DNA of 64,000 nucleotides from Heterodontus francisci (Eukaryota), in NCBI RefSeq assembly GCF_036365525.1, contig NC_090404.1:7812001-7876000 (forward strand), given 5' to 3'. Below are positions 1 to 64,000 of this stretch, piece after piece. A program made the position numbers and the translations under genes. Every line of letters starts with the position of its first letter. Positions within the stretch are counted from its first letter, which is position 1. The notes below the pieces were generated by a model, which was not told the origin of the DNA, made no database searches, and saw only the letters and a list, made by a program, of their open reading frames with translations.

Positions 1-409
1 AGATCAACACATACATATTCACAGGAATTGAGCCACTTTGCTCTATTGCTGATATTTATGCGCACAAATCGGCCACATTCATCTAACATTAGCTGCACTT
101 TAAATATTTTGCGACCTCCTGCAGAGAGTGATGAGATGGTATATCAACACAAGTTGTATTACTGTACTTAGTCTCACCTTTATCTGTCGCCCTCTATTGG
201 TGTCTCTCTTTATCACTGTGCTGAGTCTCACTTTTATCTATCTCTCTGTTGTTATCTCCGTGCATCACTCACTGTACTCAGTTTCATATTTATCTAACCC
301 CCTCTGTTGGTGTCTCTCTGTATCGCACATTTTACTCAGTGTCACCTTTATTGATGTTCCTCATTTGGCAGCACTCTCTACGTGTTAAGACAGACACAGG
401 ATCTATGGA

Positions 410-1020
410 GGAGGGACTCATTCAGCTGCTCAGCTCCAGTGATCGAATATTCAACCACTGAGAGCAGACAGGCACTGAACTGATGCACCGTGGGTGCGAG
501 GTGATGGGGGGCGGGGGTGCTCACTCAGCCTTCTGCGCAGGACAATTGCTCAGGTATTCAATCAGAGATAGGATAGGCCCACTGAGGAGATTCTCACTTA
601 CCTCCACATGCAAAAATCTCAGATCGCTAATGATTAAGACCAGGCAGGCACGACGTTGATCCACTGCCCCGAGCCTCACTCATCTGCACAGGGACACTGA
701 TCAAAACTTTAACGATTGAGAGCAGACATGCTCTGAGCTGATGTACAGAGAGGGCAGCATTCACCCACCTGCACAGATACATTGCTCGTATCGTTAACCA
801 TTGATTATAAAGAGACAGTGAGCTGATCTACTGTGGGCAAACTCAGCCATCTGCATAGATACATTGTTAAGATTTTTTTTACCATTGAATACAGACAGTA
901 TCTGGGTTGATGCACAGAGAGGGGCTTGCTCATCTGCATCGGAATTATGCTCAGATTTTAAAGTCTGAGTACTTCCACCGTTGGGGTCACACTCACTCCC
1001 ACTGGTACATTGCTCAGATC
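410..1020. repeat. Degenerate ~82-85-bp tandem repeat rich in E-boxes (CATCTG/CACCTG/CAGCTG)
   Basis: Recurring 'ctcactca(t/c)ctgcacag...aaccattga...agacag...ctgagctgatgcac'. Paralogs at ~9120-9720, ~29835-30500 and ~47040-47650. Confidence 0.7.
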
Positions 1021-2612
1021 CATCTTTCATTTTACGATTTCATGGTTTTAACTCGCTGTTTAATTTTCTGCTCCCTGTCTAGGGCATTTTTAACCTCCAT
1101 TTGTCCCCATATTTCTGTTTTTCCCCTTTAGCTCGTTTCTCCCCATTTCCAGAATTCCATTCAGTATCCCCAGAGGCTGCCATTGGCATAAACATATGGA
1201 AACAATCATTTCAAAGAGATGTTGAAAAAACAGACAGGTAAGAGAAAATAACAAAGAACAGGTTAAAATTAAACAAATATTTGCATGAAATAGCATAATT
1301 CAAGTGATTGAATGAAAGGAAGATCTGATCAATGACCCTGTGCAGCTGATTTCAATTTACCGTGTAGATTTGCAATCTTAACATTTTGATCCATGCAGAC
1401 AAGAACTCTGTCCCGTTCCAGCTGGGTTACATGGATGGTATCCAACTGGCAGCTAGCTGAACCAACATCTGTAAACCACGAGGAAGAGGAGTTTCCTCTG
1501 TGGATCAGCTCAGTGTGTCTTCATGCTCAGTTGTCAGAAGATGATCCCATATCACAGCTTTAGACTCAGTTTCCAGTGGCAGAGAGCTTACAGAGGTCCA
1601 GGAAGGAACTGTTCGGGACGCTTGCACAGGGAAGAAGCCACCGCCCATCACCACCCTGGATACACACAATTCCTCTTGGGCTCTTCCACACCTGGGGCAG
1701 GGGTCTGTGATGCAGAAAGCTGTGACGTGGTAGGTGAGGGGCTCTGGACTGGCAGAGTCACTGACCTGCAGTCAGGTTGATAACTGTCTCTGTATCGTGA
1801 AACGTCCTGACTGTGCACAGATACTGAAAAGTGTATTGTACTGAATTGTAGGACTGGAGATTATAAAAACAGGCATGGTATGGTGAATTAATAACTGAGA
1901 TAGGGCCTAACGTGTTGTAAAAAGAAAGAGTATAGTGTAGTATAAACAGAGGCAAAGTCGAGCGTAATATAAAGAGAGAGATGGCCTCGTGTAACATAAA
2001 CAGAGGCATAGCCTAGTGCAGTAATTAGTGAGACAGGGACTCATGAAATATGAACAGAGATCTATTCGAGTGCATTTTAACTGAGACAATGTCTAGAGTA
2101 ATATAAACAGAGACATGGTCTAGTTCAGTCATAAATGACGCACGGCCTGTTCTAAAATAAACAGAGAATAAACATTAATAACTGAAACCGACCCAAGGGT
2201 GACCCATGAGTGAACGATACTTCTGATGGTGCGGATGGAGTTCACACTTCTTACAAATCATCTTAAACCTGATTGTGACGACATTAATAGAATGGTTGTT
2301 AGAATCTATGGATCCGACTGGAATCTGTATGTTGTTACCTGGCGACCATCGAGTGATGTGGGGGACATGCTGGAGAAACCGCTCCCCAGAGGACAGGTGA
2401 ACTCATCAATTTAATACGAGTGGGTTCTAGGAACACAGTAAGATTTGAAACCACGGAATTTCTGATAGCAAAATCCCAGACCTTCCAGTGGGTGAAGTTA
2501 TCTCCAGGATCCTTAGCTCAGCAGTTAATGGCCGACTCTGCGTGTGAAGTGTATAATACTGGCAGAGATCAGCTTTTGCGGACAGTTGCTGCAGGGTGAT
2601 TACTGCGGGTTT

Positions 2613-2627
2613 GCTGCCATCTGGTGG
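2613..2627 (-). promoter_or_regulatory. CTCF-consensus site
   Basis: Reverse complement CCACCAGATGGCAGC matches the CTCF core CCASYAGRKGGCRS. Conserved at 7385 and 31965. Confidence 0.6.
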
Positions 2628-2689
2628 AATAAATCAGTAATTCTCCACAACAATTTTTCTTTCAATCCGCGAATTTTCGTTTTGGTGTT

Positions 2690-5320
2690 CATCGAGTCAT
2701 AAAGTCATACAGCACAGAAATAGATCCTTCGGTCCATCGTGTCCGCGCCGGCCATCAATTCTAATCCCATTTTCCAGCACATGGCCCGTAGCCTTGTATG
2801 CTGTGGCGTTTCAAGTGCTCATCTAAATACTTCTTAAATGTTGTTCGGGTTCCTGCCTCTACCACCCCTTCAGGCAATGTGTTCCAGATTCAAACCACCC
2901 TCCGGTGAAAAAAGTTTTCCTCAAATCCTCGAAACCTCCTGCAGCTTACCTTAAATCTGTGCCCCGTAGTTATAGAAGCATGGAAAATAGGAGCAGGAGT
3001 AGGCCATTCGTCCCTTCGAGCCTGCTCTGCCTTTCATTATGATCATAGCTAATTATCCAACTTAGTGACCTGTTCTCGCATCACCCCCCCCCCTCTCCAC
3101 TGACCCCCCTCCCCCTATATCCTTTGATCCCTCTCGCCACAAGAGCTATATCTAACTCCTTCTTGAAAACATACAATGTTTTGGCCTCAACTGCTTTCTG
3201 TGGCAGCGAGTTCCACAGGCTCACCACTGTCTGGGTGAAGTAATTTCTCCTCATCTCAGTCCTGAAAGGTTTACCCCGTATCCTTAGACTATGAGTCCTG
3301 GTTCTGGACTCCCCCACCATCGGGAACATCCTTCCTGCATCTACCCTGTAAAGTCCTAATAACATTTTATAGGTTTCTATGAGATCCCCCGTCACTCTTC
3401 TGAACTCCAGCGAATATCCTCCTAACCAACTGAATCTCTCCTCATACGTCAGTCCCACCATCCAGGAATCAGTCTGGTAAACCTTCGCTGAACTCCCTCT
3501 ATAGCAAGAACATCCTTCCTCAGAAAAGGAGACCAAAACTGCACACAATATTCCAGATGTGGTCACACTAAGGCCCTGTATATTTGCAGCAAGACATCCC
3601 TGCTCCAGTACGCGAATCCTCTCGCTATGAAGACCAACATACCATTTGCCTTTTTTTACCGCCTGTTTCACCTGCATGCTTACCTTCAGCGATCGGTGTA
3701 CGACAACACCCAGGTCTCGTTGCATATTCCTCTCTCTCAGTTTATCGCCATTCAGATAATAATCTGCTTTCCTGTTTTTGCTACCAAGGTGGATAACCTC
3801 ACATTTATCCACATTATATTGCATCTGCCATGCATTTTCCACTCACTCAACTTGTCCAAATTACTCTGAAGCCTCTCTGCATCTTCCTCACAACTCACCC
3901 TCCCACCCAGTTTTGTGTCATCTGCAAATTTGGAATATTACATTTAGTTCTCCCATCTAAATCATTAATATATATTGTGAAAAGCTGCGGTCCTAGAACC
4001 GATCCCTGTGGTACCCCAGTAGTCACTTCCTGCCATTCGGAAAAAGACCCGTTTATTCCTACTCTTTGTTTCCTGTCTGCCAACCAATTTTCTATCCATC
4101 GCAATACATTACCCCCAATCCCATGCGCTTTAATTTCACACGCTAATCTATTATGTGAGACTTTGTCGAAAGCCTTCAGAAGGTCCAAATAAACCACATC
4201 CACAGGCTCCCCCTCATCAACTCTACTAGTTACATCCTCGAAGAATTCTAGTAGATTTGTCAAGCATGATTTCCCTTTCATAACTCCATGCTGACGCTCT
4301 CTGATTCTGTCACTGTTCTCCGAGTGCTCTACTATTACATGTTTTATAATGAACTCGAAGAATTTTCCCCACTACTGACGTCAGTCAGACTGGTGTATAA
4401 TTCCCTGTTTTCTCTCTACCTCCATTTTTAAATAGTGGGGTTACATTAGCTACCTTCCAATCTATAGGAACTGTTCCAGAGTCTACAGAATCTTGGAAGA
4501 TGACCACCAATGCATCCATTATTTCTCGGGCCACTTCCTTAAGTACTCTGGGATGTAGAGCATCAGGCCCAGGGGATTTATCGGCCTTCAATCCCATCAA
4601 TTTCCCCAACACCATTTCTCGACTAATACTGATTTCCTTCAGTTCCTCCCTCTCACTAAACCCTGTGTTCCCCAACATTTCTGGCATGATATTTGCCTCC
4701 TTCTTTGTGAAGACAGAACCAAAGTATGCATTTAGTTGGTCAGCCATTTCTTTGTTCCCCATCATAAATTCCCCTGTTTCTGACTGTAAGGGACCTACAT
4801 TTGTCTTCACCAATCTCTTTCTCTTCACATACCTATAGAAACTTTTACAGTCAGTTTTTATGTTCCCTGCAAGCTTACGCTCATACTCCATTTTTCCCTT
4901 CTTAATCAATCCCTTGGTCCTCATATGCTGAATTCTACACTGCTCCCAATCCTCAGGTCTGTTGTTTTTTCTGGCGAATTTGCCTGCCTCTTCCTTGGAT
5001 CTAATGCTATCTCTAATTTCCCTTTTAAGCCATGGTTTGCTACCTTTCCCGTTTTACTTTTGCGCCAGACAGGAATAAACAATTGTTGCAGTTCATCCAT
5101 GCGCTCTTTGAATGTTTGCCATTGCCTATCCACCATCATCCCTATAAGTAACGTTTCCCAATCCATCAAAGCCAGCTCGCGCCTCATACCTTCGTAGTTT
5201 CCTTAATTATGATTCAGGACCCTAGTCTCAGGATCAACGACGTCACTCTCCATCTTGATGATGCATTCTATCATATTATGGTCGCTCATTCCCAAGGGGT
5301 CTTGCACGACTAGATTGTGA
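2690..5320 (-). mobile_element. CR1-type LINE fragments (ORF2 reverse transcriptase, frameshifted)
   Basis: ORFs 3081-5187 with [24 protein letters not shown] and WQMQYNVDKCEVIHLG motifs; CR1-like 3' ends near 2690 and 2972. Confidence 0.9.
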
Positions 5321-6845
5321 CTCATGCAATGGAACATCTCGATCCTCTGCATCCTGCAATTCTGCAGTAGTTCTCCATTTAAGTTATCCTCTGCTTTTTT
5401 ATTTTTCCTGCCAAAGTGAAGAACTTAAGCTTTTCCCACATTATACTCCATCTGCCAGATTATTGTCCACTCACTCAACTAATCTCTATCGGTCTGCAAC
5501 CTTCTCATGTCCTCTTCACAACATACTTTACCACATATCTTTGTGTCATCTACAAATTTAGCGACCATGCCGCTGCTTCCCTCATCTAAGTCAGTGAGAT
5601 AAATTTTGAGAAGTTGAGGTCCCAGCACAGACGCCTGTGGGACTCCATTCATCACATCCTGGCAATCAGAAAAGGACCCATTTTTGCATACTCTCTGTTT
5701 TCTGCCAGCTGCCCAATCTTCTCTCCATGCTGATATGTTACCCATTACACCGGGAGCTCCTACATTACGTAATAACCTTTTATGTGGCACCTTGTAAAAT
5801 GCCTTCTTGAAATCCAAGTACCGAACGTCAACAGGCTCCCCCTTATCAACACACATGTTACTGCTTCAAAAAACTTAAATAAATTAGGTAAACATGATCT
5901 CCCTTTCACAAATCCATTCTGACTATTCCCTTGATATTTTCTAAGTACCCAGATATAGCCTCCTTAATGATCGATCTAACACCTTCCCCACAACGGAGGT
6001 CAAGCTAACTGGCCTAGAGTTATCTTTTTTCTGCCTCTCCTCATTCTTAAATAGAGGACTTATATTTACTAATTTCATGTCTATGGAACCTTTCAAGAAT
6101 TTCGTGATTTTTGAACAATTAACACCAACGCATCTATCGCCTCATTAGTCCCTTATTTTAAGACCCTAGGATGAAGCCCATGAGGACCCGAGAATTTGTC
6201 AGCCACAGCTCCATCAGTTTTACGGTACCACTTGTCTCATGATTGGCATTTCAACAAGTTCATCTCTTCCTTCCACCTCCTGATTGACAGCTGTTACTGG
6301 AAAGTATTTTTCATCCTCCATAGTGAAGACAGAGGCAAAATATTTGTTCATTTCATCCACCATTTCCTTACTATCTGCTATTAACTGCCCATTCTCACTC
6401 TCCAGAGGATTAGCACTCACTTTACTTACTCTTTTCCTTTTTAAATACCTGTAGAAATCTTTGCTATTCGTTTTTACATTTCTAGCTCGCTTCCTCTCAT
6501 ACTGTAATTTATTTCTCCTGGCTAACCTTTTAATCATTCCCTGCCGTTCTTTATATTCGGATGAATCATCTGACCTGCCATTCATTTCTGCGAAATTATC
6601 TGCCTTTTTCTTACGTTTGTCGCTTTCCTTCGCTCTTAGTTAACCACGGATAGTGGGTCCTCCCATTAGAATTTTTCTTTATATTGGGAATAGACTTACT
6701 CTGAGTATTCTGAAATTTCCCCTTGAATGTCTGCCACTGCTTCTCCATTGATCTATCTCCTAGCCTAGTAACCCAGTTCACTTCAGCTAGATCAGCTTTC
6801 ATGCCCACATCGTTGTCCTTATTTAAGCTTAAAATACTAGTCACT
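5321..6845 (-). mobile_element. Older CR1-type LINE fragment (paralog of 43346-45540)
   Basis: ORF 5479-5856 contains DFKKAFYKVPH, GVPQASVLGP and KFVDDTK. Confidence 0.85.
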
Positions 6846-7384
6846 TCTCAATCTGAAAGACACTTACACATATTAACACAAAGAATCGACAATGTAATCA
6901 GTTTGCAAGAGGTCATTTTCAGGACAGGATTAGAAGCTGATGAACAATAATTAATGGACTAATAATCTGTAAGGACAGATGTTATGCGTCTGGGTTCGGG
7001 GCCAGATGGTCAGAAGAACGACTGAATACAAAATGCTAGCAGAAAATGTATCAGAGATGCTGCGATAGTGAGTGGCAAACCGTGAATAGGACATTGTACA
7101 AAGACCAGAACACGGCACACAGACTCAATAAAGAGAATAGTGTCAATCAATTACCGTGGTAATATTATTAAAAATAACCTGAACACATTGACATGTTATC
7201 ACAATAGCAAGATTTGATTAAGAATTTAAAATATGCAGCACATAAAAGCTCAAACAAGTGAAAGAAACGAGCTTGAGATGTTTTCGGAACAAGATATTAA
7301 CGCTGCTCCCAATGGGATTGTGTAACTCCTAAACAAAAGATCCATAATTAAGGGAAAATTGCTGGGAGGAAATGTTGATTTAGT

Positions 7385-7399
7385 CCACCAGATGGCAGC
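7385..7399 (+). promoter_or_regulatory. CTCF-consensus site ~5.25 kb upstream of the NAR-TCR leader at 12635
   Basis: CCACCAGATGGCAGC on the + strand. Confidence 0.6.
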
Positions 7400-7899
7400 A
7401 AAGCCGCTGTAATCACCCTGCAGCATCTGTCTGTAAACGCTGATCTCTGCCAGTATAATACAGGTTGCAGACAGAGTTGCCCATTAAATGCTGATCTCAG
7501 GTGCTTGGAGAGAGCTTCACCCACTGGCAAATCTGGGACTTGTCTATCAGCAACTCCGTGGTTTCACATTTTACTGTGCTCCTAGAAACCACCCGATTAA
7601 ATTGATGAATTCACCTGTCCTGAGTGGAGCGGATTCTCCAGCCTGTTTCTGTCTCACTCGATGGCCCCTAGGTTAGCAAAAAGAAAATACAGATTCCGAT
7701 CATTTCTACAAATTCTGTCCCATTCTGTCAATACTTTCACAATCCGATTTAAGATGATCTGGTGAGCAGTGTGAAATCTATCTTTTACCCAGTTAATTTC
7801 ACCCTTGTGTCGGTCTCAGTTATTAATACATCAAGCATTATCTCTGCTTATTCTACACTAGGCGGTACGTCAAATATTGCTGAACTAGACTGTTTAAAG

Positions 7900-8340
7900 T
7901 TTAAACCTGTTTAAATTAAACTAGGCCCGGTCTGACTATTTAGGGCACTACGTCATGTCTCTGTTTTTATTATACTATACGATGTCTCTGTTTATGGGAC
8001 ACTCGATCCTTTCTCTCTTTATATTATACTGGACCCTGTCACATTTATTACTGCATTCTACCATCTCTTTGTGTTTATTACACTAGACCCTATTTCAGCT
8101 ATTATTGCACTAGACCATGTCTGTTTATATTGCACTAGGCCCTGTCTCAGTTATTAGTGCACGAGACCATGTCTCTGTTTGCATCACACTAGGCCTTGCC
8201 TCAGTTATTAATGCACAAGATCATGCCTCTCATTATATTACACTATGAATGGCTTAGTTATCACTATACTAGGCCACGCATATCTTTATATTACATTGGA
8301 CCCATTCTCTTTATAACATATTAGGTCCTATCTCAGTAAC
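7900..8340. repeat. Degenerate ~29-30-bp tandem repeat in the cassette flank
   Basis: Recurring 'gtctctgtttatatt(a/g)cactag(a/g)cc'. Inverted copies at ~1870-2170 and ~31240-31520, and a direct copy at ~46010-46230. Confidence 0.6.
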
Positions 8341-9119
8341 TAATTCACAAAAACATGCCTCTCTTTATACTCCGCTGTCCTATATTTTGCAATACCTGTG
8401 CAGTAAGACAGAGAGTTTGAAAGAAGAGACTTTTGTCAACGCGACTGCAGATCAGTGACTCTGACTTCACCTAATATAGCAGAGGCTTCTCACTCAAAGC
8501 CCGCTCTGCCCAGTCCAGAGCCCCTCACCTACCAAGTAACAGCTTACTGCCACACTGACCCAGCTCCCCAGGTATGGAAGTGTGCAAGGCGTTTTGTCTG
8601 TATCCAGGGTGCTGGTGGAGGTGATTGGGTAGGCTGTGGTTTCTGCCCTGTGCCAATGTCCTGAACGGTTCTTTCCTGAGCCTCGGTGAGCCCTCTGCCG
8701 CTGGAACCTGAGTCTAACGTCTATTATGTGGTGATCATCTTTTAACCATTGAGCATAGACAGTCACTGACTGATACACTGTGGGAGCCCGCACTCACCTG
8801 CACATGGACATTGATCTGATCTTCCTTTTATTAATTCACTTGAATTGTGCAATTTCATTTGTACAATAATTTTATTTTAACCTGTTCTTTGTTTTCCTGT
8901 TACCTGTCTGTTTTATTTTCAACCAGTCTTTCAAATTATTTTCCCATCTGTTTGTGGCAAAGGGGCTGTCTGAAGATTGAGAAGGGAATTGGGGAGATGG
9001 GGAGAAAGCAGCAAAAGGAAAAGGCAGAAAGATGGGGATAAATAGAGGTGAAAAATCTCTAGACATGGAGCAGAAAATTAATCAACGACTTAATGTTATG
9101 AAATCTTACAATGAAAGGA

Positions 9120-9720
9120 AGGTCTGAGCAATGTGCCAGTGTAAGTGAGTGAGGCCCATACAGCCGATCAATCCTCAATGTTTAAAATCACTTGTGCAGG
9201 TGAATGAGGCTCCCGCTGTGCATCAACTCAGATATTGTCTGAATTGAATGGTTAAAAATCTTAACAATGGAACTGTGCAGATGAGCGAGGCTCCCCGAGG
9301 TATATCAACCCAGTATCTCTCCATATTCAATGGTTAACGTTATGAACAATCTACCTGTACAGGTGGGTGAGTGCGGCCCCCTATCTGCATCAGCTCAGTG
9401 CATGTCTGTTATCAATCTTTCAAGTTCTGATCAATGTCCCTGTATAGATGAGTCAGGCTTCAAACGGTGGATCAGCTCAGTGCCTGTCTGATCTCAATGA
9501 TTGGAATTATGAGGTTTTTACCTGTGGAGGTGAGGGAAGCTCCTCTCAATGGAAGAGCCCTATTCCAGTCTGGTCTCAATGATTGAAGACATTTGCAATT
9601 TCCTGTGCAGATGGATGAGTGAGGCACCCCAAGGCGCACCAGCGCAGTGTCTGTCTGGTCTCAAAGGTTAAAAATTTGCTCAATGGAGCTGTGCAGCTGA
9701 GTGACTCCCTCCTCCATAGA
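9120..9720. repeat. Degenerate ~82-85-bp E-box-rich tandem repeat (inverted copy)
   Basis: Recurring 'tgtgcag(a/g)tgagtgagg...gcatcagctcag...tcaatggttaa'. Confidence 0.7.
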
Positions 9721-12084
9721 TCAGCCCTGTTCCTGTCTGGTTCCTTTGAGAGAGCTGCCAAATGAGGAACGTAGATAAAGGTGTGACTGAGTACAGTGAT
9801 GCAGAGAGACACCAACAAAGGGAGATAGATAAAGGTGAGACTTAATACAGTGAGTGTTACAGAGAGACACGAAGAGAGTGAGGTAGATAAAGGTAAGACT
9901 GAGTACGGTGTGTCATACAGAAAGATGCTAACAGAGGGAGATAGATGAAGGAGAGACTGAGTACAGTGGTACAAAGAGATATAAACAGAGGGAGATAGAT
10001 ATATGTGAGACTTAGTAGAATGAATGAAACAGAGGGACACGATGAGAGCGAGGCAGATAAAGGTGAGATGAATGTGGCCAATTTGCACACATAAATATCA
10101 ACAATAGAGCCCAGCTGTCAATTCCAGTTGATATATTTTTGCTGTTCTCGGTTAAAGGGAACAATGTTGACCAGGACACAATCTGGGGCCATGGGAGCTT
10201 TAATATCCACCTCAACAGAGAAGGGGTGGGGTAGAGATTATTGATTCAGATTGTCCCCGCAAAGATAGTGCCGTTTCAGCACCGCACTAATTGGATGGCC
10301 GGGGTAAAATACTTAGGTTCTGAATCTGAGGTGAAATCCACAATCTACTGATTCTGAAATTACAGTCGAGTCGCTTTGCCAAAGCTGCTACTAAAATGCT
10401 TAATATGTTCAGGTGACATTTTATATAATCAGTTTTACTGTAACATAATATAACGTTGTTACTGTTACGCTGTCATATCTTAATGTCACCAATAGCAACT
10501 TCAGGAATGCAATTACAAAACTGTTGATGGATGCAATTGAAATTCATTGCGTCGTGGATTTTGACAGCACAGAAGGAGGCCATTCGGCCTATCGTGCCGG
10601 CTCTTTGAAAGAGCTATCCAGACAGGTCCACTCTCCAGTCCTTCTCCAAAGCTTTGAAAATCTTTCCTTTTCCAGTAATTATCAAATTTCCGTTTGAAAA
10701 TTACTATGGAATCTGCTTCCACCGCCCCTTCAGGTAATTCATTCCAGCTCATATCAACTCGCTGAACAAAAGAAATCTCCTCATCTTACCCCCACGCCCA
10801 CCTTCTTCCTTTACCAATTATCTTCAATCTGCGCCTTGACATCCTCCCTGAAGTATGGATTGAAATAAACTCAATCATTATTTCTCCTTCAGATTATTTT
10901 TAAGGATTTGTGATCTCTTAAGATTGGCCTGTGCAGTAATCTGAGCATTGTTAATATGGAGGACAATAGTGCAGCCAGTGCTTTATGTGCTCGGCAGCAT
11001 TGGCATCTGCACGATTCATGTTTCAATAAGGTCAACAGCGTTAGGTGATGAGGGCAACATTCGTTACGTTAAAGGTGCTACATAAATACAAGTTGTTGTT
11101 GCCGCAGACATAAGAAAAACATTTTTATGCAACGGAATTTTATGCTTTGGAATACACTGCCTGACGGCTCAGTGTGAGCAGATTCAATGGTTACATTCAA
11201 AAGCAAAAGGGAATTGAATAAATACTCGATGTGCAAAAAATATGCATCAGTCAGACAGTTGCTGTGTGCTGTTTTAAGTTTAAAGTTGTTCTGCTAAAGC
11301 CGAAAGAGTAAGACATCGGTTGACAGTAGGGCGCCTCGGCAGCCTATCAGGTGGTACTGTGAGGTCGATGAAACCATAGATCATGTTTGTGTGTGCATAT
11401 ACATATATATATTTGGCTGGGGAGGCAGTTATCACTCAATGTCGAGGTTAACAACCCATACAACGGTTTCAGCTGATGCAGTGGGAATGATTGTGATGCG
11501 ACCAGGAATGGACCTCTCAGTGCAAGAGTTCAATATGAAAGCGATCGTTTGACTTGGGCGGGAACAGTTACAATTGAGCTTTTGCTCATGTTTGTGTGAC
11601 GTAAGGTTGGAAATCTTTGTGTGACGTATCTTGGTCCTGAAGACCCCTTTTGTACTTGCTGCCCTTTCTGTGCCTGCCTGAAATATTGAGCAGGCCTTTC
11701 CCCATCTGCCCTGCCAGTTTCTCGGAGCCTCAGACCGCGGCCTGGTCGCAGGGTTTATTTGATCAGAGTGTGGTGCTGGCTCCGAGACAGTTTACACACA
11801 ATGAACAGATTTCACAAGCTGGTGACTGTGATCTCTAAAACAAGTCCCAAGCACAAAGTTCCCCCAATTATCCTTCCCAGTGTCGCCTCCTTTTCTGTCA
11901 CTGCGACTGGAAACATCATTTTAAATGCAGACCACAGAAGGGGAGGGTACAGGAAGCACGTGTTTAACTGACAGGGCGTGTTTACCCTTTGTGTACATTG
12001 TGTATATCTGCCTGGATATTGACAATGTCACTGGACTGTCTGATATTGTAACTTGATCCTCAGTTACTGGATTGAGGGAAGCTG

Positions 12085-12290
12085 CCGGGTCAGAGGCTCT
12101 GTCATTCAGATCAGACTTTTAACCGAGGCCGCGCCAGCTCGTTCAGGGAGATGTTAAGTAATCCCTGGCACTATTGGAATAAGAGAGGGGAGGGGGGATT
12201 CTCCTAGTGGCCTGGGCCCACATTCCACCCTCAACAAACACCACCCAATAAAAACACAGGGATCGACCTCCCAGCTCATTACTGTGGGGG
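12085..12290 (+). mobile_element. SINE remnant with Deu-domain-like core upstream of the NAR-TCR promoter
   Basis: 'cagatcagacttttaaccgaggcc...cagggagatgttaagtaatccctggcactattggaataagag...cctgggcccacattccaccctcaacaaacacc' resembles the DeuSINE core from memory. Paralogs at ~27170-27375 (-) and ~49160-49345 (+). Confidence 0.55.
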
Positions 12291-12634
12291 AAAGGATGGC
12301 GGCAGCCTCTACTGACAGAACAACTCCCCCAGCCCCACCCCCTGTACATCAGACTAATGTGGGAGGCGATTTCACATCGGGCTCACAGACCCAATGAAGC
12401 GACAGAAAATTGCAGGTTCCCTCGTTAAACCTGCTGCTTATGCACACAACACACAGTCAGAAACCCGGAACCGTGCGGCCCATCAGTGTTCTCCGGTACA
12501 CTGCCCTCTGCAAATCAATTTGACTTCTCCTAAAGTATTTCAGTCCAGCTCTGAGGTCCAGTCTCCCAGAGCAGTCCAGGGCTGCAGTCTCCAGCTCCCC
12601 GTCTTATAAACCATCAGCTCCAGGCAGGAGAACG

Positions 12635-13064
12635 ATGGGAATCCTCCTTGTTTTCACCCTGTGTGTCTGTTTACCCCGTGAATACCGATCAAACAAACCG
12701 ACATTGTGTGGATTTAATCTGAAGCTGCCCGAGTCCTTCTGAATTACAGATACTGTCTGGGGTTTGAGTCTCGTTGTGTGGTTCGGCACTGATGGCCCAT
12801 TAAACTCTCTCTGTTTAATTTCCAGGCTCTTTCAGTCAGTCAGTGACACAGACCCCGGCAGCGGTGACCAGGAAGGAGTGTCAGTCTCTCACCATCACCT
12901 GTGTTTACTTTGGTCATAATCACTTTGAAAATGGATATTTCTTCAGACAGTCCCAGATCGGGAGAGAGTGGGAGCGGAACTCCAGAGGAGGGCGATTTGT
13001 TGAGTCAATGAATAAGGCAGAAAAGACATTTTCGCTGAAATTTCGAGATGTGAGAATTGAAGAC
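12635..13064 (+). pseudogene. NAR-TCR V pseudogene (leader 12635-12677; V exon 12826-13064, 3'-truncated; D and J deleted)
   Basis: Leader MGILLVFTLCVCLP with donor gtgaat and TATAAA ~30 bp upstream. Acceptor ttccag. V reads SFSQSVTQTPAAVTRKECQSLTITCVYFGHNHFENGYFFRQ...FSLKFRDVRIED, then jumps to sequence matching the post-J intron (~51232). No YYC or RSS. Confidence 0.9.
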
Positions 13065-13435
13065 AGATTGGGGAGAAAGTGGGGGCGGATCTATGCTGGA
13101 CAGATTGTTTCAACAGGGTGCTCGGGGAATCCTATCAACATCCCGGACTCTCTCTCTGTCTCTCTCTCTAATTATTGATTGATTTCAACAAAATGAGCAG
13201 ATTGTTGATAAACCAACCTCCATTCCTGGTGTTAACAGTGACTGGCCCTGTGAGCACAGAGCAGGGTCACAGATCTTTCTCCTGGGCAGGAGATTGCAGT
13301 CCAAGCCCGGCAATGTGAAAGAGGTACCCGGAGGGTGAACACATCAGGGGCCAGTGTGATATCTGCAGCGGCCCATTCGACACCTGCAGCAGCAGAAAAA
13401 TGGCAGCACAGCACGCCGGCTTTAGGGACGGAGAT

Positions 13436-15400
13436 TCTATTATAGATCTTGTTATAAGAAGCATTAGTGGAGTGCAGAAAGTGTAGGATGGAGCTAAAGA
13501 AAGCAATTAGGAGAGCAAAGAGGGGATATGAGAAAGCTCTGGCTGGTAAAAGTAGGGACAATCCATCGATATTCTGCAAGTACATCAATGGGAAGAAGAT
13601 AACCAGGGAAAGAGTAGGACCCATTAGGGACCAAGGGGGAAATCTATGGGTGGAGCCAGAGGACATTGGTAGGTTGTTGAACGAATACTTCACATCTGCC
13701 TTCACCCAATAGAATGAGAATGTAGATATGGAATTCAGAGAGAGAGAGAGAGAGACTGTGAGGCTCTTCAGCAAATTGTCATAGGGAGTGACAAGCTATT
13801 GGAGGTTTTGGCAGTCTTAAAATTGAACAAATCACCAGGTCCGGACGACTTGGGTCCCAGGATGCTGTGGGAGGCGAGGGTGGAGATTGCAGGGTCTCTG
13901 ACCCAAATTTTTAATTCCTTTCTGGCCACGCGGGAGTTGCCAGAGAACTGGAGAACAGATAATGTTGTCCCACTATTTCAGAAAGGTTGGAGAGATAAGC
14001 CAGGAAACTACAGACCAGCGAGTTTCACGTCAGTGGTAGGAAACTATTGGAGAAAATTCTGAAGGAGAGAATCTATCTCCATTTGGAGAGGCAAAATTTG
14101 ATTAGGAATAGTCAGCATGGCTTTGTCAGAGGGAGGTCATGCCTAACAAATTTGAATGAATTTTCTGAGCATGTGACCAGGTGTGTAGATGAGGGTAGTG
14201 CAGTTGATGTAGTTTACATGGATTTCAGGAAAACCTTTGACAAGTTCCCACATGGGAGACTTATCAAGAAAGCAAATGCACATGGGATACAGGGTAACTT
14301 GATAAGGTGGATTCAAAATTGGCTTAGCTGTAGGAGACAGAGAGTGATGACAGACGGCTGTTTTAGTGACTGGGAGCCAGTGTCCAATGGCGTACCACAG
14401 GGTTCTGTGATGGGTCCCCTATTGTTTGTCATTTATATAAACGACATAGATGACTATGTGGGGGGTAGGATCAGTAAGTTCGCGGATGACACAAAGATTG
14501 GCCGAAAGGTTAACAGTGAGGTTGAGTGTCTTGGGTTACAGGAAGATATTGGCAGGATGGTCAAATGGGCAGAAGAGTGGCAGATGGAATTTAACGCTGA
14601 AAGGTGTGAGGTCATACACTTTGGAAGGAGTAATGTGACATGGAAGTATTCAATGAATAGCCTGACAATGGGACGTTCTGAGGAACAAATGGACCTTGGC
14701 GTGTTTGTCCATAGATCTCTGAAGGCAGAAGGGCAGGTTAATAGGGTGGTGAAAAGGGCATATGGGACACTTGCCTTTGTCAATCGAGGCATAGATTACA
14801 AAAGCAGGGAGGTCATGTTGGAGTTGTATAGAACTTTGGTAAGGTTGGAGTACTTAGTGCAATTCTGGTCGCCACATTATAGGAAGGATGTGAGTGCACT
14901 GGAGGGGGTGCAAAGGCGTTTCACCAGGATGGTGCCTGGGATGGAATATTTAAGATATGAAGAGAGGTTGGATAAGCTTGGGTTGTTTTCGCTGGAGCAG
15001 AGAAGACTGAGGGGTGACCTGATCGAGGTGCACAAGATTATGAGGGGCATTGACAGGGTGGATAAGGAGCAGCTGTTCCCGTTAGTTGAAGGGTCAGTTA
15101 CGAGGGGACACAAATTTAAGGCGAGGGGCAGGAGGTTTAAGGGGCATTTGAGCAAGATCCCTTTTACACAGAGGGTGGTGACGGTCCAGAATGCACTGCC
15201 TGGGAGGATGGTGGAGGCGGGTTGCCTCACATCCTTTAAAAAGTATCTGGATGAGCACATCATAACATTCAAGGCTATGGGCCAAGTGCTGGCAAATGGG
15301 ATTAGGTAGACAGATCAGGTGTCGTTAATGCATCGGTGCAGACTCGATGGGCCGATAAGCCACTTCGGCACTGTATTATTCTGTGATTCTGTGATTGTGC
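13436..15400 (+). mobile_element. 5'-truncated CR1 LINE insertion (absent from paralog at ~51600)
   Basis: 420-aa RT ORF 14047-15309 (QHGF, GVPQGSV, KFADDTK) and an (ATTCTGTG)n-type tail at ~15378-15397. The flanks are contiguous in the paralog. Confidence 0.92.
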
Positions 15401-15849
15401 AAGGTCCAGATAACATTTTAGTGATCGGCAATCAGTGACTAAAAATGGTTGTATTTTGCCTGACTTTTATTTCAACTGCCTCCATATGTACAATCATTTT
15501 CCTCCTTTTCCATCCCCAGACTGAAATGTGGAAATTTCCAACTATAGAGACTTCTCCATATTGAATGACGATGTTTGAGAAATCAGACTGCAGTAATTTA
15601 TCTGTATCCCTGGTAACTGTTAATTGAAACAGCAGTGGGGAGTGATCGAGTGAGAGTGAGGTATTAATCGTCTCATAAAGGACAACAGGAGCACCCGAGT
15701 GAACTGGAGGGAAGTCCATTTGGAACCAGCAGGAAATTACCCGCTGAAAAGGAGAGCAATATTGGGCGATCACTCGCCGTTCCAAGTACAATCCGACATG
15801 AGAGTGGAGGTGAGGCTTATTGAGGGAAGGACTGCGATGGACACTGGCG

Positions 15850-17370
15850 TGGAATGTTGTGCACAGTTTTGATCTCCCCGCTTAAGGAAGGATCTACTTG
15901 CTTTGGAAGAAGTGCAACAAAGGCTCACTGGATGATTCCTGAGGGTAAAGGATGGTCCTAGGGGGAGTTTAACTAGAGTATGTCTTCATTTGCTAAACTT
16001 TCGTAAAATTTAGTGACAGAACTAAAACGTAAAAAATTATCAAAGGCCTTAACAGGGTAGATGTTGAGGCGGTGTTTCCTCAGGCTGGGAGGTTTAGAAC
16101 GAAGGGTTGCAATCTCACAACAAGGGGTAGGAAATTTAGAACTGAGATGAGGAGAAATGTCTTCAGTCAAATATTTGTTGCGAATCCGTGGTATTCTATA
16201 CCTCAGGGAGCTGTAGATGCTCAGTGGTTGAGTATATTCCAGGCACTGTTCACTAGATTGTTTGGATATTAAAGGAATAAAGGGATATGGGGAGAGTGAG
16301 GGAAGGTGATGTTGCGGTAGATCAACCATGATCTTATTGAATGGCAGAGCAGGCTGGATGGGTGGAATGGCCTCCTCCAGCTCCTACTTCTTACTTTATC
16401 AGCCTTAACTACTTGCACTCCAGAGAAAAGACATCAGCGGCATTCACACTAATCTGGATATTTTCAACAGACTGGGCCTCTTTTCTCTGGAAAATAGAGA
16501 ACCAATTGGAAACTTCATCGAAGTCTTTTCAATTATAAATGGATTCAATGGGTGGATGTGGGTGAATTCAGAACAAGGAGCAATTGATATAGAGTAGTCA
16601 CTAACAGAACAAATAAATTCATTCAGAAGAATACATTGCCAAAGAGACGCATCGGCAGAATGTTGAACTCGCTGCCACATGGAGTGGTTGGAGCATTGAT
16701 GCATCTATGGGGAGGCTTGAAAAATGCAGGAGGGAGAAAAGAATAGAGAGACACTGGGCTCAGTGTGGTAATCCATTATAAGTAGTGAAGTGTTGCTGCA
16801 GCTGTACAGAGCACTGGTTCGGCAACATCTGGAGTACTGTGCACAGTTTTGGTTTCCTTACTTAAGAAAGGATATAATTGAAGTTCAGAAAAGGTTCACT
16901 TGACTGATTCCTGTGTTATCTTTTGAGGAAAGGTTGTGCAGGTTGGGTCTATATCCACTGGAATGTAGAAGATTGAAAGGTGATCTTAGTCAAGCACATA
17001 AGATCCTGAGGGAACTTGACAGGGTGCATGCTGACAGGATGTTTCCAGTGTGGGAGAGTCTCGAACTGAGGTTCACAATTTTGAAAATAGCGGCCTCCCA
17101 TTTAATAGTGAGATGAGGAGTATTTTTCTCTCAGGGGGTTTGTTAGCCTGGGGAATTATCTTTCCCAGAGAGAAGTGGAGGCTGGGTCATTGAAAATATT
17201 CAAGGCTGTGTAAGGCAAGGGTATGGGGCGGGGGGTGGTGGTCGGCTGGCAGGAAATTGGAGTTCAGGCCACAATCCGATCAGTCATAGAACATAGAACA
17301 TAGAACATTACAGCGCAGTACAGGCCCTTCGGCCCTCGATGTTGCGCCGACCTGTGAAACCATCTGACCT
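15850..17370 (+). mobile_element. Cluster of degraded CR1 3'-end fragments plus a short inverted element tail (17283-17368)
   Basis: Residual peptides FRTEMRRNVF and EERLCRLGLYPLE; (catagaa)n tail. Paralog at ~52040-53540. Confidence 0.7.
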
Positions 17371-18081
17371 GAGGTCATCCAAACTGCTATCTCTTTCCTA
17401 ACTTGCACCAAGTCCCGTTCACCCATTACTTCTCTGCTCGCTGGCCCATATTGCCTGCTAGTTAAATAACGTCTTGCTGTGAAATTTTTCAATATTGTTT
17501 ACAAACCGCTCCATCTCATCCCCCCTTCCTATCATTGTAACTTCCTCCAGTAGTACAACCATACTTGAAATGTGTGCTCCTCCAATTCTGGCCTCTTGCA
17601 CATACCTGATATTAATCGCTGTACATTTGGCAGTGTTTCGTTCAGCTGGCAAGACGCCAAAACCTGGAATTCCCACCCTAAATCTCTTCGCCTAATTATC
17701 TCTCTACATTTGTCCCTTTTCCTCAATAAGACGCTACATAAAACCGAACTCTTCGACCAAGCTGTTTGTAATCTGCCTGAATATCTCCTTTCTGGTTCGG
17801 TTTCCACTTTTGCTCGTGTGAAGCCTTTGGGAGGTTTCACTCCGTCAAAGGCGCTATGTAAACACATTTTTTGTTGTTGGTTCATATGGCATTCACGGAT
17901 AGATTTGAAAACGTCCGTGACCAGTGTGCACAGTTGGTTACAGTTTGTGTGATAAACGGGCAAAATCCAATATTCTGTTCGTTTTATTCAAGCCCAGTGT
18001 GCGAGTGGAGCTCTCCTTGTAGAATATATATTTTGTTTATGATCCACCCGCTTAAAGTGTCTGTAATCCCCACCATGTTCA

Positions 18082-18120
18082 GATTTTTGTGCAGCTCTCG
18101 CCGTGTTCTGTATCACTGTG
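18082..18120 (-). other. Second (tandem, distal) 23-RSS of the supporting V
   Basis: Heptamer CACAGTG (18114-18120), 23-bp spacer, nonamer ACAAAAATC (18082-18090), exactly 63 bp from the proximal RSS. Confidence 0.85.
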
Positions 18121-18144
18121 TGGCTGTAATCTCCACCATGTTAA

Positions 18145-18183
18145 GGTTTTTGTACAGCTCTCTCCCTGTTCTGTATCACTGTG
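18145..18183 (-). other. 23-RSS of the supporting TCR-delta V
   Basis: Perfect CACAGTG-23-ACAAAAACC. Confidence 0.95.
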
Positions 18184-18489
18184 CTGTGCGTCGACTCAGT
18201 GCACAGTAATACACAGCGGAGTCGCTCAGTTGGAGGTTATAGATTTTTAACCGGCTGATTTTTTCGGCTGTATCCATAGAGGCAGAAATTCGACCCCCGG
18301 CTGCGTTTTCCTTATTCTGGTCTCCTGAAGTGTGTCTCTGAAGCAGGTATTTCGGAGCCTGCCCTGGGGACTGATGGTACCAGTGTACTGTGTACTGACA
18401 GAACCCTGAATATTCGCAGCTTAAAGTAACAGAGTCACCGGCAGCAGAGGTTTGTAGAGGCGGACTCCGAGACACCAGGGAACCGGAAT
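18184..18489 (-). CDS. Supporting TCR-delta V segment of NAR-TCR (leaderless, open)
   Basis: Acceptor ttctgcag, phase 1. Reads SGSLVSRSPPLQTSAAGDSVTLSCEYSGFCQYTVHWYHQSPGQAPKYLL...LQLSDSAVYYCALSRRT, with canonical C/W/YYC plus a CDR1 Cys. No leader exon seen before the NAR J at 25511. Confidence 0.92.
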
Positions 18490-20959
18490 CTGCAGAATAA
18501 AAATTAACATTATAGTGTATTTAGTTGCTGTTTACCCCGAGACAACTGTCAATCACAGACATTGCCTGACTTCCGCGGTAATTCTGTTCTTCATTTGAAG
18601 CCCGGTCGTAGTTTATTCACTTTAATAGGCAAAGGAACCAGCTAGGAGCTGCGGAGAAATGTATTTATACAACCTGTTGTTAAGATCCAAAATGCACTGC
18701 CTGAAGAAGCGGTGGAAGCAGATTCAATAATAGCTTTCAACAGGGAATTGGATAGATACTGGAGAAGGAAGAATTGGTTGGGCTGTGGGGAAAGAGCAGG
18801 GAGAGTGGGACTAATTGAACAGCTCGATCACAGGCAAGATGGGCTGAATAATTTCAGTCTGTGTTGTATCATTCTATAATTACTATTAAATTTCTGATTC
18901 TATTTTTCTTGGTGAAAGACAAACAGTGGAAACGTTTTAATAGTCTATTCTCCTCATGGAGACAATCATCTTCCAAAAGTAAATGTTTGACCGAGAGTAG
19001 CGCAATTTTGTTATGTTTAACTGAGCACAGCAAGATGCAACAGAATGCAGTGAGATACGTGAGAACGATTGAGCCAAGTGACGCTTAGCACCTTTGTTTA
19101 GAAGATTAGAGTTTAACTACAGTTTCACGCTTCAAGGGAGCTCCTGTCTGACCGAAGCTTTATTTATTTATTTTATTCCCAATACGGGGCCCGTTTTGTT
19201 CAGTTTCACTTTAATCTCGGATTTATACGGGTACTTTCATTTTATTTCTAAGTCTGGATCACTCATTTTGTACTAGTTTCGCTTTTTGCCATTTTGGGAA
19301 CTTGTCCCAAAGTCTCTCAGTTGTCGGTTGGGTTCAGTTTGTGCAGTTTCCGCAGTGGTTTAACTGTTACTGACTGGGAACAGGTTCTTCCGGCTCTCTG
19401 ACAATTTCAATTCCTGCAGCCCATTGGCTGAGTATCGACCCTGTTCGCAAAGTGGATTTCCTCTAAGTATAATATCATTCTGAATCTACAGAACCTGAAT
19501 AGGCAATTCGGCCCAATTGGTCTATGCCGGATTTTATACTCCACAGGAGCCACCTCCCGCTTTAATAGCCTCTTCCCACCCTCACTTCTTTGTCCCTTTA
19601 TTCCTTTCTCCCTCCCGCATTTTCAAGCCTCACCTGAAGGGTATCAATGACATTCTCCAACTATTCCCTCTGGCAGGGTGTTCCACGTTCTGACTTCTCT
19701 CTGTGTAAATAAATTATTCCAAATGTCTTTCTTTGTGCGGTCGGTGACTATCTTATATTTATGGCTCTTTGCTCTGGACTCACTGACAATTGAAAGCATC
19801 ATCTCCACCTGTACCCTTTACAACAACTTTTGCATTTTAATGATGTCCACCAGGTCTCCTCGCTGTCTTCTCTTTTCCAGAGATAGGAGCTTGAGGCTGT
19901 TAAATCTTTCCAGATAGGTGTGGATTGCTGTTGATGTCTTTTCTCAGGTATATTAGAAATCCAAAGGTGAGAAAAGGTCCGGAGTCCAATCGTAGCCCGT
20001 CCCTCCAGTGAATCTCACTTCCGGCCGTTGGTTTGTATTTGAACAGCCCTGAAATCGGTGTCTCCAGACCCCCGCCAGGCCATTGAAGTCTGGTATGTCT
20101 CTCCCTTTCATTGAATTATTTCTTGCTGGTATTAAATGGACTTTCTGCCAGTCTGCAATCGTTACCTAGGCTGTTACTGTGCCCTTTTTTTAAGAACATG
20201 AGTACCTCGCTCTCACTCATTCACTGCTTACTGTTTCTTCAGTTAACACTAACCAAGGATGCATTCCTGCAAACCTTTCTCTCATACATGAAAACTACCT
20301 ATTACCTAGAACATAATAGAACGTATAGCACAGAACTAGCGCATTCGGCCCAAATGATGCATGCCGTACGTCCATACACGCTCCTTCATCTCACCTTATC
20401 ATGATATCATTCTATTCTTTTCTCCCTCAAACGTTACGGGAGCTCCCCCTTGAATGAACTGATTCTGTTCGCCTCAACTACTCCACGTGATAGCATGTTC
20501 CACATTCTAACCACTGCCTGAGGGATAACGTTTCTACTGAACAGTTTTGTGGTGTTATTAAGAACATAAGACCATGAGAGATGAGCAATAGTCAGCCACA
20601 TGGCCAATGTGGAAAACCTAGAACTTAGAGTCAAAGTCCGAGGACAAGGAGTGACTCATTTAGGACTGTGGTCAGGAGACATTCTTCACTCAGGCAGCTG
20701 TGAAACATTGGACTTGCCTAACCTAGAGGGCTATTGATATTCTGTCAATTACTACACCAGGTTCTGACTCAGCAAAGCTCTGGAGAATTGCTGCAAGACT
20801 TTCGCACTCTTATACTCCAAGGGACTTGCAATAAAGGCTAATATAATAATTCCCTTCCTAATTGCTTGCTGTACCTGCAAGTCAACGTTCCATGATTGTG
20901 ATTGCTGTATAAGTTACACCAAATCCCTCTGAATAACAATATTTGCTACTCTCTCACCT

Positions 20960-23110
20960 TTTACAGATATTCTTCTTATCAAAGTGGACAGGATTATTGG
21001 ACGGAGAGAGTAAACAATGGCAATGCAGTTGATGTAATTTATCTGGATTTTCATAAGGTGTCCCAAAATAGACTAAGGAATAAGGTCAGAGAATGAGAAG
21101 TCAAGGAACTAGTGGTAGAATAGATTGTTAGCTGGCTTCACGACAGAAAGCAGGTCGTGGGAGTGAAGGGTATTTTTTTCAGAATGGCAGAAAGTGAGAA
21201 GTGGTATTCTGCAAGTCAGTTCTGGGACCACTGCTGTTCTTAGTTGGCATTAATCCAAAGCACAATTTCAAAATTTGACACCATATTATGTGGTGCTGGG
21301 TGAGTGGGGTGGGAGGGGAGGGGGGGGGGGGGGGGTTGGGGTTGGCAGTTCTGAGGTAGATAACAACATATTACAGGAGGATACCAATACACTTGCAGAA
21401 TAGGAAAATAATTGGCAAATGAAGTTCTACATGTGAGGTATTACACTTTGGAAGCAAGAATAAGGAAATCACTTATTTCTTGGAAAATGCGAGTCTAGGT
21501 TGGGTGGAGGACAAAGAGATCACGGATTACCAATACGCCAAACACTAAAAGTTGCGTCACGGGTTAGCAATGCTAAAAAAAGCAAACCAAGCCCTGGGCT
21601 TGAGAGATGGAATTACAAAGTAGGGAAGTTATGCTAAACGTTAGTTAGACCCACTTAGAGTACAGTGCACAGTTCTGATCGCTGTATTATAAAAACGTAT
21701 ATGGAAGCAGTGGAGAGGGTTAGAGAAGATTTAAAGAGCTGTTGCCAGAAAAGGGAGGTAGAGCGAAAGCAGGGAATAAAACACCAGTCAGCCTGACGTC
21801 GGGAGTGGGGAAAATTCTGGAGTCCATTATCAAAGATTTTATAGCAGAGCAGTTGGAGATCAGTGGTAAAATCGGACAGACAGCGTGGATTTACGAAAGG
21901 GAAATCATGCTTAAAAAATCGACTAGAATTCTTCGAGGATGTAACTAGTGGATTTGATGAGGGAGAGCCAGTGGATGTGGTTTATTTGGACTTTCAGAAG
22001 TCTTTCGACAAAATCCACATAAGAGATTAGCATGTAAAATTACAGCGCATGGGTTTAAGTGTAGTGTATTACATTGGATAGAAAATTGGTTGGCAGACAG
22101 GAAACAAACAGTAGGGATAAATGGGTCTTTTCCCAAATGGCAGCAAGTGGGGTACCGCAAGGAGCTGTGCTAGGACCCCAGCTAGTCACAATATGTATTA
22201 ATGATTTAGATGAGGGAACTAAATGTAATATCTCCAAATTTGCAGGTGACACAAAACTGGGTGGGAGGGTGAGTTGTGAGGAGGATGCAGAGAGGCTTCA
22301 GGGTGATTTGGACAAGTTGAGTGAGTGGGCTAATGCATTGCAGATGCAGTATAATGTGGATAAATATGAGGTTATCCACTTTGGTAGCAAAACCAGGAAG
22401 GCAGATTATTATCTGAACAGCTATAAACTGAGAGAGGGGAATATGCAGCGAGACCTGGGTGTTCTCGTACACCAGTCGCTGAAGGTAAGCATGCAGGTGC
22501 AACAGGTGGTCAAAAAGGTAAATTGTATGTTGGCCTTCATAGTAAGAGGATTTGAGTACAGGAGCAGGGATGTCTTGCTGCAATTATACAGGGCCTTGGT
22601 GAGGCCACACCTGGAATATTGTGTGCAGTGTTGGTCTCCATATCTGAGGAAGGGTGTTCTTGCTATAGAGGGAGTGCAGCGAAGGCTTACCAGACTGGTT
22701 CCTGTGATGGTGGGACTGACGTATGAGGAGAGAGTGAGTCGGTTAGGATTATATTCGCTGGAGTTCAGAAAAGTGAGTGGGGGATCTCATAGAAACCTAT
22801 AAAATTCGAACAGGATTTGACAGGGTAGATGCAGGAAGGATGTTCCCGATGGTGGGGGTGTCCAGAACCGGGGTCATAGTCTAAGGATACGGGGTAAACC
22901 TTTCAGGACTGAGATGAGGAGAAATTTCTTCACCCAGAGAGTGGTGAGCCTGTGGAATTCGCTACGACAGAAAGCAATTGAGGCCAAAATATTGTATGTT
23001 TTCAAGAAGGAGTTAGATATAGCTCTGGGTCTAAAGGGATCAAAGGGTATGGCGGAAAGAGGGAACAGGTTGCTGAGTTGGATGATCAGCCCTGATCATA
23101 ATAAATGGCG
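20960..23110 (+). mobile_element. CR1-type LINE fragments in the J-to-supporting-V intron
   Basis: ORF 22074-22802 ([24 protein letters not shown]) and the MRRNFFTQRVV C-terminus. Confidence 0.88.
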
Positions 23111-23149
23111 GAGCTGTATCTGTAAGTAAATAAAATAAACAATTAAGCA

Positions 23150-24740
23150 ACGTGGCACGTTATCAAATGCCTTCTGAAAATCCAAAAATACTGTGTTCAC
23201 TGATTCCCTTTTATCTACGTTGATTCTGCCCAGTCAAATTACGATTTTCCAATTACACTCTTACCACTACCCCAATAAGAGATACTAATATTTTCTACAT
23301 TACTGATGCTAACTGGCTCTATTTTTTCTATCCCTCCTTTCTTGAACCATGGGGTTACATTTTCTACCTTCCATTCCACGTATGCCATTCTAGAATCTCG
23401 GGAATTCTGAGATCAAACCAATAACTTCACTATTCCAGATAATTCCAGATAATTATTTTAAACCCCTAGGACTAGGCAATCGGTTCTAGGGGATTTATGA
23501 GCTTTTATTCCCAACAATGTTCCAGTATCTTACAGCCCTGATTCTGCACAATTGCCATTATGTTCTTTGTGTTCTCTACTGCAAAGGCAGAGACTAAGTA
23601 TCTGTTTAAAGTGTCTGCCATTTCCTCGTTCCCAATTATAATTTCTCTTCTCTCTGCCTCTGAGAGCCCACGCTTATTTTCACTGTTCTCTTCCTTTCAA
23701 CATATTTGTAAAAGCTCTTACAAACTTTGATTTAATTTTTCTTCCTCGGTTATTCTTTATTTCTTCCATCTTTATTATTTTATGGTCATCCTTTGCTGAT
23801 TTGTGAAACCCTCCCAATCCTCAGACCTGCTACTCTGACAACATTGTAAGCCTTTTAGCTAAGTATTATACTATCCTTAACTTTATTGGATTTTCCATGG
23901 CAATACCACTTAACCAGTGGAATTTGCTATTCCTCAATGGAATGCATGTTCGTTCAGAATTCGTAATAATTTATTTAAATGTTTGTCATTGCTTAGCGAC
24001 CATTATATGTTTTAATCTAATCTCCCACTCTAACTCAGCCCTCATTCATTGGCCTTGTTCAAATTTAAGGCCCTGGTTGCGGGCTTAACCACTTTACTCT
24101 GAAATTGAATAGGACATCTATCATGAATCCTTTACTTTAACTTTATGAATTAATAATTTCGTTACAAAATACTATATCTAAGTAGTCGATTCTGTAGTTA
24201 GTTTCCTCGACATATTGTTCTAGAACATATCGAATGCATTCCAGGAACTCGTCCTCCAATCTACTTTTGTCAATTTGGTTTTCCCGCTCTATATAAAGAT
24301 TACAGTCCCCAATGATTTTTGCATTCACCATGTTACATGCTCCTCTAACTTGCTGATTTATACTCTGTCTAACACTATGGTTGTTTTTAAATGCTCCGGT
24401 CTTTTCTCCACTTTGTCATTTCGTAGCTCCATCATACTGATTTTAGATCCTGACATTTTGGTCTAAGTTAATTTATCACTAGTGCTTTTATCTCATTCTT
24501 TATTATCAGGCATAACCCACTTCTTTTTTTTTAATTTTGTCAGGCTTTTCCAAAAGTCAAATACCCCTGTATATTTAGTTTCCAACTTTGCATCACCCTG
24601 TAACCATATCTCATTAATGGCGACTTGATCGAATACATTAATCTGTATTTGTGCCATTAATTCACCTGTCTTGTTATGAATGTTTTGTGCGTTCAATAAT
24701 AGCGCCTTTCATTTTAACTTTTTACTCAGGTCCTATTACC
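23150..24740 (-). mobile_element. Old, degraded CR1-type fragment (endonuclease-region remnants); paralog ~59040-61360
   Basis: Residual peptides IIGDCNL, EFLECIR and AINEIWLQ. Confidence 0.65.
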
Positions 24741-25510
24741 GTTATTAAACCATCTGTACCTTTCTGACACAAACTGCTGATTTTATCCGGATCGGTACTC
24801 TGCTCTACAACCTTGACACATCTTTTCAAACTTACTAATTTAGCATTGGGATTATATTGTATCCCCTATTTAACTGTTGGTATCGGATAGGCCGCTGAAG
24901 GTATCGAAATGTTGGACTCACACTGCCGGTACCTCATTCACACTGCCCCACCTGGAATGGAATATTCTGCCTAAGAGAGAGAGAAAGAGAACTCTGTCAC
25001 CCTCTCCCGTGCTCAAAGGGACAGACAGAGCTTCCTCAGTCACAGTGAACAGCGGGAGCGGAGGCTGGAGTCTCGACAATCTGCGCTCATTTAAACCAAC
25101 TGTTCATCAGAGTGAGAAGAGTCTGGGATGTTTTGGGGATTCTCCGAGGTCCACGTTAAACCGCTGATGTTCCAGATGGTGTCAACACCCCGCAGACTGC
25201 CATCTCTGTGGGGATCTCACCTCATCTCTCCAGACACAAAACGAGACCGTACACCCGGTTCATCCAATACTCTGCTGCCCATGTCCTAACTTGCAGCAAG
25301 TCACATTCACCCATCACCCCTGTACTCCCTGACCTACATTGGCTCCAGAATAAGCAATGCCTTGAATTTAAACCTGGAATGGAAAAGGTCCATTAGGGAA
25401 CTGCTCGGATTTATTTTTAAGGGATTGAGGTGATAGTGATCGCGATTATAAACTGAAGGTGAACATTCACTCTGATAGTCTGTAGCACGACGGGTTTTCC
25501 AGTCACTTAC

Positions 25511-25563
25511 GGGTTGTGACAGTCACGACCGTCCCGGATCCATCCACGTATCTAGTCTCGGAA
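25511..25563 (-). CDS. NAR-TCR J segment
   Basis: Reads ETRYVDGSGTVVTVTT with phase-1 donor C|GTAAGT. The DGxG FR4 motif is IgNAR-like. Confidence 0.92.
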
Positions 25564-25602
25564 CACGGTGATACCACTCTCAGTCAACCCAGTACAAGAA
25601 CT
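25564..25602 (-). other. J 23-RSS
   Basis: Read outward from J: CACGGTG, 23-bp spacer, ACAAGAACT. Confidence 0.9.
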
Positions 25603-25910
25603 ACCGACACCTCAATCTGCCGGTCACACATCATGAGGTAGTCCAGTTATTCCAGGGATTTTAGATCAATAAATATTCTGCCATGTTTCATATTCCCTGT
25701 CGATTCAAATCGTTCTTTGTGAAACTCTGAGCTGTTGGTAAAATGCCCCAGGAACTCGGGCCGGAGATGGTCGCTTCATAGAATGGGAGAGAAATTTCAG
25801 ACAAAGATAACAGAAAGGAGGAAATTACAATAACCTTAAACCATATTGCAGTGAAAATAACCCTACAATTCAGGATTTGCACCCAGTGGTTTCTATTTTA
25901 ATCGTACAGT

Positions 25911-25980
25911 GGTATTTGTTCAGGTCTGTCCCATCGTGGCCACCCCAGTAAACACAGTGTTTCAAGTCAGCATCAAATCC
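25911..25980 (-). other. NAR-TCR D segment (25939-25952, TTTACTGGGGTGGC) flanked by 12/12 RSSs
   Basis: 5' side GGATTTGAT-12-CACTGTG; 3' side CACGATG-12-ACAAATACC. Paralog at 50557-50571. The core reappears in the joined exons. Confidence 0.88.
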
Positions 25981-26304
25981 CCCGGTACTTGGTGAGATGT
26001 GGAGATATTAGTTAAACGGCTGGGTTGCTGTTTACGGTTCCATCAGTTAGATCAGGATCCCATCTGGTGTCAGGGACTTGTAACTGGTATCAGTCATTCC
26101 CAATTGCCGCTCAGTAACACAAATCCTGGGAAAGACATTACCATCCGCACACACTCAGCATCTATAAAACTCAAGATGTTAACGGCAATAATCCAATCTC
26201 ATTATAAACTAGACTGTGGGGCAGACGGTGGGAGGCGGAACTGTGGGGTTTAACAGCAGATTAACTCCACTTTTTCATTTGTTTCTGTGATAATCTGCAG
26301 TGAG

Positions 26305-26342
26305 AGTTTTTGCACCGCAGGAAGCCGAGGCCCATCACTGTG
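26305..26342 (-). other. NAR V RSS (22-bp spacer, 23 class)
   Basis: CACAGTG-22-GCAAAAACT. Confidence 0.9.
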
Positions 26343-26822
26343 TGTTGTAGTAATACTCAGCTTTACAGTAATAGATGGAGGTGTCTTCAACTCGCAGATC
26401 TCGAATTTCCAGGGAAAATGTCTTTTTTGGCTTATTCACCAATACAACAAATCGCCCTCCACTGGAGATCCGCACCCGCTGCGTCCCGGTCTGGCTTTGT
26501 CTGAAGAAATGTCCATCTTGGAAATAACTTCTTGCAGCACCAGAGGAAAAAACACAGGTGATGGTGAGAGACTGACACTCCTTCCCGGTCACTGCTGGCG
26601 GGGTCTGTGTCACTGACTGACTGAAAGAGCCTGGAAATTAAAATAGAGAGAGTTTAATGAGCCATCAGAGTCGAACCACACAACGAGGCTAAAACCCCAG
26701 ACAGTGCCTGTAATTCGGATGGACTCGGGCAGCTTTATATTAAATCCACACAATGTCGGTTTGTTTGATCGGTACTCACGGGGTAAACAGACACACAGGG
26801 TGAAAACAAGGAGGATTCCCAT
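26343..26822 (-). CDS. NAR-TCR V segment, intact (leader 26780-26822; V exon 26343-26630)
   Basis: Leader MGILLVFTLCVCLP|gtgagt. V reads SFSQSVTQTPPAVTGKECQSLTITCVFSSGAARSYFQDGHFFRQSQTGTQRVRISSGGRFVVLVNKPKKTFSLEIRDLRVEDTSIYYCKAEYYYN. It shows an IgNAR-like CDR2 deletion and an extra FR1 Cys. Confidence 0.93.
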
Positions 26823-29800
26823 CGTTCTGCTGCCTGGAGCTGATAGTTTCTATGATGGGCAGCTGGAGACTGCAGTCCTCGACTGCGCTGGGAGACTGGA
26901 CCTCAGAGCTGGACTGAAATACTTCAGGGGATCGAGTTGATTTGCAGAGGGCAGTGTCCCGGAGATGATTGATGGGCCACACGGTTCCCGGGTCTCTGGC
27001 TGTGTGTTGTGTGAATAAGCGACAGGTTTAAAGAGGGAACCTGCAGCTTTCTGTCGCTTCATTTGGCCTGTGGGCCCGATGTGAAATCCCCTCCTACATT
27101 GGTCTGATGTACAGGGGGTGGGGCTGGGGGAGTTGTTCTGTCAGTAGAGGCTGCCGCCCTCCTTTCCCCCACTGTAATGAGCTGGGAGGTCGCTGCATGT
27201 GTTTTTATTGAGTGGTGTTTGTTGAGGGTGGAATGTGGGCCCAGGACACCGGGAGAATCCCCCCTCCCCGCTCTTATTCCAATACTGCCGGGGATTCTTT
27301 AACATCTCCCTGAACGGGCTGCCGGGGCCTCGGTTAAACGTCTGATCTGAAGGACGGAACCTCAGACCCGGCAGCTTCCCTCCGTCCAGCAACTGAGGAT
27401 ACAATATGAGACAGTCCAGTGACATTGTCAATATCCAGGCAGATGTACACAATGTAGACAAAAAATATACTCTCCCTGTCATTTAAACGAATGTTTCCTG
27501 AATCCTCCCCTTCTGTGGCTTGTGTTCAAAATGTCTCAATCCAGTAATGATGAATTTCCTGGTTTGTAACATTCAGAGTTTCCAGTTGCAGTGACAGAGA
27601 ATGAACCGACACTCGGAAAGACATTGGGGGAACTCTGTGTTTGATGCTTGTGAAGGCTGCTTGCTTAATCTGTACATTGGATACAAACTGAGTCCGACCA
27701 GGCAACACAGTCTGATCAAATAAACCCTGCGAGCAGGCCACGGTGAAAGCCTCCGGGAAACTGACAGAGGAGATGGGAAAAGGACTGCTCAATATTGCAG
27801 GGAAGCACGGAAGAGGCAGCAAAGGACAAAAGGAGACTTCAGGTTCACGGCACGTAACACAAACATGGCCGACCGTCCGTCACACTAAGACGGTCGATGC
27901 TTTAAATGACCTCGCAGCACCGCCAGATCGACGGCCGCGGGGTCTTAATGTCCAGCCAGACCAATTCTTTCTGCTTGATCAGAAACAACTTTAAAGAGCA
28001 CACACAAACTGTTTGCTTAGCACATAATTTTTGCACAAGTATTTATCCAATTCCCGTTTGCTTTTAAATGTTACTATTGAATCTGCTTCTACAGCCCTGT
28101 CAGCCATTGCATTCCCGATCATAAACCGGTTGTTGGCTCAGATGGTGTGCCTCAAGGCTACATCAAAAACCTGTATTTATAAAGCGCTGTTCACGCAATG
28201 AAGCGTCCCCGCAGCAGCAGGTAACGACAGTGATCTGATTGAAACATGAATCCTGCAGATGCGGATGTTGTTGAGAACATAATTCACCGTCTGCACTGTC
28301 AGAACAAGGAACATTATTATCAATATTAATATTACTCAGATTACTGCACAGCTCAATTTTAAAAGACAACAAATCCTTAGAAATAATCGGAAGGAGAAAT
28401 AATGATTGAATTTATTTCAATCCACATTTCAGGGAGGATTTCAAGTCCTTGGAGAGGGGGCAGAGGGGATTTATAGAATGGGAGCAGGGTTTTGGGGCTT
28501 CAGTTCTGCAAAGAGATTAGAGAAGCTGGGATCGCTCCCCTTAAAGCAGAGGGGTCGAAAGGGAGATGTGTTGATAAAAGTGATGGATTATGAAGAGTTT
28601 CAATAGTGTTGATAGTGAGATACTGTTTCCACTGGTAGGATTGTCAACACAGATTTCAGATAATTGGTAAAGGAAGAGGGAGGAGATGAGGAGGTTTTTT
28701 TATGCAGCGAGTTATTCTGAGCTGGAATGAAGTCCCTGAAAGGGCGGTGGAAGCAGATTTCAAAAGGGAATTGGATAATTACTTGAAAAGGAAAGATTTT
28801 CAGAGCTTTGGAGAAAGACCCCGGGAGTGGAACTGATTGGATAGTCCTTTCAACGAGCAATCACGATGGGCCGAAGGGCCTCCTTCTGTCTTGACAGATT
28901 CCAGAATTCAATGAATTTCAGTTGCATCAATCAACAGTTTTACAATTGTGCTCCTGAAGTTGATATTTGTGATATTAGTATATGAAACCTTACCAGCAAG
29001 TGCATTCACCGTTATGGTAAAATTGTAGATACAAAATGTCACCATAGTTCATTAAACATTTTCGTAGCAGTTTGGTTAAAGCAAGTAGATTTCGATTTCA
29101 CAATCAGTGGATTGTGGATTGAACCTCAACTTCAGAGCCTGAGCCTATTAACCAGACTTCAATCAGTGCAGTGCTGAATATGCAATACCTTTCTGAGGAC
29201 AATCTGAACCAATAATCTCTCCCCCTCCATTGACACGGATCGAGCAGGGAGTAGGACTGACTAAATAGCTCCCTGGAGAGCCAGCATGGATTTGATGGGT
29301 TGAATGGCCTCCTTCTGCGCCGGAAATCGCTCTCTGATTCCATGACTCTATGTCTGTTGATGTGGACAATAAAACTGCCATTGTTCCAAACTGTACCCTG
29401 ATCAAAATGTTTTCCTCGAACAGAGATCAACACATATACATTCACAGGAATTGAGCCACTTTGCTCTATTGCTGATATTTATGCGCACAAATCGGCCACA
29501 TTCATCTAAAAATAGTTGCACTTTAAAATCTTTGGGACGTCCTGCAGAGAGTGATGAGATGATACATCAATGCAAATTATATTACTGTACTTAGTCTCAC
29601 CTTTACCTGCCTCCCTCTGTTGGTGTCTCTCTTTATTACTGTACTGAGTGTCCCTTATATCTCTCTCTCTCTGTTGCTCCGTGTATCACTCACTGTACTC
29701 AGTTTCACATTTATCTGCCTCGCTCTGTTGGCGTCTTTCTGTATCACATGTTTTAGTCAGCCCCACCTTTATCTCTATTCCTAATTTCACAGCTCTCTCA

Positions 29801-32050
29801 AAGTATACAGACAAGTATAGGATCTATGGAGTTGGCACTCACTCAGCTGCACAGGTCCAGTGATCGAATCTTTAAGCACTGAGAGCAGACAGGCAGTGAG
29901 CTGATGCACCGTGGGTGTGGGGGAGAGGGTGGGGCGTGGGGGGTGGTGGTGGTTGGGGTTTGGAGGGGGAAGAGGTGCTCACTCATTCTTCTGCACAGGA
30001 ATATTGCTCAGGTATTCAATCAGAGATAGGCTAGGCCCACTGAGGAGATTCTCACTCACCTCCACATGCAAAAGTCTCAGATCTCTAATGATTGAGACCA
30101 GGCAGTCACTGAGTTGGTCCACCGTACAGAGCCTCACTCATCTGCACAGGAACACTGATCAAAACTTCAAAGATTGAGAGCAGACATGCACTGAGCTGAT
30201 GCACAAAGAGGGCAGCATTCACCCACCTGCACAGATACCTTCCTCGTATCATTAACCATTGAGTATAGAGAGACAGTGAGCTGATGAACTGTGGGGAAAC
30301 TCACTCATCTGCATCGTTCCATTGTTAAGATTTTTTTACCATTGAATACAGACAGTATCTGGGTTGATGCACAGAGTGGGGCTTGCTCATCTGCACAGGA
30401 ACTTTGCTCAGATTATAACCATTGTGTACTACCAGGGATAAGACTGTTCCACCGTTGGGGTCTCACTCCCTTCCACTGCTACATTGCATAGATCTGTCTT
30501 TCATTTTAATATTTCATGGTTTTACCTCGCTGTTTAATTTTCTGCTCCCTGTCTAGAGCTTTTTTAACCTCTATTTGTCCCCATATTTCTGTTTTTTCCC
30601 CCTTTTGCTCGTTTCTGCTAATTTCCAGAATTCCATTCACAATCCCCAGAGACTGCCATTGGCATAAACAAATGGAAACAATCATTTCAAAGAGATGTTG
30701 AAAAAACAGACAGGTAAGAGAAAATAACAAAGAACGGGTTAAAATAAAACAATTATTTATATGAAACAGGACAATGCAAGTGATTGGATGAAAGGAAGAT
30801 CTCATCAATGACTCAGTGCAGGTGAGTGTGGGTTCCGTCGGTGGATCAGCTCAGTGCATGTTTATGCTCAATTGTCAGAAGATGATCCCCACATCGCAGC
30901 TTTAGACTCAGTTCCCAGTGGCAGAGGGCTTACAGAGGTCCAGAAAGGAACTATTCGGGACACTGGCACGGGGCAGAAGCCACCGCCCATCACCACCCTG
31001 GATACGACAACTCCTCTTGGACTCGTCCATACCTGGGGTAGGGGACTGTGATGCAGAAAGCTGTTGCGTGGTAGGTGAGCGGCTTAGGATTGGGCAGACT
31101 GGATAGCCTAAGCGAAAAGCCTCTGCTATATTAGCGAAGTCAGAGTCACTGACCTGCAGTCAGGTTGATTAACTGTGTGTGTAACTTTAAACTTGCTGAC
31201 TCAGTTCACAGAAACTGAAAATGTATTTTAGGACTATGGATTATAAAGACAGGCATGCGATGGTGAAGTAATTACTGAGATAGGGCCTAATGTGTTGTAA
31301 AAGGAAAGGTCCAGTGTAGTATAAACAGAGACAAAGTTTAAGGTAACATAAACAGAGGCATAGCCCAGTGCAGTAATTAGTGAGACAGGTACTCAAGAAA
31401 TATGAACAGAGATCTATTCTAGTGCAGTTTAACTGAGACAAAGTCTAGAGTAATATAAACAGAGACATGGTCTAGTTCAGTAATAAATGACGCCCGGCCT
31501 GATCTAAAAAAAACAAAGAGTAAACATTAATAACTGAAACCGACCCAAGGGTGACCCATGGATTAAACGATACTTCCGATGATGCGAATCGAGTTCACAT
31601 TTCTTACCAAATCATCCTAAACCTGATTGTGACGGCATTAATAGAATGGTTGTTAGAATTTGTGGATCCTACTGGAATCAGTATTTTGTTACCTCGCGAC
31701 CATCAAGTCATGTGGGGACAGGCTGGAGAATCCGCTCCCCAGAGGACAAATGTACTCACCAATTTAATGCGAGTGGGTTCCAGGAACACAGTAAAATTGA
31801 AACCACAGAATTTCTCATAGAAAAATCCCAGACCTTCCAGTGGGTGAAGTTATTTCCAGGAACCTTAGCTCAGCAGTTAATGACCGACTCTTTGTGTGAC
31901 CTCTTCAATCCTGGTAGAGTTCAGATTTTCCAGACAAATGCTGCAGGGTGATTACTGCGGGTTTGCTGCCATCTGGTGGAATAAATCAGCAATTCTCCCC
32001 GTCAATTGTTCTTTCAATCGGAGAATTTTTGCTTTTGAGTGCATGGAGAC
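26823..32050 (-). repeat. 5' flank of the intact cassette; inverted paralog of ~7350-12634
   Basis: Reverse-complement colinearity of promoter, SINE remnant, E-box repeats and CTCF site. Confidence 0.85.
31965..31979 (-). promoter_or_regulatory. CTCF-consensus site ~5.15 kb upstream of the leader at 26822
   Basis: Reverse complement CCACCAGATGGCAGC. Confidence 0.6.
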
Positions 32051-33866
32051 ATAGAGTTATACTGCACAGAAACAGGCCGTTCGGTCCGCCGTGCCCGCTC
32101 CTGCCATCAAGCCTATCCATTCGAATCCCATTTTCCAGCACTTGGACCGGATCCTTGTATGCTCTGGCGTTTCAAGTGCTCTTCTAAATACGGCTTAAAT
32201 GTTGTGAGGGTTCCTACATTTACCACCCCTTCAGGCAATGTGTTCCAGACTTCAACCACCCTCTGGGTGAAATCTGTTTTCCTGAAATTATCTCTAAACC
32301 TCCTGCCTCATATCTTAAATCTATGCCCCCTGGTATTGACCCCTCTGCTAACGGAAAAGGTTCATTCCTCTCTACCCTGTCTATGCCTCTCATAATTTTG
32401 TATACCACAATCATGTCCACCCTCATCCTTCTCGGCTCTAAAGAAAACAACCCTAACTTATCCAGTCTCTCTCCAAAGCTGAAATGCTCCAGCCCAGGCA
32501 ACATCCTGGTGAATCTCCTCTGCACCCTCTCCAGTGCAATCACATCCTTCCTATAGTGTGGCGACCAGAACTGTACACAATACTCCAGCGGTGGCCTAAC
32601 TAGCGTTTTATACAGCTCCAACATACCTCCCTGCTTTTATATTCTATGTCTTGGCTAACAAAGGCAAGTATCCCATATAATAAAAGCAAAATACTGCAGA
32701 TGCTGGAAATCTGAAATAAAAATAAGAAATGCTGGAAATATTCAGCAGGTCTGGCAGCATCTGTGCAGAGAGAAGCCGAGTTAACGTTTCAGGTCTGTGA
32801 CCCTTCATCAGAACAGCTCATCCACAGATGCTGCCAGACCTGCTGATGATTTCCAGCATTTCTTGTTCTTATTTCAAGAATCCCAGAAACCTTCCTAACC
32901 ACATTATCTGCTTGTGTTGCTGCCTACAGTGATCTATGGACAAGTACACCAAGGTCCCTCTGACCCTCTGCACTTCCTATGATCCTATCATCCATTTTCT
33001 ATTCCCTTGCCTTGGTAGTCCTCACAAAATGCATCACCTCACACTTCTCAGGATTCAATTCCATTTGCCACTGATCTGCGCATCTCACCAGCCCATCTAT
33101 ATTGTCTTGTAGTCTAAGGCTTTCCTCCTCACTATTTACGATAGCACCAATTTTCACGTCATCTGCGAACTTACTGATTATACCTCCTATATTCACGTCT
33201 AAATCATTAATGTACACCACAAGCAGTAAGGGTCCCAGCACAGATCCCTGTGGTACACCACTGGTAACAGGCTTCCAATCGCAAAAGCAACCCTCGACCA
33301 TAACCTCTACCTCCTGTCACTAAGCCAATTTTGGATCCAATTTGACAAATTGCCCTGGATCCCATGGGCTCTTACGTTCTTGACCAATCTTCCATGCGGC
33401 ACCTTATCAAAAGCCTTACTGAAGTCCATGTAGATTACATCAACTGCTTTCCACTCATCTACACACCTAGTCACATCCCCGAAAAATTCAATCCAGTTTG
33501 TTGCACATGATCTCCGCCTGACAAAGCCATGCTGACTATCCTTGATTAATCCTTGCCTCTCCAAGTGGAGATTACCCCTGCCCCTCAGAATCTTTTCCAA
33601 TAGTTTCCCTACCACTGATGTTCGACTCACTGGCCTATAATTACCTGGTTTATCACTACTACCACTCTGAAATAATGGTACCACATTCACGGCCCTTCAG
33701 TCCTCTGGCATCTCTTCTGTCGCCAGAAAGGATTTGAAAATTTGTGTCAGGGTCCCTGCAATCTCCTCCCTTGCCTCACATAGCAGCCTGGGGTCCATCT
33801 CATCTGGGCCTGGGGATTTATCCACCTTTAAGCCGGCTAAAACCGCTAATTCTTCCTCGCTTTCAA
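32050..33866 (-). mobile_element. CR1-type LINE fragment
   Basis: ORFs 32220-33930 ([31 protein letters not shown]). Confidence 0.9.
32678..32877. mobile_element. Short inverted-repeat element (Penelope-like remnant) nested in CR1, with a minimal hammerhead-like motif on the - strand
   Basis: Arms 'aagaaatgctggaaatattcagcaggtctggcagcatctgtg' and 'cacagatgctgccagacctgctgatgatttccagcatttctt'. The - strand reads GTT-CTGATGA-AGGGTCACAGACCT-GAAAC-GTT-AAC. Confidence 0.55.
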
Positions 33867-33992
33867 TGTGTTTGTGTGTGTGAGAGAGAGAGACACACAC
33901 ACACACACGCGTGCGCACACGCACACACACACAGACTGAGACATTGACAGAAAGAGACAGCTAAACTGTGTGTGTTTGTGTGTGTGTGTGTG
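33866..33992. repeat. (GT)/(GA)/(CA) microsatellites
   Basis: Direct inspection. Confidence 0.9.
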
Positions 33993-34302
33993 GCTAGGCA
34001 AGGATAGGGTTAGTTCGAAGACATCAGTAGTTTGTCTACAGATCGCAGTGGTTGGGGCACATCTGGTGTCAGTTCTAAGTTCTAATCCTGTCCCCGGGGG
34101 ACGCTCCACACTCTCACAGTCAGTCCAGTCCCCGCTTACCTGAGTTTACTTTGTGATGTCAGACTAGAAGTTTCAACATACTTATAACATTTTGTTATTT
34201 TCTGTCGAAATCTAAACAAGACATCATGTGTTCCCCATATTCCTTACTGATAATCATGGTTTTGGTGTCCGTGAGTCTGTGATTAAATGATCAGTCTGTG
34301 TT

Positions 34303-35680
34303 AGAGTCATAGAGTTATACAGCACAGAAACAGGCCCTTCGGCCCATCGTGTCTGTGCCGGCCATCAGACACCTATCTGTTCTAATCCCATTTTCCATCA
34401 CTTGACCCGTATCCTTGCATGCTATGGCGTTTCAAGTATTCATATAAGGACTTCTTAAATGTTGTGAGGGTTCCTGCCTCTACCACCCCTTCATGCAGTG
34501 TGTTCAAGATTCCAATCACCCTTTGGGTGAAATTCCTTCTCCCTCAAGTCCCCTCGAAACCTCCTGCCCCTGAACATAAATCTATGCCCCCTTGTTATTG
34601 ACCCCTCCGCTAAGGGAAAACGTTTCTTTCTATCTATCGGATCAATGCCCCTCATAATTTTGTATATCTCAGTCAGGTCCCCCCTCAGCCTTCTCTGCTC
34701 TAAAGAAAACAACCCTAGCCCATATCCTTCCTAGCAATCACATCCTTCCTCTGGTGTGGTGCTCAGAACTGTACACAGTACTCCAGCTGTGGCCAAACTA
34801 CCGTTTTATATTACTCCATTATAACCTCCCTGCTCTTATATTCTATGCCTCGGCTAATAAAGGTAAGTAACTCATATGCCTTTCTAACCACATTATCTAT
34901 CTGTGGTGATGCCTTCAGTGATCTATGGACAAGTACACCAAAGTCTCTCTGACCCTCTGTACTTCCAAGGGTCAACCCGTCAATTGAATATTCCCTTGCC
35001 TTGTTAGTCCTCCCAAAATGCATTAACTCACCTTTCTCAGGTTTAAGTTCACTTTGCCACCGCTCCGCCCATCTTACCTGCTGATCTATATCGTCCAGTA
35101 ATCTAAGGCTTTCCTCCTCACTGTTTACGACACCAGCAATATTCATGTCATCTGCGAACTTACTGATCATACCTCCTATATTCACGTTTATATCATTAAT
35201 GTACACTACAAACAGCAAGGGTCCCAGCACCGATCCCTGCGGTACATCACTGGTCACAGGCTTCCACTCGTAAAAACAGCCCTCGACCATCACCCTCTGC
35301 CTCCTGCGACTAAGCCAATTTTGGATCCATTTTGCCAAATTGCCCTGGATTCCATGGGCTCTTACATTCTGAACCAATCACCCACGCGGGACCTTATCTA
35401 ACGCCTTACTGAAGTCCATGTAAACTACATCAACTGCTTTATCCTCATCTACACATCTAGCCACCTCCTCGAAAAATCCAATCATGTTTGTTAGACATGA
35501 TCTCCCCCTGACAAAGCCATGCTGACTATCCATGATTAATCCCTGCATCTCCAAGTGTTGATTAATCCTGTCCCTCAGAATATTTTTACCAATTGTTTCC
35601 CTACCACTGACGTTAGACTCACCGGTCTGTAATTACCTGGCTTATCCCTACTCCCCTTCTTGATTCATGGTACCACATTC
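34303..35680 (-). mobile_element. CR1-type LINE fragment
   Basis: ORF 34811-35377 with VPQGSVLGP and KFADD. Confidence 0.9.
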
Positions 35681-35727
35681 AATATATTTACTCCCAGACT
35701 TTTGACATTTTCTGTACCTTGTTACAG

Positions 35728-36021
35728 CAACAAGCGATAAAGATTCAGTGTCTCAGGATCCCTCTGCATTAATGGTTCAAGAAGGACTGACCATAAAACT
35801 GAACTGCAGTTACTCCACAACCAGTGACTTTCCCTACCTCTACTGGTACATCCAGTATCCTGAGGAAGATATTTGCTGAGGTGATAAAACAATGAACAGG
35901 GAGATAAGTCTCCACCTTTCCCAGACCTGCTGCTCTGGACTAAGAAAAGATGACGGTTCCTTGAAATGCCACAGGGGCTCTTGTCTCTGATTTTGCCGAA
36001 TGGCATATTTCTGCGCTAAGA
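35728..36021 (+). pseudogene. TCR alpha/delta V pseudogene (no leader, frameshifted, no RSS)
   Basis: After acceptor gttacag it reads TSDKDSVSQDPSALMVQEGLTIKLNCSYSTTSDFPYLYWYIQYPEE, then a stop and frameshifts; remnant 'tatttctgcgctaaga'. Confidence 0.82.
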
Positions 36022-36477
36022 CTCTGTGTCAATTTGTGTAGTAAGCCCCATAATATCAGCTGTGGGTGGTTCCCAGTGTCCTTGAACAGTTCTTATAATG
36101 GGAGGCTCCGTCATTGATACCACTGCAACATTAATTATTTCCCCTCATTGCCACTATCTCATCGACTGACCCTGTTAAAGGGCGAAACTAGGGGTTGAGC
36201 CCCGTCCTGTTCTCTGTTGCGAGCAGAACAATTTTACTCTGTTCCCTGCTCCTTGCTCTGACGTTAAGAATTGGCGAACAAAATGTATGTGAACTGATTG
36301 GATGAATCGGAGAACAAAGGAGCTTTGAGCTAATTGGATGTGACCTGTTCACTCTTCCTGGAATGGACCAATCGGTAGAGAGACAGGATATTACTCAACA
36401 TCTTCCCAACTCTGACTTAAACAATTACAGATTCAACCCGTTCTGTTCAAATCCGCCATCAACTCTCTGCAAATAAT

Positions 36478-36992
36478 ATGGTTGTTACTTTGTATTCATT
36501 CCTCACAGCTGCAGCTCTCTTAACTGGTAAAGTTTACAAGTTTCCTTTTTCCTTTGAAGGTGTCACGTAGAAAATCTATCTTTTAACTGCTTCCCCTCTA
36601 TTTGCAATGGATTCTGTCACATTTATATTAGTTATAATGAAGTGATAATAGAAGCTTAAAGGTCTGTATTTCTAAATTTCTGCAGGTGTTAGTGGTGCAG
36701 ACTCGGTCTCACAGGGACCAGTTACAGCGAAGCGTTTTGAAGGAGACTCGGTGACCATTAATTACAACTATTCGACAGCTGTTACCCCCGATTCCTTACA
36801 ACTGTACCGCCAAGACCGGGATAACGGCCCCACATTCCTCATCTACATCCCTAACTACGGAAATGTTTTCAGAGCAAACGGCGTGGGCAATCAATTTTCT
36901 GCATCTCTCGACAAGTCGAAAAGTGAGGGGAATTTCACCATCCGCGGCCTGCGGCTGTCTGACAGCGCGATGTATTACTGCGGGCTGAGAGG
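36478..36992 (+). CDS. TCR alpha/delta V segment, open ORF but lacking the first Cys and the conserved Trp (leader 36478-36526; V exon 36686-36992)
   Basis: Leader MVVTLYSFLTAAALLT|gtaaag. V reads GVSGADSVSQGPVTAKRFEGDSVTINYNYSTAVTPDSLQLYRQDRDNGPTFLIYIP...FTIRGLRLSDSAMYYCGLR. Confidence 0.88.
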
Positions 36993-37031
36993 CACAGTGA
37001 CAGGAACCAGAGGGGGCCTCGTACAAAAACA
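36993..37031 (+). other. 23-RSS
   Basis: CACAGTG-23-ACAAAAACA. Confidence 0.93.
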
Positions 37032-37880
37032 CTGCCTCAATGTGACAAGGTGAACGCAGAGTTAAATGCGGAATGTCAGTAATTATCACAGGACAGTGTT
37101 GGTGTAAAAGCAGCCAAATAGCTGACAACTAACAGTACAGAGCAAGAATAATTTTTATTATTAGTGCAATAATCTTGTAGTTGATTTCACAATACCATGT
37201 CTGAATGGGCTGGTCTTCCAATTTCGGTTTATTTCCTGGGCACCTTAAATTCGAACCTTAGTGGAACAAATATAAAACTAGTTCTCATTCTGTGCAAGAG
37301 TCGCAAAAAGACCTGACGCTCCAGATGACTGAAATGAACTGAAAGGAGAGGTTATATTTAGTAAATACTTAATAAACCATAGAGGGAAACCTTCAGAACA
37401 ATGACGTTTCCTCTGAACTATGACTCTGTGAGACTCAGGTCCTAAACTGTGGTGGAAGCCCGGGCTGCTGACTGTACCAGTTGAAAATATTTACTGAGAA
37501 GTGATATAATGATGAGGAGCGGTGCGAGGCGGTTCCGCGTGATGCTCCCTGAGTCTGTAACTCCGCAGTGCGAGAGCTCTGTCCGAGCAGAAATACAGAC
37601 CCCCGCCCCATTGCACTACTGGTCCAACCAATACCAAACAGGGAACAGCAGCAGCAATCTCTCCAGTAACACAGGGCAGGCAAGGCGGGTCAGAGGGAGA
37701 ACAGCAAACGGAAGCTGTGGGCGGAGACACCGCAGAAGCAAATTGAGTGAATTGAAAACTCTGTGTCAGGGCAAAAAGCGCGCTGCGCCGCTCAGCTGCA
37801 CTGGGCGCTGATGGAGCGGAAATGGCGATAGTTCCATCTCCAGAAGCCTCTGAATAAACTGCTACTGCTCACTGATCAAG

Positions 37881-38215
37881 TGACTGCAACAAATAGAGTG
37901 GGAGCGAAAAGAGGAGATTGTGCGGGAAGGAGAAACGGAGGCGCTGAATTGCAGTTTTTTAGCAACAGATACAGTCACTGATCTTTTCTGTTGCCGGCAG
38001 GTTCCCCATCAGGCTCGGGGAAACGTGTTGCTTCTCACCAAATGAGGCACGTTCTCAGCCGACTTAGTCCAGCACCGTTTTACAGCAGAGCTGAGCACAG
38101 AGGAAAGCACGGTTCAGCTGAGAGTTTGTGGGGCGGAGCTGACAGACAGCGTCGTGTATTATTGTGCTCTGAAACCCACAGCTGCAGAGTTCTGTGACCA
38201 ACAGAAAATAAAACT
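37881..38215 (+). pseudogene. TCR alpha/delta V pseudogene with degenerate 23-RSS
   Basis: EEIVREGETEALNCSFLATDTVTDLFCCRQVPHQ...K*(TGA 38043)GTFSADLVQHRFTAELSTEESTVQLRVCGAELTDSVVYYCALK. RSS CACAGCT-23-AATAAAACT at 38177-38215. Confidence 0.82.
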
Positions 38216-39078
38216 GCAGCAAACTGTGTGTAAATAAAATGTGAGTCCGGACTAGCTGCGCTGTGAATGTCTGAATAGGACAAATGCTGCTCGGATAGAA
38301 TATTCCTGCAGGACAGGTCCAACAGCTCTGAGTACAGATTTTAGATTTCATTCATTCTATAATGAGGGATGAACAGGTTAAACCGGCGCAGGTTTAAGAG
38401 GCCAACTGACCGTGTATAGTGTGTGTTCCAGTTCAGGTTTCTCCTCTTCACTGCCGATGTATTATTTTCCTGTTTCACGATACTTAAACCAACACTGAAA
38501 CTCACAGCTTTGCTGAGGGTTGGGATTATATTCAAAGGGCTGTAGACTGCCCCTTTTCTGAGTGTTTGATTCATTTCTGTTTGAAGACGACTCACCGACA
38601 GCATTAATTTCATTCTCCTGCAACATTGGAGTTTACACTGAACAATCCACTCGGTCGGGTAGATTTCTTCTAGTCGCTATAGTTAGCGACATAGTGAACA
38701 CATTCTAAAATAATGAGTAACAATTCCGCTGAACTGGCCAGCAGTTGAAATTTTCCATTCAGTTTGTGATGTCGCTAATACAGAGAGACCAGAGGAAATC
38801 TTCCCCTTTGTGCCTCCCCAGTGAAAGGTTAAGGAAAGCCAAACCCCGCCCCTGCTCCCGACACCATCACCCCCACCCCCCAACCCCGCCCCCGGCCCCC
38901 GGCCCCCACACGATCACCAAGCGCCCCCGGTCAATCAGTTCATTGTGAAATTCTGTTTAGTAAGTGGGAGTGAAATAAACTGAACAACATCATCTACATT
39001 CAACACCTGTCACTGTTTTTTTGAGATGACTTCCTTCAGGCCAATTCAAAATCAAACGATTGCACAGTTCGGTTACAG

Positions 39079-41480
39079 GTCAAACTGTCTCTCAGATCAA
39101 TTCGAGATATAATGTCTCTCAGATCAATTAGAGATCCAACTGTCTCTCAAATCAATTAGAGATCCAACTGTCTCAGATCAATTAGAGATCCAACTGTCTC
39201 AGATCAATTAGAGATGAAACTGTCTCCCAGATCAATTCGAGATCCAACTGTCTCTCAGACCAATTAGAGATCCAACTGTCTCTCAAATCAATTAGAGATC
39301 CAACTGTCTCTCAGATCAATTAGAGATCCAACTGTCTCAGATCAATTAGAGATCCAACTGTCTCAGATCAATTAGAGATGAAACTGTCTCCCAGATCAAT
39401 TCGAGATCCAACTGTCTCTCAGACCAATTAGAGATCCAACTGTCTCAGATCAATTAGAGATCCAACTGTCTCAGATCAATTAGAGATCCAACTGTCTCAG
39501 ATCAATTAGAGATGAAACTGTCTCCCAGATCAATTCGAGATCCAACTGTCTCTCAGACCAATTAGAGATCCAACTGTCTCAGATCAATTAGAGATCCAAC
39601 TGTCTCAGATCAATTAGAGATGAAACTGTCTCCCAGATCAATTCGAGATCCAACTGTCTCTCAGACCAATTAGAGATCCAACTGTCTCTCAAATCAATTA
39701 GAGATCCAACTGTCTCTCAGATCAATTAGAGATCCAACTGTCTCTCAGATCAATTAGAGATCCAACTGTCTCTCAGATCAATTAGAGATGAAACTGTCTC
39801 CCAGATCAATTCGAGATCCAACTGTCTCTCAGACCAATTAGAGATCCAACTGTCTCTCAAATCAATTAGAGATCCAACTGTCTCTCAGATCAATTAGAGA
39901 TGAAACTGTCTCCCAGATCAATTCGAGATCCAACTGTCTCTCAGACCAATTAGAGATCCAACTGTCTCTCAAATCAATTAGAGATCCAACTGTCTCTCAG
40001 ATCAATTAGAGATGAAACTGTCTCCCAGATCAATTCGAGATCCAACTGTCTCTCAGACCAATTAGAGATCCAACTGTCTCTCAAATCAATTAGAGATCCA
40101 ACTGTCTCTCAGATCAATTAGAGATCCAACTGTCTCTCAGACCAATTAGAGATCCAACTGTCTCTCAAATCAATTAGAGATCCAACTGTCTCTCAAATCA
40201 ATTAGAGATCCAACTGTCTCTCAGACCAATTAGAGATCCAACTGTCTCTCAAATCAATTAGAGATCCAACTGTCTCAGATCAATTAGAGATCCAACTGTC
40301 TCAGATCAATTAGAGATCCAACTGTCTCTCAAATCAATTAGAGATCAAACTGTCTCTCAGATCAATTAGAGATCCAATTGTCTCTCAGATCAATTAGATA
40401 TCAAACTGTCTCAGATCAATTAGAGATCCAACTGTCTCTCAAATCAATTAGAGATCAAACTGTCTCTCAGATCAATTAGAGATCCAACTGTCTCTCAAAT
40501 CAATTAGAGATCCAACTGTCTCTCAAATCAATTAGAGATCAAACTGTCTCTCAGATCAATTAGAGATCCAACTGTCTCTCAAATCAATTAGAGATCAAAC
40601 TGTCTCAGATCAATTAGAGATCCAACTGTCTCTCAAATCAATTAGAGATCAAACTGTCTCTCAGATCAATTAGAGATCCAACTGTCTCTCAAATCAATTA
40701 GAGATCCAACTGTCTCAGATCAATTAGAGATCCAACTGTCTCTCAAATCAATTAGAGATCAAACTGTCTCTCAGATCAATTAGAGATCCAACTGTCTCTC
40801 AAATCAATTAGAGATCAAACTGTCTCTCAGATCAATTAGAGATCCAATTGTCTGTCAGATCAACTAGAGATCAAACTGTCTCTCAGATCAATTAGAGATC
40901 AAACTGTCTCTCAGATCGATTAGAGATCCAACTGTCTCTCAGATCGATTAGAGATCCAACTATCTCTCAGATCAGTTAGAGATCCAACTGTCTCTCAAAT
41001 CAATTAGAGATCAAACTGTCTCTCAGATCAATTAGAGATCCAATTGTCTCTCAGATCAATTAGAGATCAAACTGTCTCTCAGATCGATTAGAGATCCAAC
41101 TGTCTCTCAGATCGATTAGAGATCCAACTGTCTCTCAAATCAATTAGAGATCCAATTGTCTCTCAGATCAACTAGAGATCAAACTGTCTCTCAGATCAAT
41201 TAGAGATCAAACTGTCTCTCAGATCGATTAGAGATCCAACTGTCTCTCAGATCGATTAGAGATCCAACTATCTCTCAGATCAATTAGAGATCCAACTGTC
41301 TCTCAAATCAATTAGAGATCAAACTGTCTCTCAGATCAATTAGAGATCCAACTGTCTCTCAGATCGATTAGAGATCCAATTGTCTCTCAGATCAATTAGA
41401 GATCAAACTGTGTCTCAGATCAATTAAAGATCAAACTATCTCTCAGATCAATTAGAGATCAAACTGTGTCTCAGATCAAT
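39079..41480. repeat. Tandem satellite, 26/28-bp unit AGATCAATTAGAGATCCAACTGTCTC(TC), ~2.4 kb
   Basis: Direct inspection. Variant units (GATGAAAC..CCC, ATTCGAG, GACCAAT, TCAAATC, GATCGAT) recur in ordered higher-order blocks. Confidence 0.97.
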
Positions 41481-41584
41481 GTCAGATGCAGATGAATATT
41501 TTTGTGGGTCTTTGTCTCTCTGATGAGCAGAAGGCAATGTTAATGTCTCAGATCTCTGGAAAAGAAGCAAATACTTGTGGTTAA

Positions 41585-41724
41585 GGAAATGACATCAGTT
41601 TTTCGGTCCGCACAGAACGAATGGGCCAAGTGACCTCTTTCTGTGCCTGAATCTTTCTATCAGACCAGTCAGAGCCAACCCTCTCAGCTTCTATCCATTT
41701 GATGTCTTGCAGGAAGTGACATCA
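41585..41724 (+). promoter_or_regulatory. TCR V promoter: two Ets/CRE-like composites (GGAAATGACATCA; GGAAGTGACATCA containing the AGTGACATCA decamer)
   Basis: The decamer at 41715-41724 lies just upstream of the leader exon. AGTGAYRTCA is the established TCR V promoter CRE decamer. Confidence 0.6.
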
Positions 41725-41731
41725 GGCCAAC

Positions 41732-42905
41732 ATGAGGTTGTTCCTGTTCGATGCTTTGCAGGTTGCGGAGACACAAAAACATCCCTCAAATTCCGGAGCA
41801 GCTGTAATACGGTTCCCCGTCCTCGCCTTTTTCTGGGTTTCATTCATTCTCGGTAAGAAATTTAACATTTTTAAAAGGGATTAATTTCCAGAGGAATAAA
41901 TTTTCAGAACAGCGCCTTCATGTTAAACTTGTATCCAACTTGTTTCGACCACAATTGGGTTATTGTGAGCAGTTCTGGTCTCCAGATTGCAACAAGGATA
42001 TCGGGACACGGGAGGAAGTACAAGAAGGATTTGCAAGACTGATACCAGAATTGAGAGATAATTTAGCAAACACCATTGTCAGGCTGAGGCTCTTTTCTCT
42101 AATAAAGAGAAATCTGAAGGGTAACCTGAGAGATATCTTTAAAATGTGATGGAGTTCGTTAGGGCAGAGGGAGTGAAAATGTTTCCACTTGTAGAGAATT
42201 CCAAGTCTATGGGTCATAAATATAAGAGTCACCAAAAACTCCAGTAGGGAATTCTAGAAAAACTTCTTTACCCAGAGAGTGGTGAGAATGTGGAACTCGC
42301 TACCACAAGGAGGGGTAGAGATGAATAGCATAGATGCATTTAAGAGGAAGCTGGATAACCAGAGGATGGAGAAAGGGCTGGAAGGATATGCTGACAGAGT
42401 GAGATAAAGAGGGCTGGAGGATGCTCCTGGGGAGTGTGAATCCTGGTATGGACTAGTTGGGCCGAATGACCTTTTCTGTTTTCCAAATTCTATTGAAATT
42501 TATGAAACACTGACTGCAAATTTTCACCGTCGGTTCGGTTCAGGTGAAGTTTTAACCGATGATTTCCGCTCTCTTTAACCGTGTGTTCTAGACCTGAGTG
42601 ATGGAGATTCTGTTACTCAGCGGGAATCTTCGCTCACACTGACAGAGGGAAAAGTTGTCACTTTAACCTGCACCTATCCCGGCGATGGTTATTACTTCTA
42701 CTAACGATGGTTAGTACCGCCAATACCCAGGCAGACAGACCGAGATTGCAGTCCGGAGGTACACGAGCGGTGATGCTGAATTGAAGGCGGATTTCGCTCA
42801 GGACCGGTTTTCTGATACAGTCCAGCAGTCAGACAAGTTGTACCGATTGACCATCTCGGAGCTGCGGCTGTCTGACACCGCGGTCTATTACTGCGCACTG
42901 AGTCT
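41732..42905 (+). pseudogene. TCR alpha/delta V pseudogene (leader exon to 41852; V exon 42592-42905)
   Basis: Leader ...IRFPVLAFFWVSFIL|gtaaga, in frame with ATG 41732. V reads DLSDGDSVTQRESSLTLTEGKVVTLTCTYPGDGYYFY*, with a 10-bp insertion at the Trp codon, then YRQYPGRQ...LRLSDTAVYYCALS. A CR1 fragment sits in the intron. Confidence 0.88.
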
Positions 42906-42944
42906 CACAGTAATGAGAATGAGCTACAGCCTCGTACAATAACT
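42906..42944 (+). other. 23-RSS
   Basis: CACAGTA-23-ACAATAACT. Confidence 0.85.
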
Positions 42945-43345
42945 GCCACAGGTTTCTGGGTCACAGTTGCTGTCTGCTGAGGGCTGTTTATAACAGCGGA
43001 TCACACACTGATGCGTGAATACATTCCTGTGTGGGCAGAACCCGAGCACAATCCACATAAAGACCATCAAAAATCATTCACATCGAACACTGATTCAGTC
43101 TGATTATCACATTAACTGTGTGAGGGCAGAATGGGCTGCTGTTTATTTGTGTATCTCTGGGAACTCGCCATTCACATTGAGAATACAAACTCCAGCAGGT
43201 GGCCTGGAACTAGTTATATCCGTGTACCACTGCCTCCGATATAACTCACTGTAAATGGGCAAAAATGTTTGGTTCCAAACATTTATAATGTAGGTAGAGA
43301 CACGACACATGGGAAAGATCCTAATAATTAAAGTAACTTGATACG

Positions 43346-45540
43346 AACATACGAATTAAGAGTAGATGTAGGCCATTCGGCCCCCTGACGTGCTCCGCCA
43401 TTCAATCAGATCATTGCTGATCTGTTTTTGTTTCAAATTCCACATTCCCATCTACCCCCGATAACCTTTGATTCCCTTGCCTAACAAGAATCTATCCACC
43501 GTTACCTTAAAATTATTCAGTGACTCCCGCCTCCACCAGCTTCTGAGGCAGAGAGTTCCAAAGTCGCTTAACCCTCTGAGAGAAAACATTTCTCTTCATC
43601 TCGGTCCGAAAAGGACGACACCTAATTTTAAAACAGTGCCCCCTAGTTCTGGACTCCCCCACAAGAGGAAACATCCTTTCCACATCCACCTTGTCAGCAA
43701 TGTTCATGATCTTATATGTTTCAATCAAACCACCCCTCACCCTTCAAATCTCTAGTGTAAACAAGCCCAGTCTGTCCAACCCTTCCTCAAAAGGCAACCA
43801 GATCATTCCAGGTATCAATTTAGTAAACCTCCTCTGAACCGCTTCCAACGTATTTACAGCGTTCCTTTAATATCAAGAACAAAACTACACACAGCATTCG
43901 AGATGTGGTCTCACCAATGCCCTGCATAACATCCTTATTTTTATTTTAAATTCCTCTTGTAATAAAGGATAGCATTCCATCCACCGTCTTTATTACTTGC
44001 TGTACCTGTATACTAACTTTTTGTGACTCATGCACCAGAACATCTCGATCCTCTGCATCCCGGAATTCTGCAGTAGTTATCCATTTAAGTAATACTCGGC
44101 TTTTTCATTTTTCCTGCCAAAGTGAAGATTTTCCCACATTAAACTCCATCTGCCAGATTTTTGCTCACACACTCAACCTATCTCTATCGATCTGCAACCT
44201 CCTTCCGTCCTCTTCACAACATACTTTACCACATATCTTTGTGTCATCTACAAATTTAGCGACCATGCCATTGCTCTCCTCATCTAAGTCAGTGAGATAC
44301 ATTTTGAGAACTTGAGGCCCCAGCACGGACGCCTGCGGGACTCCACTCGTCACATCCGGCCAATCAGAAAAGGGCCCATTTATGCATACTCTCTGTTTCC
44401 TGCCAGACGGCCAATCTTCTATCCATGCTGACATGTTACCCATTACACTGTGAGCTCCTACTTTACGTAATAACCTTTTATGTGGCACCTTGTCAAATGC
44501 CTTCTGGAAATCCAACGTCAACAGGCTCCCCCTTATCGACGCACATGTGACTCCTTCAAAAAACTTCAATATATGAGGTAAACATGATCTCCCTTTCACA
44601 AAGCCATGCTGACTGTTCCCTTGAGATTCTCTAAGTACCCAGATATAGCCTCCTTAATGATCGATTCTAACACCTTCCCCACAACGGAGGTCAAGCTATT
44701 TGGCCTATGGCTATCTTTTTTCTGCCTCTCCTCATTCTTGAACAGAGGGGTTATATTTGCTATTTTCCGGTCTGATGGAACCTTTCAAGAATCTAGTGAT
44801 TTTTGAAAAATTAACACCAACGCATCTATTGCCACATTAGTCCCCTATTTTAAAACCCGAGGATGAAGCCCATCAGGGCCCGGGGGTTTGTCAGTCCGCA
44901 GCTCCATCAGTTTGCTCAGTACCGCTTCCCTGGTGATTGTATTTCACCAAGTTCATCTCTTCCTTCCATCTCCTGATTGACAGCTATTACTGGAAAGTAT
45001 TTTGTATCCTCGATAGTCAAGACAGAAGCAAAATATTTGTTCATTTCATCCACAATTTCCTTATTATCTACCATTAACTCCCCATTCTCATTCTCTAGAA
45101 GATCAACACTCACTTTACTTACTCTTTCCCTTTTTAAATACCTGTAGAAACTCTTGCTGTTCGTTTTTTATATTTCTAGCTAGCTACCTCTCATACTGTA
45201 ATTTCGTTCTCCTGATTAACCTTTTAATCATTCCCTGCCGTTCTTAATATTCTAATGAACCATCTGACCTGCCATTCATTTCTGCGCAATTACATGCCTT
45301 TTTATTAAGTTTGTTGCTTTCCTTCGCTTCTTTAGTTAAACACAGATAGTGGGTTCTCACCTTAGAATTTGTATTTATAGTAGGAATATACTTACCCTGA
45401 GTATTCTGAAATATCCCCTTGAATGTCTGCCACTGCTTCTCCATTAATCTATCTCCTAGCCTAGTAACCCAGTTCACTTCAGCTAGATCAGCTTTCATGC
45501 CCACATAGTTGTCTTTATTTAAGCTTAGAATACGAGTCAC
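43346..45540 (-). mobile_element. CR1-type LINE fragment (paralog of 5321-6845)
   Basis: ORF 44165-44599 with DFQKAFDKVPH, GVPQASVLGP and KFVDDTK. Confidence 0.87.
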
Positions 45541-46839
45541 TTCTCAATCTTAAAGACACTTACACATACTAACACTAAGAATCTACAATATAATCAGGTT
45601 TTATAACCTGAGGTCGTTTTCAGGACAGGATTAGAAGCTGATGAACAATGATTAATGGACTAATAATCTGTAAGGACAGGTGTGAAGTGTCTGTGTCCCG
45701 GACCAGATGGTCAGAAGAACGACTGAATACTAAATGCTAGTAGAAAAAGTATCAGAGAGGCTGCGATAGTGAGTTGCAAACCGTGAATAGGACATTGTAC
45801 AAAGACCAGAACACGGCACACAGACTCAATAAAGAGAATAGTGTAAATCAATTACCGTGGTAATATTATTAAAACTAACCTGAATACATTGACATGTTAT
45901 TACGATAGCAAGATTTGATTAAGAATGTAAAATGTGCAGCACATAAAAGCTCAAACAAGTGAAAGATACGAGCTTGAGATGTTTTAGGAACAAGACACTA
46001 ACGCTGTATCAGTTATTATTGCACTAGACCAAGTCTGTTTATATTGCACTAGGCCCTGTCTCAGTTATTAATGCAGTAGAACATGCCTCTCATTATATTA
46101 CACTATGAATGTCTTAGCTATCACCATACTAGGCCAAGCGGGTCTTTATATTACATTAGACCCATTCTCTCTATAGCATATTAGGTCCTATCTCAGTAAC
46201 TAGTTCACCGAAACATGCCTCTCTTTATAATCCGCTGTCCTATATTTTCAATATCTGTGCAGTGAGGCAGAGAGTTTGAAAGTACAGAGAATTTTATCAT
46301 CCTGACTGTAGATCAATGACTCTGACTTCGCCTAATATAGCAAAAGCTTCTCACTCAAAGCCCGCTCTGCCCAGACCGGAGTACCTCACCTACCAAGTAA
46401 CACTTTACTGCGTCACAGACACTGCTTCCCAGGTATGGAAGAGTGCAAGAGTCTGAATCCAGGGTGCTGGTGGAGGTGATGGGGCAGGTGGTGGTTTCTG
46501 CGCTGTGCCAGTGTCCTGAACAGTCCCTCTCTGAGCCTCTCTGAGCCCTCTGCCGCTGGAACCTGAGTCTAAGGTCTGTTATGTGGGGATCATCTTTGAA
46601 CCATTGAGCATAGACAGTCATTGACTGATGCACTATGGAAGCCTGCACTCACCTGTACATGGACATTGATCTGATCTTCCTTTCATTAATTCACTTAAAT
46701 TGCGTAATTTAATAGGTACAATAATTTTACTTTAACCTGCTCTTTCTTTTCCTCTTACCCGATTGTTTTTTTTATCAACCAGTCTTTCAAACTATTTTCC
46801 CATCTGTTTATGGCCAGGCTGCGTTTGCTGACAACGCAG

Positions 46840-46854
46840 CCACTAGGTGGCGCT
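46840..46854 (+). promoter_or_regulatory. CTCF-consensus site inside a block-B-specific ~62-bp insertion
   Basis: CCACTAGGTGGCGCT. The insertion (~46815-46876) is absent at the paralogous position ~8958. Confidence 0.6.
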
Positions 46855-48583
46855 GCACTGGCACATGCCGCCTGTTCAAAGTGGGCGTCTGAAGATTGCG
46901 AAGGGAATTGGGGAGATGGGGAGAAAGGAGCAAAAGGAAAAGGCAGAAAGATGGAGATAAATAGAGGTGAAAAATCCCTAGACATGGAGCAGAAAATTCA
47001 ACAACAGCTTAATATTATGAAATAGTACAACGAAAGGAAGATCTGAGCAATGTACCACTGTAAGTGCATGAGGCCCACACATACGATCAGTCATCTCCTT
47101 GTATGTACTCAATGTTTAAAGTCACTTGTGCAGGTGAATGAGGCTCCCGCTGTGCATCAACCCAGGTACTGTCTGTATTGAATGGTTAAAAATCTTAACA
47201 ATGTAACTGTGCAGATGAGCGAGGCTCCCCGAGGTATATCAGCTCAGTATCTCTCCATATTCAATGGTTAACGTTATGAGCAATGTACCTGTACAGATGG
47301 GTGAGTGCGGCCCCCTATCTGCATCAGCTCAGTGCATGTCTGTTCTCAATCTTTCAAGATTTGATAGATGTCCCAGTGCAGATGAGTCAGGCTTCAAACG
47401 GTGGATCAGCTCAGTGTCTGTCTGGTTTCAATGGATAGAATTATGAGGTTTTTGCCTGTGGAGGTGAGGGAAGCTCCTCTCAATGGAACCGCCCGATTTC
47501 AGTGTGGTCTCAATGATTGAAGCCATGAGCAATGTCCTGCGCAGATGGATGAGTGAGGCACCTCAAGGTGCATCAGCTCACTGTCTACTCTCAATGGTTA
47601 AAAATTTGATCAATGGGGTTGTGCAGCTGAGTGACTCCGTCCTCCATAGATCAGCCCTGTGCCTGTCTGTTTACTTTGAGAGCTGCCAAATGAGCAACGC
47701 AGATAAAGGTGAGACTGAGTACAGTGATACAGAGAGACATCAACAAAGGGAGATAGATAAAGGTGAGACTTAATTCAGTGAGTGTTACAGAGAGACACGA
47801 ATTTGATAGCATAGAAGAAAGCCATTCGGCCCATCGTTCCGGCTCTTTGAAAGAGCTATCCAGACAGGTCCACTCTACAGTCCTTCTCCAAAGCTTTGAA
47901 AATCTTTCCTTTTCAAGTAATTATCAAATTTCCGTTTGAAAATTACTATGGAATCTGCTTCCACCGCCCCTTCAGGTAATTTATTCCAGCTCATAACAAC
48001 TCACTGAACAAAAGAAATCTCCTCATCTTACCCACACCCCCACCTTCTTCCTTTACCAATTATCTTCAATCTGCGCCTTGACATCCTCCCTGAAGTATGG
48101 ATTGAAATAAACTCAATCATTATTTCTCCTTCAGATCATCTTTAAGGATTTGTGATCTCTTAAGATTGGCCTGATGGGGGCAACATTTGTTACGTTAAAG
48201 GTACTACATAAATACAAGTTGCTGTTGCAGCAGACATAAGAAGAATATTTTTATGCAACGGGATTTTATGCTTTGGAATATACTGCCTGATGGCTCAGCG
48301 TGAGCAGATTCAATGGTTACATTCAAAAGTAAAAGCGTATTGAATAAATACTGATGTGCAAAAATGATGCATCAATCAGACAGTTTCTGTGCGTTGTTCA
48401 AAGTTTAAAGTTGTTTTGATAAAGCACGCGAGATAAGGCATCGGTGGACATTAGGGTGCCGCGGCAGCCTATCAGGCGGTGCTGTGAGGTCGATGAAACC
48501 ATAGGTCATGTTTGTCTTTATATATATATATATTTGTATGGCTGGGGAAGCAGTTATCGCTCGATATAGACGTTAACAAGCCA

Positions 48584-48681
48584 GTTCTGAAGAAGGGTCA
48601 CTGACATGAAAAGTTAACTCTGCTTCTCTCTCCACGGATGCTGCCTGACCTGCTGAGTATTTCCAGCATTTCTTGTTTTTA
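48584..48681 (+). mobile_element. Short Penelope-like remnant with degenerate hammerhead motif and apparent target-site duplication
   Basis: AGTT-CTGAAGA-AGGGTCACTGACAT-GAAA-AGTT-AACT, flanked by ttaacaagcca and ttaacacgcca. Absent from the paralog at ~11455. Confidence 0.55.
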
Positions 48682-49689
48682 TTAACACGCCATGCGTTGA
48701 CTTCAGCTGATGCAGTGGGAATGGTTGTGATGCGGCCAGGAATGGATCTCTCAGTGCAAGAGTTCAATATGAGGGCGATCGTCTGACTTAGATGGAAACA
48801 GTTACAATTTGAGCTTTTGCTCATGTTTCTGTGACGTACCTTGGTTCTGAAGACGTCTTTTGTTCTTTGCTGCCCTTTCCGTGCCTGCCTACAATATTGA
48901 GCAGCCCTTTCCCCATCTCCCCTGCCAGCCTCTGACCGAGGGCTGTTAGCAGGGTTTATTTGATCAGAGTGTGGTGCTGGCTCCGAGACAGTTTACACAC
49001 AATGAACAGATTTCACAAGGTAATGACTGTGATCTCAAAAACTAGCCCCAATCACAGACTTCTCCCAATGTCCATTGTCCTCCAAATGACAGGTAGAATT
49101 TATTCTTTGAGTATATTGTGTATATCTGCCTGGATATGGACAATGTAACTGGACTGTCCTTCAGTTCAGACGTTTAACCGAGGCCCCGCCAGCCCGTTCA
49201 GGGAGATGTTAAAGAATCCCCGACACTATTGGAATAAGAGCGGGGAGGGGGGATTTTCCCGGTGTCCTGGGTCCACATTCCAACCTCAACAAACACCACC
49301 CAATAAAAACACATGCAGCGACCTCCCAGCTCATTACTGTGGGGGAAAGGAGGGCGGCAGCCTCCACTGAAAGAACAACTCCATCAGCCCCACCCCTGGT
49401 ACATCAGACTAATGTAGGAGGGGATTTCACATCGGGCTCACAGACCCAATGAAGCGACAGGAAACTGCAGGTTCCCTCTTTAAACCTGTCGCTTATTCAC
49501 ACAACACACAGCCAGAGACCAGGGAACCGTGCGGCCCATCAATGATCTCCGGGACACTGCCCTCTGCAAATCAACTCGATCCCCTGAAGTATTTCAGTCC
49601 AGCTCTGAGGTCCAGTCTCCCAGAGCAGTCCAGGGCTGCAGTCTCCAGCTCCCCGTTCATAGAAACCATCAGCTCCAGGCAGCAGAACG

Positions 49690-50204
49690 ATGGGAATCCT
49701 CCTTGTTTTCACCCTGTGCGTCTGTTTACCCCGTGAGTACCGATCAAACAAACCGACATTGTGTGGATTTAATATAAAGCTGCCCGAGTCCATCCGAATT
49801 ACAGTCACTGTCTCGGGTTTTAGTCTCGTTGTGTGGTTCGGCTCTGATGGCTCATTAAACGCTCTCTGTTTAATTCCCAGGCTCTTTCAGTCAGTCAGTG
49901 ACACAGATCCCGACAGCGGTGACCAAGAAGGAGTGTCAGTCTTTCACCATTACTGTTTACTTTGGACATAATTGGGATATTATTCTTTCCAAGATGGACA
50001 TTTCTTCAGACAAACCATGACGGGACAAAGCCGGTGCGGATCTCCAGCGGAGGGCGATTTGTTGTGTCGTTGAATAAAGCAGAAAAGATATTTTCTCTGC
50101 GAATTCAGGATGTGAGGGCTGAAGACACTTCCACCTATTGCTATAAAGCTGAGTACAGATACAACACACGGTGATGGGCCTCGGCTTTCCACGATACAAT
50201 AACT
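49690..50204 (+). pseudogene. NAR-TCR V pseudogene (leader 49690-49732; V exon 49881-50166; RSS 50167-50204)
   Basis: Same leader. The first canonical Cys is deleted, there are frameshifts, and YYC has become YCY. RSS CACGGTG-22-ACAATAACT. Confidence 0.9.
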
Positions 50205-50528
50205 CTCACTGCAGATTATCACAGAAACAAATGAAAAAGCGGAGTTAATCTGTTGTTGCACTCCACAGTTGCGCCTCGCACCGTCTACCCCACAGTCTAG
50301 TTTGTAATGAAGTTGGATTGTTTCCGTTAACATCTTCAGTTTTTTTAAATGCCGAGTGTGTGCGAATGTTGATGTCTTTCCCGGGATTGGTGTCAGTGAA
50401 TGGTGATTGTGAATAATTGACCCTAGTTACAATTCCCTAACATCAAAAGGAATCATGTTCTGACAACGGAACCGGGACCCGCAACCCCGCCGTTTAACTA
50501 ATGTACCCACATCTCACCAAGTAACGGA

Positions 50529-50599
50529 TGATCTGATGCTGATTTGAAACACTGTGTTTACTGGGTTTTGCCACAGTGGGAGAAACCTGAACAAACACC
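50529..50599 (+). other. NAR-TCR D segment (50557-50571, TTTACTGGGTTTTGC) with 12/12 RSSs
   Basis: CACTGTG at 50550-50556 (5' nonamer decayed); CACAGTG-12-ACAAACACC at 50572-50599. Confidence 0.85.
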
Positions 50600-50921
50600 T
50601 TCATACAATTAAAATAGAAATCCCCCGGGAACGGATCCGAAATTGTAGGTTTGATGTTATTATCGCTGTAATCTGGTTTAATTTTGTTGTAATTTCCTAC
50701 TTTCCTTTATCTTTCTTTAACATTTTCTGTTTATGTGAAGCGTTCAACTCCAGCCCGTGTTCCTGGGCCATTTTACTAAGAGCTCAGAATCTCACAAAGA
50801 ACAGTTAGAACAGACAGGGAATGTGAAACATGGAATATTGTTTTTTGATTAAAACCCTCTTGAATAATTGGGCAGCGCCGACTGTCTGATGATGTGTGAC
50901 CGGCAGATTGAGGTGTCGGTA

Positions 50922-51009
50922 GATTTTTGTACCGGGTTGACTGAGAGCTGTGGCACTGTGGTGTATGATTCTGCGGATGGATCGTGGACGGTGGAGACTG
51001 TCACAGCCG
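50922..51009 (+). pseudogene. NAR-TCR J (50961-51009) with 23-RSS, motif altered
   Basis: GATTTTTGT-23-CACTGTG, then VYDSADGSWTVETVTA|gttagt (DGSG changed to DGSW). No supporting V downstream on this strand. Confidence 0.85.
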
Positions 51010-54000
51010 GTTAGTGACTCCAAACCCCGCCATGTTACAGACAGACCCGGATTATGTTCACTTTTTCTTTATTGTGATCAGTATCAACTTAATCCGCTTG
51101 AAAGTAAAACAGAGCGGGTTTCTAATGGAGCTTTTCGGTTGTAATTTTAGATTCGGGCGCAAATTATAAGCCGCGCGTCACCTCCGAGTGTGAATCCAGA
51201 GAAAGGAGATGCGGGAAGTGACGGAGCCGGCAGATCGGGGAGGGAGTCGGGGCGGATCCAACCTGGACTATCAGTGATTTAACAGGGTGCTCGGGGAATC
51301 CCAACAACACCCCGGACTCTCTCTCTCTCTCTAATTATTGATTGATTTCAACGGGTGCACATTGTTGAAAAAACGACCTCCACTCCTGCTGTTAACTGTG
51401 ACTGTTCCTGTGAGCACAGCAGCGGAGTCACAGTTCTTTCTCCTGGGCAGGGGATTGCAGTCCCAGCCGGGCAATATGGAAGAGGTACCCGGAGAGTGAA
51501 CACTGCAGGAGCCGGTGTGATATCTGCAGCGGCCCGTTCGACGCCTGCAGCAGCAGAAAAATGGCAGCACAGCACGCCAGCTTTCGAGACAGAGATCCTG
51601 TTAGAGGTCCAGATAGCATTTTAGTGATCGGCAATCAGTGGCATAAGAATTGTATTTTGCCTGACTTTTATTTCAACGGCCTCCATATAAGCAATCATTT
51701 TCCTCCTTTTCCGTCCCCAGACTGAAATGTGGAAATTTCCAACTGTAGAGACTTCTCCATATTGAATGTCGATGTTTCAGAGATCGGATTGCTGTAATTT
51801 ATCTGTCTCCCTGGTAACTGTTAATTGAAACAGTGGTGGAGAGTGAGCGAGTGAGAGTGAGGTATTAATCTTCTGATAAAGGACACCAGGAGCACCCGAG
51901 TGAACTGGAGGGAAGTCCATTGGGAACCAACAAGAAATTATTCGCTGAAAAGGAGAGCAATATTGGGCGATCACTCGCCGTTCAAAGTACAATCAGAGTG
52001 GAGGTGAGGCTTATTGAGGGAAGGACTGCGGTGGACTTCGGCGTGGAATGTTGTGCACAGTTTTGATCTCCCCGCTTAAGGAAGGATCTACTTGCTTTGG
52101 ATGAAGTGCAACAAAGACTCACTAGATTGATTCCTGAGGGTAAAGGATGGTCCTAGACGGGGAGTTTAACTAGAGTAAGCCTACATTCCCTAAAGGTAAG
52201 TAAAATGAGTGGTGATGCAATTAAAACATATACAATTATTAAGGGCCTTAACAGGGTAGTTGCTGATGTGGTGTTTCCTCAGGATGGGAAGTCTAGAACG
52301 AGGGGTTGCAATATCAGAATAAAGAGTTTGGAACTGAGATGAGGAGAAATATCTTCAGTCAAATAGTTGTTGTGAATCTGTGGTATTCTATACCTCAGGG
52401 AGCTGTGGATGCTCAGTGATTGAGTATATTCCAGGCAATGTTCACTAGATTTTTTGGATATTATAGGAATAAAGGGATATGGGGAGAGTGAGGGAAGGTG
52501 ACGTTGCCGTAAATGAGCCATGATCTTATTGAATGGCAGAGCAGGCTGGATAAGTGGAATAGCCTCCTCCAGCTCCTACTTCTTACTTTATCAGCCTTAA
52601 CATCTTGCACTCCTGGGAAAAGACATCAGCGGCATTCACACTAATCTGGATATTTTCAACAGACTGGGCCTCTTTTCTCTGCAAAATAGAGAACCAATTG
52701 GAAACTTCATCGAAGTCTTTTCAATTATAAATGGATTCAATGGGTGGATGTGGGTGAATTCAGAACAAGGAGCAATTGATACAGAGTAGTCACTAACAGA
52801 ACAAATAAATTCATTTAGAAGAATACATTGCCAAAGAGACACATCGGCAGAATGTGGAACTCGCTGCCACATGGAGTGCTTGGTGCATTGATGCATCTAT
52901 GGGGAGGCTTGAAAAATGCAGGAGGGAGAATTGAATAGAGAGACACTGTGCTCAGTGTGGTAATCCATTATAAGTAGGGAAGTGTTCCTGCAGCTGTACA
53001 GAGCATTGGTTAGGCCACATCTGGAGTACTGTGCACAGTTGTGGTTTCCATACTTGTGAAAGGATATAATTGCAGTAGCAGCAGTTCAGAGAAGGTTCAC
53101 TCGACTGATTCCTGGGGTTATCTTATGAGGAAAGGTTGAGCAGGTTGGGTCTATATCCACTGGAATTTAGAAGATTGAAAGGTGATCTTATTCAAACACA
53201 TAAAATCCTGAGGGAACTTGACAGGGTGGATGCTGACAGGATGTTTCCAATTGTGGGAGATGTAGAACTAAGGGTCACAGTTTAAAAAAATAGTGGCCTC
53301 CCATTTAATAGTGAGATGAGGAGATTTTTTTTTTGTCTCAGAGGGTCGTTACCCTGGCGAATTATCTTTCCCAGAGAGAAGTGGAGGCTGGGTCATTGAA
53401 TATATTCAAGGCTGCGTAAGTCAAGGGTACTGGGGGGCAGACAAGAAAGTGGAGTTCGGGCCACAATCCGATCAGTCATGATCGCATCGAATGGCGGGAC
53501 AGGCTCGAGAGGGAAATGGCCTACTCCTGCTCCTAATTGTTGTGCTGTTGTGGAAGAATTAGTATCTGGGGCGAGGTGGGGTGGGGTGGGGGTTTCGGGG
53601 CTGGTGGTGGAGAGTCAAGTGGAGCACGAACGCAGGCACAGACCAGTTGGGCTAAATAACGTTTCCTGCTCCGCAGCTTCAGGATAAATTAAAATTCTGA
53701 AAACTCCTCCCGGAGAACACGGGAAAGAATCAACCAATGGGCTGAAGGAATTGAAATTGTCAGTGAGCCGGAGGAGCCAGTTCCCAGTGAGTAACAGTAA
53801 AACCACTGCGGAAACGGCACAGACTGAAACCAAACAGACAACTGAGAGAGGTTGGCACAGGATCCCATGATGGCAAAAACCACAAACAGCGCAAAGTAGA
53901 TGTAGAAATGAAATGAAACCAACTGTAACTTTGTCAAATTAAAGAGAAATGGAGAAAATGGACCCCATTGATGGAAGAAAATAGACAAAGAGACCGAAAA

Positions 54001-54469
54001 GTAAAAAGGAGCTCCTGTGAAGTGTTTAAACTGCAGTGAAAGATTGACCTTTGACGACCGACATTCCTATCAGTTTCGCTCAATCTGTGCTGATGAATTT
54101 TATTACTGCCTGTTGGAACCTGCAGTGCGCAGTGATATCACACAATTATTTTTCGGACGAACCGTTTTGCAAAGTCATTGTTTCACTGATGTTGAAATGT
54201 TTCCTCGGGTTTGCCTTTCACCAACACAATAGAAACGGAAATTAAATATAAATTATGGAAGGATACAGCACGGAAGGCGGCCATTCGGCCCACGATGCCC
54301 GTACCGGCTCTTTGAAGGTGTTGTCCAATTGTTCTCACTCCCCCTGTTTTCCCCAGAGCCCGGAAATATTTCCCGTTCCAATATTTATCCAATTCCAGTT
54401 TGAAAGTTACCATTGAATCTGCTGCCACTACCCACTCTGACAGTACACTTCACATCGTAATAATTCTCT

Positions 54470-55278
54470 GAGTTCCCCACTATCAACATCCTTGTGGTCA
54501 CCATTGACAGGAAACTGAACTACGAGCCACATAAATGCTGTGGCTACAAGAGCAGGTCAGAGGCTGGAAATTCAGTGGCGCGCAACTCACCTCGTTACTC
54601 CCCAGTGCCTTTCACAAGAACACAAGAACACAAGAAATAGGCGCAGAAATGGATCCCTCGGCACATCGACCCTACACCGCCATTCAATACGATAATGGCT
54701 GATCTTGGACTTCAATTCCAGTTTCCTACCCGATCATCATGTCCCCCATCTACAAGGCACAAGTCACGAGTGTGTTGGAATACTGTCTACTTGCCTGGAT
54801 GGGTGCAACTCCATAAACACTCAAGAAGCTCGACACCATCCAGGACAAAGCAACCTGCTTGATTTTCACCCATCCACGAACATTCACTCCCTTCACCACC
54901 GATGCAGTGGCAGTAGTGTGCACCATCTGCAAGATGCACTGCAGCAATGCACCAAGGTTCCTTCGAAAGCACTTTCCAAACCCGTGACCTCCACCACCTA
55001 GAAGGACAAGGGCAGCAAAAGCATGGGAACTCCAACGGCTGCAATTTCCTCTCCAAGCCACACACCATCCTGACGTAGAACTATATTCCTGTTGCTTGAC
55101 TGTCGCTGGGTCAAATCCTATAACTCCCTTCTCAGCAGCACTGTTGGTTTACCTAGACCGCAAGCACTGCAGTGGTCCAAGAAGGCAGCTCAACACCACC
55201 TTCTCAAGGGCAATTAGGGATGGGCAACAAATGCTGGCCTAGTCAGCGACTACCACATCCCACGACTAAATAAAAAAA
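54470..55278 (+). mobile_element. LINE-like 3' fragment at the breakpoint where the + cassette's supporting V is missing
   Basis: Homology to the pre-supporting-V intron stops at ~54470. The element ends in an A-rich tail 'taaataaaaaaaa'. Confidence 0.5.
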
Positions 55279-56105
55279 CACCACTCAGCTTCTCTATTGC
55301 TAAAATCCTCATTCCAGCCTTCCTTACCTCTAGGTTTGCCTATTCTATTACACTCCTTGCCGGCCTCCCACATTCTATCCTTAGTAAACTTGAGGTCATC
55401 CAAACTGCTACCTCTTTCCTAACTTGCACCAAGTCCCGTTCACCCATTACTTCTCTGCCCGCTGGCCCATATTGCCTGCTACTTAAGTAATGCCTTAATG
55501 TTAAATTTTTCAGCATTGTTTACAAACTGCTCCATCTCGTCCCCCATTTCTATCATTGTAACATCCTCCAGTAGTACAGGCATACTTGAATTCTCTGCTC
55601 CTCCAATTCTGGCCTGTTGCACACCCCTGATATTAATCTTTGCACATTTGGCAGTGTTACTTTCAGCTGTCAAGACCCACAAATCTGGAATTCCCTGCCT
55701 AAATCTCTTCGCATAATGAGCTCTCTGCCATTTTCCCTTTTCCTCATAGAAACGCGACGTAAAACCGAACTCTTTGATCAAGCTGTTTGTAATCTGCCTG
55801 AATATCACCTTATATGGCTCGTTTCCACTTTTGCTCGTGTGAAGCCGTTGGGAGGTTTAACTCCCTCAAAGGCGCTACATAAACACATATTTTGCTGTTG
55901 TTGGTTCACATAGCATTCACGGATAGATTTGAAAACGTCTGACACCAGTGTGCACAGTTGTTTACAGTTTGTGTGATAAACGGGCAAAATCCAATATTCT
56001 GTTCGTTTTATTCAAGCCCAGTGAGTGAGTGGAGCTCTAGTTGTCGAATATATATTTTATTCATGATCCACCCCCTTAACGTTTCTGTCATCACCACCAT
56101 GTTCA

Positions 56106-56270
56106 GGTTTTTGTACAGCTCTCTCCGTGCTCTTTATCACTGTGCGTCTGGAATCCCCACCATGTTCAGGTTTTTGTACAGCTCTCTCCGTGTTCTGTAT
56201 CGCTGTGTGTCTGTAATCTCCACCACGTTGAGGTTTTTGGACAGCGCTCTCCGTGTTCTGTATCACTGTG
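56106..56270 (-). other. Three tandem 23-RSSs (63-bp period) of the supporting V
   Basis: CACAGTG-23-CCAAAAACC (56232-56270); CACAGCG-23-ACAAAAACC (56169-56207); CACAGTG-23-ACAAAAACC (56106-56144). Confidence 0.9.
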
Positions 56271-56576
56271 CTGTGCGCTGACTCAGTGCACAGTAATACA
56301 CAGCGGAGTCGCTCAGTTGGAGGTTATAGATTTTTAACCGGCTGATTCTCTCGGCAGGATCGATAGAAGCAGAAATTCGGCCCCCAGCTGTGTTTTCCTT
56401 ATTTTGGTCTCCTGAAGTGTGTCTCTGAAGCAGGTATTTCGGAGCCTGCCCTGGGGACAGACGGTACCAGTGTACTGTGTACTGACAGAACCCTGAATAT
56501 TCGCAGCTTACAGTCACGATGTCACCGGCAGCAGAGGTTTGCAGAGGCGGACTCCGGGACACCAGGGAACCGGAAT
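56271..56576 (-). CDS. Supporting TCR-delta V segment of NAR-TCR (leaderless, open)
   Basis: Acceptor attgcag, phase 1. Reads SGSLVSRSPPLQTSAAGDIVTVSCEYSGFCQYTVHWYRLSPGQAPKYLL...SDSAVYYCALSQRT, with a CDR1 Cys. Confidence 0.92.
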
Positions 56577-59521
56577 CTGCAATATAAAAATGAATATTAT
56601 AGTGTATTTAGCTGCTGTTTTCCCCGAGACACCTGTCAATCACAGACATAGCTCTGACTTCCGCGGTAATGCTGTTCTTCATTTGAATCCCGGTCGAAGT
56701 TTATTCACTTTAATAGGCAATAGAACCAGCTAGGAGCTGCGGAGATATGTATTTACTCAACCTGTTGTTATGATCTGGAATGCACTGCCTGAAAAAGCGG
56801 TGGAAGCAGATTCAATAATAGCTTTCAACAGGGAATTGGATAGATACTGGAGAAGGAAGAATTGGTTGGGCTGTGGGGAAAGAGCAGGGAGAGTGGGACT
56901 AATTGAACAGCTCGATCACAGACAAGATGGGCTGAATGATTTCATTCTGTGTTGTATTATTCTATAATTACTATTAAATTTCTGATTCTATTTTTCTTAG
57001 TGAAAGACAGACAGTGGAAACATTTGAATAATCTGTTCTCCTCACGAAGACAATCACCTTCCAAAAAGAAATGTTTGACCAAGAGTAGCGCAGTTATTTT
57101 ATGTTTAACTGAGCAGAGCAAATGCAACATAATGCAGTGAGAGACATGACAACGATTGAACCAAGTGACGCTTAACATCTTTGTTTAGAAGATTAGAGTT
57201 TAACTACAGTTTCACGCTTCAAGGGGGCTCCTGTTTGCCTCAAGATCTATTTGCTTATTTTGTTCCCAATACGGGGCCCGTTTTGTTCAGTTTCACTTTA
57301 ATCTCGGATTTTAACGGGTACTTTCATTTTATTTATCCGTCTGTATCACTCATCTGGTACTAGTTCCGCTTATTGTCATCATGGGAACTTGTCCCAAAGT
57401 CTCTCAGTTGTCGGTTGGGTTCAGTTTGTGCAGTTTCCGCAGTGGTTTAACTGTTACTGACTGGGAACTGGCTCTTCCTGCTCTCAGACAATTTCAATTC
57501 CTGCAGCCCATTGGCTGAGTATCTACCCTGTTCTCAAAGCGGATTTGCTCTCAGTTTAATATGATCCTGAATCTGCAGATGCGGAATAGGCCATTCGGCC
57601 CAACTGGTCTATGCCAGGGGATTTAATACTCCACAGGAGCCACCTCCCGCTTTAATAGCCTCTTTCCGTCCTGACCTCTTTGTCCCTTTATTCCTTTCTC
57701 CCTCCTGTATTTTCAAGCCTCTCCTAATGTGCATCAATGGCATATTCTCCAACTACTCCCTCTGGCAGCGAGTTCCACGTTCAGACTTCTCTCTGTGTAA
57801 ATAAATTCTTCCTAATGTCTTTCTTTGTTCGGTCGGCGACTATCTTATATTTATGGCTCTTTGTTCTGGACTCTCTGACAATTAAAAGCATTATCTCCAC
57901 CTGTACCCTTTCCAACAACTTTTGCATTTTTTTGCTGTCCACCAGGTCTCCTCGCTGTCTTCTCTTTTCCAGAGATAAGAGCTTGAGGCTGTTCAATCTT
58001 TCCAGATAGGTGTGGATTGCTGTTGATGTCTTTTCTCAGGTATATTAGAAATCCAAAGGTGAGTAAAAGTCAGGAATCCAATCGCAGCCCGTCCCTCCAG
58101 TGAATCTCACTTCCGGGTGTTGTGTTGTATTTGAACAGCCCTGAGATCGGTGTCTCCAAAGCCCTGCCTGACCGGTGAATTCTGGTATGTCTCTCCCTTT
58201 CGTTGAATTATTTCTTGCTGGTATTAAATGGATTTTCTGCCCGTCTGCAGTCGTTCCCCAGGCTGTTCCCTATGCCCTTTTCATAAGAACATGAGTTCCT
58301 CGCTCTCACTTATTCACTGCTCACTGATACTTCATTTAACAGAAGCGTTCCAGCAAACCTATCTCTCAAACATGAAAAATACCTATTCCCTAGAATATCA
58401 CAGAATGTATAGCACAGAACTAGTCCTTTCGGGCCAAATGGTACATTCCGAACCTGCATACACGCTCCTTCATCTCACCCTATCATGATATCATTCTATT
58501 CTTTGCTCCCTCAAATATTACAGGAGCTCCCCCTTGAATGCACTGATTCTGTTCGCAATGGAGAGGGTTAGAGAAGATTTACAAGGATGATACCAGAAAT
58601 GTGGGAATATACATATCAGGAAAGGATGAACAGGGCTGTCTCTCTTTTCTCTTGATAAAAGAAGGCTGAAGTGTGACCAAACAGAGGTATTGTAAATTAT
58701 GGAAGGTTTTGATAAAGTGAACACATAGAGAATATTTCCATTTGTGTGGAAGAATATAAGGTGGTCACAAAGAAATACAATAGGGAATTCAGAAGGAACT
58801 CCTTTATTCAGAGAGTGGTGAGAATGTTAAACTGGCCACCACAGGGAGTGGATGAAACAAATAGTATAGACGCATTTACAAGGAAGCTCGACATCAATAA
58901 GAGAGAAGGGAATAGACCGTTACCATGATAGATTTAGACGAGGAAAGATGGGAAGAGGCCTAATTGAAGCAGAAACGTCAGCATGGACTGGTTGGGCCAA
59001 ATGGCCTGTTTCTGTGTCATATTTCCTATATATGCATTAATTTCACACTTTCCCGCATTATCCTCCATTTGCCACTTTCTTGTCCATTCACTTAACCTAT
59101 CTATATCCCTTTTCAGCGTCTTTGCATCCTCCTCACAACTTACTTTACCTCTTATCTTTCTACTGTCATCAAATTTGGATGTATTACACTCGCTCCCCTC
59201 ATCTAAGTCATTGAGAAAGATTGGAAATAGCTACGGCCCAAGCATAGATCTCTGTGCCACGCCTCCAGTTACACTCTGCCAGCCCAAACATGACCTGTTT
59301 ATTCCTACTCTCTATTTCCTGTCACTCAACTAATCCTAAATCTATGTTAATATATTACTCCCAAACCCATGAGCCCTAATCCTGTGTAACAACCTGCTGT
59401 GTGGCACATTATCGAATGCCTTCTGGAAATCCAAATATACTGCATTCACTGATTCCCTTTTACCTACCCTTCGAGTGAAGCATCAAAAATCTCGAATGGA
59501 TTTGTTTCTCTCTTCAATAAA

Positions 59522-59852
59522 TAGAGTCATACAGCACTGAAACAGGCCCTTCGGCCCACCGAGTCTATGCCGACCAACAACCACCCATTTATACTAATCC
59601 TAAATTAATCCCATATTCCCTACCACATCCCCTCCGACATTAATCCCATATTCCCTACCACCTACCTACACTAGGGGCAATTTACAATGGCCAATTTACC
59701 TATCAACCTGCAAGTCTTTGGCTGTGGGAGGAATTCGGAGCACCCGGTGGAAACTCATGCGGTCACAGGGAGAACGTGCAAACTCCACACAGGTAGTACC
59801 AAGAACTGTAACTGTGAGGTTGCGGTGCTAACCACTGCGCCACGGTGCCGCC
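59522..59852 (-). mobile_element. tRNA-derived V-SINE (HE1-like)
   Basis: Head GGGCGGCACCGTGGCGCAGTGGTTAGCAC (A box), V-domain 'tgtgtggagtttgcacgttctccc' and a CR1-like tail. Absent from block A. Confidence 0.8.
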
Positions 59853-62084
59853 CTGTTGATTCTGCCTAATCAAATTATGATTTTCCAATTACACTCTTAC
59901 CACTACCCCAATAACAGATACTAATATTTTCTACATTACTGATGCTAACTGACTCTATTTTCTCTATCCCTCCTTTCTTGAACCATGGGGTTACATTTTC
60001 TACCTTCCATTCCACGGGTACCGTTCTCGAATTTAGAGGATTCTGAGATCACCCAATAGTTCCACTATTGCTCCAGATACTTCTTTTAAAACCCTAGGAT
60101 TAGGCAATCGGTTCTAGGGGATTTATGAGCTTTTGTTCCCATTAATTTTCCAGTATCTGACAGCTCTGATTCTGCACAATTTCCGGGTTTTTTTCTCTGA
60201 GTTCTCTACTGTAAAAGCAGAGACTAAGTATCTGTTTAAAGTGTCTGCCATTTCCTCGTCCCCAATTACAACTTCTCTTGTCTCTGCTTCTAAGAGCCCA
60301 CGTTTATTTTCACTATTCTCTTCCTTTCAACATATTTGTAAAAGTTCTTACAATCTTTGATTTAATTTTTCTTCCTAGTTTATTCTCAATTATTATTTTC
60401 TCCTTCTTTATTATTTTATGGTCATCCTTTGATGATTTGTGAAACCCTCCCAATCTTCAGACTTGCTACCCTGACAACATTGTAAGCCTTTTATTTAAAT
60501 ATTATACTATCCTTAACTTTATTGGATTTTCCATTGCTATACCACTTATCCAGTGACATTTTCTATTCCTCAATGGAATGCATGTGCGTTGACAATTCGG
60601 AATAATTTATTTAAATGTTTGTCATTGCTTAGCGACCATTATATATTTTAATCAAATCTCAAACTCTAACTCAGCCATCATTCATTGCCCTTGTTCAAAT
60701 TTAAGGCCCTGGTTGCGGGCTTAACCACTTTACTCTGAAATTGAATAGGACATCTAGCATGAATCCTTTACTTTAACTTTATGAATTAATAGTCTCGTTA
60801 CAAAATACTAGATCTAAACAATCGATTCTGCAGTTAGCTTCCTCGACATATTGTTCGAGAACATATTGAATGTGTTCCAAAAACTCGTCCTCCAATCTAC
60901 TTTTGTCAATTTGCTTTGCCCACTCGATATAAAGATTACATTCCCCCATGATTTTTGCATTCACCATGTTACATGCTCCTCTAACTTGCTGATTTATACT
61001 CTGTCTAACACTATGGTTGTTTTTAAATGCTCCGGCCTTTTCTCCACTTTGTCATTTCGTAGCTCCATCATACTGATTTTAGATCCTGACTTTTTGGTCT
61101 AATTTCAGTTCTCACTAGTGCCTTTATCTCATTCTTTATTATCAGGTATATCCCACTTTTTTTCATTTTTTCTGGCTTTTTCAAAAGTCAAATACCCCTG
61201 TATATTTAGTTTTCAACTTTGGTCACCATGTAACCGTATCTCATTAATGGCGACTGGATCGAATACATTAATCTGTATTTGTGCCATTAATTCACCTGTT
61301 CTTGTTATGAATGTTTCGTGCGTTCAATTAAAACGCCTTTCATTTTAACTTGTGACTATTTTCCCTGATTTAGCCTTCGTCTTCAGGCCCTATTACCGTT
61401 ATTAAACCATCTGTCTCTTTCTGACTCAAACTGCTGGATTTTATCCGGATCGTTACTCTGCTCTACAGCCTTGACTTGTTTTTTCAAATTTATTAATTTA
61501 GCATTGGGATTATATTGTATCCCTTATTTAACTGTTGGTATCGGATCGGCCGCTGAAGGTATAAAAGGGGACGATGTAGTGTTGGACTCACACTCCCGGT
61601 ACCTCATTCACGCTGTCCGGCCCGGAATGGAATATTCTGCCGAAGAGAGAAAGAGCTCGGTCACCCTGTCCCGTGCTCAACAGGGGCAGGCTGAACTTCC
61701 TCAGTCACAGTGAACAGCGGGAGCGGCGGCCAGTGTCTCGACAATCTGCGCTCATTTAAACTAACTGTAGATCAGAGTGAGAAAGAGTCAGGGATGTTTT
61801 GGGGATTCTCCCTGGTCCACGTTAAACCACTGATGTTCCAGATGTGGTCAGCGCCCCACAGACTGCCTTCTCTGTGAGGATCTCACCTCCTCTCCAAACT
61901 CAAACCTGGACCAAACTTCCGGTTCACATTTTACTCCGAATCACAAACTGCAATGAAAAAGTTCCATCAGGGAACTGATCTGTTTTATTTTTAAGGGATT
62001 GAGGTGATATTGAGAGCGATTATAAACTGACGGTGAACATTCATTCTGATAGTCTGTCAAACGGCGGGTTTTGCAGTCACTTAC

Positions 62085-62426
62085 CGGCTGTGATCGTCAC
62101 CACCGTCCCGGATCCATCCACGTATCTAGTATCCACCCCAGTGCCGTCGTACTCAGCTTTACAGTAATAGGTGGCGCTGTCTTCAACTCTCACATCTCCA
62201 ATTTTCAGGGAAAATGTCTTTTCTGCCTTATTCACCGACACAACAAATCGCCCTCCACCGGAGATCCGCTCCCGCTCCGTCCCGGTCTGGGTTTGTCTGA
62301 AGAAATGTCCATTTTTGAAATAATGGCATGAATTACCAGAGTCAAAAACACAGGTGATGGTGAGAGACTGACACTCCTTCCTGGTCACCGCTGCCGGGGT
62401 CTGTCTCACTGACTGACTTAAAGAGT
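62085..62426 (-). CDS. Germline-joined NAR-TCR VDJ exon (342 nt, open, leaderless)
   Basis: Acceptor ttccag and donor G|GTAAGT. Reads SLSQSVRQTPAAVTRKECQSLTITCVFDSGNSCHYFKNGHFFRQTQTGTERERISGGGRFVVSVNKAEKTFSLKIGDVRVEDSATYYCKAEYDGTGVDTRYVDGSGTVVTITA. No RSSs. Confidence 0.93.
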
Positions 62427-63209
62427 CTGGAAATTAACCAGAGAGAGTTTAATGGGCCATCGGAGCCGAAAAACACAACGGGTTAAAACCCCTGATTTAG
62501 CCTGAGTCTCCCGGGCCCTATTACCGTTATTAAACCATTTGTTCCTTCCTGCTTCAAACAGCTGGATTTTATCCTGATCGGTACTCTGCTCTAGAGCTTT
62601 GATTTATCTTTTCAAATTTACTAAATTAGCATTGGGATTATATTGTATCCTCTATTTAACAGTCGGAATCGGATAGGCTGCTGCAGGTATCAAAGGGACA
62701 GCTTAGTGTTGGTTTCATTCGTCCGGAACTTCATTCACACTACCTGGCCGGGAATGGATTATTCTGCCTAAGACAGAGAGAGAGCTGTCACCCTCTTCCG
62801 GGCTCTCAGGGACAGACAGAGCTTCCTCAGTCACAGTGAACAACGGGAGCGGCGGCCGGTGTCTCGACAATCTGCGCTCATTTCAACTAACTTTGGATCA
62901 GAGTGAGAAGGAATCAGGGATGCTTTGGGGATTCTCCCTGGTCCACGTTATACTGCTGATGTTCCAGATGCAGTCAGAGCCCCGCAGACTGCCTTCACTG
63001 GGGGATCTCACCTCATCTCTCCGAACTAAAACCTGGACCAAACTTCCGGTTCACAGCTTACTCCGAATCACAAACTGCAATGAAAAAGTTCCATCAGGGA
63101 ACTGCTGTTTTATTTTTAAGGGATTGAGGTGACACTGATCGCGATTATAAACTGAAGGTGAACATTCACTCTGATAGTCTGTAACACGGCGGGTTTTGCA
63201 GTCACTTAC

Positions 63210-63551
63210 CGGCTGTGATCGTCACCACCGTCCCGGATCCATCCACGTATCTAGTATCCACCCCAGTGCCGTCGTACTCAGCTTTACAGTAATAGGTGGC
63301 GCTGTCTTCAACTCTCACATCTCCAATTTTCAGGGAAAATGTCTTTTCTGCCTTATTCACCGACACAACAAATCACCCCCCGTCGGAGATCCGCTCCCAC
63401 TCCGTCCCGGTCTGGGTTTGTCTGAAGAAATGTCCATTTTTGAAATAATGGCATGAATTACCGGAGGAAAAAACACAGGTGATGGTGAGAGACTGGCACT
63501 CCATCCTGGTCACCGCTGCCGGGATCTGGTTCACTGACTGACTTAAAGAGT
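63210..63551 (-). pseudogene. Second germline-joined NAR-TCR VDJ exon (342 nt) with an in-frame stop
   Basis: Same CDR3/J and splice sites as 62085-62426. CGA has become TGA at 63373-63375 (ISDGG*F). Confidence 0.9.
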
Positions 63552-64000
63552 CTGGAAATTAATCAGAGAGAGTTTAATGGGCCATCAGCGCCGAAAAACA
63601 CAACTGGTTAATACCCCTGATTTAGCCTGAGTCTCCCAGGCCCGACCGTTATTAAACCATCTGTCCCTTCCGGACTCAATCTTATCCGGATCGGTACTCT
63701 ACTCTACAGCTTTGATTTATCTTTACAAATTTACTAAATTAGCATTGGGATTATATTTTATCCCCTATTTAACTGTTGGTATCGGATAGGCCGCTAAAGG
63801 TATTAAAGGGACCGCTTTAATGTTGGGTTCATTCTCCTGATACCTCATTCAAACTGCCCGACCCGGAATGAAATATTCTGCCTAAGGGGGAGCGCTGTCA
63901 CGCTCTCGCGTGCTCACAGGGACAGACAGAGCTTCCTCAGTCACAGTGAACATCGGGAGTGGAGGCCGGTGTCTCGACAATCTGCGCTCATTGAAACCAC

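Follow-up and report, generated by a model that had tools for sequence, protein, structure and literature searches.

The 64,000-nt stretch of Heterodontus francisci DNA analysed here (the window: NC_090404.1, positions 7,812,001 to 7,876,000) is, judged from its sequence, a shark NAR-TCR (TCR delta) cassette, NAR-TCR being the doubly rearranging TCR delta of sharks in the accessible portions of PMC1845163 and PMC3457774. It contains two copies, A and B, of an exon in which NAR V, D and J are already joined (Table 1). Domain assignment makes exon A a V-set domain, identical to residues 82-195 of gene model P0003 and with a C-terminal reading of YYCKAEYDGTGVDTRYVDGSGTVVTITA; its nine top PDB matches are VNAR or NAR domains, the best with an E value of 5e-23. 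Both copies have the A-B loop cysteine (ECQSLTITC), given as a NAR-TCR V feature in the accessible text of PMC1845163; exon A has FFRQ where WYRK is expected, the canonical Trp being missing. The leader exon that a NAR-TCR V has of its own is absent from A and B and present at three unjoined Vs, and instead of being somatically rearranged the two copies are pre-joined and free of RSS, so that they are NAR-TCR-derived exons rather than canonical NAR-TCR V genes. The original prediction, made from the letters alone, had missed both the NAR-TCR identity and the leaderless state of the copies.

The supporting V delta sits 5.5 kb downstream of exon A, with no leader seen, and no C delta was identified within the 64-kb window. 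Comparison was with an unjoined paralogue laid out as V-23/12-D-12/23-J, the unjoined NAR content of the window amounting to this one complete cassette and two damaged NAR Vs. A NAR V with leader at 12826-13066 (+) is cut off in FR3 and joined to DNA like the post-J region at 51 kb, apparently by a deletion that took V end, D and J without use of an RSS; an inverted unjoined NAR cassette at 49881-51011 (+) has a frameshifted V with YCYKAE replacing YYCKAE. Conventional TCR alpha/delta-like V segments lie among the NAR cassettes (36700-37031, 38157 and 42600-42944, +), two of them with a 23-spacer RSS, and self-comparison of the window revealed tandem repeats of ~28 nt each at 39036-41488. Each supporting V is followed by a tandem series of 63-nt units (56270-56106 and 18183-18082, -), every unit consisting of 24 nt and an RSS with a 23-nt spacer; the three RSSs at 56 kb and the two at 18 kb could be alternative V ends permitting a longer CDR3 or simple duplications.

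Table 1. Joined exons, their surroundings and the unjoined cassette used for comparison (positions in the window)
Feature	Position	Strand	Remarks
Joined NAR-TCR V-D-J exon, copy A	62085..62426	-	342 nt with open frame; both ends in phase 1; without leader
V portion of copy A	62149..62426	-	~10 nt shorter than unjoined V ends
GACGGC insert of copy A	62143..62148	-	N addition or donor V end as candidate sources
D-derived 10 nt, ACTGGGGTGG	62133..62142	-	Relative to D 25952-25939 trimmed by 3 nt 5' and 1 nt 3'
AT linking D and J	62131..62132	-	0-2 nt untemplated, depending on donor J
J portion of copy A	62085..62130	-	GTAAGT donor next
CDR1 cysteine codon	62326..62328	-	Likewise in copy B
Tract of 189 nt identical in A and B	62061..62249	-	Spans FR3, CDR3, J, donor
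Joined exon, copy B	63210..63551	-	CDR3 as in A, in-frame TGA at 63375-63373, without leader
B-A intron, 783 nt	62427..63209	-	Post-J intron fused near 62490 to 3' end of V intron
Intron upstream of B	63552..64000	-	Mosaic as in B-A intron; record 14 of run X4 matches B flank
Intron from copy A J to supporting V delta	56577..62084	-	
Supporting V delta	56232..56576	-	V as 56576-56271; CDR1 Cys, 23-spacer RSS, P0003 residues 195-299
Unjoined reference cassette	25511..26830	-	Leader, V 26630-26343, D 25952-25939, J 25563-25511, RSS on each
Supporting V of unjoined reference cassette	18489-18184	-	

When the minus-strand letters were re-read, the junction proposed in the original prediction (trimmed V, GACGGC, 10 nt of D, AT and J) was found as described, and in frame. 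The proposed exact D match also stands, the 10-mer occurring within the window in both junctions and in D 25952-25939 and nowhere else; when the 18-nt insert was shuffled 200,000 times with its composition preserved, a match of at least 10 to that D arose 50 times. The two complete unjoined V ends of the window extend 10 nt beyond the joined V end before their heptamer. No RSS is present at the joint and both RSS-bounded spacers, which account for ~780 nt in the unjoined paralogue, are lost; the post-J intron is kept behind the joined exons. The proposed match to J 25511-25563 is a similarity (41 of 46 positions), but an identity of that order points to a paralogue and not to the donor. With the joined V 88% identical to the visible V, both visible segments are, on sequence comparison, paralogues of the joined exon rather than its donors.

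That there are two copies with a single CDR3, differing at 13 of 342 positions, was confirmed by ungapped comparison (zero gaps; repeat unit 1,125 nt). The earlier reading had overlooked the TGA in copy B and the clustering of the differences, all 13 of which fall within the first 177 nt and are followed by the 189 identical nt, a run whose probability given the flanking divergence is near 6e-7. The introns, in their distal part, agree at only 84-88%, against 95% for the Vs; the tandem therefore probably has a greater age than 13/342 implies, and the array, going by its sequence, has probably been partly homogenised. The order of joining and duplication is left unfixed by the comparison of A with B, with duplication after the join being likely. 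Judging by its composition, the intron upstream of B begins behind a further J, whose donor would lie near 64,320-64,410, beyond the window. A third joined copy, suggested by contig ends, was dropped because the run concerned, X4, has coverage holes.

Of the intron sequence that the original prediction had taken to be retained, the post-J part is there, more than 700 nt of it in both copies. Retention of the leader-V intron did not hold up: upstream of each acceptor only ~65 nt are clearly V-intron-like, sequence further out is post-J intron with a breakpoint near 62490, and no leader exon is nearby. Leader-exon matching across the 64-kb window found none upstream of A or B, the only matches, at 26830, 12629 and 49682, preceding the three unjoined Vs. 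Twelve nt of the post-J intron do match the leader donor region (equalled in 9 of 2,000 shuffles); the match is seen at a leader-like distance from an acceptor at 62585-62495, 63700-63620, 61460-61365 and 24800-24725 (-). In a search for a relic leader intron, 4 of 12 global comparisons fell under 50 of 1,000 shuffles, the segments having been picked post hoc.

P0003 is the RefSeq model XP_067869961.1 of Heterodontus francisci and includes both exon A and the supporting V at 56 kb, each 100% identical. Its first 26 residues have no coding match in the window; they resemble a translation of the unjoined paralogue's spacer, heptamer and J, and their last residues are like those of the joined J. 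Such a start, read as RSS and J read-through, means that the model sets an unjoined J upstream of the joined exons. The resulting order, rearranging J, fixed NAR V and then supporting V delta, recalls marsupial TCR mu, though with introns retained. We infer the position of that J, since P0003 is a predicted gene and the window showed no canonical acceptor by which it would enter copy B. A leaderless copy can only be used via splicing from an upstream J, such as the one that the model supplies. A single-sequence fold of P0003 was uninformative (mean pLDDT 38.5).

Is the join germline or somatic? Twenty-four sequencing runs are listed, of which five have at least half of the words; these five come from a single sample, possibly the source of the assembly. 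Four runs were aligned to 61950-63070; the three other samples of the species, being capture or RAD libraries, were not. Run X4 is a DNA run, statements about it drawing on the best 8 of 161 records, and X5 was taken by guess as an RNA run, with no RNA run on record. A 142-nt X4 contig (62101-62242) spans V, insert, D and J with 0 differences at a depth of 14.4; an A-specific flank contig (record 15) crosses the breakpoint near 62490 with 0 differences at a depth of 5.6; and a third, of depth 5.0, equals the B flank in length (223 nt), mismatches (17) and gaps (12). Both copies are thus supported by X4 contigs outside the assembly. The junction depth of 14.4 against 5.0-5.6 at the flanks fits the presence of the joined exon in bulk DNA at germline level, with the tool's own warning that contig depth from assembled runs does not equal copy number; from a rare lymphocyte clone a depth above that of the flanks would not be expected. 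Loose ends in X4, X5 and X6 show unjoined V ends leaving the join at exactly 62149, with a heptamer after 10, 13 and 16 nt respectively. As the join is seen in one sample, perhaps the assembly's own source, its inheritance across animals is extrapolated from this sample only.

A search of relatives for the CDR3, proposed with the original prediction, told against the germline reading. Related organism B yielded unjoined V only, 95% alike (8 of 174 positions different) and with a normal leader intron, in three low-depth contigs, and the CDR3 was present in 1 of 53 longer protein matches, that one being the locus's own model P0003. A near-length protein search returned just two unjoined V relatives, and of 171 pattern matches in a scan of metagenome contigs none was confirmed. 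In run X15 (organism C) a loose end at 62149 continues from the V end into G-rich letters resembling D, and its 30 nt contain no heptamer; it comes from two contigs with an agreement of 0.63 and could be another germline join or else a consensus of mixed sequences.

The array consists of joined NAR-TCR V-D-J exons, tandem and leaderless. We hold with good confidence that they derive from a RAG-type deletional join in a germ cell, and they were likely later duplicated. The spacers gone, the ends trimmed, the D kept and the frame open make up the product expected of RAG; from the trimming of the ends we infer RAG activity in germ cells. Joining in germ cells is documented for shark Ig, horn shark included, in the accessible portions of PMC2193156 and PMC2193153. 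The join would have occurred once, in a germ-line cell, with unequal crossing-over at a breakpoint near 62490 then placing the exon behind a J intron and dropping the leader; later conversion would account for the 189 nt identical in A and B, copy B would then have been killed by its stop codon, or must be skipped, and intact copy A alone is predicted to be spliced in as an extra invariant domain. What the original prediction had argued, a germline join at the DNA level, later duplicated and not retroposed, is upheld by the anatomy and by the junction and flank contigs of X4, from one sample, with duplication as the likely later step.

Retroposition of a rearranged transcript, the origin proposed for the marsupial V-mu-j, would suit the absence of a leader and a location behind J that recalls TCR mu. 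However, the marsupial case rests, in the accessible text of PMC2275272, on a missing intron, and here each of the two copies retains ~65 nt of intron on the acceptor side together with over 700 nt of post-J intron; a spliced copy would carry its leader fused to V, which neither A nor B does. With intron flanking the joined exon on both sides retroposition is disfavoured, and we regard it as extremely improbable. Hardly more probable is a chance fusion of V, D and J by two ordinary RAG-independent deletions: it would be in keeping with the lack of visible P nucleotides, all coding ends being trimmed, but it would need four breakpoints within ~10 nt of RSS borders while keeping the D and leaving the frame open. 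Scarcely better placed, and very unlikely, is a somatic lymphocyte allele captured in the assembly, with the tandem an assembly artefact. The join was found in one sample only, and 6 of the 13 differences between A and B form doublets of neighbouring positions (p 0.045 over 177 nt), tandem changes marking shark somatic hypermutation (PMC5931798). Yet a non-coding control duplicate shows a similar doublet excess (p 0.011), the X4 junction contig is deeper than the single-flank contigs and both breakpoints are present in X4, the A and B introns differ by 12-16%, and removal of a leader is not a product of V(D)J joining. Doublets as a hypermutation signature were discarded, 3 of 10 comparisons having p < 0.05 with the non-coding control among them.

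Did TdT take part in the RAG-type germ-cell join that we favour? The original prediction had assumed so, with N-like letters in the insert, but the window does not include the end of the donor V, and Y-D and D-G-T read-throughs of V ends are met with in gene models of other sharks, so that N addition is not established; we put it a little short of an even chance. GACGGC on the minus strand of the window is confined to the two junctions. A RAG join without TdT, GACGGC being the donor V's own end, is compatible with the favoured account and about evenly poised. Models P0024 (Y-D) and P0033 (D-G-T) show such residues, at the protein level, before apparent heptamer read-through, and little evidence of TdT is reported for nurse shark germline joints in the accessible text of PMC2193156. 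Against it, none of five unjoined V ends at the DNA level (two in the window, three loose ends) begins GAC, and the insert is G+C at 5 of its 6 positions.

What might copy A do? It has both canonical cysteines, every exon is of phase 1, and splicing of an upstream J to A and of A to the supporting V would consequently be in frame, B being skipped of necessity. Its CDR1 cysteine is matched in 1 of 54 other parsed NAR Vs, at another position, and in 46 of 48 supporting Vs, counts that omit two proteins that failed parsing; the CDR3 of A and B is without cysteine. CDR1 and A-B loop cysteines are putative interdomain bridges in the accessible portion of PMC1845163, so exon A has both halves of the putative link, a pattern spotted after the fact and a single event. 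In a TCR delta chain of four domains (rearranged NAR V, invariant joined NAR V, supporting V delta, C delta) the CDR1 cysteine of exon A would pair with the A-B loop cysteine of the rearranged NAR V stacked on it, and its own A-B loop cysteine would bond the supporting V. Use of exon A as a protein domain is doubtful, and a four-domain chain would be unlikely. Also compatible with a germ-cell RAG join, and in our judgement slightly on the probable side, is that the array is a decaying relic, skipped or disabling its cassette. Copy B has a stop yet intact splice sites, damage is seen in further NAR Vs of the window, and in X5 the letter of the joined J at 62095 accounts for at most 38 of 364 depth units. 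Telling against a relic are the open frame, canonical cysteines and in-frame splice phases of copy A, the rarity of the CDR1 cysteine among NAR Vs, and an 81-nt X5 contig identical to the FR3 of A and B at a depth of 134, though an unjoined twin V may be its source. Among 8 of 84 X5 records there was no RNA contig spanning the junction; loose ends in X5 include some J spliced to supporting V (1 mismatch in 30).

If such a four-domain chain were real, a TCR mu-like architecture would have been reached via germ-cell RAG, perhaps with TdT, and possibly recurrently in sharks. Table S1 of PMC12227049 gives great white shark LOC121270133 the label 'NARTCR V(gj)V(gi)V'; the accessible main text of that paper neither discusses it nor names the horn shark. 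In model P0004, presumably of that locus given an identical NCBI description, the supporting V is preceded by two NAR V-J units, with another CDR3 than the horn shark exon and a parsed V without the CDR1 cysteine; as its V-J links resemble RSS read-through, a true join is only one possible meaning of the label. V-J links in gene models of other sharks were set aside as evidence of joining, 39 of 51 showing RSS-like read-through by a loose pattern and all being protein models only. White shark and basking shark models P0010 and P0015 have an identical V-J link, a conserved join or a shared gene-model artefact.

With shark NAR-TCR the locus shares a NAR V with an A-B loop cysteine and without the canonical Trp, a D and J of its own, and a leaderless supporting V delta with a CDR1 cysteine; it differs in that the NAR V-D-J is pre-joined, leaderless and tandem and has a CDR1 cysteine. 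Germline joining is known in shark Ig (PMC4279169 and PMC5192425, accessible portions), and nurse shark NS4 and IgM1gj and the VDJ-joined IgH of horn shark have the same loss of RSS, trimmed ends and kept introns, some being pseudogenes; the present case, in contrast, lies in a TCR locus, lacks a leader and has a possibly N-like insert, the NS4 joints giving little evidence of TdT. In the newt Pleurodeles waltl a pre-joined TCR delta V, the TRD V-J, is likewise leaderless and borrows an upstream leader (PMC12698447, accessible part), with a conventional V, no D in the locus, and expression that was demonstrated there. As far as the accessible texts go, joining in germ cells was held in a 2016 review to be peculiar to Ig genes of cartilaginous fish (PMC5192425), marsupial TCR mu was in 2023 called the only TCR with a germline-joined V (PMC7615758), and the newt TCR delta case followed in 2025 (PMC12698447). 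Paper titles and abstract openings yielded no description of a germline-joined shark TCR, and supplements may bear on priority; the horn shark locus offers the nucleotide-level anatomy of one with its introns kept, and makes testable both the action of TdT in germ-line joins and the recruitment of a fixed joined V as a supporting domain. The marsupial V-mu-j resembles exon A in that its V is joined and fixed and comes after a V-D-J that rearranges (PMC7615758, PMC3457774, accessible portions), but is VH-like, without a V intron and ascribed to retroposition, and it replaces the supporting V to which the horn shark exon is additional. A and B show neither the lost V intron nor the fusion of leader to V that characterise V-mu-j, and with its introns kept the horn shark join indicates that an exon of the V-mu-j kind can arise without retroposition.
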